Part shown: positions 1-64,000 of the stretch, in pieces
Layout: the number at the start of each line of letters is the position of its first letter
Numbering within the stretch: the first letter of the stretch is position 1
From: Guillardia theta CCMP2712
Lineage: Eukaryota; Protista; Cryptophyta
Direction of reading: 5' to 3'
Assembly: GCF_000315625.1 (NCBI RefSeq)
Contig: NW_005434662.1
Coordinates: forward strand, 87,132 to 151,131
DNA length: 64,000 nt
Notes under the pieces: model-generated
The model's input: the letters and a program-made list of their open reading frames with translations, nothing else
The model's database searches: none
What the model was told of the DNA's origin: nothing
Translations under genes and position numbers: made by a program

Positions 1-647
1 AACACGTACAATATTGTTGAGAAGGTCAAACCTTCGAGCTCAGTTGCCCACGACTGAGGATTCTTATGTATCACGATCCTCGAAAAGTGACCGGCATATG
101 CCAAGACACCGATGAGAATCATCTGCTCCTTATACGAGTCCAAGGTCACAGAGAAAGCGAACGTGAGGATCAAAGAGCTAATCTTCGCACGTTCAATGTG
201 CATATCCATGAATATCAGTTCCGCCAAGAAGAACAAGAATCTGATGTGTATAGCCCTCCTGACAAAGACTGCTACCCGAATTCTTTGCTTCTCCGACATA
301 CGAGAAGACATGGAGAGCACTACCCATAGGCCGATCAGAACTGACAGACGTAGAATGAACATGTAGTCGTCAAAGTTGCTGATGCCTTTCTCGTGGTGCC
401 GCACTATCAAAACACCAAGATGGTATGCTGTCGATATGCCCAGAGTCATGGTCGAACCTACATTGTCGATGCAAATAATGGATTGAAGGAAATGCTCGTG
501 GTACTTCTTTTCGACCGCCGGCTGTCTGAAAGGCGCTGCATCTTGTAGCGTGCTTGTGATGAGATCTACCGCCTTTAGCCATGGTTGGCCAAGTGTTTGT
601 TCTTTGTTGCCAAGTGTTTGTTCTTTGTTGTTTTCCTTCATGTCCAT
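1..647 (-). CDS. Multi-pass membrane protein, 5' part (ORF runs off the window's left edge)
   Basis: Hand translation of the minus strand from ATG at 647 is stop-free to position 1: MDMKENNKEQTLGNKEQTLGQPWLKAVDLI...FRQPAVEKKYHEHF...FILRLSVLIGLWVVLSM...FLFFLAELIFM...LILTFAFSVTL...MILIGVLAYAG. Several hydrophobic segments. Absent from the ORF track because it has no stop in the window. Confidence 0.6.
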   Translation of the reverse strand, partial: MDMKENNKEQTLGNKEQTLGQPWLKAVDLITSTLQDAAPFRQPAVEKKYHEHFLQSIICIDNVGSTMTLGISTAYHLGVLIVRHHEKGISNFDDYMFILRLSVLIGLWVVLSMSSRMSEKQRIRVAVFVRRAIHIRFLFFLAELIFMDMHIERAKISSLILTFAFSVTLDSYKEQMILIGVLAYAGHFSRIVIHKNPQSWATELEGLTFSTILYV

Positions 648-989
648 GTAAAACGATGAACAGGCCAAAACAGGAATCCCTTCAGAGGGTCATCTTGGCA
701 ACTAGCGTCAGATATTCTTTCTCTCTCTTCAGGTCGCCGTGTCCACTTCACCGCCTGCTATCGGAATGATCGCTGAGCAACTCAATGACGCTCCTGATAT
801 CGGATGATTCGCTGCAGCAACCTGCTCCTCTCCTAGCAATACTCGCACATGCCTGGATGCTTGTCGCTCCTCGTCTTCTACAGATCTCTGACCATCCTCG
901 TCCCCGGAGCCGATCACGTTACCGCTCACGTCACCCCAACAACCCCACCACCGTCTATTCCAGCCTTAACCACCCGGGGTGTGACCTAA

Positions 990-1600
990 TGGCCATGACT
1001 CGATGACTAGGTTTAACGGTCACGAGGAGTCCGGCGTGCTGATCTGATGGCCACCGTCCGTCGGTGACTAGCCGGAAGGAAAAACTCAGGACAATCGCCG
1101 GTCCGACTCGACCTTCATCATGGAACTTCCCGGAACTTAGCCCATGCCGTGCTCCGCCACCCCGGGCGCGGCCCGGCCAGCCTCCCGGCACTGATTGATC
1201 CGCTGACTCAGCAGTGCCACTGCGGCCGGCGGGGCCGGGGGTCACTGTCGGCACTGTGGGTCGGGACCGTCCGGGCCGACGGTACGGTCACCGGGTCCGA
1301 GTCCGAGCCGGCCGCGCGCCGATCGGGATGATCCGCGGCCGGGCCGCGCCGACCGTCGGCGCCGGGCGGCGGCCCAGCCGCAGTCACGCCGCCGAGCAGA
1401 GTCAGTCCGACACGGCCGAGCAGAGTCAGTCACGGCCACGCCGCCGCCGCCGGGTTCCGAGTTCAAGCCCGCGGCCGTCAGCGGCCAGGGCCCGGGGCCC
1501 GGGCCGGGCAGCCGGCGGGCGGCCGCAGTACCGTGATAACTTAACTTTGAGGCGTAGTAAAAGATGACAGTATTACTCAAAGTTAAGTTAAAGAACAGTA
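990..1600. repeat. GC-rich palindrome-word island 1
   Basis: Dense CCGG/GGCC/CGCG/GTAC/GATC words and GAGTCA/TGACTC motifs; local duplication of gccgagcagagtcagtc; ORFs across it are only R/G/P/A low complexity. Confidence 0.7.
1537..1590. other. Perfect 15-bp inverted repeat (hairpin/cruciform), 24-nt loop
   Basis: taacttaactttgag (1537-1551) and ctcaaagttaagtta (1576-1590) are exact reverse complements. Confidence 0.85.
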
Positions 1601-1658
1601 CCGAGGACTATACGTCACAGGGAGAAGACGAGGCCGCGGGAAGCGACTTTCGATCCAA

Positions 1659-2080
1659 GTGGTAGGTAGGGTGGTCAAGTTGGGTTATGAGCCCGTAGTT
1701 GACAGGAATATTACGGGGTGGGGTACTTTTTGCAAGACCCCCCAACGGCGGAGGTGTTTGGTACCATACCTGAGTGAAGGTCGGAAGAAGTTTAGAGGTA
1801 GGGGTATGTGCATGACTGACAAATGAGGGGTACTAAGTAGTTTCGGAAAGGGTGGCTTCCTACTTCTGAAAGGGTCAGAAAGATTTTCAGGGTAGGGGTG
1901 GATATGCATAGCCAAAGGCGGTATGGGTGGGGTGTTGGGGAAAGGGGGTAGTAGGGCATTGGTAAGGAATATCGCGGGGTGGTAGGGTTGGAGCGTTTGA
2001 TCCACCCTGTCGGTGTGAAAGAGGCAGAGGGACCGGTGGTGATGACCATGCTGGGGTGGGTTTATTCTAGGGGTGGGTTT
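1659..2080 (+). repeat. GGGT/GGGGT-rich strand-biased tract, followed by a GA-rich tract (2130-2260)
   Basis: Repeated gggt/ggggta/gggtgg words on the + strand, between divergent genes. Confidence 0.6.
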
Positions 2081-2485
2081 CATGAAGATAGAGTCGATTT
2101 CCTCGTTTGGATATGTCCGAGAACAAGGGTAGAAAAGAAGAGAAGGAGAGCGGAAGAGAACGTAAGGAGAGCAGAAGAGAAGGAGGAGGAGGAGAGAGGT
2201 AGAGCGAGAGAGGAGAGGAGAGGAGGAGAAGGAGGGACCACCAGAACGAGGGTGGGAGGGAATACTGGGTCGCTACAGGTTAAACCATGAAAATAGAACC
2301 AGATGAACTTATTTGATGTCAGTTTATCAGTAGAAAGAGAACAATACAGATATAGTCGGGAGCGGGGCCGGCAGGGGGCAGGTGGTGGACAAGCATAAAT
2401 AAGAAAATTCTCATCGGCGAATTGGAATTCTCCTGAGTAACAGGGTGGAAAAGAGAGCAGAGGGATCGTTCTGTGCTCTGGCAGC

Positions 2486-4106
2486 ATGACAGGATACGAA
2501 GAGCGAAGTGCATCCAACTCGATTTCAAGTTCACATTCAATGCCATCGCAGCATCATACGCCAGCTGTTGATGAGTACAAGCACATACAGATGTTGTTCA
2601 AGGACCAAGACACAACTGAAGGCTCAGTGAAAAGCGAGAGGGACCTGGAAATAAGTATCAGACAAGATACTCCTGTTGGACCGCAGGCCACTGAAATCAC
2701 GGAGACATGTTCTCAGGAGCAGAGAATCCCTTCTCTGCAGGGGACGGACTTGTCTGGCTCAGGCCATCCACTGCGTGCTTATCCCTTACATCATGTGAAG
2801 CAAATAATCCCCCCATCAAAGCAGACTGCTGCTGCCTTGCAAGTAAGCTCATCCTGGTCGTCGAATCCCGGTCGCAACACTGCGGGGTTGGCCAATGGCA
2901 ACTCGTTTGTGAGCTCAGGAAGCTCGAAGGGGAGATCCGTGCAGGGGTACGCGTTTGAGGACATGTCGTTTGACAGGTATTCCACCAAGTCCACGTCGAA
3001 CTGCTTCTCGGCATTTCTATTCAGGAGGAAACAAAACACTTCAAGATTGAACCTCGGGTTGTCGGCACCTCCCAGACACAGTGTTTCGCTTCACGGTGCT
3101 GTTCATGAATCATTCGATGATGGAGCTTCGGATGCGGGCACGCTCGAATTGTATTCTAACGACATCAATTGGATATGCAGAACACGATCTGTGGGGGTGA
3201 GCTTCTTTTGCTGGTGTTGTACATATGCTTGTCTGACATTGTATTCTGCAGCTTTGTGAAGTGCATCGAGTTATTGTCAAAGGGCAACAAATGATTGCCA
3301 AAGTGCCAAAAGCGAGGCTCCCTTTTGAGCTTTCATTGCGCGCACAGGCAGACATTCACAACGAAGCCAAGCTCATCTCGACAATCCCTCCCCACAGAAA
3401 CATCGTACAATTCCAAGGGTTCATTAACGACGAGTTGGCAGGGCAGCGTCCAGTTGTCCTCACAGAGATGGTTTCGATGACAAGTCTTGCAGACTTCCTG
3501 CAGGAGCGACAGACCCTCTACGGCGAAGGTCAATGGAGGCCCAATCGAATGGTCTCTCTGGGATGGTGTATCGGGATGGAAAAGGGCCTTGCATTCTTGC
3601 ACAGTCGCCAGCCCCCTTTGATCCACAGTGATCTGAAACCAGCAAATCTGATCCTCTCTGAAGACCTGACCAACATCAAGATCGCCGACTTTGGCCTCGG
3701 CTCATCGGTAGATCACTCGGAAGCTCGGGATCCCAGTGTGTGGGAGAGACAGCGAAACTTTGGCACGGGGACGTACCGTTACATGGCACCTGAGCTTGCC
3801 GATCGCGCTTGTGCTCCCAATGAGCAGACAGACGTGTACAGCAGTGCGATCATCATGTGGGAGATCTGCACGGGCATGATGGCGTTCTCTCATGCCATCC
3901 ACCTGCTGGCCGATGAGAATGTGAGGAAATTTCTTCGACCTCCTGTTGATAGGATTGGATGGGTGCCGCTGATCAACGTGATTGAAGCTGCTTGGCATCA
4001 GGAGCCCTCTCGACGTCCGACAGCCTCAATGATTTGCGATCAACTTCAAGGGCTGATCAAGCAAAGCCAGACTCGCTTTCAGAGGTTTCGATCTTGTTTC
4101 TTGTAA
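2486..4106 (+). CDS. Protein kinase, TKL-like (2 exons; intron 3197-3251)
   Basis: Splicing GT(3197)..AG(3251) joins ORF 2486 to ORF 3261 in frame. Motifs IAKVPK, HRNIVQFQG, HSDLKPANL, DFG, GTYRYMAPE, DVYS..IMWEI, W..EPSRRPTA. Confidence 0.9.
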
Positions 4107-4253
4107 ATCGGCAGGTATCTTCTGATGAGTAGCGGTGTATTCCTGTCTGTGCGTTATCTTTTTTGTCCAAGCCAGGAAGTTTGTAGATTAGTACAGCGAA
4201 AAAAAAGTGACTTTTCATCGTCTGTATTGTTACACGCACACTAGTTTAAAAAT

Positions 4254-4805
4254 TCACGCTCTCCAAAACTTGTTCATGTACTTACGTGCCCTCATGAAAA
4301 TCTCCACTCTCCGAGATGGAGCAAAGTCTCGCAGATACAAAGCTGTCCCCTTCTGCGAGAGCGCTACAGGTATCGCTCTGTCAGACAGCCCTTCCTCATC
4401 CCACGCGTCGCAACTGCAACAACATGTGAATGTCCAAAATTCAGGGCAAGCCTTCGTACCATGCTTGTGATGTACAGCAAGGCAACGGCACAAGTTGACA
4501 GCAGAAAGTTCCCTCCACAGGCTGATATGGTTCCTGTAGGGCTGGATCTGGTGACAAAACCTACAGAAAAAGTCAGGTGTAACATACAAAGCTTGCGAGT
4601 CTGTGGTGAAAACAGTGGTGCATGGCACCCCGGACAAGTCACCCCATACATATGCCTGTTGCGCAACAGCGATTGGCTCTTTGTCATTTCTTCTCACCTG
4701 AAGTTTCTCTCCTCGTCCTCCTCTCCAAGTTACAACCGTAATAGCCATCATCAGTGCCACCGCCAATGTCGCTGCCACCATCGTCGCTCCGTATTTCGCC
4801 TTCAT
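4254..4805 (-). CDS. Hypothetical signal-anchor / type II membrane protein, Cys-rich
   Basis: 233-aa ORF; likely start MKAKYGATMVAATLAVALMMAITVVTW (hydrophobic N-terminus). May contain undetected introns. Confidence 0.35.
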   Translation of the reverse strand: MKAKYGATMVAATLAVALMMAITVVTWRGGRGEKLQVRRNDKEPIAVAQQAYVWGDLSGVPCTTVFTTDSQALYVTPDFFCRFCHQIQPYRNHISLWRELSAVNLCRCLAVHHKHGTKACPEFWTFTCCCSCDAWDEEGLSDRAIPVALSQKGTALYLRDFAPSRRVEIFMRARKYMNKFWRA

Positions 4806-5009
4806 CTCGCCCCTTCGCACTCGCCGTCTAGAGTGCTTTCCGGCAATTGCAACGGTTACAACATCGTTGAATGTCCGCCTTTGACGGACTTCTCTCTGGT
4901 ACCCACCCCTGGAAATGTAGGACAAACTACCCCTTTGAAATCGTTCTCGCACCACCCACCCACAGCCAAAGCTCAGAGGCTGATGGTGAAAACTCAGAAG
5001 GAGGTGTAG

Positions 5010-5480
5010 CCGAGCTGGGGGGGTAGGGGGGTCTTTGCGGAATCACGAATATGGGTAGGGTGATCAAACTGCTTTTCGAACTGGGGGTACTTTAAAAGAA
5101 TTTGAGATGATATACACACCGGTCATCGTGCTATCTGAGGGGTGGACAAAATACATGAGGGACATACGGTAGGGTAGCCTTCAAATAGGGGTTGATGATG
5201 TCAACCAGTAAGGGTGGGGTTATCTTTCAATTGTGGGGTAATAACAAAAGAGCTCACAATGACTGAGGGGGTAGGGTAGAGTGGTTCAGGGTGGTGGAGT
5301 GAGAGAGGGTAGGGTACTTGTACAAGGCGAGGTGCCTCGGGAGTGTGGGTCTGATAGGGGAGTGCCCTCACTGCAGGGGGTGAACAACGATGAGGGTGGG
5401 GTGGAAAGAACCCCTCATGGTAACCAAGTAATCTCTTTGTGATGGGGGTAGGGTATTTTAGAAGGGGTGGGTGGGTCTCC
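5010..5480 (+). repeat. GGGT-rich tract, followed by (CAG)n(CAA)n and a CT-rich tract
   Basis: gggt/ggggt words on +; (cag)n(caa)n at ~5533-5578; CT-rich 5580-5750; lies between divergent genes. Confidence 0.6.
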
Positions 5481-5532
5481 TTGCGCGCTAGTTCCACACA
5501 GCTCATGCACAGCATCAGTTATGTATCGTTAT

Positions 5533-5574
<42 letters not shown>

Positions 5575-6145
5575 CAATTCTTCTTCATTGTTATGAATCC
5601 TCCTCCTCTTTCCCCATCCCTGTTGTCCTTCTCCCTCTCTTGATTGCCCTCTTCTATCACGCAGATTGTCAAATTTTCTCGTCCATTCGGGCGGCGGTCG
5701 GTTCTCGTCCCTTCCTATCCTCTGTGCTGTTCTTCCCACCCTCCTCCACATTTCACATAAAGTTGAAAGATCCCTCTTCCTCGATGCTTGTATAATGGCA
5801 CGGCTCAAAATTTTGCGATATTGCGCTCGCCCCAGGATGTTTCTTCTAATTTTCGCTCGCTTCGAATACAGCAGAAGTTTCTGACTGCGTCAGCTTTTAA
5901 TCTTGATCTTCACTGATGCTTATGAGATTTTCCTTCACTCGTTGTGTTTGAGACGAGAATCATAGATACGCTCTCATTTTTTAGCCACAAGAATGGTTGC
6001 ATGATAATGCATACTGCACATTTTCATCAACCTGACATGTTCACGGTTGAGCATCACACTTTAGTTCTCCTCCTTCACAAACCGTCTTGAGGCCCATATG
6101 CTCAACAGAGGGTCTTGCTGATTGCTCACCAATTTCTGCAGGACG

Positions 6146-6979
6146 ATGTCGGCGGCATTCTTTCCTCCAGTGACGGAAGCGTGGAAGAAGGCGCAGGTGA
6201 AGGACGGAGACGTACCTTGCACAGCCTTCCTTGAGGCAGCTGAAGCCTTCATTCCCCTGTTTGGTGAGCAACTTTGATCAGCGTCCTCCTCGCTTCCTGG
6301 TCTCATCGTCGGTCGTGCTTTGTAGATCGTCTCGGAACTGTATTCAGCCCCGTCAAGAGCGATGTGGGAGGAAACGTTACCAAGCTCAAGGCGGCGCACG
6401 CCAAGAATCCCACGGCAAGCCTGAACAAGCTCATCTTGGACGAGGTTGCGGCGGGAAAGACCAAGGACAAGACCTCTGCCTCGATCGCTCTCCTCTGGTT
6501 CAAGAGGTACCTCCAAAGATTCCCCGCCCCTCTACCTCTTGTTCTGCACTTCTTACATCTTGTTCTGGACTTCTTACTTTCGCATCCCCCTATCTGCTTG
6601 CGGCTGGTTTGCTTGTGATGTCGCTGTGCAGGGCGATGCAGTTCATCTTCTCCATGTTGAAGAAGGTTTCTGCTGGAGAGGACGCTAACAAGGCGGCGAA
6701 GAGTGCCTACGACGAGACTCTGTCGCACTATCATGGCTTCCTCGTCAAGAAGAGCTTCCAGGTGGCCCTCATGGCTGCTCCTGGCTCAGACTCTATGCTG
6801 AAGGCGCTCGGCAACGACAAGGTGGGCTGACGATGCTGCTGTGTGAGGACGGTGACGGTGAAGAGCAGGATCAGACTATGCGAGAGATGCAGGAATGGGT
6901 GTCCGCCGCCTCTCCCATCCTCGACTTCATCCACGAGTTTCTCGACAAAAACAATTTGGATGACAAATCGAAGGTTTAA
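6146..6979 (+). CDS. GLTP: Glycolipid transfer protein (GLTP family), 4 exons
   Basis: Spliced: MSAAFF...FLEAAEAFIPLF|DRLGTVFSPVKSDVGGNVTKL...SASIALLWFKR|AMQFI...AYDETLSHYHGFLVKKSFQVALMAAP|...FLDKNNLDDKSKV*. Matches the GLTP hallmarks F.PVK.D..GN, LLWLKR and AY...L..YHG. Confidence 0.9.
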
Positions 6980-7479
6980 GTCTTGAAGGAGGAGAAGCGA
7001 AGCAGCATGCTGCTTCACTCCTGCCATGACGGTGATGGCGCTATGGGAAGGGAGGGGGCAGCAGACTCTTGCTTGGCCGGGACAGACTCTCCCCGAATGG
7101 CCTCTCTGTAATTTCATGTTTCTCTGTCAACAGCCCTTGGTGCAGATGATGCGCAAAAACAAAATTCTCTAGTCTTCAAGATAATCAAAAAGTTATGAAT
7201 CCAAATTGTTCGAGGATCTCGTTATCTTCGCTTGTCTACTGTACAGTATAGTGAGGTTGAGGAAGTTAAGTTTCATCTATTCCAGCCTCATGTCCTGCTA
7301 GTCATCCACAGTTAAACCCTGTCAGCTCTCCTGACTCTCCAACACAGCACAACAGGTTCAATCGACAGCAATCAAAATGCAGACCGGAAGGTCGTGTAGG
7401 TAATCATCAGTCCATGAACTTGATTCGCCCTCCTACACTTTTCGTCAGCCCTTGTGAACATAACACTGCACGCCTCATC

Positions 7480-8713
7480 TTCACCTGCGCGTTGCTCGTT
7501 CCGCGTACACTTGCCGCGATCGGGGGGTTCTAGCAAGGACGCGGACATGAGGGAGAGGACAACGGATGGACAAGTAGCAAGAAAGAGCCTCGGAAGCAAA
7601 ATCACCTGCTGCTGTGGCTGCTGGCTGTGATGGTTGTGGTTGTGGTTTTGGTTTTGGTTAGGCTGGTTGTTCTTGGGAGGAAGAGTGACGATGATGGTGT
7701 GTTGAGGGGATACTTGGCTGGGAACTTCAAAGAAGAAGGAGGAGCCGTCGGGTGCGAGGGCCTACGACACACGGTAAGAGGAGAAGGCAGCCGCTGCGGC
7801 TCTGACCTGCAGCCGCTGCCCAGGTTTGGCATCTGGTGGGATCACAACTGACAGTTGACCACCCGCCATGCTCTCAGCGCTCTGCTGCTGCTCCGGCAGC
7901 ATCACGAAGATGGTTCCGCCCGCTGTTGCTCCCGTAAGTTCGCTGATTTGATCGGGAGGAGGAGCATGCCTACTGCTGCGTTGGGCACGTAGCACTTGAA
8001 CTTCATCCCGTTGGGGGCAAAGCCCTGGTGACTTGAGCATGAGTGGGGGAGAAGAGGAAGGAGAAGAGGGAGAGGAAGGCAGGCTGGAGAGAGATCTCGA
8101 GGGAGGGAGACTGGCAGGGCGAGGAAGGGGAGGGAACGGGAGGAGTTGGAAGGAGGGGAGAGTGTAAGGAGGGAGCGACGCGATAGATGGATCCGTGAGG
8201 AGCAGAGGTCACCTGGATCTCTTGGCCAGCTATGACACCTTCAGGGACCTTCACCTGCCCGAAGAAGCTGAGATGCAAGCGGGCGAGGAGCAAGACCGGG
8301 AGCAGGAGCGCAAGAAGGAGCAGGAGAATTACATTTCACCTGGATCAATCTCCTCTGCTGCTGGAGCGCTTGAGGGATCTCAACTTGGATCAGCCCGCCT
8401 GGTCCAACACCAGCAGGCACCTGAGGCAAGATGAGAATGGAGAAGCGGGTACGTTCCTCCCTCACTTGAAACGCAAAGTTGAATCCCTCAGGACTGGTCG
8501 CCTGCCCACCCGCTCTCACCATTTCCTCGACGATAGACTATACCTCACCTGCATCGTTTGGCCGGGCACTGCGCCCTCTGGTATGCTCACGATCACATGC
8601 TGCTTCCCGTCCTGCCAAAGTGTGTCAGCACAAGGCATCTGCAGAGATAGAGAGTCAGACTGCTGAAGCGGTGGATCCTGCGGTTGCTCCTTGACCCTCC
8701 TCCTGTAGGGCAT
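7480..8713 (-). CDS. Multi-exon protein with tandem VPxGxxPG..QV beta-type repeats
   Basis: Exons encode VSIPEGAVPGQTMQ, ATSPEGFNFAFQ|VPAGVGPGGLIQVEIP, VKVPEGVIAGQEIQV, GFAPNGMKFKCYVPNAA, VVIPPDAKPGQRLQV and ALAPDGSSFFFEVPSQ. Both ends uncertain. Confidence 0.55.
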
Positions 8714-8859
8714 TGGGTCTGATCCTTGATGGCATCTCGCTATTGCCTTCACCCCAATCTGATACCATCAAGCATGCACAGAGCAAGATCAGCTTGTGGG
8801 AAGCGGAGCAGGAGTAGGAGGATCAGGGAGGAAAGGATGATCAGCAGGATCAGGATCAG

Positions 8860-8945
8860 GAGGAGGAGGAGGAGGAGGAGGAGGAGGAGGAGGAGGAGGA
8901 GGTGGTGGTGGTGGTGGTGGTGGATCAGGAGGAGGAGGAAGAGGA
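8860..8945. repeat. Compound microsatellite (GGA)n(GGT)n
   Basis: Directly visible. Confidence 0.9.
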
Positions 8946-9074
8946 GTTCTGTAGACGAGGAGGATCACCATGGCTGGAGGTGTGCGCTGCGAGGTCTGCC
9001 ATTGAATTAAATCGGCTTGATCCGAATCAATTCTATTGCTGCCCACCCGTTCAATTTAATATCAACCCCACAAA

Positions 9075-9440
9075 TGTAGGGGTGTGAAGTGTGTCTGGTG
9101 AGAAGTGGGTAGGTAGATGTTTAGAATACCCCTATTGGAGGGGATATTATGAGTATGTCATGAGGGGTGCTATCATTGGAGGGTGGGTACAAAAATTTAT
9201 ATGATTCATGTTGATAGGGTGGGTATCGGTTGAAGAGGGTGGGGTAGGGACTGCGAATGCAGAGGGCGGGCTAACCATGAACACGGGAGGAAGAGAGTAG
9301 AGGGAGGAGGTGGAGGAGAGGAGGAGGAAACGATGAAATGAGATGAGAAAAGGAGGAGAGGGAGAGATCGAAAGGTTAGATCACATGAGCGAACGGAGAA
9401 TGTCCAGGAGGAAGGGAGAATACAATAAGAAGAGGCAGGG
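9075..9440 (+). repeat. GGGT-rich tract (9075-9270) followed by a GA-rich tract (9280-9440)
   Basis: Same composition pattern as 1659-2260; between divergent genes. Confidence 0.55.
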
Positions 9441-9822
9441 CTGTTGAACAAGATTGTGGAAACATTGATGCGAAGAAGATTGATGCTCGATAAAGATAAA
9501 CGGGATTACACCAACGAGAAGCTGAACGAGAATGGAAATTCATGAATGGATCTACGAGTCGTGTGGAAAAGGGAAGTTATAAGTCATCAATCGAAATGGA
9601 TGAGAGTTCTTAGACTGGCAATATTTATGTTGAATTAGACGAACATTAATCCTAGCGTTGTACCGTGCCATGGCATTTCCATACAGCCGTCACACGATGG
9701 AAGATATCAGGAAGGGCAGGTCTGCAAGGGAGCTAGGGACTTCATCGTGTTTGCTTTTCATGTTTACAAGAGAAGGAGACGGGGATGAAGATGAGTATGA
9801 CCTGCGTCACAGTATAGGCATC

Positions 9823-12800
9823 CATGACCAGCTCATCGTCCGACAGCGAAGACGAGGTATGTTTGGCTGCAAGAGCTCGTGCACTTGGAGTGAAAATGGT
9901 GGCAGGCCAAGGACACCAAGCAATCGCCAACTGGTAGTATTTCTATCCTCATACTTGGTCATATGCATCGTTGTAACGATCTTGTTTTGCTGCAATTCTT
10001 TCTGCTTCTTTGCACTACCTGGTCACTCAAGAAGAGGTATGCCCGCCAGGTCCAGCGCAGAGACGTCTGACCATGATCAACTTCAGGCGCCTCGTCCCAC
10101 ATCAGGAGGAAAAACGCTCAGCAAAGGTGAGAACAGTGAGCTTTGACTTCCTGCTCGTGAGCTCACCTTGTTCTTCCTCGACAGAGGGGCAGAGACCGGC
10201 CGTGGTGAGCGAGCGAGAGGTCAGAGAGACGCAGGGCTGATGCGATGGAGCAGGAGAACGACAGCTCGTCCGACAGCAATGATGACGATGAAGAGAGCAA
10301 GCCAACAAGTGAGATGATGGTGATTCTTGTATCTCTCTGACTGACAGCTGTGTTCTCCGTCCTCCCTCGAGCAGAGAGGAAAGTTGCTGAGTCGTCTGAA
10401 TCGGAAGCGGAAGATTCTGGAAAAGCGGGCAAAGATAGCCATGCTGACGACTCGCGGGATGCGGCATCGAACGAGGACGAGCGGCAAGATGGTCGAACTG
10501 GATTGAGCAGCGAATCAGAATCTGAAGACGATGGAGGAAAGAAGGATGAAGAGGCTGAGAGGCAAGGCATGACCACCAAGAGCTCGAAATCAGATCGACA
10601 CAAGCTCAGCGATGATGAAAGCGACCATGAGGAAATGAAACGCTCGGAGAGGTGACCCCTCCAAATTTGATGCTGCCGATGCGTTCCCTCCCCTCCCTTG
10701 TTTCAAGCATCTCTATTATACTGAGAACGGATTCTCTCAGGGCCAATGACGATGACGCTGGAAAGGCGTCTGAGGCCTCCAAGGGACATTACGGTCGTTC
10801 GGGCCTCAGCGATTCTGATTCTGATGAGGAGGAGGTGAGCGCGAGACTTGATTGGAACTGGTGAGGCAGCTGCGACCTGACGGATGAAACAGGCGAAAGG
10901 GAAGGGAGACGTGGAGATGGGGGAACGGGGTGAGCGATTAAGGTGAGGAGGTTGTCAGGCTGACAGACCGGCAGCGAAAGTCAGCATGAAAGATGTGTTC
11001 GGTAACGGTGCGCAACCGAATTATTGATCACCCTCTACCCTTCTTGACTTGGCAGCAGATGAGTCGGATGAGGAGGAGGAATCTTCGAACAAGGTCCTCC
11101 CCCCTCCTCCTCCCTCCTCCTCGTTATCCTCCTTCTCCTCCTCCTCCTCGTCCTTCTCTTCGTTATCCTCCTCGTCGTCGCCCTTCTCCGGCTCTTCCTC
11201 CTGCTCCTCGCCTCGTCGAGTCTCTCTGTCTCTTGTCTGATTCGCACCTGGGCAGATGAAGGGGCAGCGAGTGATGCTGAACAAGGAGACGGGAAAGCTG
11301 GAGCGCGGGCCAACGGTGAGGACGGAGGAGGAGGAGGACGAGGGGAGAGCAGAATGTTGCTCATAGTGACTCAGGTTGATGCTCCCGAGCATGCCATGAG
11401 GAACATGGGAGACTCGATGAGAGAGGTCTAGTCTGTCCTCTCCCTCGCCTGTGCTCTTACCGCAAACCCTTGCTTCAGTCGTCTAGCGCTCTTCCTTCCC
11501 TGCGAGACCTTCACGCGACGATGCCTGGTAGTACTTTGGCCGTTGGGTGACTGACTGAAGGAGCTCGCAGAACTTCCTCGCCCTGATGACGGGGCTGTCT
11601 TGTACTACATGAGGGTCTCCAAGCATCTCCAGTTTGAGGTCTCTCGCCCGCCCCTCCCCCCCCCCCTGAAGCTGCTGCAGCCATACGCGTTCGGCTCCGT
11701 CGAGTCAGAGGAAGTGAGGATCAGGGAGAGGAAGGACAACGTCAGGTTAGATGAGAGCCTATCTCCTTGCGCTTTCCTGTCTGTTCCAACTTTGTCATCC
11801 GCATCCTCTTGCTTTCCCTCCTCCGCTTCTCCTGCCTCTTCTGATTTTCTTTGTGCAGCGAAAACATGGTGAGGTGGCGGAGTGTCGCATCCGATGGCGA
11901 CGAGAAACGGGAGGCAGCGAAGGTGACACTTGTCGCTCCCAACTGTTGCTCACGGCTTGCAGGAGTCAAACGCGCGATTCGTACAATGGTCGGATGGTTC
12001 CCTGACGCTTCATGGTAGGCACGAAGAATAAGATGCCATAGAGACGAGAATGATGAGATGGTGATGGTGATGGTGACGATGATGATGTGAGATAATTATG
12101 ATGATGATAGAGATGATTCAGATGATAGAGCATGGAATGCCGTAAAAGTCGATGATGAGAATGCGAACGACAGTGGTTAGAATATTTTCGCTGACATTTC
12201 CGATCAGTCGGAGAGACTGTCTTGCAAGTGAAGAAGGAGCCGTTGAAACAAGTTGGTCTAGTTCGGAACATTTTTGCGCACCTGACAACAACCGGTAGAA
12301 TATGCATCACCTCTTTGTCAAGCACGAAGCTGCTCGAGAAACAGAAACAGACGAGCGACTTGCCATCGGTGAGGAGCGCAGGATCGAGGAGGAGGAGGAG
12401 GAGGAGGAGGAGACAAAGGTTGTGATGCTTTGCTTGCAGTCGAGGCTCACGGAGTGATGCAAAATCGACTTGTCTGCGTTCCGTTTACCAAATCAGCGGC
12501 AACGAAACAGGTGAAAGAGGAGGAAGGAGGAATCGAGAAACGAGGGCGTGGAGGATGAAGGAGAGAGGGAGAGGAAGAACGACGGAAGCTGATCAGCTGG
12601 TGTTGTGTACAGATCTTTCGCAGTCTTTCCAAGATGGCGAACGTGAAGGTTGGGAGGCGTCAAGGGAGAGAAGACGTAGTTGACTACGAGGTTTTAGGTC
12701 GACAAGTCGGACCTCTTGATCAAGAAGCAGGTGAGAGCAGGTTGCTTGGCCCTCGTGCAGTCCTGAGACTTATGGCAGATCGACGAGAACGAGCAGAAAG

Positions 12801-13291
12801 CTCTGCTCGGGCAGAAGGAGACGATGCGTATCCGCCAGCAGGTGAGCTCGAGCTCTTTTCTGCTACCTCCTTGTGACCTGTGACTGCAGTCGAGGAGAGA
12901 AGGCCTGAACCGACGGTCCCCCCTCCCCCCCCCCTCCCTCCTCCTTACTGTTATCCCCAGACGCGGAGCGAACGCGGAGATGACTGAAGAGTTCCTGGAG
13001 TCCGAGGACGTGGGAGGTGACGCCCTGCCTCTGTGCTAGGAGGAGCAGAGCTCTCATCGCTTCGCAGGAATGGTCCGCGCGTTCCGAAGCAACAAGAGGA
13101 AGGCAACGAACCCGGAGGTGCGCGAAGAGGACGAGGAGGAGCAGGAGGAGAGGAAGACAGATAGCTGAATTGTTGTTTTTCAGGCGCTACAGCGTGCGAA
13201 AGCTAGCTCGAGCAAGCGAGCTCGCTCGGATTCTGAATCAGAGGTAACGGCAGCTGCGGCTGCAGCCGCCAGGTAGTGACGAGGATGATTA
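9823..13291 (+). CDS. LEO1: RNA polymerase II-associated protein LEO1 (Paf1 complex), many exons
   Basis: Long S/D/E-rich N-terminal exons, then LYYMRVSKHLQFE|PYAF, ECRIRWRR and ESNARFVQWSDGSLTLH (11963-12013), which matches the Leo1 signature IRWR...ESNARIVKWSDGSMSLH; later VMQNRLVCVPFTKSA. Start and end approximate. Confidence 0.8.
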
Positions 13292-13399
13292 GGAGAGCAT
13301 GAGCAGTAGCAGCTCGAGCTCCAGCGACGGCGCTCGAGGACGCGCCGCCCCCTCCTCTTCCTCCTCCTCCAGCGGTGAGTCTTGCTGTTGCGAGCTGCG

Positions 13400-16300
13400 A
13401 CTGTGAACGAAGCGCCATGCAGACGAGGAGCCGGTAGCAGTGAAGAAGACAAGCGCGTCGGTGAGTGGGAGGAGGAAGATGCGTCAGCCTTGACACGAAG
13501 CTCGCAGAAGAAGAGCCTCGAGGACAGTGAGGATAGCTCTTGAACTGCTCCTTCCTCATCAAAGTCGGCGTGTCCTCAACGCCGATCGGTTCCTCCTCCA
13601 ATCCAGCCTCCCCCCCGCCTCCTCCCGCCTCCCGCCTCTCCTTCAGCCTTGCTGCTGCTTTCGCGTGGACGCTACAGTCATGCGGCCATTCTACTATAAC
13701 GCATGGGGGAAGGGAAGGAGGGCGTCAAGGAGGGTTGAGCGAGGAGCAGCAAGTTGATCCACTCGAGGTTATACGAGGATGAGAGTGGGCAAGAGGGGGG
13801 GGGTGCAGAAGAGGTGGAAAATGCTCTTGTACTACACAGAGAACCATGTGAGGGGTAGGAAGGAAGAGAAGAGAAGAGAAGAGAGCATCAGGACAGGGCA
13901 GGGGAGAGGAGGAGGGTGGACGTCACAATTCATCCAGGGGCCTCGAGCTAGTCGGGCTCGACGTTGCTATCCAGTACCTGAGAGGGGAAGAGGAGAGGAG
14001 GATCAGTGAAGAGAAGTGATAAGGCGAGGAAGGGCTACCGGTCTTTAGAGGAGATCTCAGGTGGGAGCGTCAAGATTTTTGAAGTTACCTTCATCCTCAT
14101 CCTCCTCTTTTCCGCCTGATTGTCCGTCACCACCACCAGCCCTTCTCTTCTCTCCCCTCGCTCCTCCCCCCAACCTCCAAAGTACCTCCTCGCTCCTTTT
14201 CTCCTCTTTCCCCCTCTTACCTCATCCTCATCTCCCCCTTTCTCAAAACATTCCAAGTACCTCCACCTCCTCTCTTCCCCTTTCCTCCTCCTCCCATGAT
14301 CCTCCCAACGAGTTCACCTCGAAGTCTCTCCTCGCCTCTTCCACGAACTCGTCGTTGTCGATCCCTCCCCACGTCACATGAAAACTGCAGGTGGAGAATG
14401 AGAGGAGCATGAGGTGGAAGTCTCACCCGAGCATGACGGAGGAAAAGAGCGGGAGGAGGGTGCGGAGAGGATCTCTCGATTCCCTTGGAGCCTCGGCAAG
14501 CGACCACATACCGATGAAGCAGGAGCGAACCGCCTGACACGCACACGCTCACCTCACCCCCAACCCTCGCCGCTCCTCCTTCACCTGCTCCTCCAGCTCT
14601 CTTAGCGCGTCCGCGAGATCGCGAGGGTTCACTGCGATGTAGACCCCCTGCACCCCTAGAGGAGGAGAAGAAACGAGGTTAGGGGCGGGGAAAGAAAGTT
14701 GAGGAGGCCAGCGGGGAACGGAGGGAAGGAGAGAGGACGGGAGCGACAATAGGAGGAGGGAGATGGGGAGACAGGCGGGAAGACAGGAGGGAGAACGGGA
14801 GCAGAAGAAGGAGAGGGAGTGCGAAAGGGCCTGGCAGCATGGAGAGCTGGGAAGCGGAATGCTCGGATTTCACCCTGGGAGAACTTGGAGAGCTGCTCAG
14901 GGAGCATGCGAACTTCATCTGGAGAGGAGCAGTGACTTCAAGCAGAGCAGTCGCGCCGCCTCCCTCACGTCCATGAGCTTGCAAGTAGAAGGTCTGCACG
15001 CGAGCGAAGACCGGGAGGTCGAAGATTAGGTACCTGCCCTTGAAACCCGCTGATAGGAGGAGGAGGCAGAGGCCTGGAGGAACTTCAGCAACGGTCGGAG
15101 GAAAGACTCCTCGGGCACATCCGTATCCTGCTCCGAACTCCACGATGAGATCTGAATCCTGCCGGCCAAAACGGTAAGAGGACGAGTTATGAGCTCGGAG
15201 GAAGAGGAGGGAGACGAGGAGGAGAAGGAGAAGGACAGGAGGAGGAGAATCGAGTAGTCGGCGTCTCACCTGCCAGAGGTATTTTTCAGCGATCATGTGG
15301 AAGAGATAAAGATGAAACGTCTGATGAACCTGCTCAGCTCACACGGTCAGGTGAAACTACGAGGATAGAGAGAAAGACCAAGTTCGACGAGGTTATGACG
15401 CCGCTGGAAGTGCAGAGTGAGACGGGAAGGAGGGGGTGAGAGATAGATCGACGGAGGGACAAAGAGACATCAGTCAGTCAGTCCTGCCTACCCCAACCAT
15501 GTCGTTCTTCACCTCTCGTCCAGCTGGCAGGTCGGGGGGCTACCAACAGGACTCTCAGTGAGGAGCCACTGCCAGACCTGAGCCTGCCGTGAGGGACGGG
15601 AGGAGAGGAGAAGGAGAGAGACGGACGTCATTCCATGCCGACGAGGACGCAAGGTATGCTACTTCCATCCCAAAGGTGTACGGCCACGAGGAAAACATAC
15701 CCTAACAGTAGATGAGAAGAGGAGAGGAGAGGAGAGGAGAGGAGAGGAGAGGAGAGGAGAGGAGAGGGGAGGGGGATTCGGAAAGTGTGTCGACCTGATG
15801 GATCCAAGGAGAGACAAGAGGATCGAGGAAGTTCCTCAAGAGTCTTCAGTCAGTCGCATCGAGATGCAATGCCACCATGAAACACCAGGAGCTGTGCGAG
15901 CTGAGGGACATGGCGGCACTGCCATAGCGAAGCATCAGCGCAAAAGCGCAAGAGGAGCGTTGTTGGATACCTCTGCGAGAAAGAATACCAGAGGTCTGTC
16001 GACAACCTCTTCTCCTCCGAGCCGTCGCTCAAGAAAGCGTAACTGTGACCAGCCTCATCACGAGCCCGCCCCTCTCGTCATACTCGCACGCTTCTCCCGT
16101 ACGATGGATCTTGAGCACGCCATCATGAAGCATCTTGGCAAGCACATGGTTGTTGTCTGAAGAGAGCTCTGGTTGAGTCAGCAAACAGGCGACTAGAAAC
16201 AAACCTGAGAGATCCTGAGCTTGGAAGAAAAGGTCATCGTCGACCTTAATCCTCAATTGCCTCGCCTCCATAACCTGCAAGATATCAAGGCAAGGGACAC

Positions 16301-16544
16301 ACTCTGACAAAGCGTGCAAGCATAACAGGCGCAAAATCAACCTCTTCGCTGTTGTATTCTCGGTTGCATCTGATGAAGTTGTCTTGGAATTTCTACACAA
16401 ACAGCTTCAGCGGTTCTTCACTGGCAACTTGAGCTCACTCGTAGGAGCTGCTCGTCCACGCTTCCCAGATGATCGAAGAGGCTCTGTTCAGAGAGACGCT
16501 GCCTACTGCTGCGAGCTGCCTCCTCCTCTCCCCAGGAGGAGCAG

Positions 16545-16577
<33 letters not shown>

Positions 16578-16591
16578 TTACCACTCAACAT
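13400..16591 (-). CDS. Putative sugar O-methyltransferase (class I SAM-dependent) with signal peptide, many exons
   Basis: ATG 16591 gives MLSGKLLLLLLLLLLFCSSWG (signal peptide encoded by a CAG repeat). Exons encode SSNL|VHQTFHLYLF, LIVEFGAGYG (SAM motif I, ~15120-15150) and GFKGRYLIFDLPVFARVQTFYL, typical of the putative sugar O-methyltransferase family. 3' end uncertain. Confidence 0.65.
15716..15770. repeat. (GAGGA)n microsatellite in intron
   Basis: Directly visible. Confidence 0.85.
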
Positions 16592-17092
16592 GGCGGACCA
16601 TGTTTCAATTTCTTTTTACCTTTTACAGTGGGCATGATCCGTTCCCAATGAAAATACAACACACGGCGACGCCGCGCCAACAAGTTAAATCAAGAAGCGG
16701 GGACGAGGGGCAAAGTTGAGTAATACAGAACCAAGGACAGCTGTCAGGCAGGAATGCAGACAAGAGATGGGGAGGGCAGGAAGAATGCAGGGGCGAGAAG
16801 AAATGAAGAGGATGAACATGCAGTGAAGCAGAGACTGAGATGAGTAAGAGCTGCGACAAACGATTCGAAGGCTTGAAAGAGGGATGAGGTTTGAGGGATG
16901 TTGATAGCATCTCCGAATTCTGAATTGGTAAAATCGGATTTCTATTGCCCGTTGGGCATGCATTGCATTTCAGAGACAATAATGAATGATCGATATTGCT
17001 AATTTGGAAGATAATTAAGAGTGATGTGTATTTTACGGTAACCTAGAAGCAATCTTGACTGTTCTTTGTTCTCTTCAGGCTGGTTGGTTGCT

Positions 17093-19387
<2,295 letters not shown>

Positions 19388-19687
19388 ATGGATGTCGTTG
19401 TTTAGACGAGGTCTCTCACGTATAAGAAAACATTGTCAAATCAGATGTGATTGACTTCCCTTCGACAATGTCACTTCAGTTCTACTCCCCTTCTCTTGAC
19501 ATGTCGCACTTCTAGCACCCGTACATGATTGTTTCATGCTCATTCCCTGACATGGCTCGAAAGTGCAAGCAGGCATTTGTTCCTGTCAGCGGAAAACAGA
19601 CAGGCAACGCCTTGCAGGGCTCTTTACGGAAGTTTTGAGCCCTGTCGGGCAATTAGGCCCGGAGCCAAACTCCATTAGCTCTCAGAA

Positions 19688-22600
19688 ATGGCAGGAGCAG
19701 GAGGGAGGCGCAAGGGCTCGACGAGCTCGCTACCACAGCTTCAGGAAGAAGGCTTGTCGCCCGATCCGTCCATGTACACCACCTTCACTTCCGATGTCTC
19801 CCGGCACTCCAAAACTCTCAGCGTGTCCAACTTGTCTGCTATCAGCAGCCCTTCCAGCGCTCGTTCCATCAACGTCTTCCGATACTTCATGTCTCCTCGC
19901 CCAGACTCTCCCAAGGTCTTGAGCATGCGCCATGACGAGGAACTGACGCCCCTGCAGGCCATGGGCAGCGCGTTCATAGGCGACGATTTCGAGGCCTCTA
20001 AGAGGCAGCAGAGGTTGAAGCTGCTGCTGCTCATCCAGTGCTGACGCTACGGCAGCACCAGCGAGGTCGGGGGGGACTGGGTTCAGCCGACCCCCAGCAA
20101 CCCACGAGACTTGTTCGACATCAGCAAGACGCAGACGCAGTCGATGCTGGGCAAGGAGAGGCGGTCTAAGGTCAGCCGGGGATCCAATGGGAGGAGAGGA
20201 AGAGGATGATTCTCATGCAGTTCCCCGTCTACAACAAGCAAAGGGCATCCACACCCTTCATGCCCAAAGGTGCGCCTGCTTCTCACTCTGTCTCGTCTCA
20301 TCTTGCCTCTTGTGTCAGCTCGGAAGCCGTTGAACCTCATGGAAGGAACTCTCAGGCGAGGTGACGGGAGCACCATGCGAGCCAGCCAATCGTAAGCGAC
20401 TCGCTCCCCTCCTGTGCCTTCAGCTCCTGACAGCTCGTCAGGGTCATCAAGCCTTCGCATCACAGGGAGCAGGCAGGTAAGCAACTCGACCGACTCGTTG
20501 CCCTGCCAACCTGGTGCTGCAGAGGCTCTCAGCTCAAGGAGGGAAGAGACTCATCGCTCGCTCCCCTACATCGTCGTGGATCCGATCGCCAACAAGAAGG
20601 CTGACCGGATCCTAAGGGCCATCAGGCATCATGACTACATCGTCCAAAGCCCGCAGCACAGCAAGGTGCCCACACGTGGAGATGCGCGAGCTGAGACTAG
20701 AACATGCAGGCTTACGCTATCAGCGAGCGAGGTTATGTCGAGAAGCATGACAGAGGGCTTGCAGAGTTTGAAAGCTTGTCTGACCTGGGCTTCAACATGA
20801 CATTGTATTCCCTTGCTTGCAAGGTGAGATTCATGTTTGCGAGAGATGTCTCTGCTCCATGTGACAGGAGACATCTCAGTTGCCATTATTTCGTCACTTC
20901 AAAGAATACAAAGCCTTTCGCTGGTGGGATAGAGCTCTGAGGAAGAGAAAGTTTCGAGATCGAATGGTAGCCCGCAATGATGAGGAGCATGAAGCGCTGA
21001 TGTGCGGCAGAGGCGAATAGAGAAGCTCTTCCTGCAGTCTCGTCGAGAGTATCTTGCATGCATGCAGCTAGTCAACGACGAGTGTGTCAAGGTCACTCTC
21101 GACCTGTCCGTCGCTCTCTCACTCGCTTCTTGCAGCTCAGCTTCAGCCTTCTTGACGAGGGGCCGCTGGTGCCTCACGCAGGTGCTGCTGCTGCTGCTCT
21201 CTAGCGAGGCTGATGCGAGGCAGGTCTGTCGCTAGAGAGCCTGACAGAGGAAGTGGGTCAAAGGCGGGAGACGGTAGAGGAAGCGGTTGAGAACCTCCGA
21301 CTGAAACTCTCAGGTGACGCTCTTGCCCTTGTCTGTCCTGACCTGCGGCCTCAGACTACCTCGAGAGCTTCTTCACCTCCATCTCCAGTCAGTTCGCCAT
21401 CTCAAAGCTGCGAGAAGTGTACAAGAGGAACAGGCGAGGCGACATCGAAGAGGCTATCAGCATCGCTTCCGAAGACATGCACTGCTTGGGCAGATTGTAC
21501 GCGCTTGTCGAAAACATTCTCTGTGAAAACGTCATTCGAATGAACATCAATGAGATCCAACGAATTGTCAAGCTGTTTCACAACCAAGATGGAGTGCTGC
21601 AGATGGATGCTTTCATGAAACTGGACCAGGAGATTGAAGTTGGTGACATCTCTGCTCTGCTTGTTGGGAAGCAACCAGCTGACTGTGTTGAGCTTGTAAC
21701 CATTCCATCTCTTGACCATGTAACAGAGAACTTGACGAAAGCACTTGATAGTTTGCACTTGAGTCTTTCCTATTCCATGAGGCCTTGCATACTTGACGAT
21801 ATAGACAGATTCATTGCAGAGGAGATATTCAGCAATTATTCCATGTACAAACCTTCTTTCGGCTCGACTGTCGTCAATTCCGTCGATTTCCTTTCGAGTC
21901 GTCAGGAGCTTTCGGATATTCTTGAGTTGTCTATGAAGCAAGTGTTTGCAAGCTGTCAGCAGATAGTTGGAGAGTTCAAACCGATCTTCGCCTTCCTCCT
22001 TCATCTCGATGCGGCCACTGCAAAGTTCCAGGAGAAGGTGGAGACGTTCGAGGTAGAAGTGGAGCACATCGTGCGATGGATCACCACCATCACCCGGCTC
22101 ATCTCCTCCGACGTCCCGTGCGGGTCCATAAGGCTCAAGTTTCGAAGGCTCAAGAGCTACTTGCAAGAGAAAGTGCAGAGAGACGTGATGGACAAGCGCT
22201 TCGACATCTTCTACAAGTTTGTTTGTGACTCCATCACCGAGTTGAAGCTGGTTGGAGGGAAGTTCACGCAGAGGCTGGACGTCAACGTGAAGAAGTTCGA
22301 AGACGTGGTGGACCTGTTGAGAGCAATGGAGGAAGTGGACGGAACGATGGAGGAGTACATCTCCCGGGTGTACTCCATCACGAGGATGCGGGAGACTGTG
22401 CTGACTCACTTCAACTTCACCTCCAAGGCTCTTGAGGATCAGAGCGGGAGGATCAACGTGCCGGTGCTGCAGGTAGCAGTGGCAGAGAAGATTCGAGAGG
22501 AGAGGCTGCAGGCGCAGTCGCGGTTCATGAACCGAAGAGACGCGTACGTCGAGCTGGTGCAGCAGGAGGTGAAGAGATTCCACAAGGCCTGCTCCGCTCT

Positions 22601-25600
22601 CCTCCAGAGTCTCAAGGCACCAGAGTTTCACGACCTCAAGTCTGCAGCTGAAAGCATCGCCAAGCAACTTGAAGCCAAGAGCAGTCAGGCTAAGGAGCTG
22701 CTGGCTCGCAGAGAGATGATCTTGTTTGCGGTGCGACACCTCAAGCTTTCAGTCTCTGACGACCAGGCTTCTCTCGAAGACGCTGAGAGCTGGATCGCTG
22801 CTCTGACGGCAGTCTGGAAGGTCTTGGCGAGTTGGAATGAGACGATGGAGAGGGTGATGAACACAAGCATCATGGAGCTGCAGGAGACGCTACAAGTCTC
22901 CTCCGTCGAGAGCCTCGTGGCGCAGGCTGAGCATGTCACCTCCTCCCACCCGTTTCTGCCAGTCACCATCAGGTTCACCCACGAGATCAGGTCCTTCCAA
23001 GCTCGATGGCAGGCGTTGAAGCCGCTGCTGGACTCGGCGATCACGAGCGACAGCCTGGAGTCGATCTTGCAGGGGAAGGGAGTGCGGATGTTGATGCCGA
23101 CCAACCGGCTGACGTTTGCCATGCTCATGGAGAAGAAACTGCTGGAGGACGACGAGCAGATCAGCAGCATCCTCAGCGCTGCGAGGAAGAAGGGGGACTA
23201 CTCCTCCAAGCTCGACCTCCTGCGCAAGTCCGTCAAGACCTGCAAGCTTCAGCTGTGCCGGGGCCAGGGAAACCTGTGGGTCAAAGACGCAGAGCGAGTG
23301 AGGACGCTGCTGCAAGACAATCAGAGCTTCTTCCGGTGGGTCAGCGAGATGAAACGCGGGGAGAAAGACCAGCTGTCAAACGTCTCTGAGCAGAACCTCG
23401 AGTCTCTCGCTTCCCTCACCCTCATCCACAAGTGCCAGGACCTCTGGTGCTGCTTCCGCATCCTCCGCCACGTCAAGAGCGACGAGCTGGAGCCCTTCCT
23501 CGAGGCTTTCCTGGGAGTGGAGGCTCTGTGGACGTCTTGCCTGGAGGATCTGGGGCACAAGACAGACATCATCTGGCTATCGGAAGTGAAGTTGGAAGAT
23601 CACCTGCGGATTCAAGAGATCGAGCAGAAGTTCCAGACCCTCCGGCCCTGCCTCGACATCCTCCACCGCATCATCTGCAAGCACTTCAGCAGACTTGTCA
23701 CGCTCAAGCCGAGAGAGGCAGTCAGCCTTTACGCCTTCTTCCTTGAGCCTGGTCCCTCCCTCCCTCCCTCCCTCTGCCGCAAATGCTTTCCGAACTTGAC
23801 GGGGATCGAACTGAAGGATGACTTGCAACCAGCGCGAGTGCATTGCGAAGACGATGAAGTCTTGGTCTTGGATGAAAGCACATGTCAACTCAACACGACA
23901 GATGTCAAGATAAGCAACTTCTACCACCAACTCAAACATGCCGTCAAGGTTGCAATCTTCCAGGCGGTAGAATCAATCTTACATTCATCCAATGTAGATG
24001 ATCTTTTCACAAATCACACATTGCAAAGCATCATGATAGCCATGAGGCTAAATTTAACGGAACATTACCGTACGAGTGGGAAAGAGGAACTAGAAAGTCA
24101 CATTCTTGATACCATGAAAGGTTTGGCGACATATCAGTCTGATGGCGAGGTGAGGAGAAGTTCGAGAAGAAAGGTTGCAAACTGCATGATGTTGCTGATG
24201 GAATGGAGGGACATGGAGTATCAAGACATAGCGGATCATCAGTTTCTCTATGGAATTGTTGACCAGCAGATTTCTGTGTCTTGCGGCAAGTACACCATCA
24301 AGTATTCTTTCAACTACGTCAACGAGCATGTCGAGGTCTTGCTCACCGCGAGCACCAAGAGGATCCTGCAGAAGATGTTTGCGAGCCTCAGCTCTCCCTC
24401 CCTCCTCTCCCTCGGCAGGGCAGCAGAGGGTGAGCGGCTGATCAGACGAGTAGCTTCCATGTGCGGGTGTAACAGTCACGTGTACGACTGCATCATGCAC
24501 GCCAAGACAGAAGAGCTGCTGGCCTGCGTGCGAGGGTCGATGGAGATGGAGGAGCTGGTGTGCCTGAAGCACGCGCACTTCCTCCCCTCTCCTTCCCTCG
24601 CAGCTCTGGCCAAGACGATCTTCCAAACATTGACATCTCCGTTGCAGACCCCAGAACCCTTCTCTCACCACGTGCGACCGCAGGTCTACCTGCTCTCTGA
24701 CCAGCCACTCTCCTCGTCAGCCTTGCCGATCGAGATGCGGGAGACGCTGAGGCCTGTGGACGGAGTCTGCTGGAGGCAGGACAAAAGGTTTCTCTTCCAC
24801 CTCTTCCTCAAGTCGTCAAACCCGCGCGTGCCCGACGTGGTGGTCAGCAAGATCGAGCAAGCTCACAGCCTGGTGCAGCTCCTGGCGATGGAGCAGGAGC
24901 GGCAACGAGTCAACATCAGATTCGTGAGAGTCTTGTGCGATGCAGTCGCCGCCAAGTGCCTCGAAGGCGCGACATCGCCGAGCTCAGAGGAGGGTCAGGT
25001 CGAGCTGGCGTTGAAGGCTTTCTTGCAGAGCTTGAGGCTCTTGTTGAGCACACAATCCTACGAGCGATGCTGCCTTGGCATTGAAGCAGCGATGAACTAC
25101 TCCATACCCGAGTCCAGCGATGCGGGGCTGTACGAGGGTATCAGGACATTGAGTGTAGAGGAGCCGTTTGCCTTCACAGAGACGTTTGTTGAGCGATGCG
25201 TCAGCTTATACCACTGCGTCACGTCGGATGTCAGGATGACTCTGCTCTCTGGGGCGACCAAGGCAGGCAAGACGACGAGCATGGAGGTGGTGAAGAAGAT
25301 GATGCTCTCGATGAGTCAGACCAATGACCGCAAGAGCTACGGGGGCTGCATCAGCACCACCGTCATGCCCTTCTCCTTCCCCTATCAAAGTCAATACTTC
25401 TCCCCCAGCTGCGGGCCACCTGGAGGGATCGAGAGCATGGAGGTGCTGCACGATTACATCAGTCGCTTTCTCGATCGCCCGGTGGACGAGAACTTTCCTA
25501 TCGAGAGCAGGTGGATGATCATCGATATGCCTTCAACGCTGCAGCTGGAGGTGTTGGCCGACGGTCTAGACCAGCACTGCTTCAGCAGAGACTTCGCGGG

Positions 25601-28600
25601 AGGGGGCATGAGACCGAAGCTGCTGGTGGAGACGGATGAGATGGGAAGCGCCTCCCCCGCCACCATCAGCCTGCTCAACGTGCTGCACTACGAGGAAGGA
25701 GTGGTGGGCTGGAGAGAGTACTTCCACCAGTGGATGAAGACGGTACAGAAGCAGCTGGATGACAAGGTTGTCAATGAGCTGAACCACCTGGTGGAAAGCC
25801 TCTTCCCTGAGATCGAGACGTTCATACGGCATAACTGCCAGCTCTACTTGTACATGTCCACCGTCAACGTCTGCAGATGCTTCTGCAGTATCCTTCACTA
25901 CCACATCTTCCTCGGCAAGGCTGTGCCCTACAAGCGGTCCATCTCCTTCTGCCGCTCCTGCTTCATCTTCGCCGTTGCATGGTCGTGGGGCAGTTTGCTT
26001 CAGGTCCAGTCTCGCGGGAAGTTCGCCGCCACCATCAAGCAGATGGTTCTCGAGCACGACCTGCTTTCCGACGCCGAGAGCGGGCTGGTTGACGAGCTGT
26101 GGAACGTGTACGTGTCGTTTGAGACGATGAAGCTGAGAAAGTTCGACGAGATGGGAGAAGACATCGTAGCAGAAGAGAAGATCTCGTACGAGCGAGACAC
26201 TGCTCTTATCATCCGAACCCCCGTCTTGCGAGTCTGCGACTACCTGTGGAACATGTTCAGGTTCCAGCAAGACAGCGTCTTCATCTACGGGGCTGAGAGC
26301 GAAGGCAAGACAACTCTGATGACCTTCATGGCGTCCAACAGGAGGAGGTACGAGGCGGACTCGCAGGTGTCAGGGACCAGGTTGACGTCCTCCACCACCC
26401 CTCTAGAGTTCTGCAAGTGGGTCGAGAGCGAGGCGAGCCCGAGCTTCGCGGTGTCGAAGAAGATCCTGCTGGTCATCGACGACGTGCATGTGTCTCTAGA
26501 GCGCTGCGGGGAGACGTCGTACATCTCCGAGATGCTGAGGAGCGTCCAGCTGTCGCGAGCGTTCTTCAAGGCTGACTCGTTCGAGGATGAGAAGAGGTTT
26601 CAAGCCGTTTGCACCACCCTCATCGGCGACCTCCGCTCGCTCACCCGCAAATCCGATCGCCTGCTCACGAGCTTCTTCCACCTCGAGATTCGATTTGCGT
26701 CCCTTCCCAACCTCCATGGCATCCTCTCGCAGAAGGTGTCACAAGCTGAGATCTGGAGGTTCCCCAAGCTCAGGCCATACCTGGACAAGTTCACGTTCGC
26801 GCTCATGTACGTCTTGAACGCAGCCGAGCAGACCTTCACCTCGGGCCTGAGCTCGTCAAAGCGTGTGCTGCTGACGTGGAACGTGGACCAGGTTGTCACC
26901 GTCATGCAGTCCTTCAACAACCTCAAGCTGAGGAGCGACAAGGACATTGAGTTCGGCCTGCAGTACCTCTGGCACGAAGCGTCTCGAGTCTTCCTCGATC
27001 GGCTGCTGGGCTCAGAGGTGGAGCAGGAAGTGGGACTTCGGGTGAGGGAGTGCTTTGTCAAGGCGCTGGGGAGTCAGAACAAGCGGAACATTCGGATCGC
27101 CTGCGAGGCTCAAGTCTACTTCGTGACTCTCCCCGAGCTCAAAGTCAAGGACACCGGCGACTCCAACCGTCGGGCTTCCACCAAAGTCGTGTCGAGGAGC
27201 TGGGAAACGTTGGAGCTGACGGGAAGAGACATGTTGACAAGAGCTGAGAACACGCTGACGTGCTCGCGTGATTGCTCGCACCTGCTCTTCCTTGACAACC
27301 TTGTCAAGCACCTCAGTCACGTCCTGCGCGTCCTCCGGCCGGACTCGAGGATGCGATGCTGCGTCATGGCTGGACCCAGAGAGGCGGGGAAGGAGGAGGT
27401 GCTGCGGATGGCCGCGAGGATGTGCCACTACGAGATCTGCTTCGAGACAGACAGCAACGGGCTTGACGTACTGCAGGAGCTCAAGGTTTCCCTGCACCAC
27501 CGCGAGCACAAGCTCTTCGTGCTGCAAAGCGACGGGCTCTTGCTTCAGAGCGTGCACGGAGAGTACGTGAGCAAGCTGATCAAGGGACAAGGGCTGGAGC
27601 GATGGGAGGCCCTCGGCAGCCGCCACGTTCGCATCGCCATCACGATGAACTTTGTGGAGAGTGAGGAGGTGGTCCGGGTGCCCGAGCAGCTGGTCAAGGT
27701 GCTGCCGTTCGCCTCGGTCTCGTGGTGCAGAGGCTGGTCGGACGAGTCGCTGCGATCCTTTGCTAGCCAGCAGACCCTGAAGGTGTCGAGTACGTGCAGC
27801 ACACCTGAGGTGATTCACGACCTGCATAAGATCTTTCAGCGAGCTACGATGCGCAAATTCTCGTTGAGCTCGAAGCAGCTGTCGTGCCTCGACCCCCTAA
27901 TGTTCACCTTGGTACACGTGTTCAAGTACATCTTCTCAGCGCTGCAGGAGAGGTTCGCGTCGAGAAAGACCACCATCAGGCAGGCGCTGGAGACCTACCA
28001 GAAGCTTCAGGAGCTTCAGAGCAGCGTGGAAATGGAGTATGACAACCAGAAGAAGATTGTCAAGCAGACGTCTGCCGCTCAGAGCAAGTGGCGAGATGAT
28101 ACAATGCAGTTCAGAAAGATTGTCCAACGAGCTCGCAAGATAGCCGAGGACGAAGAGATCGAGATGCTGCGATCTGTGCTGGAGGGCGATGCGCCGGGCC
28201 CCGAGCTGTCAAGAGAGTTCTATCAAGCTCAGATCCAGCTGCAGGCAGCTACAAAGGCTGTCGCCAACTTATCAGAGGCGCACTACATGCAGCTGGAGCT
28301 GGTGCAGGGCCATGAGGAGCTGCTGGAGTTGCTGCATGAGGCCTTGTGTGCCTGCCTCAGAATCCCCTACGAGCCCTTTGAGAGCGACCGGCTGAACCAC
28401 CTCAAGTCGCTGTGCCCCCAGCTGTCGGAGAAGATCAGCAGCTTCGAGCTGCAGGCGATGAGCATGCATGACCTGCAGAGGCTGCGCAAACTGTCGTCAA
28501 ACAAGCGCTTCATCCCCGAGAAGTTCTTCGTCATCAACAAGGCGGCCGGCGCTCTCGTGCACTGGGTGAGATCCGTCGAGCTGTTGGGGCGGCTCAACGA

Positions 28601-31600
28601 GTGGATGAATCCGAACTCGCACACCAACCAGCATCAGTCCCTGGATCAAGTGCAGCGCATGGCGCGACTGCCGCTCATGACCATGAACCAGGTCGAGTCG
28701 GAAGTTGAGAACGCGCGGGCGACGCATCTGAATGCGATCAGAGAAGAGTCGGAGGCGAAGGAGAAGATGCAGAAGCTGCGGAGAGTGTTGGAGTCTTGCA
28801 GCCTTGTCCTGGAGATTCTAGCGGATGACCAGAACTATTGGAAAGAGGAGGAGGAGGAGTTGAGCAGGGAGGAGCAGAACAGCTTTGGAGATGCCCTGCT
28901 CTACGCTTGTTTCCATACTTACTTGGGTCTCTTTGACTTCCAGGGCCGACAGAGGCTGTTGGATGAGCTCAAGCAGCATCTGCTCCAGAGCCGAATCGAA
29001 GTTTCGAGTGAGTTCAGCATCGATAACTTGTTGAAGCATATGGTTGCTATCTCCGAGTCCTTCGTCAAGTTTCCGCAGAAGAGCAGCTCGGTGAAAGAGC
29101 TTGTCTTCACCGTTTTCAACTCCCCCAAGATACCTCTGTTCGTCGATGCCTCCGGCCTCATGTGGTACTTCATGTCGACCTACTGCCGCGCTTCAGTCTT
29201 TCGCGGCAACGACGCGTCCCTCGAAGACTTCTTGACGCTCGCCAAGGACAAGGCCGAGCTCGTCCTGCTGTCTGACGTGGAGGTGGAGAGAAGGACCCTG
29301 CTGTCGCTGCTTGAGCGAAGACCAGACCTGCGACCAGAAGCGTTTGGGCTGGGGGAGAAGCAGTACGCCCTCTTCTTCTTCTCACGGCTTGACCTCCGGT
29401 CACTCGACTGGCGCAAGGACCTGACGCACTTCACCGTGTGCTGCTGTGAGTTTGACCAAGAGGCGACTGAGGAGCTCATGTCGGACCTCGTCCTCGAGAC
29501 GCTGGACCCCTCGGCCAAGAGGGGATGGATGGACTATCACCGCCAGCTGTCCGTCCTGCAGAATCAGCTGCGAGGGAAGATCGAGGCGATCCGAGACCTC
29601 ATCTGCCACTCGGACTTCATCGCTGACATTCAGGAGGCTGAGTCAAGCGCAACCCTCGACCTCTGCCAGTCCGTCAAGCACCTCCGAAAGCAGATGCAGG
29701 ACTACGTGGTGGCGAGTGCGGAGAAGCTCAAGAACCGAGACTACTTGTCAGCTTTCTCTCGCAACTGCTCCAGCCTCCTCCGCGCAGCGCCAGAGACGAG
29801 TAGGATAACAGGTAAGACTTGGAGTCACTAGAGGAGTTGCTTGACTGTTGCCTTCAGGTGTCTTCGACTCGTCCATCCATCAGCTTAGACAAGCCTTGGG
29901 GTTGATGGACAGTGTGGATTCTATGGAGTACGGCACCAAACACTTCTCCGACGTAATGAGCAAGCAGACAGATGAGATCGTAGCCGCCTGGCTGTCCCTC
30001 ACCTTCCTCGCTCTCCCCGACTCTCAGTTCGGTCTCGTCTCCCTCGTCTGCCTCGCCCACGTGCATGGCCGTCCCTTCAACAAGGTTTGGGCCCTGTGGC
30101 AGGCGGCGACTCGAGCGCTCCACGAGGCGGGCGAGGCGGACCTGTGCTCCCTGGGCCAGAGGGAGTGCGGACCCCAGCAGATGTTCAGCAGGGTTGGATG
30201 GAGGGTCTTGCGGGAGATGAAAGAACAGCTGGGGGTGCATTATGACGCGTTGGTGATGAGCATAGAGCACGACCCTGGCAGGTGGAGGCGATACGTAGAG
30301 AGCCAAGCTCTCTCCCTCGACTCCTTCCCCTTCAAGTCCTCCGGCTCCATCTCGATGCCTCTGGAGAAGGTGGTGGTGTGCGCCATGGCTCTCATGCCGC
30401 ACAGGCTCAACGAGCTGCTTGACGTCTTGACGGGGGAGACTCAGACGAGGGTGTGGAGGTTCATGGAGGACAATCGGGTGAAGTTGAGCCAGTACATGGC
30501 CAGACTTGATCTCAACGTCTCCACCTTTCGTCATGGGGCATCTGCTCTTGCCTATACTCGCATCATTGCTCAACAGCTGCACAGCCTTGACCCGACAAGC
30601 TCCTCGCCTGCTCGCCTTGAGCTCCAGCATGAGGGCGACACCGACGGGGGCAGCAGGAAGGAGGAGGGCAAGCACGACCGTTGGGTGGTCACCGAAGCTC
30701 CGGATGCGACTTGGAAAGGAGAGGGAGGCTCAGGGCGGGTGAAACTTGTGCGGGTATGGGACTATACGACCTCGGCCTCGTTCAAGCAGCTCAAGAACTC
30801 CATGACGCTGAGCGACGGGATGATGCTTCTACCCCCTGCTCTCCTGCAAGCCATGGTCCATCAGTCCTGGGCTCGACGAAGCGATGCTCCCTTCTGGAGG
30901 TTCGCCGTTGGACTCTCTTACTTCCTGTCTCTGCTTCTACAAACATGCGGAAAGATGCAAGCTCAACATCTGTTCGACATGGTGCCGATCAAGCATGTGC
31001 ATGTCACGTTGCTGTGTGAGCGCATGGCTGAATGGCAGGGCGACAAGGTGAGGCTTGTGATGCCGAAGCTCATCGGGAGTCACTTGAGGCATCAGGTCGA
31101 GGAGCTTGCTGACAGCATCCTCCTCCATGTCGTGAACTTCTTGGGCGACGTGGCCATGACGTGGCAGGCTCAGCAGCTCGAGGGTCTCTACCGCAGCATC
31201 ATATGCGAGAAGCTCTTCGGAGAGAGTGAGAGCTTGACGGTGATGCTTGCGTCCTCGTGCGCGCCCTGTGATGCCTTGAAGCAGGTGCTGGACAACAAGA
31301 TCGCAGCTCCAGACGCACATGTCGCCTCTCAGTCTGCGATGATAGCCTATGCTCTCACCTTACCTCCGTTGCACCCTCGGACGTTGGACAGTCTCACGAT
31401 CAAGGTAAGGTCGGTGCTTCAGCCCGCTCCTCACACTGCTGGTCAGTATGAGTGGAGCACGGAAGAAGCCATCCTCCGAGCCCTCCCGACGCCTCTCGTC
31501 CATCTCGCCAACCTCAACATCTCGCGTGTCTTGTCCAAGCTGGACACACTCGTCATGCCCAACCCGCTGGTCGGTCTTGCCTCCCTCTTGTCGTCCCTCA

Positions 31601-32937
31601 TGTCCTTCCTTCAGACTCAAGGCCGCATCCGGGTGCTCGGGAGGGAGGTAGAGGTGGGGCCCAGCTAGGATCGAGCTGACTCGCGTGAAGGGTGGGGGAT
31701 TGCAGAGCAGAACAGCGCTGCTCATGTACGAGGCCTTCGTGGGAGACGAGATGCTGGCGCACAACACAGTCGTGGAGACCATCACCGTATCAACCGTATC
31801 AATGTCATGTCGCTCCGCTTGACTCAATGCATGCAGGAGAGGATCAAAGCCTGCAAGCTGCTGCTGTCCGGACGAGTCTGACAAGCCTGAGCTTGACAGT
31901 CTTCACTGTTGACGAGAGTTGCAGGCAAAGTTGAGTGAGAGCAGCGGCTTGGTACAAGCCCTTGCTCGAGAGAGGTGCCTCCTGACCCGTCTTGTCCCTC
32001 TTGACTTTGTGGGGATGGCAGGGTTCCGGCGAGTTGGGATGTAGGGGCGAACAAAGTTGGCATGCCTATCAGCAGGTTTCTGGAGCAAGTGAAGGAACGA
32101 GGAGGCTGGCTTCAAACTTGCATCAGCAACCTCAACCAAGCGGTGAGAGCTGCTCAAGTCGCTCTAAAGTGAAACCTCTTCTCAGAGCATACACGCCAAC
32201 TCACCTGCAGTCCCCTTGCACCTGCACTATGAGCCGGGGCACCTCTTTGACATGTTGCTCGCCCTCAATCACAACTCCGACAGGTCGAGGTCAAGTTTCA
32301 TGGTTGCTACTGACACCTTGCGCTAGAAGCGACGCCGCGGAGTCCGACATCTCGCTCATGGTCCTTCCTGCCTTGGCCTCTTTCTGCTCGCTCACGCCTA
32401 GCAGTTGTATCCCCTCAAGGACCTCGATGATCTAGCTCGGTCGTGGCCGCAGGCTTGCGTGCTTGCTCTAGTGTACTTCAGGTGCTGTGACGGCTCTCTG
32501 CTTGCAGATTGACGAAGAAACAGGCGGACCAAGTTCGATGCTGACGAAGGAGTGCTGCGAAGTGTTGTTAACGAGCAAGACGCTTCATTGCATCCTGCCG
32601 AGAGAGTTTGCGTCATGGTTTGCTCGCCTTGAGCTCGCTGGATGTGACAGGCATGTCTCAGGTCTGCAAGAGAAGCTCGATGCCTTTAAGGAGGCAGATG
32701 AAGAAGGAAGGGCTGAGCTGGTGCAGCATCAGGCTCTATCGCTACCCGCTCCACCCGCGGGTATGCCTCCTGCTTTCCTTGCATCTGGTGACAGTGCGGC
32801 AGCTCTACGGGCATGCTTCTTTGCAGTACGTGTGCAACCTTGTCGTGAGGACGGACTTGCATCCCTCTCGCGTCGATGAGCTCGGAGTCTGCGCCTTCCT
32901 GTCGTCGACCATGCATGCAGGTGATGGGCTACAGTGA
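19688..32937 (+). CDS. Highly divergent dynein heavy chain-like protein (DNHD1-like degeneracy)
   Basis: Colinear DHC landmarks in the 2804-aa ORF: YSFNYV..EVLLTAST (pre-AAA1), GATKAGKTT (AAA2), ASPATIS, GAESEGKTT and IDDVH (AAA3), LWHEASRVFLDRL, GPREAGKE (AAA4), stalk coiled coils, MTBD-like FIPE..INKAAGALVHWV, GDALL..YLGLF, PLFVDASG (AAA5); C-terminal RLELAGCD and LVVRTD..GVCAFL. 5' and 3' exons approximate. Confidence 0.85.
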
Positions 32938-32989
32938 CTGAGACCGTGTCCGCCGTCGCTACCTGAGTGCGCTCCTGTAACCAAGCTGA

Positions 32990-33930
32990 TAATGGCACGT
33001 AGTCTGAGTCACTGATTGGCCCCGGACTTGAAGTCTAGCCGAGTTAGTCACTAGTAGACGGTCACTGCTAGCCTTTGAAACCGGGCCGCCGTCCACGGTC
33101 ACCCTCGTCAAGTGCCATGATCGGATGTCGCGGCCGCCAGCCGCAGCCGCGAGTATAGGTGCCACAACTTCGCAAGGCCCCCGTGTCAGGCTGAGTCAGT
33201 AGTGGCACCTGGCTCGTAGAGTCTACGGTCGGAGTGGTCCCTACCCGGGCCGCGCCTAGTGACTACTACCGGGCCGTACGGCGCAGTCATGATGGACTCC
33301 GGGAAGCACTACACCACTAGCTAGACTACGAGTGTAGAATTGAATACCCGGGATGCCTCATCGGAGCCTCCCGGTACGGTATCTCATCATAGTAGAAGCC
33401 GCCCTACCGTACACCTACTAGGGTCCGAGTCACTATCCGGCGGAGTCGGAAGCCCTACCCCCGGTACCGTACGGTAGACCGTACTACCCGTACACTACCC
33501 GCCCCGGTAGTACCGGCCGGCGGAGTATCATGACCGTACTACGGAAGCCGCCGCGCCCGGAGGTATAGCGCCGCGATCGGACCGTACCGGCGGTCTCAGT
33601 GACTCCCGCGCGCCGCACGCCGGCCCGGCCGGTCGGACCGCCCGCGTGGCGCGGCCCCGCGCCGCACGGTGACAGTGCTGGCCCGCCCGTCGGGCCGGCC
33701 GGCGCCCGTCAAGTACGGTTGTCCGGGCCGAGTCCGGGCCGCCCGACTCCCGGGGGCCCCGACCCGGGGGGTAGTGCCCCTGAGTAGGCTATCGGAAGCT
33801 AGACTGAGTTAACTTTCGGAGGCTACGGTAAAGACTGAGAAGGTAGCCCCCGCCGACTTCCGCGATCACGGTGCAGCGGCCCGGCCTTCAAGCGGAGGCT
33901 TCAAGCCGCGGTGAGCTGCACGAGCACTTG
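32990..33930. repeat. GC-rich palindrome-word island 2
   Basis: CCGG/GTAC/CTAC/GGAAGCC-rich; TGAGTCA at 33005 and 33192; gttaactttcggagg motif at ~33808. Confidence 0.7.
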
Positions 33931-34009
33931 AGGGGAGGGTCAAGGGAGGATACAAGCCTGATGTCCCTTCCTCACGGGCCTCCAGAAGTACGTCGGGACC
34001 GTACTACGG

Positions 34010-34940
34010 TACCCCCCACCCACCTACGTACTGCACCCACTGAATGCTTCAGATACTGCTTGCTGCTGTGTGAACCTGGTATGGGTAGACCCCTCCTCTA
34101 GGCATTAAACCACCCCCTACTTTCAAGGTTTACTTATCTCGAAGCGTCCCTTCCTCAACCTCTTGGGACGGCACGCACTTGCCCCCTATTAAAACCACCC
34201 CTACCTCCTCATCCAGTGACCCTACCCCCTGTCTTTCTCAATATCCCATCGTTTCATGCCCCTACATCCCCGCTCTCCACCCCTACCCATGATAGATCAG
34301 CACGTCTATTGAGAAAAGAAGGGGTAATACCAGACTCACCCCTTCAAATCAGTTCAAATTCAACAACCCCCACCCCCCCCTAACAAACTTTTGATCACCC
34401 CACCCACATGTCCTTCTATCAAGCAATCTTTGTGTTGCACCCAAAAGGACCCTAGCTTGTAAGAGTACCCCCACCTATTAACTCGAATATTCGCAAAGCT
34501 CATCTGACCAACATACCTTATTGACATACCTTATATGAATGAGGATAATTTATCTATAAATGACACTATGATATTTTCCTATAGTAGGGAACATTGCATA
34601 CTAAGGCACCTACCAGTGACATGTGGACCCATTCTGGTTGCTACTCGCTCGACTACCCCTCATGTTTGGACCCTGACCCCCCAATTAACACAGGATCTTT
34701 CACATACCCCCTTTTCCTTTTTTTTTTTACTACCCACCCCGAGATCCCTCCACATCTACCCACCCTGTTTTCTTTGCTATGACCATGGAGGTCTGACCCA
34801 TACATTTACCAATCCTACCCCTCCATTTGACCATACAGGATTGGTGTTTGAACCACCCACCCCTGTAATCTAGTTGTCAAAGGACCCATACACCTAGAGT
34901 ATCTTTACCACCTCAGTACCCCAAACGCCCCCCCTTTTAA
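34010..34940 (-). repeat. ACCC-rich tract (GGGT on the minus strand)
   Basis: Repeated accc/caccccc/taccc words on +. Confidence 0.6.
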
Positions 34941-35031
34941 GTCTCATCGACATTGGCATAAGAGCACGCGCAGTTGCTGGTGATGAAGCATCTCATTATC
35001 TAACACCTTATCCTCTCCATCACAGCTCAGC

Positions 35032-35241
35032 GCTCTGTCTCTGTCTGTTCTTGCTCTGTCTCTGTCTGTTCTTGCTCTGTCTCTGCCTGTTCTTGCTCTG
35101 TCTCTATCTGTTCTTGCTCTGTCTCTGTCTGTTCTTGCTCTGTCTCTGTCTGTTCTTGCTCTGTCTCTGCCTGTTCTTGCTCTGTCTCTATCTGTTCTTG
35201 CTCTGTCTCTGTCTGTTCTTGCTCTGTCTCTGTCTGTTCTT
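35032..35241. repeat. 21-bp minisatellite x10 with a 4-unit higher-order repeat
   Basis: Unit gctctgtctct(gtc/gcc/atc)tgttctt; variant order A,A,B,C,A,A,B,C,A,A. Confidence 0.9.
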
Positions 35242-35539
35242 GCTATGTTTCTCTGTCTCTCCGTCTATGCCTCACCTGCTCTCTACACTATCTTCTACTG
35301 ATAGATCTCAACATGAATTTCTTGTTGATGTCCTCCTTGAGAATTCCTGGCGTTATGTCTTGCTCATGTGGAAGTAGTGGAATGTCCGAACATTCGAAGG
35401 AAATTTGTTGTGTACTAGACAGCACAGTGGTCGCTCCGAAATCATCTTTCTCACTAACCCTCACTCATTTTTTGTCGAAAACATCAGTTTCTCACTATGT
35501 TTTGCAGATAAACCGGCAAGTGAAACAGCGATTGTAGGG

Positions 35540-37150
35540 ATGTTTGCACGTACATTTCTCCGAGCAGTCCCTGCTCGCGCTTTCTCTGCTGCTTCGCAGT
35601 TTGCAAGCAAGAGCATGAGCAAAAAGTGGTCCTGGAAGGCAAGAGCTGCTGTTTTGGCTGCAGGTGGCTTCACAACTTATGCTGTTGTGGACTATGGCCT
35701 TCATCCCCGTCCCTCTAGCGAGGTTGTGGATGATCTTCTCCTCACTAAGCCCGCAACTGAGAGGAAGGAGCGTCTGATTGTGCTCGGATCTGGCTGGGGT
35801 GCAGTCGCTCTGCTTGACAAGATCGACCCGTTCAAGTACGAGGTCATCTGTATCTCTCCTCGCAACCACTTCGTCATGACGCCGCTCCTGCCCTCTGTCA
35901 CCGTGGGAACCATCGAGACCCGCACTGTCGTTGAGTCTATCCGTTCCATCTGCCCCCACGTCAAGTTTATCGAGGCCGAGTGCACTGGACTGAACCCGCA
36001 GGGCAAGACTTTGACCTTCACCTCTTCCAAGCGCCCCAGCAGCAGCAGGGAGGTGCAGGACAGCGCCAAGACTCGTCCTGAGTTTCAGATGGCGTATGAC
36101 AAGCTCGTGGTGGCGGTCGGAGCTGAGAACAACACCTTCAACACCCCCGGAGTTGAGCAGCACGCTCACTTCCTCAAGGAGATCATCGACGCCCGCAGAA
36201 TCCGTGCTGCTATCGTCGATGCCTTCGAGAGCGCTTGTAACCCGGCTCAGACCGAGGAGGAGAGGAAGCGTCTCCTCAACTTCGTTGTCGTTGGTGGAGG
36301 GCCCACTGGCGTTGAGTTTGCCGCCGAGCTCGCTGATCTCCTTCACGAGGATTTGACCAAGTCTTTCCCTAAGCTGAAGAACGATGTCAAGATCCGCCTC
36401 ATCGAGGCCACCGACAAGGTTCTCGGCATGTTCGACTCCAAGGTTTCCGCCTTCACCGCGCAGACTTTTGAGAAGGAGGGTATTGAGGTTCTGGCGAATA
36501 CTTTTGTCAAGGAGGTGAAGCAGAAGGAAGTTCTCGTGCAGAAGAAGGGAAGCAAGGAGATCGAGTCCATCCCCTCGAGCGTTGTCGTGTGGGCAACCGG
36601 CATCAGGAGCAGGCCCATCACCAATAAGATCAGGGAGTGCATCGGCGTGAAGGAGCAGACCAACCCCCGCGCTCTCCTTACCGACGGATTCCTCCGTGTT
36701 AGGGGGGCTGACGGCGTCTATGCTATGGGCGATTGCGCGACCATCGACGGCAAGCCCCTGCCTGCGACTGCTCAGGTGGCGTCACAGGAGGGCAAGTACC
36801 TCTCCAAGTACCTCAATGGCCTTCCTACCGCTCACGAGGACTCGTCTGTCTTGAACGCCGTGCGCAAGATGTACTGGAAGGTGGCCGGCGGCTTTACCTC
36901 CGAGCCCTTTGAGTATGCTCACCGTGGCTCTCTTGCTTACACTGGCGGGGACTCAGCGGCTGCTGACTTCAAAGGCGCTATGAACGGCTTCTTTGACTCC
37001 ATTGGCATGTCTGTGATGACTGGCAAGGCCACCAACATCCTCTGGCGCAGCTTCTACATGAGCGAGCAGCTGTCGATGCGCACCAAGGCGCTCCTGGCTG
37101 TCGACTGGGCCAAGGCCAAGGTGTTCGGGCGTGACTTCAGCCGCTATTAA
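35540..37150 (+). CDS. NDH2: Mitochondrial type II (alternative) NADH dehydrogenase, intronless
   Basis: R/A/S-rich presequence MFARTFLRAVPARAFS; VLGSGWG and VVGGGPTGVEFAAEL Rossmann motifs; SPRNHFVMTPLLPS, YDKLVVAVGA, AMGDCA, PATAQVASQEG and LWRS.Y...FGRD; no EF-hand insert. Confidence 0.95.
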   Translation: MFARTFLRAVPARAFSAASQFASKSMSKKWSWKARAAVLAAGGFTTYAVVDYGLHPRPSSEVVDDLLLTKPATERKERLIVLGSGWGAVALLDKIDPFKYEVICISPRNHFVMTPLLPSVTVGTIETRTVVESIRSICPHVKFIEAECTGLNPQGKTLTFTSSKRPSSSREVQDSAKTRPEFQMAYDKLVVAVGAENNTFNTPGVEQHAHFLKEIIDARRIRAAIVDAFESACNPAQTEEERKRLLNFVVVGGGPTGVEFAAELADLLHEDLTKSFPKLKNDVKIRLIEATDKVLGMFDSKVSAFTAQTFEKEGIEVLANTFVKEVKQKEVLVQKKGSKEIESIPSSVVVWATGIRSRPITNKIRECIGVKEQTNPRALLTDGFLRVRGADGVYAMGDCATIDGKPLPATAQVASQEGKYLSKYLNGLPTAHEDSSVLNAVRKMYWKVAGGFTSEPFEYAHRGSLAYTGGDSAAADFKGAMNGFFDSIGMSVMTGKATNILWRSFYMSEQLSMRTKALLAVDWAKAKVFGRDFSRY

Positions 37151-37479
37151 ACGTGTGAATATGTGTAGTCTAGTGAACTTGTTGCTTCTGCTAGTTTCTA
37201 GTTTCGTCAAGATTTTTTTAAAGTGATAAAGATGATCCAGCTGAACTGGGATGCAAAATTATGAATTAAGACTATCTAACTTCTGGTGCTTGTGTTTCAT
37301 TAATGTACATAACTTTATCATTCAGACTGTTGCGAACCAGATGCAAAAAAAACTCAATACTGTGATCAACTGGACCCATCAAACATCAGTTTTGGGACTC
37401 AAATCTGCAAAGCTCACCACGACACCCACATCCTGCCTGTTGACATTTGCTATTGATGTACAAGCAGACTCGTATTGGG

Positions 37480-38690
37480 AAGGATTAACCAAACATTCCG
37501 TGCTGAGATGACAAGACGTGAGACGTCAAAGAGTTAACTGGAACATAACAACCTTCTGTCCTTGGCACAAGAACTGAGACAATCGTTGCAAGTTTCGCGG
37601 CATGTCTCGAAAAGAAACGACCCCTTCAAGGCCCATCAGCAGCAGCAGGCCAACATTTCTTGGATCCTCACCTGCGCTGACTCGTTGAGATAGAAGCACC
37701 TCGGAAACAAGTTGGCGCAGATGTATCCCTGGGGTTACGATAAGTCTCAGTGTGACAGTGAGTGAGTTCAAACAACTGGCAATCACCTTGCAAGCTTCCG
37801 AGCCGCATCCATCGTTCTTGGTCAACTTCTCCCATTCTGCTTTTGCAGCCTGACGAATGCAAGTCAAATAACAGATCTTGCCTCTCTCTGAGTTTTGCAT
37901 ATCACACTTATAGTCACTCTTAGTTTGTCATATTAAAAATCTTGCATTAATGTTTTTGAGCATTTCATCATAGTCCCTCTCACCACGTCAAGTTTGGCTG
38001 CAAGCATCTTGTCCCAGTTTTCAGTCACCCGCACCTGCACAAACACAATCAGTCTAGATTTCATGCTTTCATTTGAAGTACGGGATATTCAATCTTGCAG
38101 AAACTGTTGGTCAGACTGCCGAGGTAGTTGGAAGTCATGTCGGAGGATATGCAGCATCTAAAATGAGATAAGGAGTCATTGACAGCGCTGTTGCCAGTCA
38201 TGTTGCTTACGGTGATGCTGTTGTACAATTCTGCAAATCAAAAGTCTTGATTGATAAAGTGAACTTGGCCGAACAGCAAAGGAGAAGAAGATATAGCTTC
38301 TTCATGTTCAAGTGTGATAACTGTGGAAGCACATCGCTGGTAAGTAAAAATCTACAAGAATTGTTTGCAGACACGACTTTGTCTGCCTGCTGCACTATCA
38401 TGGACCAGCTATTGCGACAGTTAATTTGGACTCTCCTACCGACTCTCAATCAACTGCTTCCATCCACATTGTGACTGTAGAAATAAGACTCTTCCACTCT
38501 CCAACACCTCATTCTTGAATCAACTCTTGTCTGTGATAATACATCATCGCAATGACTGCCGCTGTGCTCTTCTCGCCGCCGAATAATCTGCGGGCTTTGC
38601 GCATCGAGCACATCTCTGCGGCTGTGCTAGCAAAGAGCATGTCTCTACAGGACATACACCATCGAGAGACTCTCTCATCAGCAGCATTCC
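37480..38690 (-). CDS. Hypothetical multi-exon protein
   Basis: Short minus-strand segments bounded by AG/GT, e.g. VRVTENWDKMLAAKLDV and AAKAEWEKLTKNDG. No recognisable domain; boundaries uncertain. Confidence 0.3.
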
Positions 38691-39024
38691 GTTGCTACTC
38701 GTTCTTCAGCCTGCCCGTTCAATGGCGTTCTGACCGGCGGGCCGATAAGTTCCTCAACTTTCCTTTAAAACCCATCAGACTTGATTTTAAATCAGTACCA
38801 CTGATTTTCTTGCTGTAGTCAAGGGTACCTATAAAAATGAATTAAACTATATTTGGATTCATAAAAAGAATTTTAGAAAGGAGGCAGTACAATCCATTTG
38901 GTCTCATCTACAATAATTTTAATTTCAATTACCAAGAACAGGCCTGCCTCGTTTTGATATATATGAATATTGCAGGGCAGCAGAACATATTTGCAGTCTT
39001 TCTACCTCGCAGTGGGGCAACTTC

Positions 39025-39195
39025 AATTACCCATGACCCCTGTTTACTACCGAGATCCACCCAACCTTGGTGACATACAAAGGACCCCTCTATTCACTAC
39101 CAGCAAATATACCCCCCCAATTTACAGTAACAGATTATACCCTAGTGTGATACGTATTACGAAAGTTGTTTTGAACTCTGTGACCCACGCACCTC
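39025..39195 (-). repeat. Short ACCC-rich tract
   Basis: accc/cccc words on +, flanked by AT-rich DNA. Confidence 0.4.
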
Positions 39196-40509
39196 TTTGA
39201 AAATTGAATATTTATCAATGATATTTGAAATTTGTCATTTATTTTCAGAGTTCTAGGTGTAAGGGGCGCAGGGAGCAAGGGGGCACCGGCAAGCTCGCAC
39301 CAGAGCCAGATAGCCGTCAGGTGTGGAGCAGAACAAATCAGTTAGGACAAACACGGCGAGCAGAGCAAAGCAGCAACGACCCAAGGAGTCCTTTCGCTGT
39401 ACCCAACTGGCCATCGTCAGCCGCAGGCGCAGAGGTAAAGCTTCCCTTGCTCGGCCAGACAAGGCGAGGCTGACGGGCCCTGTCCTCCCCTCAATCGTAA
39501 GAGGCTAGCATCAAGCATTCCTACGACAGTAATCTCCAGCCTCATTCAGTGACAATGAGCAGCTGCTGTAACTATATTTGTAGTTCGCTTTCAAAAGATT
39601 CCTGCATTACAAAGTTGAGTTGTGCGTACCAGAAGTCTACCCAATGCTGTAAGCAATTCTTGTTGTGCATGCCCCTCTTTGTCTCAAACTTGCTGTAGGC
39701 AGCATCGATTGCTATTGTCGCTGGTCAGCGGCAGGTGAGATTTTTCTCTGCAACACTGGGTGGTCTGACAGGACAATCGTTGTTGTTTGTTAGGGTCTTG
39801 TGCACCGGTCACACGTGTGTCTGGAACATTGATTATCATGCGTGCATGGCCTTATCTACTGGCTTTTCTTCTCCTCAGCTTCATATGTTGTTGCCTTAGG
39901 TAGGAATACCACCAAGATGTTTTTGTTGAAATCATGACCTCTGATGCTTATTTTCTTCCAGCCGAAAATTGCTTACGATGGAGGATGCAGAAAACAGAGC
40001 TCGTTCGTCAAATAATGTGTTTATTGCTTCATTGAGTACTTCTGTTCAAGACACTCTGGAACATGACTCGATAGAAATGCAATTGGAAGAGATTCTTAGC
40101 ACAACTGGAAGTTGTAGTCGAATACTCAGGTTCGTTTGCCACGTTGAATCTAGCTTCGAAGCTCAAGATTTTATGCTGTTGTAACAGGGCAAAAATCCAT
40201 TACAGCCTTCACACAAGGGGAAAGGTGCTACAACGGATGACTTCGTTTTGCGAATACTCATTCAAAATCTGCAGATTCTCAAAAGATCCAAGTACGTCTT
40301 TCACAATTATGTTTCGATTTCGATGTCGCCCTTTTTCACACAGCTTCTTGTAGTGTTGTTTACAACGAAACTATGCCAGAACCATTGCTGGAAACGAACA
40401 ATGCGCAGAACCAACTTTTTCATGTACGTTGAAGCTCCATCTGATCCTGATAGACACCTCCATCATTGTTGCCATTGGCAATTTCCCAGGTACTAAAATG
40501 ATCTGTGCA

Positions 40510-41240
40510 GGTTGAAGCGGCCGCGCCTCGCGCTTAGGTACCGTACAATCATCGTGATTGGCCGGTGGCACTCGACTCAGCGGCAGTGCCACCGTGCCGA
40601 TCATATGATCGGATGATGATCAGCGCGCCCGGCCGCGACGGTCGGACAGCCGCCCGGCCGTCTAGCAAAGCGGAGCGGCCGGGCTCACAAGATTCCGGAA
40701 TGATTCCGATGATCGGACGGCGGCACCGCCCGGCCGGCGGCCGCTGATGAACGGTTTCAAGCAAGTTTAAGGGTTGATGTTGTTTCACAAGGTAGTAGCT
40801 TTCAAGGTATATACAGTATATGTCACTGAGTCACTGTCACATTGAAGACGGTCACCACGGTGACCCGGTTCAAGTCAGTGATCATCGCCGGGGCAGGACT
40901 CGTCCGATCCGTACGCGGCCCGGTCCGAGTGTCGGGTGACGGCGACGACCGTCTACGGGTACGGTACTACTTAACTCTGAGTAAAGGCACAGTACTCCGT
41001 AGCACGGTACGGTCGAACGGTCGTGCCCCTTTTTACTCAACGGTCACTCACCGTCACTGCTCAGCCGGAGCCTCTGAGTGCCGCGGCGGCCGGGCGCCGG
41101 CGGCCGGGCGGCTCAGTAGTGCCTCTTCCCCGCTCAGTCCCCTCTCGCGCAGGGCGGCAGGAGGGGCGGCAGAGGGCAGGCAGGAGGGCAGGTCCAACCA
41201 AGCCTGGGACAGGCAAGAGGGCAGGCAGTTGAGGGAGGTA
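40510..41240. repeat. GC-rich palindrome-word island 3
   Basis: CCGG/GTAC/GATC/ACGGT-rich; TGAGTCA at 40827; tacttaactctgagtaaagg at ~40968; (agggc[a/g]g)n cluster at 41150-41225. Confidence 0.7.
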
Positions 41241-41543
41241 GAGACTGTTGGTGATCCCTCGTCGTAGCAGCTCTGCGTTTGCTTGGGATCCCTTCCTCTC
41301 TCCGCTTCTTCCGACCGTCCTTGATAACTTGCGCCACATCCTAGTTTGTTACGACACTTAATTTCTCGGCTCTTCGCTCCCCTGAGGTGCATCAAGAGTC
41401 TCGTCGGTACTGCTGGTCCAGCCCCTCTTTTCGTAGCTCTTCACCTCCTATCTGAGATCTTCTTGCATTGTCTTGTTTGTTGCTTGCGGGGATTTGAATC
41501 GCTTCCTGTCAGAACTAGGAGGCAACCATAGCGGGTCCTGAAC

Positions 41544-42284
41544 ATGAGGACGAGGCACCTCATCGTCGCTATCATGTTTGCTCACCTACTGGCTTGTCAT
41601 ACAGCCAAGAATAATCTCAAAGACCCGGAGGATGACCCGGCAGCTGAGTATGATGAAATGGCGCATGAGTCGGAAGGGGCTGCAACGCATGCCGACTCGG
41701 CTTTCGAGCAATACACAGAACGGCTGCAGCAACAGTTAGAGTCTCTGAGGAAAGAGCACGACGAGATATTTGGCAGAGCAGACACGAACAAAGATGGCAT
41801 CATGGACAAAGCCGAGTACATTGCCTTGCATCGAGAGGCAGAGAACGTAGAGAAATCGGATCGCTACAATCAAACGGAACTAGACGAGGGGTATGCGAGT
41901 CTGGACAAGGATCAGAACAACCTTTTGAGCCTTGAGGAGTGGCGGAGACCATTCGAAGAACACACTGACTCATGGTTGCACATAACAGACGCAGAGGCAC
42001 AGCACGAAGCGCACATCGCTCGATACAAGGAAGTCTTCAATCAAATCGACAGGATGAGGGACGGAGAACTTGACTTGTACGAGCTGCAGATAGAAGTTGA
42101 AAACCTTCACGCACGGAGAAAAGCCATGGAAGAAGATGAAGACGAGGAGGAGTCTATCTCAGGTACCAAGGACCGAGTTGTGAAAATATCTGGATCAGAT
42201 ATGCTGCTGATGATGGATATCGACAAGAACGGAAAAGTTTCTTTTGAAGAATATTTGATTGGAAGCGAACTGATGAACGAATAA
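41544..42284 (+). CDS. Secreted/ER EF-hand calcium-binding protein (4 EF-hands, CREC-like), intronless
   Basis: Signal peptide MRTRHLIVAIMFAHLLACHTA; loops DTNKDGIMDKAE, DKDQNNLLSLEE, DRMRDGELDLYE and DIDKNGKVSFEE; acidic overall. Confidence 0.85.
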   Translation: MRTRHLIVAIMFAHLLACHTAKNNLKDPEDDPAAEYDEMAHESEGAATHADSAFEQYTERLQQQLESLRKEHDEIFGRADTNKDGIMDKAEYIALHREAENVEKSDRYNQTELDEGYASLDKDQNNLLSLEEWRRPFEEHTDSWLHITDAEAQHEAHIARYKEVFNQIDRMRDGELDLYELQIEVENLHARRKAMEEDEDEEESISGTKDRVVKISGSDMLLMMDIDKNGKVSFEEYLIGSELMNE

Positions 42285-42479
42285 GTGGATTAGCTTCTAG
42301 GTTCATCATCAGCATTTTTCTCTTCCTGTTTGCCAGTGATAGAGATTACCGTGACTGACTCAAAGTGACTCTTGAAGCATCAAGTTTCAAGTGTGCAAAG
42401 TTTTCAAACCCCCGAGCCGAAGAGAGCACTTTGTTTCAATAATCTCGTATTAGAGTTTCAATATTTTCGTAAAGACTCG

Positions 42480-43460
42480 AAAGTCAGAAGCCCGGCGGCT
42501 CGCTCAGGCTCGGACTCGCCGACCGGGGACCGCGCCGCCGCTCGCCGGGCGCCGCGGCCGCCGCGGCCCGGCCCGTCGCAGGACGGTCCGACGACCGTGC
42601 AATGCGGCCCACCGTGACTGGCGGCTGGGCGGCTCAAGGTTCAAATCAACAGGTCCGAAGTTGGCACCCGGTCAGTGCTAGCCTAGTATGCCAGGTCCGA
42701 GGCTGGCACATTTCAAGTTTGTGACTCGGCACGGTCCCGGCCCGGCCGGCCGGGGCCCGGCCGGGGCGGCCCGCCGGGCCGGGGGCCCGGGCGGCCGGGG
42801 CCCGGGCCACTGCCCGCAGTCGCCGTGCCGGTTCGACCGTCGGACGGCCGCTGAACGGCCCCCCGCCGTCAGTACGGTACTGAGGCCGACTTGCCAGGGG
42901 CATCCGGTGGGCGCGGCGGCGCGGCGGGCCGCGACGCGCCCCCGCCCGCGCTCGCGGACCGCCCGCGCGGCCGCCGGGCCCGGCCTGCCAGTGCCAGGGC
43001 GCCCGGTGACGGCGCGCCGCCGGCGGCCCTCAGCAGTCGGACGGCTTTTTCAAACCGGCCGGGCCGGGCGCCGGGCCGCCGGCGGCGCGGCGGCCGCCGG
43101 GCGGCCGAGTCAGGCGCACCGTACTGCGGCATGCCATCATGACGCCGTGAGTGATGCCATCATTCATTACTGATAGTAATGACTCCGAGTCCGGACCGCC
43201 GTGCAGCCTTGAGTCACTGTGACTGGCTCCTCAGTGGCAGCTCGGCATGATTGGTCCGACTGCCGCACCGCGGCCGCCCGGCCGGGTACGGTGGGTATCC
43301 GGGCCGGCCCCGGCGGCCGGGCTAGCCGATCCGATCGGATCACTGTCACCGATCACGGCGGATCCCGGCCCGGCCGCCGCACTGCAGGCCGCCGAGGCTC
43401 AGCTGCCAGCTGAGTGATCCGGGCCACCGAAGGACCGGAGTACGGTACCTTTGAGTAAGG
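42480..43460. repeat. GC-rich palindrome-word island 4
   Basis: Extreme CCGG/GGCC/CGCG density; TGAGTCA at 43210; gtacggtacctttgagtaagg at ~43440. Confidence 0.7.
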
Positions 43461-43684
43461 TAATCCCACTGTCCGAACTGTCTTTATGCGTGCAATCCGC
43501 AGGTAGTACAATTTTTTGGTCCCCAGAGGTTGCAGCTGCTGACGTGGCGAAAACATTCCGAACCACAACCGAAGGGGAGTCCTTTCGACGACGGATCCAG
43601 GTGGCAGAGGTTTGTAAGGTGCTTGCTGACTGTTCTCGATCCTTCTGTAGCTGTTCTAAGGTATTCGCGAGATTTCTATTGTTA

Positions 43685-44480
43685 AATACCCCCACCATCC
43701 ACTCACTACCCCTTTCTTCCTCTGGGCGGATGAGCATGACGTGTGACCCTATCGCACCCTCCCGTTCCCTGGTTACTCACACAGGGCCCACTGACAAGCT
43801 AATTTCCTCACCTCTTATGGGTCGGCAGTCCATAACCCCCACCCTCCTCGTTTACTTGAGTTTTACGGGTGATGTGGAACTGATCCTAAAACCCTTTTTA
43901 AACAGCTATTTTACCACAGACCCCTGACAGCTACCCTACCACATGAATAGAGTCCGGATGAGTGTTGATAAGGGGTGGTCACTATGCAAAGGTATAAAAA
44001 GATCCATTTAAATATCCCTTATGCGTTACGTCAGCTCAAAAATACTTTTGGCGTAAAATATTTTTAAAGGGGGGCAAGGGTAATGCTACCCTACCACCTA
44101 TTTCATAGAGATTCGCAGGGGTACCTCGACTGTTGGGTACCCCCTTACCATCCTGTTCCTCACATGTCCTCTTACCCCACCCCCTTCTTTGAGCCGTTTT
44201 GGACCCACGTGCAGTGGCTCCATCGCACATGCGCCTCACCCCACCCCACCTACCCCTTAGCCGCTCTCACGTCCACTCGCAAATCAAAGTTCACAGGCGG
44301 TCAATGCACATATAGAGCCATGTCCTCGCCCTCTCCTCTGCTCCAGTCTCCTGTTCCAGCCCCCTCCACTTCCCTCCTTCCCTCCTTCCCTCCTTCAGGC
44401 TGTTGCTGGCATCTTGTTGTGCTCCTAGCCCATTCCTTTCTCGATGTTCCAGTTCTTGCCTCTACTGCCCTCACAGTCTG
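43685..44480 (-). repeat. ACCC-rich tract (43685-44265) followed by a CT-rich tract
   Basis: accc/taccc words, then a ctcc/ttcc tract upstream of the HSF gene. Confidence 0.55.
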
Positions 44481-44860
44481 TTTGTCTTTGGCAACTGCCA
44501 GTCCTTGACGAGCAATCATGCCAACACCTGTTGGCATAACTACTTGACCATCTTTACAATTTCATTATCTCACTTCATAATACTGACTTTGTCCCTCCGA
44601 TCTCTTTCTAAAGGAGCTGAGAAACTGGGAACACTATGTCTTGTTGTACACCACAACATCCTAGTTCTAGTTCAGTTTCTGGAACAAAAAAGAATGCAGT
44701 GCTTGATGAGCGAAGACATCAGTGAAACTCTCATGTTTTTGTAACCGTCACATCTTGTCATTTTTCACTTGCTACTTCTTGTTGGCCCTTGAATGTTTTT
44801 GAATGCAAGTGGTCCACAAATTTCATGTCGCTTACACAGTGTGCAGGTTCATAGTGGAGG

Positions 44861-46593
44861 ATGGAGGACAACCAATCCACTCTCTCATCGTTCATCGTCA
44901 AGCTCACCCTCATGCTCAAGGATGCTACAGCATACCCTTACATCTCGTGGTCTCACTCCGGGGAGAGCATAGTCGTCACAGACCCAACTGCGTTTGCCAT
45001 AAAAGTTCTGCCGAGGTAAGCAAATACCCGGACCCCCCGCTTCCTCCTCATGCTTGTTCTCATCTGGTCTGTGGCAGGTATTTCAAACATGGAAATTTTG
45101 CTTCTTTCGTCAGGCAGCTCAATCTCTACGGATTTCACAAGACTTCGCAAGAGGCAACAGCTTGCGAATTCACCAACCCCCTGTTTCGGTATGAAGAGGC
45201 GGCAAGGTGAAATGAAGCGATGACGTGGAGTGTAGGAGGGGAGACGAGCACCTGCTGAAAGCTATCAGGAGGAAGGTACCGAAAGACCCGCAAGACAAGG
45301 AGCTCTTCAACGTTGCGTGCGAGAGCGAGAGGCTGATGAAAGACTTTGCTGACTTGAGGTGAGGGAGGAGGAGGGGGGGGGGGGTGACGGTGAGTGACCG
45401 GGTTGCGATGGATCAGATCCAAGTATGAGAAGCTTGAAAGTGCACTGCAGCAGAAGGAGGCTGAGAAGCAGATGATCGTCAACGAGCTCATGCAGAGCAA
45501 GCAGCGACAAGAGGTTGGGGAAGAGGGAGGCAGCGTGAGCAGCTGACGGCATGTCAGGTCTTTGAAGCCCGTCTTGACAAGATGGTTCAAGTCTTGATGA
45601 AAGCTTGCTCTTCTGTCGGAATATCTCCCCTGCCCTGCTCGGGCAGCAAGCGGCAGATCATGGACTTGGACGGCAAGAGCAGCGTCAAGCGCCCTTGCCT
45701 GCTGGTAAGGATGCAGGATGTGAGGGAGGAGGAGGCTAACGAGTCGAGTAGGAGGGGATTGACGGAGAGATGGCGGGCGGGAGGATCGACCATGTGAAGA
45801 TGGACGAGTGGCTTGACTCTCTTCTTACTGATACTCTTGGGGATGCCAAGAATGCACTAAAGGTTCGCCATAACCTCCTCCTCCTCCTCCTCCTCCTCTT
45901 CAACCAACCCCTACCCTCCCCCTTCCTGTCCCCATTCCCCTTCCTCCTCTGCAAGTTTCGCCTACTCTTGTCTCCTGCTCCCCGTCGCAGTCTGATTGTT
46001 GCTCAGTCCCAAGAATGGACGGCAGGGCGCGAGCCTCTCAAGCTCACCAACGGGAAGCAGAGCAGCCGGAAAGATAGCATGGAGGAAGCAGCGAAGCAGC
46101 AAGACAGGTGACCTTGCCGTTCGTTGCTCCTCCTCCATTGACCATTGTTGTGTCAGCATCGTCCTCGCTCTGGACGAGCCGCTAGAGGAGGTGCTGTTCG
46201 AGCAACATGCTCCTCTCGAGATTGGCGACGGCCCTGCTGCAGACCTGTCAGAGAACATGGTAGCCAGCATCGCACAGCCAGCAGCGATGCCGTTGGAGGA
46301 GGCACCAGCACAGGTCCTTGCCATCTTCCTCCTCCTACCCTGCTTACCATCCCACATCACTGCTTCCCGCCTGTCTTGTCCTTTTGTCTTCACCTCCTCC
46401 TCCATTTCCTCGCTAACGATCGCGACAGCTCGAGAGCGTGCGGCTCGATAGTCAGACCCTCGATCTCGACAACTTGCTGGGCATTTCGGAGCAGGAGAAC
46501 GACTTGGAATCACTGATGGGTGCTCAGCAGTCAGTTGGGATGCGGGCGGGATCGTTACTGTTGCCTCGGACGGAGATCGCAAGTAAAGTGTGA
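44861..46593 (+). CDS. HSF: Heat shock transcription factor (HSF DNA-binding domain plus HR-A/B coiled coil)
   Basis: SFIVKLTLMLKD...ISWSHSGESIVVTDPTAFAIKVLP|RYFKHGNFASFVRQLNLYGFHK...EFTNPLFR|RGDEHLLKAIRRK; heptad region follows; acidic C-terminus ending TEIASKV*. Confidence 0.93.
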
Positions 46594-46699
46594 AGAAGGT
46601 TGTACAAACAAAGTGAAGGCCTGTTGGCTCGGTGATGTAATGAATGTATTTTACTTACAATGTTGATACGCTACTGCTGCTGCTCCTGCTGCCCTCATT

Positions 46700-49139
46700 G
46701 TCCTCTCCTCACCCCTAGCGTGAGTTATCTTCGTCGTGCCTCCTGCCTCCACCTTCACTGTTTGGTCGATGGCAACCTTCCTTCTCTCCCACCCCTTTAT
46801 CATGTCAGTTGAACCCCCTCACCTCCTCTCTCCTCTAGCTCCCTCCTCTCCTCCCTTCCCCTCTCGATCCCCGGAGCTTCTCCTCGTCTCCTCCCACCTG
46901 ATTCGGCGCAGAGGAGTGTTGGCGTCTGCGTTCTTGAGAACCTTCAGGGGGCGTGAGCCGCCGGAGGGAGGGAGAGACGAAGTAGAGGAGCGAAGAGCGA
47001 GGGGATGGGGGGAGGACAGAAACTTGAGAGAAGTGCGGGAAGGAGGAAGACTGGGAAGTGGATGGGGGAGGCTGAGGGCAGGGAAGGAGGAGGGAGGGGG
47101 AAGGAGGAGGTAGAGGGCAGACAAGGAGAGAGGAGGGAGGAGGGAGGAGGGAGGAGGGAGGAGGGAGGAGGGAGGAGGGAGGAGGGAGGAGGGAGAGGAG
47201 AGCCTCGGACCTTGGGCGCTCGCATGTGATCCAACATGGTTTTTGACTTGGCTCTTGCAACCTGAACCTCTTCAGCCCACATCACATCCTCCTCTTGCTC
47301 CTCTTGCTCGTCCTCCCTCGCCTTCTTCCAACAGCTCCCACTCCTTCCTCCTTCACCTGGAGCGTCTGGTCTGAGTGTAAGAGGACGATATTCCTGCATG
47401 CCTGAGTGAGAAGGACAGGAACAAGACGGAAAGAGGAGGAACAAGGGAGCCTTGACGTCCACAACAAGGAGGATGGAGGAAGAAGGTGGGGGGCTGAGAG
47501 GGGTGGAGAGGGAGCGTAAGGATAGATGGAGGGATTTACCTCAACTCGTTGGTTGAAAGATTGCAGCCATAGTGAGGATAAGATCTGCGAAGCGATGAGA
47601 GTAGGCGAAGAGGAAGCGAGCGCGAAAGAGGAAGGGAGGNNNNNNNNNNNNNNNNNNNNNNNNNNNNNNNNNNNNNNNNNNNNNNNNNNNNNNNNNNNNN
47701 NNNNNNNNNNNNNNNNNNNNNNNNNNNNNNNNNNNNNNNTTGGTCTTGGAGAACCAGTGGAGGATGTGGAGGATGACTCGCTCACGGCTGAGGCCGCAGG
47801 GGACCTGAGGGGAGGGAAGAGAGTCAGGGAGCTAGAGATCCAATATGAAGCGAAAGAGGAGAAGGAGAAGGGGAGGAGGAGGGGGAGCGGGAGGCAGAGG
47901 AGGAGAAAACCTCAATGTAATCGTCTCCTCCCCCTGCTATTGTCAGAAAGTCGTCCACCGATTGCCACTTTCCCTCCCAGAGGAGAGCAACCAGTGCTTC
48001 TGACCGGCCAACACAGCAATCCTGCCGAATGCGTCAGGTAGGAGGTGGAGGAGGAGGAGGAGGAGGAGGAGACCTGTGCTGAGCAGAAGACCACGCTGAC
48101 AGCAGGGAGACCTCCGAAGAGATTGAGAGCTTGCGTGCGACTTTGCACTGTGTTGCCTCCGATGATCTGGAAGGGAGAGATGGTGAGCGGCGGAGAAGGG
48201 AGCAGGGGAAGGAAGAGGACACAAACAGCTGGATAAGGGAGGAGGGGGAAGGAGACGGAAAAGCAAGGGTAACGACGAGGGGAAAGAGCGTGTGGGAGGA
48301 GGAGAGCAGGGGGAGGGAGGGAAGAGCAGGTTCAAGTTCACCAAGGGAGCAACGTGCTGCCTGCTGACGGTCTGTGTAGTTCCGCACTGCCAGCACCTGA
48401 CATCGCAGCCCTCGCAGACATCCTCGGGAATTTCCTTTCCTGTCCACTGGTGAGGACGAGGAGGAGACGGGGAGAGAGGGAGTGTGTGGAGATGATGATG
48501 ATGGTGATGATGATGAGGGGAAGGGAGGGAGAGAGGTGGAAGGAGATCGATGCTGTAAGGAGAGGAGAGGAAGGGAAGAGATCGGGCAGAACGATGAGGA
48601 AACGATGGACATCTACCAGTGAATCCTGTGAGAAAGAAAGCAGAGGGGATGGGGATGTGTTGAGGAGGAGATTCCAAGAGTTCCAGGTGAGGAGGAGCAG
48701 AGCTGCAAGGAGGTCGTCTCGGAGTTGAAACCTGCAAGACCCTCAGGCTTGAGTACGAGGAGAGGAGCAAGCAAGCAAGCAAACGGACCGTCTCTCCTCT
48801 ACTCTCCTTCTCCCTCGCCTCCCGCAAGCTCTGCTCCTCTCTTGCAAGCTTCGATGCTTTGCTGATCCTCTTGCTCTCCACCTCCTCATCCGTCAACGCC
48901 GCTCGTCCTCCCCACCCCTGAATCGATCGTGCTGCTCCTTCACTCCTCCTGCTGCAAGATCAACACAGGTGCAGACAAGTTGCGTCGGAGGCGAGTAGGA
49001 TGAAGAAGTCTAGAAGGAGAGAGAAAGAGAGAGAGAGCGCGCGCGAGCGAGCGAGAGAGAGAGGGAGAGGGAGGGAGGGAGGGAGGGAGGGAGGGAGAGG
49101 GAGGGAGGGAGCGGAGAGAGAGGAGGAGGAGGAGGGAGG

Positions 49140-49180
<41 letters not shown>

Positions 49181-50750
49181 GGGAGAGGGAGAGGGAGAGG
49201 GAGAGGGAGAGGGAGAGGGAGAGGGAGAGGGAGAGGGAGAGGGAGAAGGACAGGAGGAGAGGCAACGACCAAGCTCCTGAGTTTTTCTTTTCCTCTTCTC
49301 GTTTCCCAGAAATGTTCCCGTTGCAGGAGATATTCTCGGTGTTTGCCCTTTGGTCGCAAGCTCTTCCTGCTCCTGCTTTCTCTCCCTCGCTCTGCGTTTC
49401 CCTTCCTGCCTTCCCGGCGCATATGCGATCCTCAAGGATCTGAGAGCATAAACGAGGAAAAGAGCACTCAATCTCACGTCATGAATAAATTCTGCCATAC
49501 ACCTCTTCTCTCGTCCCCTCCTCCCCTTCCCACACCTTCCCTCCCCCCTGCTCTCAAGGTTCCCTTCTCTCAAAAGTCCTCCCCTCCCCAACACCACCAT
49601 CACATCCCCATCTCGTCTCTTCACCTTGCGGCAGACGTTCAGGTCCATGTGCTTGTCCAGGATGTGCCTGGCGAGCTCTCAGCAAGAGGTTCTAGACCTC
49701 CTCCCTCCTCCTTCCTCACCTGATCTGAGAGCGAGAAAGAGCTGCAGGAAACTCAGCAACCAGCCGCGCTGTCCACCTGCTCTCAGTGCCATCACGTTGC
49801 ATGTCTGCGGGGCAGAGCTGATCTCGTTTTACCTTTCTCGAACGTTCTTGCATGAATCGCAAACCCCGTCATTCTGCGAGAGGGAGAATGCAGATCCCTG
49901 GCTCGACGGTTACACATGATGACTCAGTCCACTAGTAACACCTTGCACTTCCTCTTCGAAGATGGAGATTGGTTCCATCGGCATCTTCAACATGTATCAG
50001 AGGTCTTACAAGACCGACTGGACTATCACCTGTTGTGAAAACTGATCTTCGAGCTCTCCGCCGCTCTTCCTGCTGCAAAAACGATCACCATCGATGGTCA
50101 AGGATGAAGTTGGATCAACCACCATCAGACGAGCTTGTTTCCAGTCGAGCACTTGCTTGAGCCTTGTGAAAGTGCGACGTCTCGTCTTCTGATGAGTCGG
50201 AGAACGAAAACTCTCTCAGGATAGAGCTGGCTACTGTAGAAAGGATCAACAAGTAATCCCTCCCTTCCCCCTCCCCCGTTCTCCCCCCTCCTCCTTCTCT
50301 GCCTCCAAGGAACCTGAGTCTGCTGTCAAGCTCTTGAGACCTGCGGCAGGAAGAGGTGAGCACAACACAAGGACCGCGATACATTCTCACCATCCTTCCT
50401 TCCAATCGAAGAATGGCTCCTGCTTGCATCATAGTTAGCGAACCTTTCAAGAGCTCTAGGTCAGACCTGGCTGCACCTCCCCCTGCTCTTCGTCTCCCTG
50501 CAGCTTCTCGCTCAGAGCAGCATGCCTCATGACGAGCATGCTCACCTGATAGTCCACCGGAGGAGGAGGAGGCAGAGAAAGGTCCATGATACATGATATC
50601 GTGCCTCTGAAACACACGAGGAGAGGCTGTCGGGAAAATGCCAAGTTGGAGAGCCTGGTTTTAGTTCCTGAATCCTTGGAGCATTCCAATGATAGCAAGG
50701 AGATACGGGATCTCAACTCTCTTCGCGAGATGTCCCCGCTACAGTCACCT
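46700..50750 (-). CDS. Hypothetical intron-rich protein containing CxxC pairs (CEGC..CWQCGTTQT; CDSC)
   Basis: Small minus-strand exons between GA/CT low-complexity introns, interrupted by an assembly gap. Domain not identified. Confidence 0.35.
47640..47739. other. Assembly gap (100 N)
   Basis: Run of N. Confidence 1.
49015..49260. repeat. (GA)n/(GGGA)n/(GAGAGG)n compound polypurine microsatellite
   Basis: Directly visible. Confidence 0.9.
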
Positions 50751-51094
50751 GCTAGCCTGCTCGCCACGTCGGATTCAACGTACTGCCCGGATCCTCGCCA
50801 AGAGAAGGAGCAGGAGGGGACGTGGAGGTTACGAGCGAGAAAGAGAGTTGGCAAGGGAGAATGAAAGAGAAGATGGTTGTAAGGAAAGGCAACCTGTTTG
50901 TACAAGTCTGCTGTCACAAGTCGAAACTGTCGCGGTTGTGTTTGTTTTTTTCCTTGTTTTTTCCTTCACTGTAGCCAACGGCCTTCAGCAGGACATCTCA
51001 GGCTGAAATCAAAAGATTGGCAAGTAAAACGAAACGGGATGTATTGTAATTTTGATATTAGGAAAAATATTTCAAAAACTTCTGAAATGAGTTT

Positions 51095-51570
51095 TTCACA
51101 CCCCACCCTGTCAATTCCTTGGATTTCCTGTAGTTTGATGGGTACTATCCGTACCCCTACCCTCTTTGAGCCTTTTTGCGAAACCACAGATGATGGATAA
51201 CCGTCCTTTGCGACCTGGAAGGTCAGAAAGCAGGGTGGGTGGGACATGGACCGGAGGTCTTCAAAAACAAGGGGTATGAGGTAAAGGGGGTTCAGTCTGG
51301 AACTTCTTGGGTGGGGGGATACAACATACTAAAATAGGGGTTTGAAAGTGGAAGTAGGGGTGGTATAAGGAATCAGGGACTGAAGGAGGGGTACTCTAGC
51401 GATGCGATGCGGATAGTCACAGCTTTGGTGGGGGGTGGGTAGCAATGATGATGATGAGGATTGATCGGAATGCACAGCAGGGAATGGAAGGACAGGAAGG
51501 AGAGGAGGAGCAACGCGAAGGGAGGGCAGGAGAGGAAGGAGGAGAAGAAGAGAACGTAGGGGGGAAAGCA
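51095..51570. repeat. ACCC-then-GGGT tract (51095-51440) followed by a GA-rich tract
   Basis: Strand bias flips from accc (~51100-51165) to gggt (~51230-51440); GA tract at 51480-51570; between divergent genes. Confidence 0.5.
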
Positions 51571-51740
51571 AACGAAGACAACTTGGTCGATGTGGAGTGT
51601 GCATGAAAGAAAGGAACGCGCGGAGATATTGATATCCGTTTGATCGCCCCCCTTGCTGTTGTGGAACTGATATTCGTCGCGCAGATAATGCAGACAGTGT
51701 CATTCCATTGAAGTGAAGTGAATCTGCCGGTTGATACGAC

Positions 51741-54700
51741 ATGTCGAGTTTGTTCCAAGACTTTGCCAAGAAGGGTGAGGACTTTGACATGAACACAACT
51801 TCCTCACTTGTTCTCTACCAGCTACCATCTCTGCCAGCGCATGGAAAGACTCGCTGAAGCCCAACTTGAGCTCCTTGAAGCCCAACCTGGTGGCCTTCAA
51901 GGAGAAGGTGGGACACCATGGTGGTCGGCATGCAAACTAACGCAGCTCGCCTCAGTTCGGGGAGTTTGTTGCTGATGTACAAGAAGAATTAGGACGGGGC
52001 GATGACTTACGATACGAGTGGAACCGTCTGCAGGTGACCCCTTGCCGTCTTTCTTCTTCTCCTACTGCTCCATTCCCACGTCCTCCTCCCCTCCTCCTGC
52101 TGCTCCATCGCCGCGTCCTTCTTCTCGTGCCCTCCAGCTTGCTGTCTACTTTTGGGTTCCGCCTATACTTTCTCCTCTTTCCATCCTGCCACGCCTTCTT
52201 ATCCCTGTCGACCTGTCACTGCCTTTCCATCCCCTTCCTCACAGCATCTGTCCCTTCCTCCTCCTACTTGCCTCACAAACTGCCAGACGTTCGTCGATTG
52301 GCCCCTAGACAAGCCGAGGCCGGCAGAGCTTGCGAAGGTGGGATAGGAAGACGAAGAGGATAGAGGGAAAAGGGGGAAGGGAGGGAGGAAGGGGAGAGGG
52401 GAGTTGGTTAAAGTTAGAGGGAGCAACTGAAGGCAAGGTGGTGCAGGCAGGATTTTTCTTCGTTCCTGCAGCAGACGCTCCTGATCGCTGCGCACACTTC
52501 TGCGCGGACAAGGTGGGAGAGGAAGGGAGAGGCGGCAGCCATTGACCTGCTGCTAGTTCTTCGCCTCCTGGGAGCCCGAAGATGATCCCTGGGAGGTAAG
52601 AGCGTCCGACTCGTCTGCTCCCTGTGAATCGGTTGCTGCTCAGGTCCTCTGCGCAAACTGCCCGGACTGTCCCTTCATTCATGGAGCGAGGTAATAGACG
52701 GGAGGGAAGGGTATCTGAGGGAGAAGGAGAGGGAAAGAGATGGACATCTGGGGAAAGAGGAGCACAAGGGAAGGGGAGGAGGTTGATGCCGGCATGATAA
52801 GAGGTTGTGTCAGTGGCAACGTGCCCCTCCCCTCTGCGTACTCGAACTCAACGCAAGAAGGAGAGGAACCGCACAAGCGCAACGCCGTCGCGGAGTTGAC
52901 AAGTTACCTATCGATGGCACTGGAGGTAAGGGGCTGTGCGTGAGGGAAGCAGTATGTCTCTTGCAGTCCTTGCTGCCCTTTTCCCCTCTCCTCCCCTCCT
53001 CCCTCCTCCTCCTCATCGGGTCCATGCAGTGATCCTTTCGTCTCATCCTCGCGCTCCTCTACTTGCTTGTTGCCTGCGATTGTGTGATGCTGATCAGTGC
53101 GAGTAGAGGGCTGCCAAAGTTCAGACGAGCAAGGGAGAAGACACTGCTGAGGAGGAGGAGGAGGAGGAGCGAAGAGACCGCGCAGCTGTACGTCAGGTAA
53201 GGACGGCACTCCCTCTCAAGCTTCCTCACACGTGCTGGAAGTCGCCGAGGAGCAACCAGGCAGAGGAGACGCAGGGGATGGAGGCAGGTAGCCTTCAAGT
53301 GAAGAGCAAGGTGAGGGAGGGAGGAGGCGGAAGGAGGGGGGGGAGGGGAGGTAAGGCTGAGAAGGAGGTTGCAGGTGAAGCGCAAGACGAAGAAGTCGGG
53401 GAAAGCAAAGAGCTCTGATGCCGCTGAAGAGTTCCCGTCTGCCGTGCTGGGGACAGGAGAGGAGAGCGAAGGCGACACAACTCCCAGGACGATCCTGTCG
53501 AAGGAGGTGAAGTCTGAGAGCTTTTGCTGAGTCGTTCTGGACTCAATCATCCTTCTGCACACTATCAACTCGATCGTCTCCGCACCGTCTTCCTCGTTCT
53601 CCTCCACTGTCTCCTCCTTGCTCTTCGCTTTCAGCTTGTAGATATCCTGATGGTCTCTGGCAGGAATGGAATCATTTCAACATTCTCCTCTCCAACGCCG
53701 TCAAGTCGATGCAGTCTCGATGGAACTCACAGATGACAACAGCAGACAACAAGCTTGACAACCTTAAAATCAAAGTCTCTGCCCCTTCTCTCTTTTCCCT
53801 TGCTCCACCTTCCCGCTTGCCGCTCCTTCTCTTCTGTCCCCTCTCATTCTCCTTGTTTTCAATTGCCCGGTTCTTCATTCATTCTAATGTGTTCCCCTCT
53901 TCCACCCTCCAGTCACTTGACAGTCCTACAATCTTTGATACTTGAATTCGCTCCTCTGTCTTCTCCACGTCTCCCTTTGCTCGTCCCTTGACTTTGACGC
54001 TGCAGGTCCAATCGCTACAGAATCGCACAAGACTTGTTGCACGAGGCGACTGGCTGGAACCCAAGAGGAAGGAGGTTCTACTTCTCTGACCAGTGCTCCC
54101 TCCCCTCCTCCCTCCTGCCCTTCTCCCTCCTCCTTTCCTCTCCCTTCTGCATGTTTCCAGGCCTTATGTTGGATGCTGCAGGTCGAGGCGATTGATCGTG
54201 AGTGTGAGGAGAAGCGCAAAGTCTCTTCATCATTGCAGGAGGAGATCGAAGGGCTGCAGCGACAGGCATGCGAAGTCTACTCCTCCCTCCCTCCCTCCCT
54301 CCTCCTCCTCCTGCTCTCTTGCCTCCCCCCCTCCCCCACATCTCTCCTCCCCCCCTCCCTTCAGTGATGCTCTCGCAGGCGGAAGAGAATCGTAGGGAGC
54401 TCGAGCTTCTGAAGAACCAAGAGGCTCTCAAGGACGAATGGGACCGAAAGGTGATTGATCTCTCTCCGTCTCTCACCTCCTACCCTGCCTCCTCTCTTGC
54501 TTCCTTGCCCTTTCTTTCTTTGATTGCCTCCTCCTCTCGTCTTCCTGATTTACTTGAACACAGGTCCGAGAGGCTGTCGAGGAGGTGGAAGAGCTTCAGG
54601 ACACCAAGGTTTCCCTTCTCCCTCCCTCGTCCTTCCCTCTTCCCGCTTGTTCATCAGCCAGCAGAGTCGATTGGAAGGAGAGATCTCCGAGCTCGAGGAT

Positions 54701-56218
54701 CACAAGCAGGAGATGGTCGACCAGGTGCTGCTAACGCACAACAAGTCCCGCTACCTCCTGATCCCTATCCTCTTCTACCTCTTTCCTTTATCTTGAAATA
54801 TTCATATCTCGTACGTGCCACTACCACCACCTCCTCTTCCTCCTCGACCTCTCCTTTCTCTCCCTCTTCCTTCCCTTCCCCCCCCCCCTATCCTTTTCCA
54901 CTCACTCCTCCCACGCCTCTGCTCTCTCGATGTCTTTCGCCTGAATGCCCTCATGATCGTCACTGCAGGCTGAGTCGGACAAGGAGAGGATCCGCCAGGT
55001 AGCCTTCAGCTGAGCTGAGAAATATGTGACCTAGCGCAGGACATCACCAGCCTGAAAGCCTCGAAGAAGGAGGTTGAGGTAGGCAATGCGCACAGGAGAT
55101 TAGCAGAAGGCAGAGGAGGAAGGACAAGAGGGGGAAGGATGAGGAGGAAGAAGAGGAGGGGAGGAAGAGGAGGAGAACCGGGGATGGGGGGGGCGGGGGG
55201 GCCGATGACGCGAGGAGGGCGAGTGACCTGGCGACAGAATCAGATGGTGGAGTTGGAGGAATCGATCCAGAGGAGGACCAAGGTGAGTCCGCCTCATCGT
55301 TTAGGCCGGAGGTGAACAGCTGGGCAGGAGCTGGAGATGTACGAGCAGAAGCTGCAGGACATCGGGAGGAGAGAGGTAACCCCTCCAGCTCGAGGCGTCG
55401 AGACGCTGAGAGACTGGCAGCAATCCGCGATATCCAAACAGACTGAGCTGGAGGAGAGGGAGAAGAGCGTGATGGCCAAGGAAGCAGACCTGCAGGCGAG
55501 GAGACTTCCACCTCCTCTACCTCCACTACCTTCTCTACCTCCTCCTCTTCCTCCTCTACCTTCTCTACCTCCTCCTCTTCCTCCTCACCTTCTCTACCTC
55601 CTCCTCTTCCTCCTCTACCTCATCATCATCCTTTCTTCTCCTTACGAACTCATGCAGAGCCGAGAGCAGTGGGTGTTACAGAAGGAAGGTGAACAGCGAG
55701 CGGCCAAAGGCAAGAAATGAAGCAGATGATGAAGAAACAGAGATGGAGGAGGAGAGAGGGGAGAAGAGGAAAGGAGAAAAGAAACTACTTGCAAGCAGAA
55801 TGGCACAAGAAAGGCGGTGTGCATTGTTAACCTTCCTATCTTGATTCATTTATCATTATTAAAGAGGAAACTTTTTCCAGCACAAGCAAAACTCGAAGCT
55901 GAAAGGAGAAGTTGGTACATGTCAGGCGATGTATGCCTTGACAGCGAGGATGAAGTTGGTGAAGGTGAATCGTCCGTTCTGAGGCAGGTCAACTCGGCAT
56001 CTGGCAACTTATCTTTCTCACCTCATCCGCAAATTTCTTGCTCAGTTGCTGCACCTGGTCAACTACTCAGACACGGGAACTTGGTCTCAGACTCTTACTC
56101 GGCTGCTGTCGATCTTCTTCACGCTGTCTATCTGAGCAAGAGCAAGATCGAGCGGGAACTCCTGAACCATAATGATACGAGTCGAAGTCAAGAAAGGAGA
56201 CCTGCTTGTAGTCGTTGA
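51741..56218 (+). CDS. BIR (IAP/survivin-type) domain plus long coiled-coil protein, many exons
   Basis: Spliced: LRYEWNRLQ|TFVDWPLDKPRPAELAK|AGFFFVPAADAPDRCAHFCADK|FFASWEPEDDPWE|VLCANCPDCPFIHG...GNVPL, matching the BIR consensus E..RL.TF..WP....LA.AGF..D..WE..DDPW..P.C.F. Downstream exons are E/K/Q-rich heptads. 3' end approximate. Confidence 0.8.
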
Positions 56219-56399
56219 CTATCTTGGTGTAAAGCGACCTTGTTCGCCGTGAGAGGTGCTGTGCTGAAAAAAAACGCACCTCAGATCATCTTGATCTTCT
56301 GCATCGTAGGAGAGCTGTAGATGTCGTCATTCAACAACAACAGCAATGGATAGTTCTCAACCTTGATAACTGTCGGAGCTTTCTGTGACTCAAAATAAA

Positions 56400-57720
56400 C
56401 AAATCAATGTCATAACACGCGAGTCAATACAGGCGTGTCTCACATTTTCGTTTGACTTGGTGGTTCCTTCCATCTTTTTCTTCTTGTCTGCCACAGCGAG
56501 ATCCGCCTTGTCCCCGCATCAACAACGCCAGAAGAAGATTGGAACTCAACTCACAACAGCTGTTGTCAGCATCAGCCCAGCTGCACTTGCAAGCGCGACG
56601 TCGGTGAGATCCGCTGCATTCACATTCAGCGACATTGGACAAGCCAAGAAAACAAGATGCGAGCTAAGGGACAAGCAGCAGCATGGTGGGTCACCTGCAG
56701 CTGCAACTGCTCCCACAGCAAGGATGCCCGGCATGATTTTCCTCCCCTTCGTCAGCTGTCACCGGGTTGATTTTAAGAGAGCATTCCCTCTTACTTGCTC
56801 TACGATGGACTTTCCCTCTTCCATCACAGTTGTGGCGACTGATCGTGAAGCTTTGGTACAACTTCAGGATTAAGTGGACTACTTCGATGGGATACCTTGA
56901 TATGTTCTGTTGGCAACGATTTTTGCAAAGTCGAAACCCAGCTCAATCATTTCCTGCCTCGCACATGAACATGATGGTCTATGGAGCAGGATCGCCAAAC
57001 AACCTGTGCTGGGTCCTTTTTGTCCACTGTCATAGGTTCCATGACGGCAATCGTGGAGTTCTGACCTTTGAAGTTGCTCAACCAGCGATTGCTTCTCTCT
57101 AACCAACATGCAGAAGCCCGATCAGAATGTTGGAAGATCGACCGATTCTCACCATGCAGGCTGTCATACGCCTTTTTGCCTAGCAGCCGAGCATTTTCGT
57201 AGTGGGTTGTAAACGTTGCCAGCATTGTGCTGAGAAAGATTGTGATGGAATGCTTGATAAAAACCACGAAGCTTTCGATGGATGTAGTCAAAAATTTCAG
57301 GTTGATAGATACTCGTTCTGGATTTATCTGTAGGGTCAGGAAAACGCGTAAACCGTTTGAGAGTGGGACCGGAAGGAGAGACCTGGTCACTGACAATCTT
57401 TGCAAGCGAGATGTTTGAAACAAGAGCTCTGGTTTTGCCTCTGAGATTCTCTACTACCCTGCGAAAGTCTTTCTTGAAGGACACGCTCGCCGAGCTCGAC
57501 GCCTCTCTCTCCCTGATCCTCGTCATGACGTCATCCATGACATCCGGGAAATCTTCATCTGCGCATTCTCAGCTGTGAAGCAGCAGCTCTGGTCAGGAGG
57601 TTCGACCTTGCACGTATGAGTTTCTCGTGGCTTCAAGACTCCTGAAAGTTGATCTCGATGGCCTCCAGCATGTCGCTCTTCCCGCCGGCGATCGTCCAAC
57701 ATGATGAAACAGACGCATGC
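56400..57720 (-). CDS. Hypothetical multi-exon protein with a C-terminal hydrophobic region
   Basis: Long minus-strand exon ORFs (57164-57538, 56947-57423) with GT/AG boundaries; C-terminal ILAVGAVAAA and VALASAAGLMLTTAV. Confidence 0.4.
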
Positions 57721-58254
57721 CGGGAGAGGTGAAACTGCAAAGAGAGCTTCAGATGGATGAGGAACAGCAAAGACTGACTCGAAGATGATTCTAATGTGAC
57801 AAGTTTATCTAACAGTGTATCTCCTTCAGCGCATCACATGCAAACGGCTAGGAAACACTTTCATGTGACGTGTGCAAAGTTTTGTTGTACTCTTGTTCCA
57901 TCACACGAAATATCAAGGGTCAAGTGCGATCTAATGAGATGAAAATAAAAAATCCAGTGTTCGACCAAGATGGCAGGAATGATTTGCATGAGGGTGGAAG
58001 GCGAGCAGGAATCAGCAATTCTGAGAATCGGTGGGAGCATACCACGAGCATCTTGTGAAGAGGCTTGTCATGGCTACCGCCATCATCATCGTCATCGTCG
58101 CCATTGCACTCTTGCTCTCCTTCATCTTCATCGCATCGTCGCAATTCGCCCCTTCAACTCCGAACACTGTCGGACGGTCACCACACCCTACTAGTACGCT
58201 ACTCTTCACCCCTGTTCCTCACCCTTCTAGTACCCCTCCCGACGAAACTCCCGC

Positions 58255-58790
58255 GCTGGGGCCCTACAAACATGATGGGCCGCCGGCATCGGAAGCCTCC
58301 GAATGCCTCAGTGTGACTCCGGCGACCGTACTCGGAGTCACTGAGTCACAACTTAGTTCCGGCGCCCGGCCGGGCCCTGACTCGGCCCCGGAGGCCGCGC
58401 GAAGTTCCGAGTCACCGGGAGTCCCGGAGTGACTGTCACTGAGCCTACCGGCGTACCGTCGCTTCCGAAGTTCCGGAGAGGGGGCTTTCCTAGCCGTCTT
58501 GCTGATAGTAAGGTCCTCTCATGTCAGGATGCTTGGGTTTCACTGACACGGTCAACATCAAGTCACTGAGCATACGCCACTGAGTCTGAGAGTCTATCTC
58601 TCATCATGTGTGCTCCTCGTATCTGCGTGACTTTGGCACAGCCTGCAGTACAAGTCTAACAAACTTGTGCTCCGAGGCTCCGTCAGGCGACCACTCCTGC
58701 AGTGCCGCATTCACTCGCGGCGGCCAGGCCCGCCGCCCCGACGGGCCCGGGCCCGGCGGCCCACACTGCACTTGAACTGTTCGAGTGGTG
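58255..58790. repeat. GC-rich palindrome-word island 5
   Basis: CCGG, GAGTCA/GTCACTGAG and GAAGTTCC words; TGAGTCA at 58342. Confidence 0.6.
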
Positions 58791-58796
58791 GTGACT

Positions 58797-59180
58797 GAGG
58801 GCCGTTTCCCGCCGGCTCCCAGATTCCAGATTTTTGACTTTATTCAAAATGATTTGAAATTTACCCCGAAATATTCACCGGTGCTTTCAATACATACTGA
58901 CAGGGGGTGGGTCCACTGCCTGTTCATATTTCATGCTCCCAGCGTACCCTGCCTACCTTCTAACAATTTTTCTCGATTGAGCTAATAGTATATTTCCATA
59001 TAGTGCCTGCCCATTCGAAAAGCAAAATCTGGGAAAGTCAACCGCATCGTTTCATTCTCAAATTAAAATGACTTATAGTTGAGTTCTCCAAAACATTTGG
59101 AGGAAAAAAAAGAAATTGACTTATATTTGTATGAAAAAATCTGGAATCTGGAATCTGGGAGCCGGCGGGAAACGGGCCTG
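58797..59180. mobile_element. MITE-like non-autonomous DNA transposon (~384 bp)
   Basis: Left end gagggccgtttcccgccggctcccagattccagattttt; right end is the near reverse complement aaaaaatctggaatctggaatctgggagccggcgggaaacgggcctg. AT-rich non-coding interior; flanked by act...act (candidate TSD). Confidence 0.8.
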
Positions 59181-59374
59181 ACTCTTGACGGTTGCCGCAG
59201 TTCTGACTCCTTGTTTTAAAGACATCGTGTTTTAAAATAGGTACGGAGGCTGACTTACAAAGTTTTAGAAATGCATATTCGGGACAAAGTTCAGTTTAAA
59301 AACAAATTTTGTTAGTGATCTGTACGGGACTAACTTTCTGCTATAAATTGTTGTATCTCAACTTTTAGTTGACA

Positions 59375-60170
59375 GACCAGGGGTATATGGCCTCCGTGAT
59401 CAGCTCACAGGGGATCGGAGAACGAGGAGGGACGGGTGGTTGATAGTCTTGATGAAATTGAAAGGGTGGGGTGGGTCCGGGACTTGAAGGGATGTGAGTT
59501 TGATGCTGCCTCAAATCGCTGACGCAAGGGTGGGTAAAGGATACAGTGCTGATTGACGGAATGGAGGCCATATTCAAATATCAATATTTGAAATTTTAAA
59601 GTTTAGAAGAAAAAGTATGTGGAGCCTCAAATTCTAATTCTGAGAGCCTCATATTGAAGAAGGCAGTGGAAGTTTTTTGGTTACATATCCTAAGGGTGGT
59701 GGGGGGAGCCACGGGTCCTTCTGTGTTTTTCAGGGGGTACTGAGTCATATTCAACACTGATTCTGTCCCAAGGGGTGGTCATTTGCGGTAGTATCATTTG
59801 CTGTTGACGTGGGTAGGGTGTTGCTGTGGTAGGGTAGTAATTTGGTCATCAGGCGATGGAGGGGTGTTTAGATAAGAAATTTAGCTCAAAGTAGAACCGG
59901 TACCATCATTTTGTGGGGGTAGGGGTGAAATTACTGAAGGAAGGGCTGAATTATGGAGGGGAGGTGGGAGGGTGGGTGGGTAAAACGTACTGCTATGCAG
60001 CGTTGATAGAACACATTTGTATCGAGAGGTGGAGAATGTGAGAGTGAAGAGGAGGAGCGGAGAGAAGAGGAATGTAAAGAAGAGAAGAAAAGATGTGTAC
60101 ACGACAAGACGAGCAGATTACGAGGGGAAGAGGATTAAAAGGGAAGGGAAGGGAAGAGGAAAAGGAAGGG
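59375..60170 (+). repeat. GGGT-rich tract (59375-59985) followed by a GA-rich tract (60020-60170)
   Basis: Same pattern as the other intergenic tracts; upstream of the kinase-ART gene. Confidence 0.6.
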
Positions 60171-60534
60171 ATATTATGCATGCCAAGTTTTGGTGTTTTG
60201 AGGTGAACCCATGTGAATCTTTTTCCCGATTCATTTGTTGATCAGCCAATATACAAACTTCTACACATATGAACTGCAAAAATCTTGATGAGAGAGGTGG
60301 CTCTGTGGAGAAAGCGCTTGCTAAGCGCGAGTGTATCCAATGGTGACCCCTGCTTGCGTTCGGAGGTTACCAAGGGAACGGTGGAGATGTAGGCTAAGAT
60401 GTGACCGAATCAAATCACTAGATGCATTAGAAAGTCTTTATTGAAATTTTGAGGAGGGATAGCTGAGTGTTTCTTGTGGTCTTTGATATCTGCCTGAATG
60501 TTTTCTTCAGGTGATTTAAAATGAGATTTGACTG

Positions 60535-62136
60535 ATGGAGGACATACCAAAAGAGGTAGGCTATACTTGGGCGCCCTTTACCATCAAGGATTGGGTAGAG
60601 AAGTATGGAGGATATGATGACGACGACGAGTGCATCAGATCCCAACTGGGCAGAGGAACATTTGCAATCACATGTCGCATGAAAAACACTGAGGGTGAGC
60701 TGGTAGCAGCCAAAATCATCAACAGGAGAGATGTGAAGAATCAGGGGATGAGCGAAGACCAGCTGGAGAGGGAAGTCCGAGTATTCAAACGTCTCTCGCA
60801 CAAGCATGTTGTAAAGTACATCGATTGTTTGAGGACCAGGAAATATTTCGTCCTCGTTATGGAGTTGGCCTCCGGTGGTTCACTGGACAACGTGGTGAAG
60901 CAGAGGCCCGTGGTGGCAGTTGATCGCGTCATCCAACTTGCGCATCAAATAGCGTCAGCTGTAGAGTACATTCACGGTGAAGGGGTTGTCCATCGCGATC
61001 TGAAGCCTAGCAACATCCTGCTAACTGACAAGGGGGTCAGCAAACTTGCAGATTTTGGCATGGCTACAATGTTGCAGTCAACTGCTGCATCAGCTCTGAT
61101 GAGTAAGGGTGGAACTCCTGCCTATCTCTCACCTGAGCGAGCCAAGGGGCAGGAGTATGGTCGTCCGGCTGACATGTGGGCGGTGGGGTGTATTTTGTTG
61201 AACTTGATTCATGGAGAGCTTAACATTGGGCCCTTGTGGGACGACAGTGAAGAAGTTGTAATCAAGAGACAGAGTTTGATCGAACAGGCTAAGGAGCGAT
61301 CCAAAGAGATTGCTGACGTTGTCCAGAAATTGTTGGTGTCGGATCCCGTGGAGCGAATGTCAGCAGTCGATGTGAAGATGGGTTTGCATTCGGTACTTCG
61401 AAGAAACAGCTCTATCATCCATTACGATTGTCCCAACATGCAGTTCTGCCGACAATTTTTAGATTCCCTGGGCCCTCCTTCAGTCAGTCCGTCATACCTG
61501 GATCCGATACATGATCGCTGTTACTGCCCCAACTGCACGCAAAAGAGCAACGTGCACGAAAACCTCAAGGTGGACGTGCAAGGAGGTCACAGGTACGAGG
61601 TACCACTGGGATGGTGCGGATTTGGCCTCAAGCTTTCTCCTCGAGCAGAAGCGCTGGGCATTTTTGGATGGCCTGTGAGCTTTCACGGATGTCCTTCCAC
61701 TGTGATCACGTCAATCTTGAATGAAGGAAGTTTGCTGATGCCGGGAGACACGCTGTTGGATGGGACCAAACTTCAGAATCGCTGCACCATGGGGGGAGAG
61801 CAACAGATTCAGCTCTACACTAGCCCATCGATTTTGTATTCAGAGCTCGACATTTACTCTTCTCCTTGTGAGTATGCAGGATCTACTGTTCGAGTCGTGC
61901 TGCAATGTAGACAACAGCCCGGATTCAGCGTAAGGGGGGAGACCATAGGATGGGAGAGGAGGTTCGGACCTGTTGCAATCTCCCCTTATTTCGAGAACGC
62001 CGAAATTGAGCGCTACACCCGGTCGAGGGCGAGCATCTTTCCTTACCGCATTCTCATCAAAGTCAACTCAGTCACTAGAGAGCACGAGGAAGAGAGGAGG
62101 AAACAGGTTCATGCGCATTTAGCGGCGTTGTTTTGA
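60535..62136 (+). CDS. Ser/Thr protein kinase fused to a NEURL4-type ADP-ribosyltransferase (PARP-like) domain, intronless
   Basis: Kinase: LGRGTFA, VAAKII, HKHVVKY, HRDLKPSNILL, DFG, GTPAYLSPE, DMWAVG. C-terminal domain: CYCPNC..RYEVPLGWCGFGL..WPVSFHG..SIL..G.L..LYTSPSILYS..VVLQCRQQPG..ISPYFENAEIERYT..PYRILIKV, colinear with the NEURL4 C-terminal ART domain. Confidence 0.88.
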   Translation: MEDIPKEVGYTWAPFTIKDWVEKYGGYDDDDECIRSQLGRGTFAITCRMKNTEGELVAAKIINRRDVKNQGMSEDQLEREVRVFKRLSHKHVVKYIDCLRTRKYFVLVMELASGGSLDNVVKQRPVVAVDRVIQLAHQIASAVEYIHGEGVVHRDLKPSNILLTDKGVSKLADFGMATMLQSTAASALMSKGGTPAYLSPERAKGQEYGRPADMWAVGCILLNLIHGELNIGPLWDDSEEVVIKRQSLIEQAKERSKEIADVVQKLLVSDPVERMSAVDVKMGLHSVLRRNSSIIHYDCPNMQFCRQFLDSLGPPSVSPSYLDPIHDRCYCPNCTQKSNVHENLKVDVQGGHRYEVPLGWCGFGLKLSPRAEALGIFGWPVSFHGCPSTVITSILNEGSLLMPGDTLLDGTKLQNRCTMGGEQQIQLYTSPSILYSELDIYSSPCEYAGSTVRVVLQCRQQPGFSVRGETIGWERRFGPVAISPYFENAEIERYTRSRASIFPYRILIKVNSVTREHEEERRKQVHAHLAALF

Positions 62137-62322
62137 ACTGATGGGAGCTTGTTCAGGGAGGAGCATCCTCTAAATCTTTTAATGCTAGTCAGGAGGATGT
62201 GAGTCGCCTCAATTCAAGTTCGCGTCAAGGTGATGATCCTTTATCGCAGCTTGGGAATGGAGATAATAACGGAGCAGTACGTTGCTGATGCCTTACGGCC
62301 GCCCGCTAATTCTTCATTGCAG

Positions 62323-63170
62323 ATGTCTGCTCCAGTTAACACAGAGTTTGAGCCTGTAAGTCCTCCCTACCTCGCCCTCTCTCCCTCTGCTCTGTCTTTC
62401 TCTGCATGCCTCCCCACTGTGTTCCTCCTTTTGTTGCTTTCCCTCGTCTTACCTCTACATTCTCAAGTCGGAAATCGCTGAATGCAAGAAGCTTCCACAA
62501 AGCGACGTGAGTCATCGATGCCCGAGAGTTGAAAGCTGTTTGACCCTTGTCTGCCAGCGCGATCACGCTCTGTACGCTGCAGCAATGGAGGGTAACGACA
62601 GGAAGGCGCGTCTGCTCATAGCGGCAAAGGCGAGCGTCCATGGCTACAAGGACGAGGTGACGTCATTCTCAGTGGTCGATTCACTTCCTCTTACCCCGTC
62701 TGCAGTACGGGGACTCGTGCCTGAGCGAAGCTGCTCGCGAGGGTCACGTGACGGTTGTGCGTGTCCTCGTTGACGGCGGAGCAGACCTGCATGCGAGGAG
62801 CTACGTGAGTGTTAGGAGTGAGGCATGCGGAGGGGAGGAGGGGCTGACATCGGCGCAGTACGGCAACACCTGTCTGATGTGGGCAGCACGCAATGGGCAC
62901 TTGAGAGTCGTTGAGTTCCTGGTGGCTGCGAAGGCGGACGTAGAAGCGAAGAATGATGTGAGTAGATTGCCTTGTTGATGATGTTTGTTGGTTGTGTGAG
63001 AAGATAGAACAAGATGCTTCTCTGCTAGCTCGTGGATTCTTCTTGTGACGTGTGAATGTCAGAACGGCAAGACAGCGCTTGCTTTCGCTATCAAAGGCAA
63101 GCACTCTAAGGTGGTCGAGTACTTGAAGGGTCAGGGAGTCAGCGAAGGATGTGCCTGCTGCATTCTATGA
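62323..63170 (+). CDS. Small ankyrin-repeat protein with C-terminal CaaX (CACCIL), 5 exons
   Basis: Exons 62323-62355, 62558-62656, 62706-62804, 62859-62957 and 63063-63170 encode ALYAAAMEGN, GDSCLSEAAREGH, GNTCLMWAARNGH and GKTALAFAIKGKH; ends GCACCIL*. Confidence 0.9.
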
Positions 63171-63259
63171 GGGGAGAAGCGACGAAGACCGAGGAGACAA
63201 GAAACAGAAATAATGATGCCGATAACGATGATGATCACGACGACACGAGCTTGAATGCG

Positions 63260-63457
63260 TTAACTGGGTTGCGACAATCTTGCCACTAATGTTCTCTCGT
63301 CGAGCGTGTTCGCAAACAAATGAAATTGATTGACTTGTGACGATATTGCCTGTCAGGTCTCCTTAATCCTCTCACCTCTTCACTCCCCTCCTCCTCTTCC
63401 TTCCTTCCCTTTTCCCCCACCCCCCCCCCCCCCCCCCCCCCCCACCCGCCGCCGCCA

Positions 63458-63516
<59 letters not shown>

Positions 63517-63842
63517 TCCTGTTTCTCTTTGGCTCCCTCCCGTCTCCCATGATCCATCGTCGCTCACCTCCAGCCGTGAAACAGCTTGTTTCTTATCCTC
63601 CTCGAAGCTCGTGTGCGTGCACTTACCTGTAGCGCCTCATAATGAAGGGAGAGGAAGGGAGGGGAGAGGAAGGGAGGGGAGAAGGAGCTACCGGTCTCAG
63701 AGAATTTCTTCATGGTGAGGATGACGTAGCCTTGCGGCGCAAGGGCGGGCAGGACTGACTCGAGCATGGCAACAGCCTGCAGCGGCGAGCAATTCATGTC
63801 GCAGACGAACAGATCGATCCGCTCGTCCTGGGCCTTGAGATC
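63260..63842 (-). CDS. RlmM/FtsJ-like RNA 2'-O-methyltransferase, 3' part (5' end beyond the window)
   Basis: IDLFVCDMNCSP..AVAML...GYVILTMK and terminal FHLFANTLDERTLVA resemble the D..VCDM, K and H....E.T motifs of RrmJ/FtsJ-fold RlmM-type MTases. Confidence 0.55.
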
Positions 63843-63873
63843 TGAAAACCATGAGAGTCACGAGTCCCGTGCT

Positions 63874-63948
63874 GGTGGCGGTGGTGGTGGTGGTGGTGGT
63901 GGTTGTTGTTGTTTGTTTGTTTGTTTGTTTGTTTGTTTGTTTGTTTGT

Positions 63949-64000
<52 letters not shown>
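63874..64000. repeat. Compound microsatellite (GGT)n(GTT)n(GTTT)n(GTT)n
   Basis: Directly visible; also poly-C plus (CAG)n at 63414-63514. Confidence 0.95.

What the first reader, a model, noticed from the sequence alone, without database searches (positions are those of the whole stretch)
60535..62136. Single-exon protein kinase fused to an apparently active NEURL4-type ADP-ribosyltransferase
Seen: an intact RD kinase (K, HRD, DFG, SPE) followed by a CYCxxC module and an ART-like domain keeping the H-Y-E positions (SFHG His ~61684, LYTSPS Tyr ~61816, EIE Glu ~62008). Established: this motif order (CYC..C, Y.LP.GWC.F.L, W..AYHG, SPS..Y, Q...PG, E.EW) is that of the NEURL4 C-terminal ART clade, which in animals sits behind Neuralized repeats rather than a kinase. 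Inference: one polypeptide may both phosphorylate and ADP-ribosylate, as a stress, immunity or conflict effector. The lack of introns in an intron-dense genome and the nearby MITE suggest recent retroposition or domain shuffling.
Basis: partly seen in the sequence, partly recalled or inferred. Interest (0 to 1): 0.85.

Follow-up and report, generated by a model that had tools for sequence, protein, structure and literature searches.

The report
Kinase–ADP-ribosyltransferase–ankyrin fusion gene, Guillardia
An expressed gene of the alga Guillardia theta joins an apparently active protein kinase to an apparently active NEURL4-family ADP-ribosyltransferase, but it is not single-exon: splicing adds ankyrin repeats and a lipid-anchor motif, giving a 722-residue protein whose combination of domains I did not find described.

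Summary
Window 60535-62136 (+) is an intact 533-aa ORF with a complete Ser/Thr kinase (Pfam Pkinase, E 9e-59). It is followed by a roughly 220-aa domain carrying CYCxxC, FHG (His384 at 61684), LYTSPSILY (Tyr428 at 61816, Tyr435) and EIE (Glu492 at 62008).

The "single-exon" reading is wrong. Transcript contigs from three studies splice a 50-nt GT..AG intron (62107-62156) that contains the ORF's stop codon. Seven further exons add a linker, four ankyrin repeats and a C-terminal CCIL CaaX box. The product is 722 aa.

A closely related environmental contig shows 45 synonymous against 7 non-synonymous codon changes, so all parts are under purifying selection.

A Telonema protein has the same domain order, but with an IRAK-like kinase and a different ART subclade. 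G. theta also carries at least nine kinase-canonical-PARP genes, which this scan had already noted on other DNA. Kinase-ART fusion is therefore recurrent and convergent.

Enzyme activities and function are inferred, not shown.

The parts
60188..60534 (+). 5' UTR (minimum extent). It includes a 4-codon uORF at 60521-60535 whose TGA overlaps the main ATG.
   Evidence: Transcript contigs X3 (from 60188) and X1 (from 60000 or earlier) run without a break into the CDS. An in-frame TGA lies at 60529-60531.
60535..62106 (+). Exon 1 coding part, aa 1-524: kinase plus ART-like domain with no intron.
   Evidence: ORF. Exon end from the splice joint 62103/62154 with cut +3.
60640..61374 (+). Ser/Thr protein kinase domain (aa 36-280), CAMK-like, with all catalytic motifs present.
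   Evidence: Pfam Pkinase E 9.1e-59. Best solved relatives are CaMKII, DAPK and Snf1, E 1e-36 to 1e-31.
61420..62079 (+). NEURL4-family ART domain (aa 296-515). It has an N-terminal Cys cluster (Cys299, 329, 331, 334), His384 (61684), Tyr428 (61816), Tyr435 (61837) and Glu492 (62008).
62107..62156 (+). Intron 1 (50 nt, GT..AG). It contains the stop codon (62134-62136) of the 533-aa ORF.
   Evidence: Spliced out in contigs of runs X1, X3 and X6, from three studies. Boundaries checked.
62157..62506 (+). Exons 2-4 (62157-62276, 62323-62355, 62468-62506): low-complexity linker, aa 525-588. There is an alternative in-frame intron at 62199-62249.
   Evidence: Joints. Exon translations match P0001. 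The 705-aa isoform P0201 lacks 17 aa.
62558..63170 (+). Exons 5-8 (62558-62656, 62706-62804, 62859-62957, 63063-63170): four ankyrin repeats. Exons 5-7 are each 99 nt, one repeat each, with phase-0 introns. The protein ends in CCIL followed by the stop.
   Evidence: Pfam Ank E 1.9e-23 on P0001:520-722. Joints. The last exon is read. CCIL is conserved in the relative contig L013.
63171..63340 (+). 3' UTR up to the poly(A) site.
   Evidence: Raw RNA reads of X21 pile up at 63025-63387, with loose A-runs behind 63340.
58795..59184 (.). MITE-like element, 1.35 kb upstream. It is not part of the gene.
   Evidence: 49-nt inverted arms, 86% complementary. At least 19 near-full copies at 91-99% identity in the genome.

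Best explanation
This is an expressed, conserved nuclear gene of Guillardia theta with 8 exons. Its main product is a 722-aa cytosolic multidomain signalling enzyme. From the N-terminus it has a catalytically competent CAMK-like Ser/Thr kinase, then a NEURL4-family (PARP-fold, H-Y-E) ADP-ribosyltransferase with a Cys-rich, probably zinc-binding elaboration. A disordered linker follows, then four ankyrin repeats and a C-terminal CCIL CaaX box.

The inferred mechanism is as follows. Geranylgeranylation, and perhaps palmitoylation of the neighbouring Cys residues, tethers the protein to the cytosolic face of a membrane. The ankyrin repeats recruit a partner or substrate. The two catalytic domains then write two marks, phosphate from ATP and ADP-ribose from NAD+, on the recruited target and/or on each other. 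Because the catalytic Glu is kept, oligo- or poly-ADP-ribosylation is possible, as reported for NEURL4. The genome encodes PARG and macrodomain proteins that could erase or read the mark.

What is shown: gene structure, expression, domain identities, fold, residue conservation and purifying selection. What is inferred: both enzyme activities, lipidation, substrate recruitment by the ankyrin repeats, and a stress- or immunity-like signalling role.
For: - ORF and motifs.
- Kinase: E 9e-59; CaMKII and DAPK are the best solved relatives.
- The order of strands and helices around His384, Tyr428/435 and Glu492 matches the PARP His, Tyr-Tyr and Glu elements.
- Family link to NEURL4: P0162 and P0170 carry Neuralized plus ARM plus this domain, are named neuralized-like protein 4 (Ptychodera flava), and hit at E 1e-23.
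- Catalytic His, Gly and Glu are invariant or nearly so in 40 diverse members.
- NEURL4's homologous HGS and ELEW motifs are required for its in-vitro activity (PMC8932523).
- Splicing and expression: three transcriptome assemblies from three studies show the same 7 GT..AG introns, and there is a poly(A) site. The exons match the 722-aa model P0001 exon by exon. MMETSP isoforms and the Hanusia phi ortholog splice intron 1 in the same way.
- Purifying selection against a 96%-identical relative: exon 1 has 25 synonymous and 5 non-synonymous changes. The ankyrin exons have 20 synonymous and 2 non-synonymous. CCIL is conserved.
- PARG, Macro and many PARP genes are present in the genome.
- Family members elsewhere are fused to ubiquitin, WWE, RBR, TIR, LRR and ZU5 domains, which is typical of signalling and conflict proteins.
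Against: - No biochemical data exist for this protein or for any member of its subclade.
- The only experimental support for activity in the family is one study of human NEURL4, which has H-L-E and not H-Y-E (PMC7955679).
- Foldseek TM-scores to PARPs are modest (0.34-0.40), and no sequence-level match to any solved structure or to Pfam PARP was found.
- Zinc binding and prenylation are motif-level inferences.
- The raw RNA reads available were 3'-biased, so isoform proportions, including any intron-1 retention, are unknown.
- The biological role is guessed from domain company alone.
Confidence: 0.7

Rival explanations
1. The ART-like domain is a pseudo-enzyme or an NAD+/ADP-ribose-sensing regulatory module, as in TASOR or PARP13. 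On this view the kinase is the only catalytic output, and the domain gates kinase activity or mediates protein interactions.
For: Several PARP-fold domains are inactive (table in PMC7955679). No activity has been measured for this subclade. The family lacks any Pfam PARP match.
Against: His384, Tyr428/435 and Glu492 are all present. His, Gly and Glu are invariant or nearly invariant across 40 diverged members, which is unusual for pseudo-enzymes. ART-part substitutions against the relative are 9 synonymous and 2 non-synonymous. Human NEURL4 is reported to be active.
Confidence: 0.15
2. The functional product is the 533-aa single-exon protein read by the first reader (kinase plus ART only), made by intron-1 retention. 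The spliced form would be minor.
For: The unspliced reading frame stays open for 9 codons into intron 1 and ends cleanly. A 533-aa gene call (P0206) exists in a public metagenome assembly.
Against: All three transcriptome contigs that cross the site splice intron 1. So do the three MMETSP isoforms, the JGI models and the Hanusia transcript. P0206 is an intron-blind call on genomic DNA. The ankyrin exons show 20 synonymous against 2 non-synonymous changes, so they are translated and constrained.
Confidence: 0.03
3. The ART domain modifies a non-protein substrate (nucleic acid ends or a small molecule), or mainly auto-modifies to build an ADP-ribose scaffold. The kinase would act on a different target, so the two activities are not functionally coupled.
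For: PARP-fold enzymes can ADP-ribosylate nucleic acids. NEURL4 activity was reported as DNA-stimulated (PMC8932523). The conserved Cys cluster could be a nucleic-acid-binding zinc knuckle.
Against: A CaaX-anchored, ankyrin-bearing architecture suggests protein targets at membranes. The family's fusion partners are mostly protein-signalling domains such as ubiquitin, WWE, RBR and PDZ.
Confidence: 0.12

Closest known systems
NEURL4 (neuralized-like protein 4) C-terminal ART domain (predicted by de Souza & Aravind 2012; activity reported by Cardamone et al. 2022, PMC8932523)
   Same: Homologous domain: E about 1e-23 to hemichordate NEURL4 proteins. It has the same CYCxxC, W..(F/Y)HG, (Y/F)xSPSxxY and E.E(W/R) motif order and a PARP-like fold. 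No Pfam model covers it.
   Different: It has no Neuralized (NHR) repeats. The N-terminal partner is a kinase and the C-terminal partner is ankyrin repeats plus a CaaX box. It lies in a separate, well-supported protist subclade. It keeps a full H-Y-E triad, whereas human NEURL4 is listed as H-L-E.
Telonema subtile protein EP00656_P001295 (P0070)
   Same: Same domain order: kinase, then NEURL4-family ART, then ankyrin repeats.
   Different: Its kinase is IRAK4/RLK-like (E 5e-43), not CAMK-like. Its ART belongs to another subclade (100/99 support). It has a long charged linker and no CaaX box. The shared architecture therefore looks convergent.
Guillardia theta kinase-PARP gene family (at least 9 intronless ORFs of about 1000-1175 aa; scan notes s1-430564 and s1-443972)
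   Same: Same genome, with the same idea of a kinase followed by an H-Y-E-type ART in one long intron-free coding stretch.
   Different: The ART there is a canonical Pfam PARP domain. The kinase is only 23% identical and carries HCD and DFD variants. There is a roughly 480-aa N-terminal region, and no ankyrin repeats or CaaX box.
Tankyrase (ankyrin repeats + SAM + PARP) and DAPK1 (CAMK-type kinase + ankyrin repeats)
   Same: In both, ankyrin repeats recruit substrates to a PARP-fold ART (tankyrase) or accompany a CAMK-like kinase (DAPK1). DAPK kinases are among the best solved matches to this kinase.
   Different: Neither combines both enzymes. The domain order differs, since tankyrase has its ankyrin repeats N-terminal. 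There is no SAM, ROC-COR or death domain here.

Membership tests
NEURL4-type ART domain family | Significant sequence similarity to the C-terminal domain of bona fide NEURL4 proteins | tested here: met
   P0162 and P0170 (Neuralized + ARM + this domain, named neuralized-like protein 4, Ptychodera flava) hit at E 1.0e-23 and 4.6e-23.
NEURL4-type ART domain family | Motif order CYCxxC ... GW ... (F/Y)HG ... (Y/F)xSPSxxY ... Q ... E.E | tested here: met
   Alignment A1 gives invariant C34, C36, C39, W84, G90, Y140, Y146 and E197, and nearly invariant H89 and T134-S135-P136, in domain numbering.
NEURL4-type ART domain family | PARP-like (H-Y-E class) ART fold | tested here: met
NEURL4 orthologue (whole protein) | N-terminal Neuralized homology repeats | tested here: not met
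   Pfam finds only kinase families in aa 1-295 and no PF07177. It is therefore not a NEURL4 orthologue and shares only the ART domain.
NEURL4 orthologue (whole protein) | Groups with animal NEURL4 ART domains in a tree | tested here: not met
   ML tree: the G. theta domain lies in clade A (100/99). The animal NEURL4-like sequences lie inside the other half of the tree, in a five-row group with amphioxus sequences (100/97).
NEURL4-type ART domain family | NAD+-dependent ADP-ribosyltransferase activity | not testable with these tools
   Only the conservation of His384, Tyr428/435 and Glu492 is available. Activity of human NEURL4 is reported in PMC8932523.
Canonical PARP family (Pfam PF00644) | Match to the PARP catalytic-domain profile | tested here: not met
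   No match for this protein. Only 1 of 40 family members matches, at E 0.17. This fits the 'PARP-like, not PARP family' view of PMC10450202.
Eukaryotic protein kinase, CAMK-like | Pkinase profile match with intact Lys (VAAK), HRD, Asn, DFG and SPE motifs | tested here: met
   Pfam E 9.1e-59. Motifs read in the translation. CaMKII, DAPK and Snf1 are the best solved relatives. A formal group assignment by kinome phylogeny was not done.
Ankyrin-repeat proteins | Tandem 33-residue Ank repeats | tested here: met
   Pfam Ank, Ank_2 and Ank_4, E about 1e-23, on P0001:520-722. Encoded by exons 5-8.
CaaX-prenylated proteins | C-terminal Cys-aliphatic-aliphatic-X, with X = Leu for geranylgeranyl transferase I | tested here: inconclusive
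   The protein ends in CCIL, and this is conserved in the relative contig. The modification itself cannot be tested here.

The most novel reading that the evidence does not exclude
Covalent coupling of a protein kinase to an H-Y-E ADP-ribosyltransferase may be a recurrent, convergently evolved design in protists. There appear to be at least three independent origins: CAMK-like kinase plus clade-A NEURL4-like ART in Guillardia and Hanusia; IRAK-like kinase plus clade-B ART in Telonema; and a multicopy kinase-canonical-PARP family in Guillardia. This would point to an obligatory functional dialogue between phosphorylation and ADP-ribosylation, for example phospho-primed ADP-ribosylation of one target or mutual auto-regulation. 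The protein here would be a membrane-anchored, ankyrin-targeted dual writer in a stress- or immunity-like pathway.
Probability: 0.3. Interest if true: 0.7.

Novelty: new variant of a known kind. Interest (0 to 1): 0.55.

Why it matters
ADP-ribosylation and phosphorylation are known to cross-talk in animals through separate enzymes. A natural single-chain kinase-ART offers a compact system for asking how the two marks are coupled.

It would also give a second, non-animal, H-Y-E-complete member of the barely studied NEURL4-type ART family for biochemistry and structure. No member of that family has a solved structure or a Pfam model.

The public record for this protein calls it only "Protein kinase domain-containing protein", so the ART domain is currently unannotated.

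That the kinase-ART design recurs with non-orthologous parts suggests selection for the combination itself.

Tried and rejected
- Sequence searches of the ART domain against PDB chains found nothing, either as a single sequence or as a 40-sequence profile.
- Pfam scans of all 40 family members gave no credible family.
- I tried to read Aravind et al. 2015 (PMC6126934), but it is not held. De Souza & Aravind 2012 is also not held. I therefore could not check whether kinase fusions of this ART clade were already listed there.
- Literature searches for kinase-ART or kinase-PARP domain fusions, and for Guillardia ADP-ribosylation, found no description.
- Citarelli et al. 2010 list Guillardia theta among organisms without PARP genes. 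That does not hold for this nuclear genome, which has about 20 PARP-profile matches.
- I considered and set aside the idea that the gene is a recent retrocopy or a horizontal transfer. Composition is ordinary. An ortholog exists in Hanusia. The nearest relatives by sequence are environmental sequences without taxon labels, and the taxon-labelled members seen are eukaryotic.
- The intron-free 5' two-thirds with an intron-rich 3' end remains unexplained.
- The raw-read RNA run (X21) is a 3'-end library. It gave no coverage over intron 1, so isoform ratios could not be measured.
- I did not build a joined CDS from the exons. The spliced product was checked exon by exon against the database protein P0001, and P0001 was used for the searches.
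- Complex prediction and a full-length fold were not run, because no binding claim is made and only pLDDT would be returned.

Full report
**Observation**

The ORF listing returns an ATG-started 533-aa ORF at 60535..62136 on the + strand. An in-frame TGA lies two codons upstream of the ATG.

Pfam places a protein kinase domain at aa 36-280 (Pkinase E 9.1e-59). Read directly from the translation, the catalytic landmarks are all present:
- a glycine loop,
- VAAK Lys60,
- HRD Asp155 with Asn160,
- DFG Asp173,
- the SPE variant of APE.

The best solved relatives are CaMKII, DAPK1-3 and Snf1/AMPK (E 1e-36 to 1e-31), so the kinase is CAMK-like.

The remaining 238 residues have no Pfam hit and no sequence match in the PDB.

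**The C-terminal domain**

An exhaustive HMMER search of 1.84 billion cluster representatives found 674 relatives at E <= 1e-3 and 53 at E <= 1e-30.

In a 40-sequence alignment across that range (A1):
- the three Cys of CYCxxC, the Trp before the His, the Gly of HG, two tyrosines (Tyr435, Tyr441) and Glu492 are invariant;
- His384, a fourth Cys (Cys299) and the T-S-P of the YTSPS motif (Thr429, Ser430, Pro431) are at least 90% conserved;
- Tyr428 is Tyr or Phe across the family.

The secondary-structure order matches the PARP His, Tyr-Tyr and Glu elements. A strand ends in His-Gly and is followed by a helix. A strand carries Tyr428, followed by a short helix carrying Tyr435. A further strand starts at Glu492. 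This correspondence is inferred from element order, because I could not inspect coordinates.

**Link to NEURL4**

Two hits (P0162 and P0170, E 1e-23) carry a Pfam Neuralized domain plus ARM repeats in front of this domain. NCBI names them neuralized-like protein 4, from Ptychodera flava.

The literature held here says:
- the NEURL4 C-terminal ART was predicted by de Souza & Aravind (2012);
- it was reported active in vitro, with activity lost on mutating its HGS and ELEW motifs (PMC8932523);
- it is regarded as "PARP-like" and not as a PARP family member (PMC10450202);
- the human protein's triad is listed as H-L-E (PMC7955679).

The Guillardia domain keeps the full H-Y-E. A maximum-likelihood tree of A1 splits at a branch with 100/99 support. 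On one side is clade A (100/99), which holds the Guillardia domain. On the other side are clade B (100/99, Telonema and Picomonas) and a less well supported group (85/64). Inside that group the animal NEURL4-like sequences sit with amphioxus sequences (100/97).

So the domain is a member of the NEURL4-type ART family, but the protein is not a NEURL4 orthologue.

**Gene structure**

The database protein P0001 (a JGI model, 722 aa) is identical to the ORF up to Gln524. It then continues into ankyrin repeats.

Transcript contigs from three runs of three studies (X1, X3, X6) were laid on window 60000-63600. All show the same seven GT..AG introns:

| Intron | Coordinates |
|---|---|
| 1 | 62107-62156 |
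| 2 | 62277-62322 |
| 3 | 62356-62467 |
| 4 | 62507-62557 |
| 5 | 62657-62705 |
| 6 | 62805-62858 |
| 7 | 62958-63062 |

The ORF's TGA at 62134-62136 lies inside intron 1. Each of exons 1-7 translates to a segment of P0001. The last exon was read from the ORF list.

Raw RNA reads from a 3'-end library mark a poly(A) site near 63340.

The public cluster holds G. theta MMETSP isoforms of 740, 705 and 616 aa. These reflect an in-frame retained intron 6, an alternative 51-nt intron, and a retained intron 3. The cluster also holds a Hanusia phi orthologue. All of them splice intron 1.

Exons 5-7 are each exactly 99 nt with phase-0 introns, one ankyrin repeat per exon. Pfam confirms the repeats (E about 1e-23). 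The protein ends in CCIL, a CaaX box of the geranylgeranyl type with further Cys residues just upstream.

**Selection**

A metagenome contig (L013, ENA ERZ930064) is 96.2% identical over 2975 nt and keeps the same exon layout.

| Region | Synonymous codon changes | Non-synonymous codon changes |
|---|---|---|
| Exon 1, kinase part | 16 | 3 |
| Exon 1, ART part | 9 | 2 |
| Four ankyrin exons | 20 | 2 |

CCIL is unchanged. All parts are therefore under purifying selection. A 1-nt length difference in exon 4 of that contig is unresolved.

**Context**

The family is highly promiscuous. Partners seen include ubiquitin, WWE, RBR/IBR, SAM-DEAD, PIF1, LRR, ZU5, PDZ, SAP, FYVE, TPR, UBA, TIR, TLD, trypsin and a "conflict" glycosyltransferase. 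Ankyrin repeats are frequent partners in clade B.

Among 197 retrieved proteins, only two carry a kinase: this protein and P0070 from Telonema subtile. P0070 has the same kinase-ART-ankyrin order. Its kinase is IRAK4-like and its ART is in clade B, so the architecture arose independently.

The G. theta genome has one further, diverged family member without the Cys motif (G000:C13). It also has PARG and macrodomain genes.

While checking canonical PARPs, I found at least nine intronless ORFs of about 950-1175 aa. The four I scanned combine a distantly related kinase with a Pfam PARP domain. The scan had already noted that family on other DNA.

**Interpretation**

The best-supported reading is a membrane-tethered, ankyrin-targeted bifunctional enzyme that can both phosphorylate and ADP-ribosylate. 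The enzymatic activities, the lipidation, zinc binding by the Cys cluster and the biological role are all inferences.

The MITE it mentioned is real: 58795-59184, with at least 19 near-full copies in the genome. It lies 1.35 kb upstream and shows no link to the gene.

**Novelty**

The domain families are all known, and the protein itself is in public databases as "Protein kinase domain-containing protein". I found no description of a kinase fused to a NEURL4-type ART. However, the two Aravind-group papers most likely to list such architectures are not held.

I class it as a new variant of a known kind, of moderate interest. The interest comes mainly from the convergent recurrence of kinase-ART fusions.

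Noticed in passing
G000:C29:209988-213324 (L009:1489-4824), and similar ORFs at C41, C234, C112, C239, C221, C195, C164, C21: A multicopy family of at least 9 intronless ORFs (about 950-1175 aa). The four I scanned have an unknown N-terminal region of about 480 aa, then a protein kinase (HCD and DFD variants), then a canonical Pfam PARP domain. The kinase is only 23% identical to the one in this finding. The scan already noted this family (s1-430564, s1-443972).
   Followed up: partly
window 58795-59184: MITE-like element of about 390 bp with 49-nt terminal inverted repeats. At least 19 near-full-length copies at 91-99% identity are scattered over the genome, so it was recently mobile.
   Followed up: yes
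window 60521-60537: A four-codon upstream ORF in the 5' UTR whose TGA stop overlaps the main ATG (TGATG). It could be a termination-reinitiation arrangement or chance.
   Followed up: no
window 62558-62957: Three consecutive exons of exactly 99 nt with phase-0 introns, each encoding one ankyrin repeat. This looks like repeat growth by exon duplication. It contrasts with the 1.57-kb intron-free exon 1.
   Followed up: partly
G000:C13:213035-213762 (- strand; L004/L005): A second, diverged NEURL4-family ART gene in G. theta, split by an intron. It lacks the CYCxxC cluster and no kinase was seen upstream. It keeps the HG, SPS..Y and E.NW motifs.
   Followed up: partly
window 63352-63570: A long CAG / poly-Gln / poly-Ala / poly-Pro simple repeat lies just past the poly(A) site. 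Transcript contigs X1 and X3 jump from 63351 to about 63570 across it. This could be a repeat-length difference, a 3'-UTR intron or an assembly artefact.
   Followed up: no
L013:2043-2080 (relative contig, ENA ERZ930064): Exon 4 is one nucleotide shorter than in the window, which would shift the frame unless the donor site moves. It may be an assembly error or a real difference.
   Followed up: no
literature: PMC2964712, Table 1: Guillardia theta is listed as having no identifiable PARP genes. The nuclear genome searched here has about 20 matches above the Pfam PARP cut-off, plus PARG and Macro genes.
   Followed up: yes
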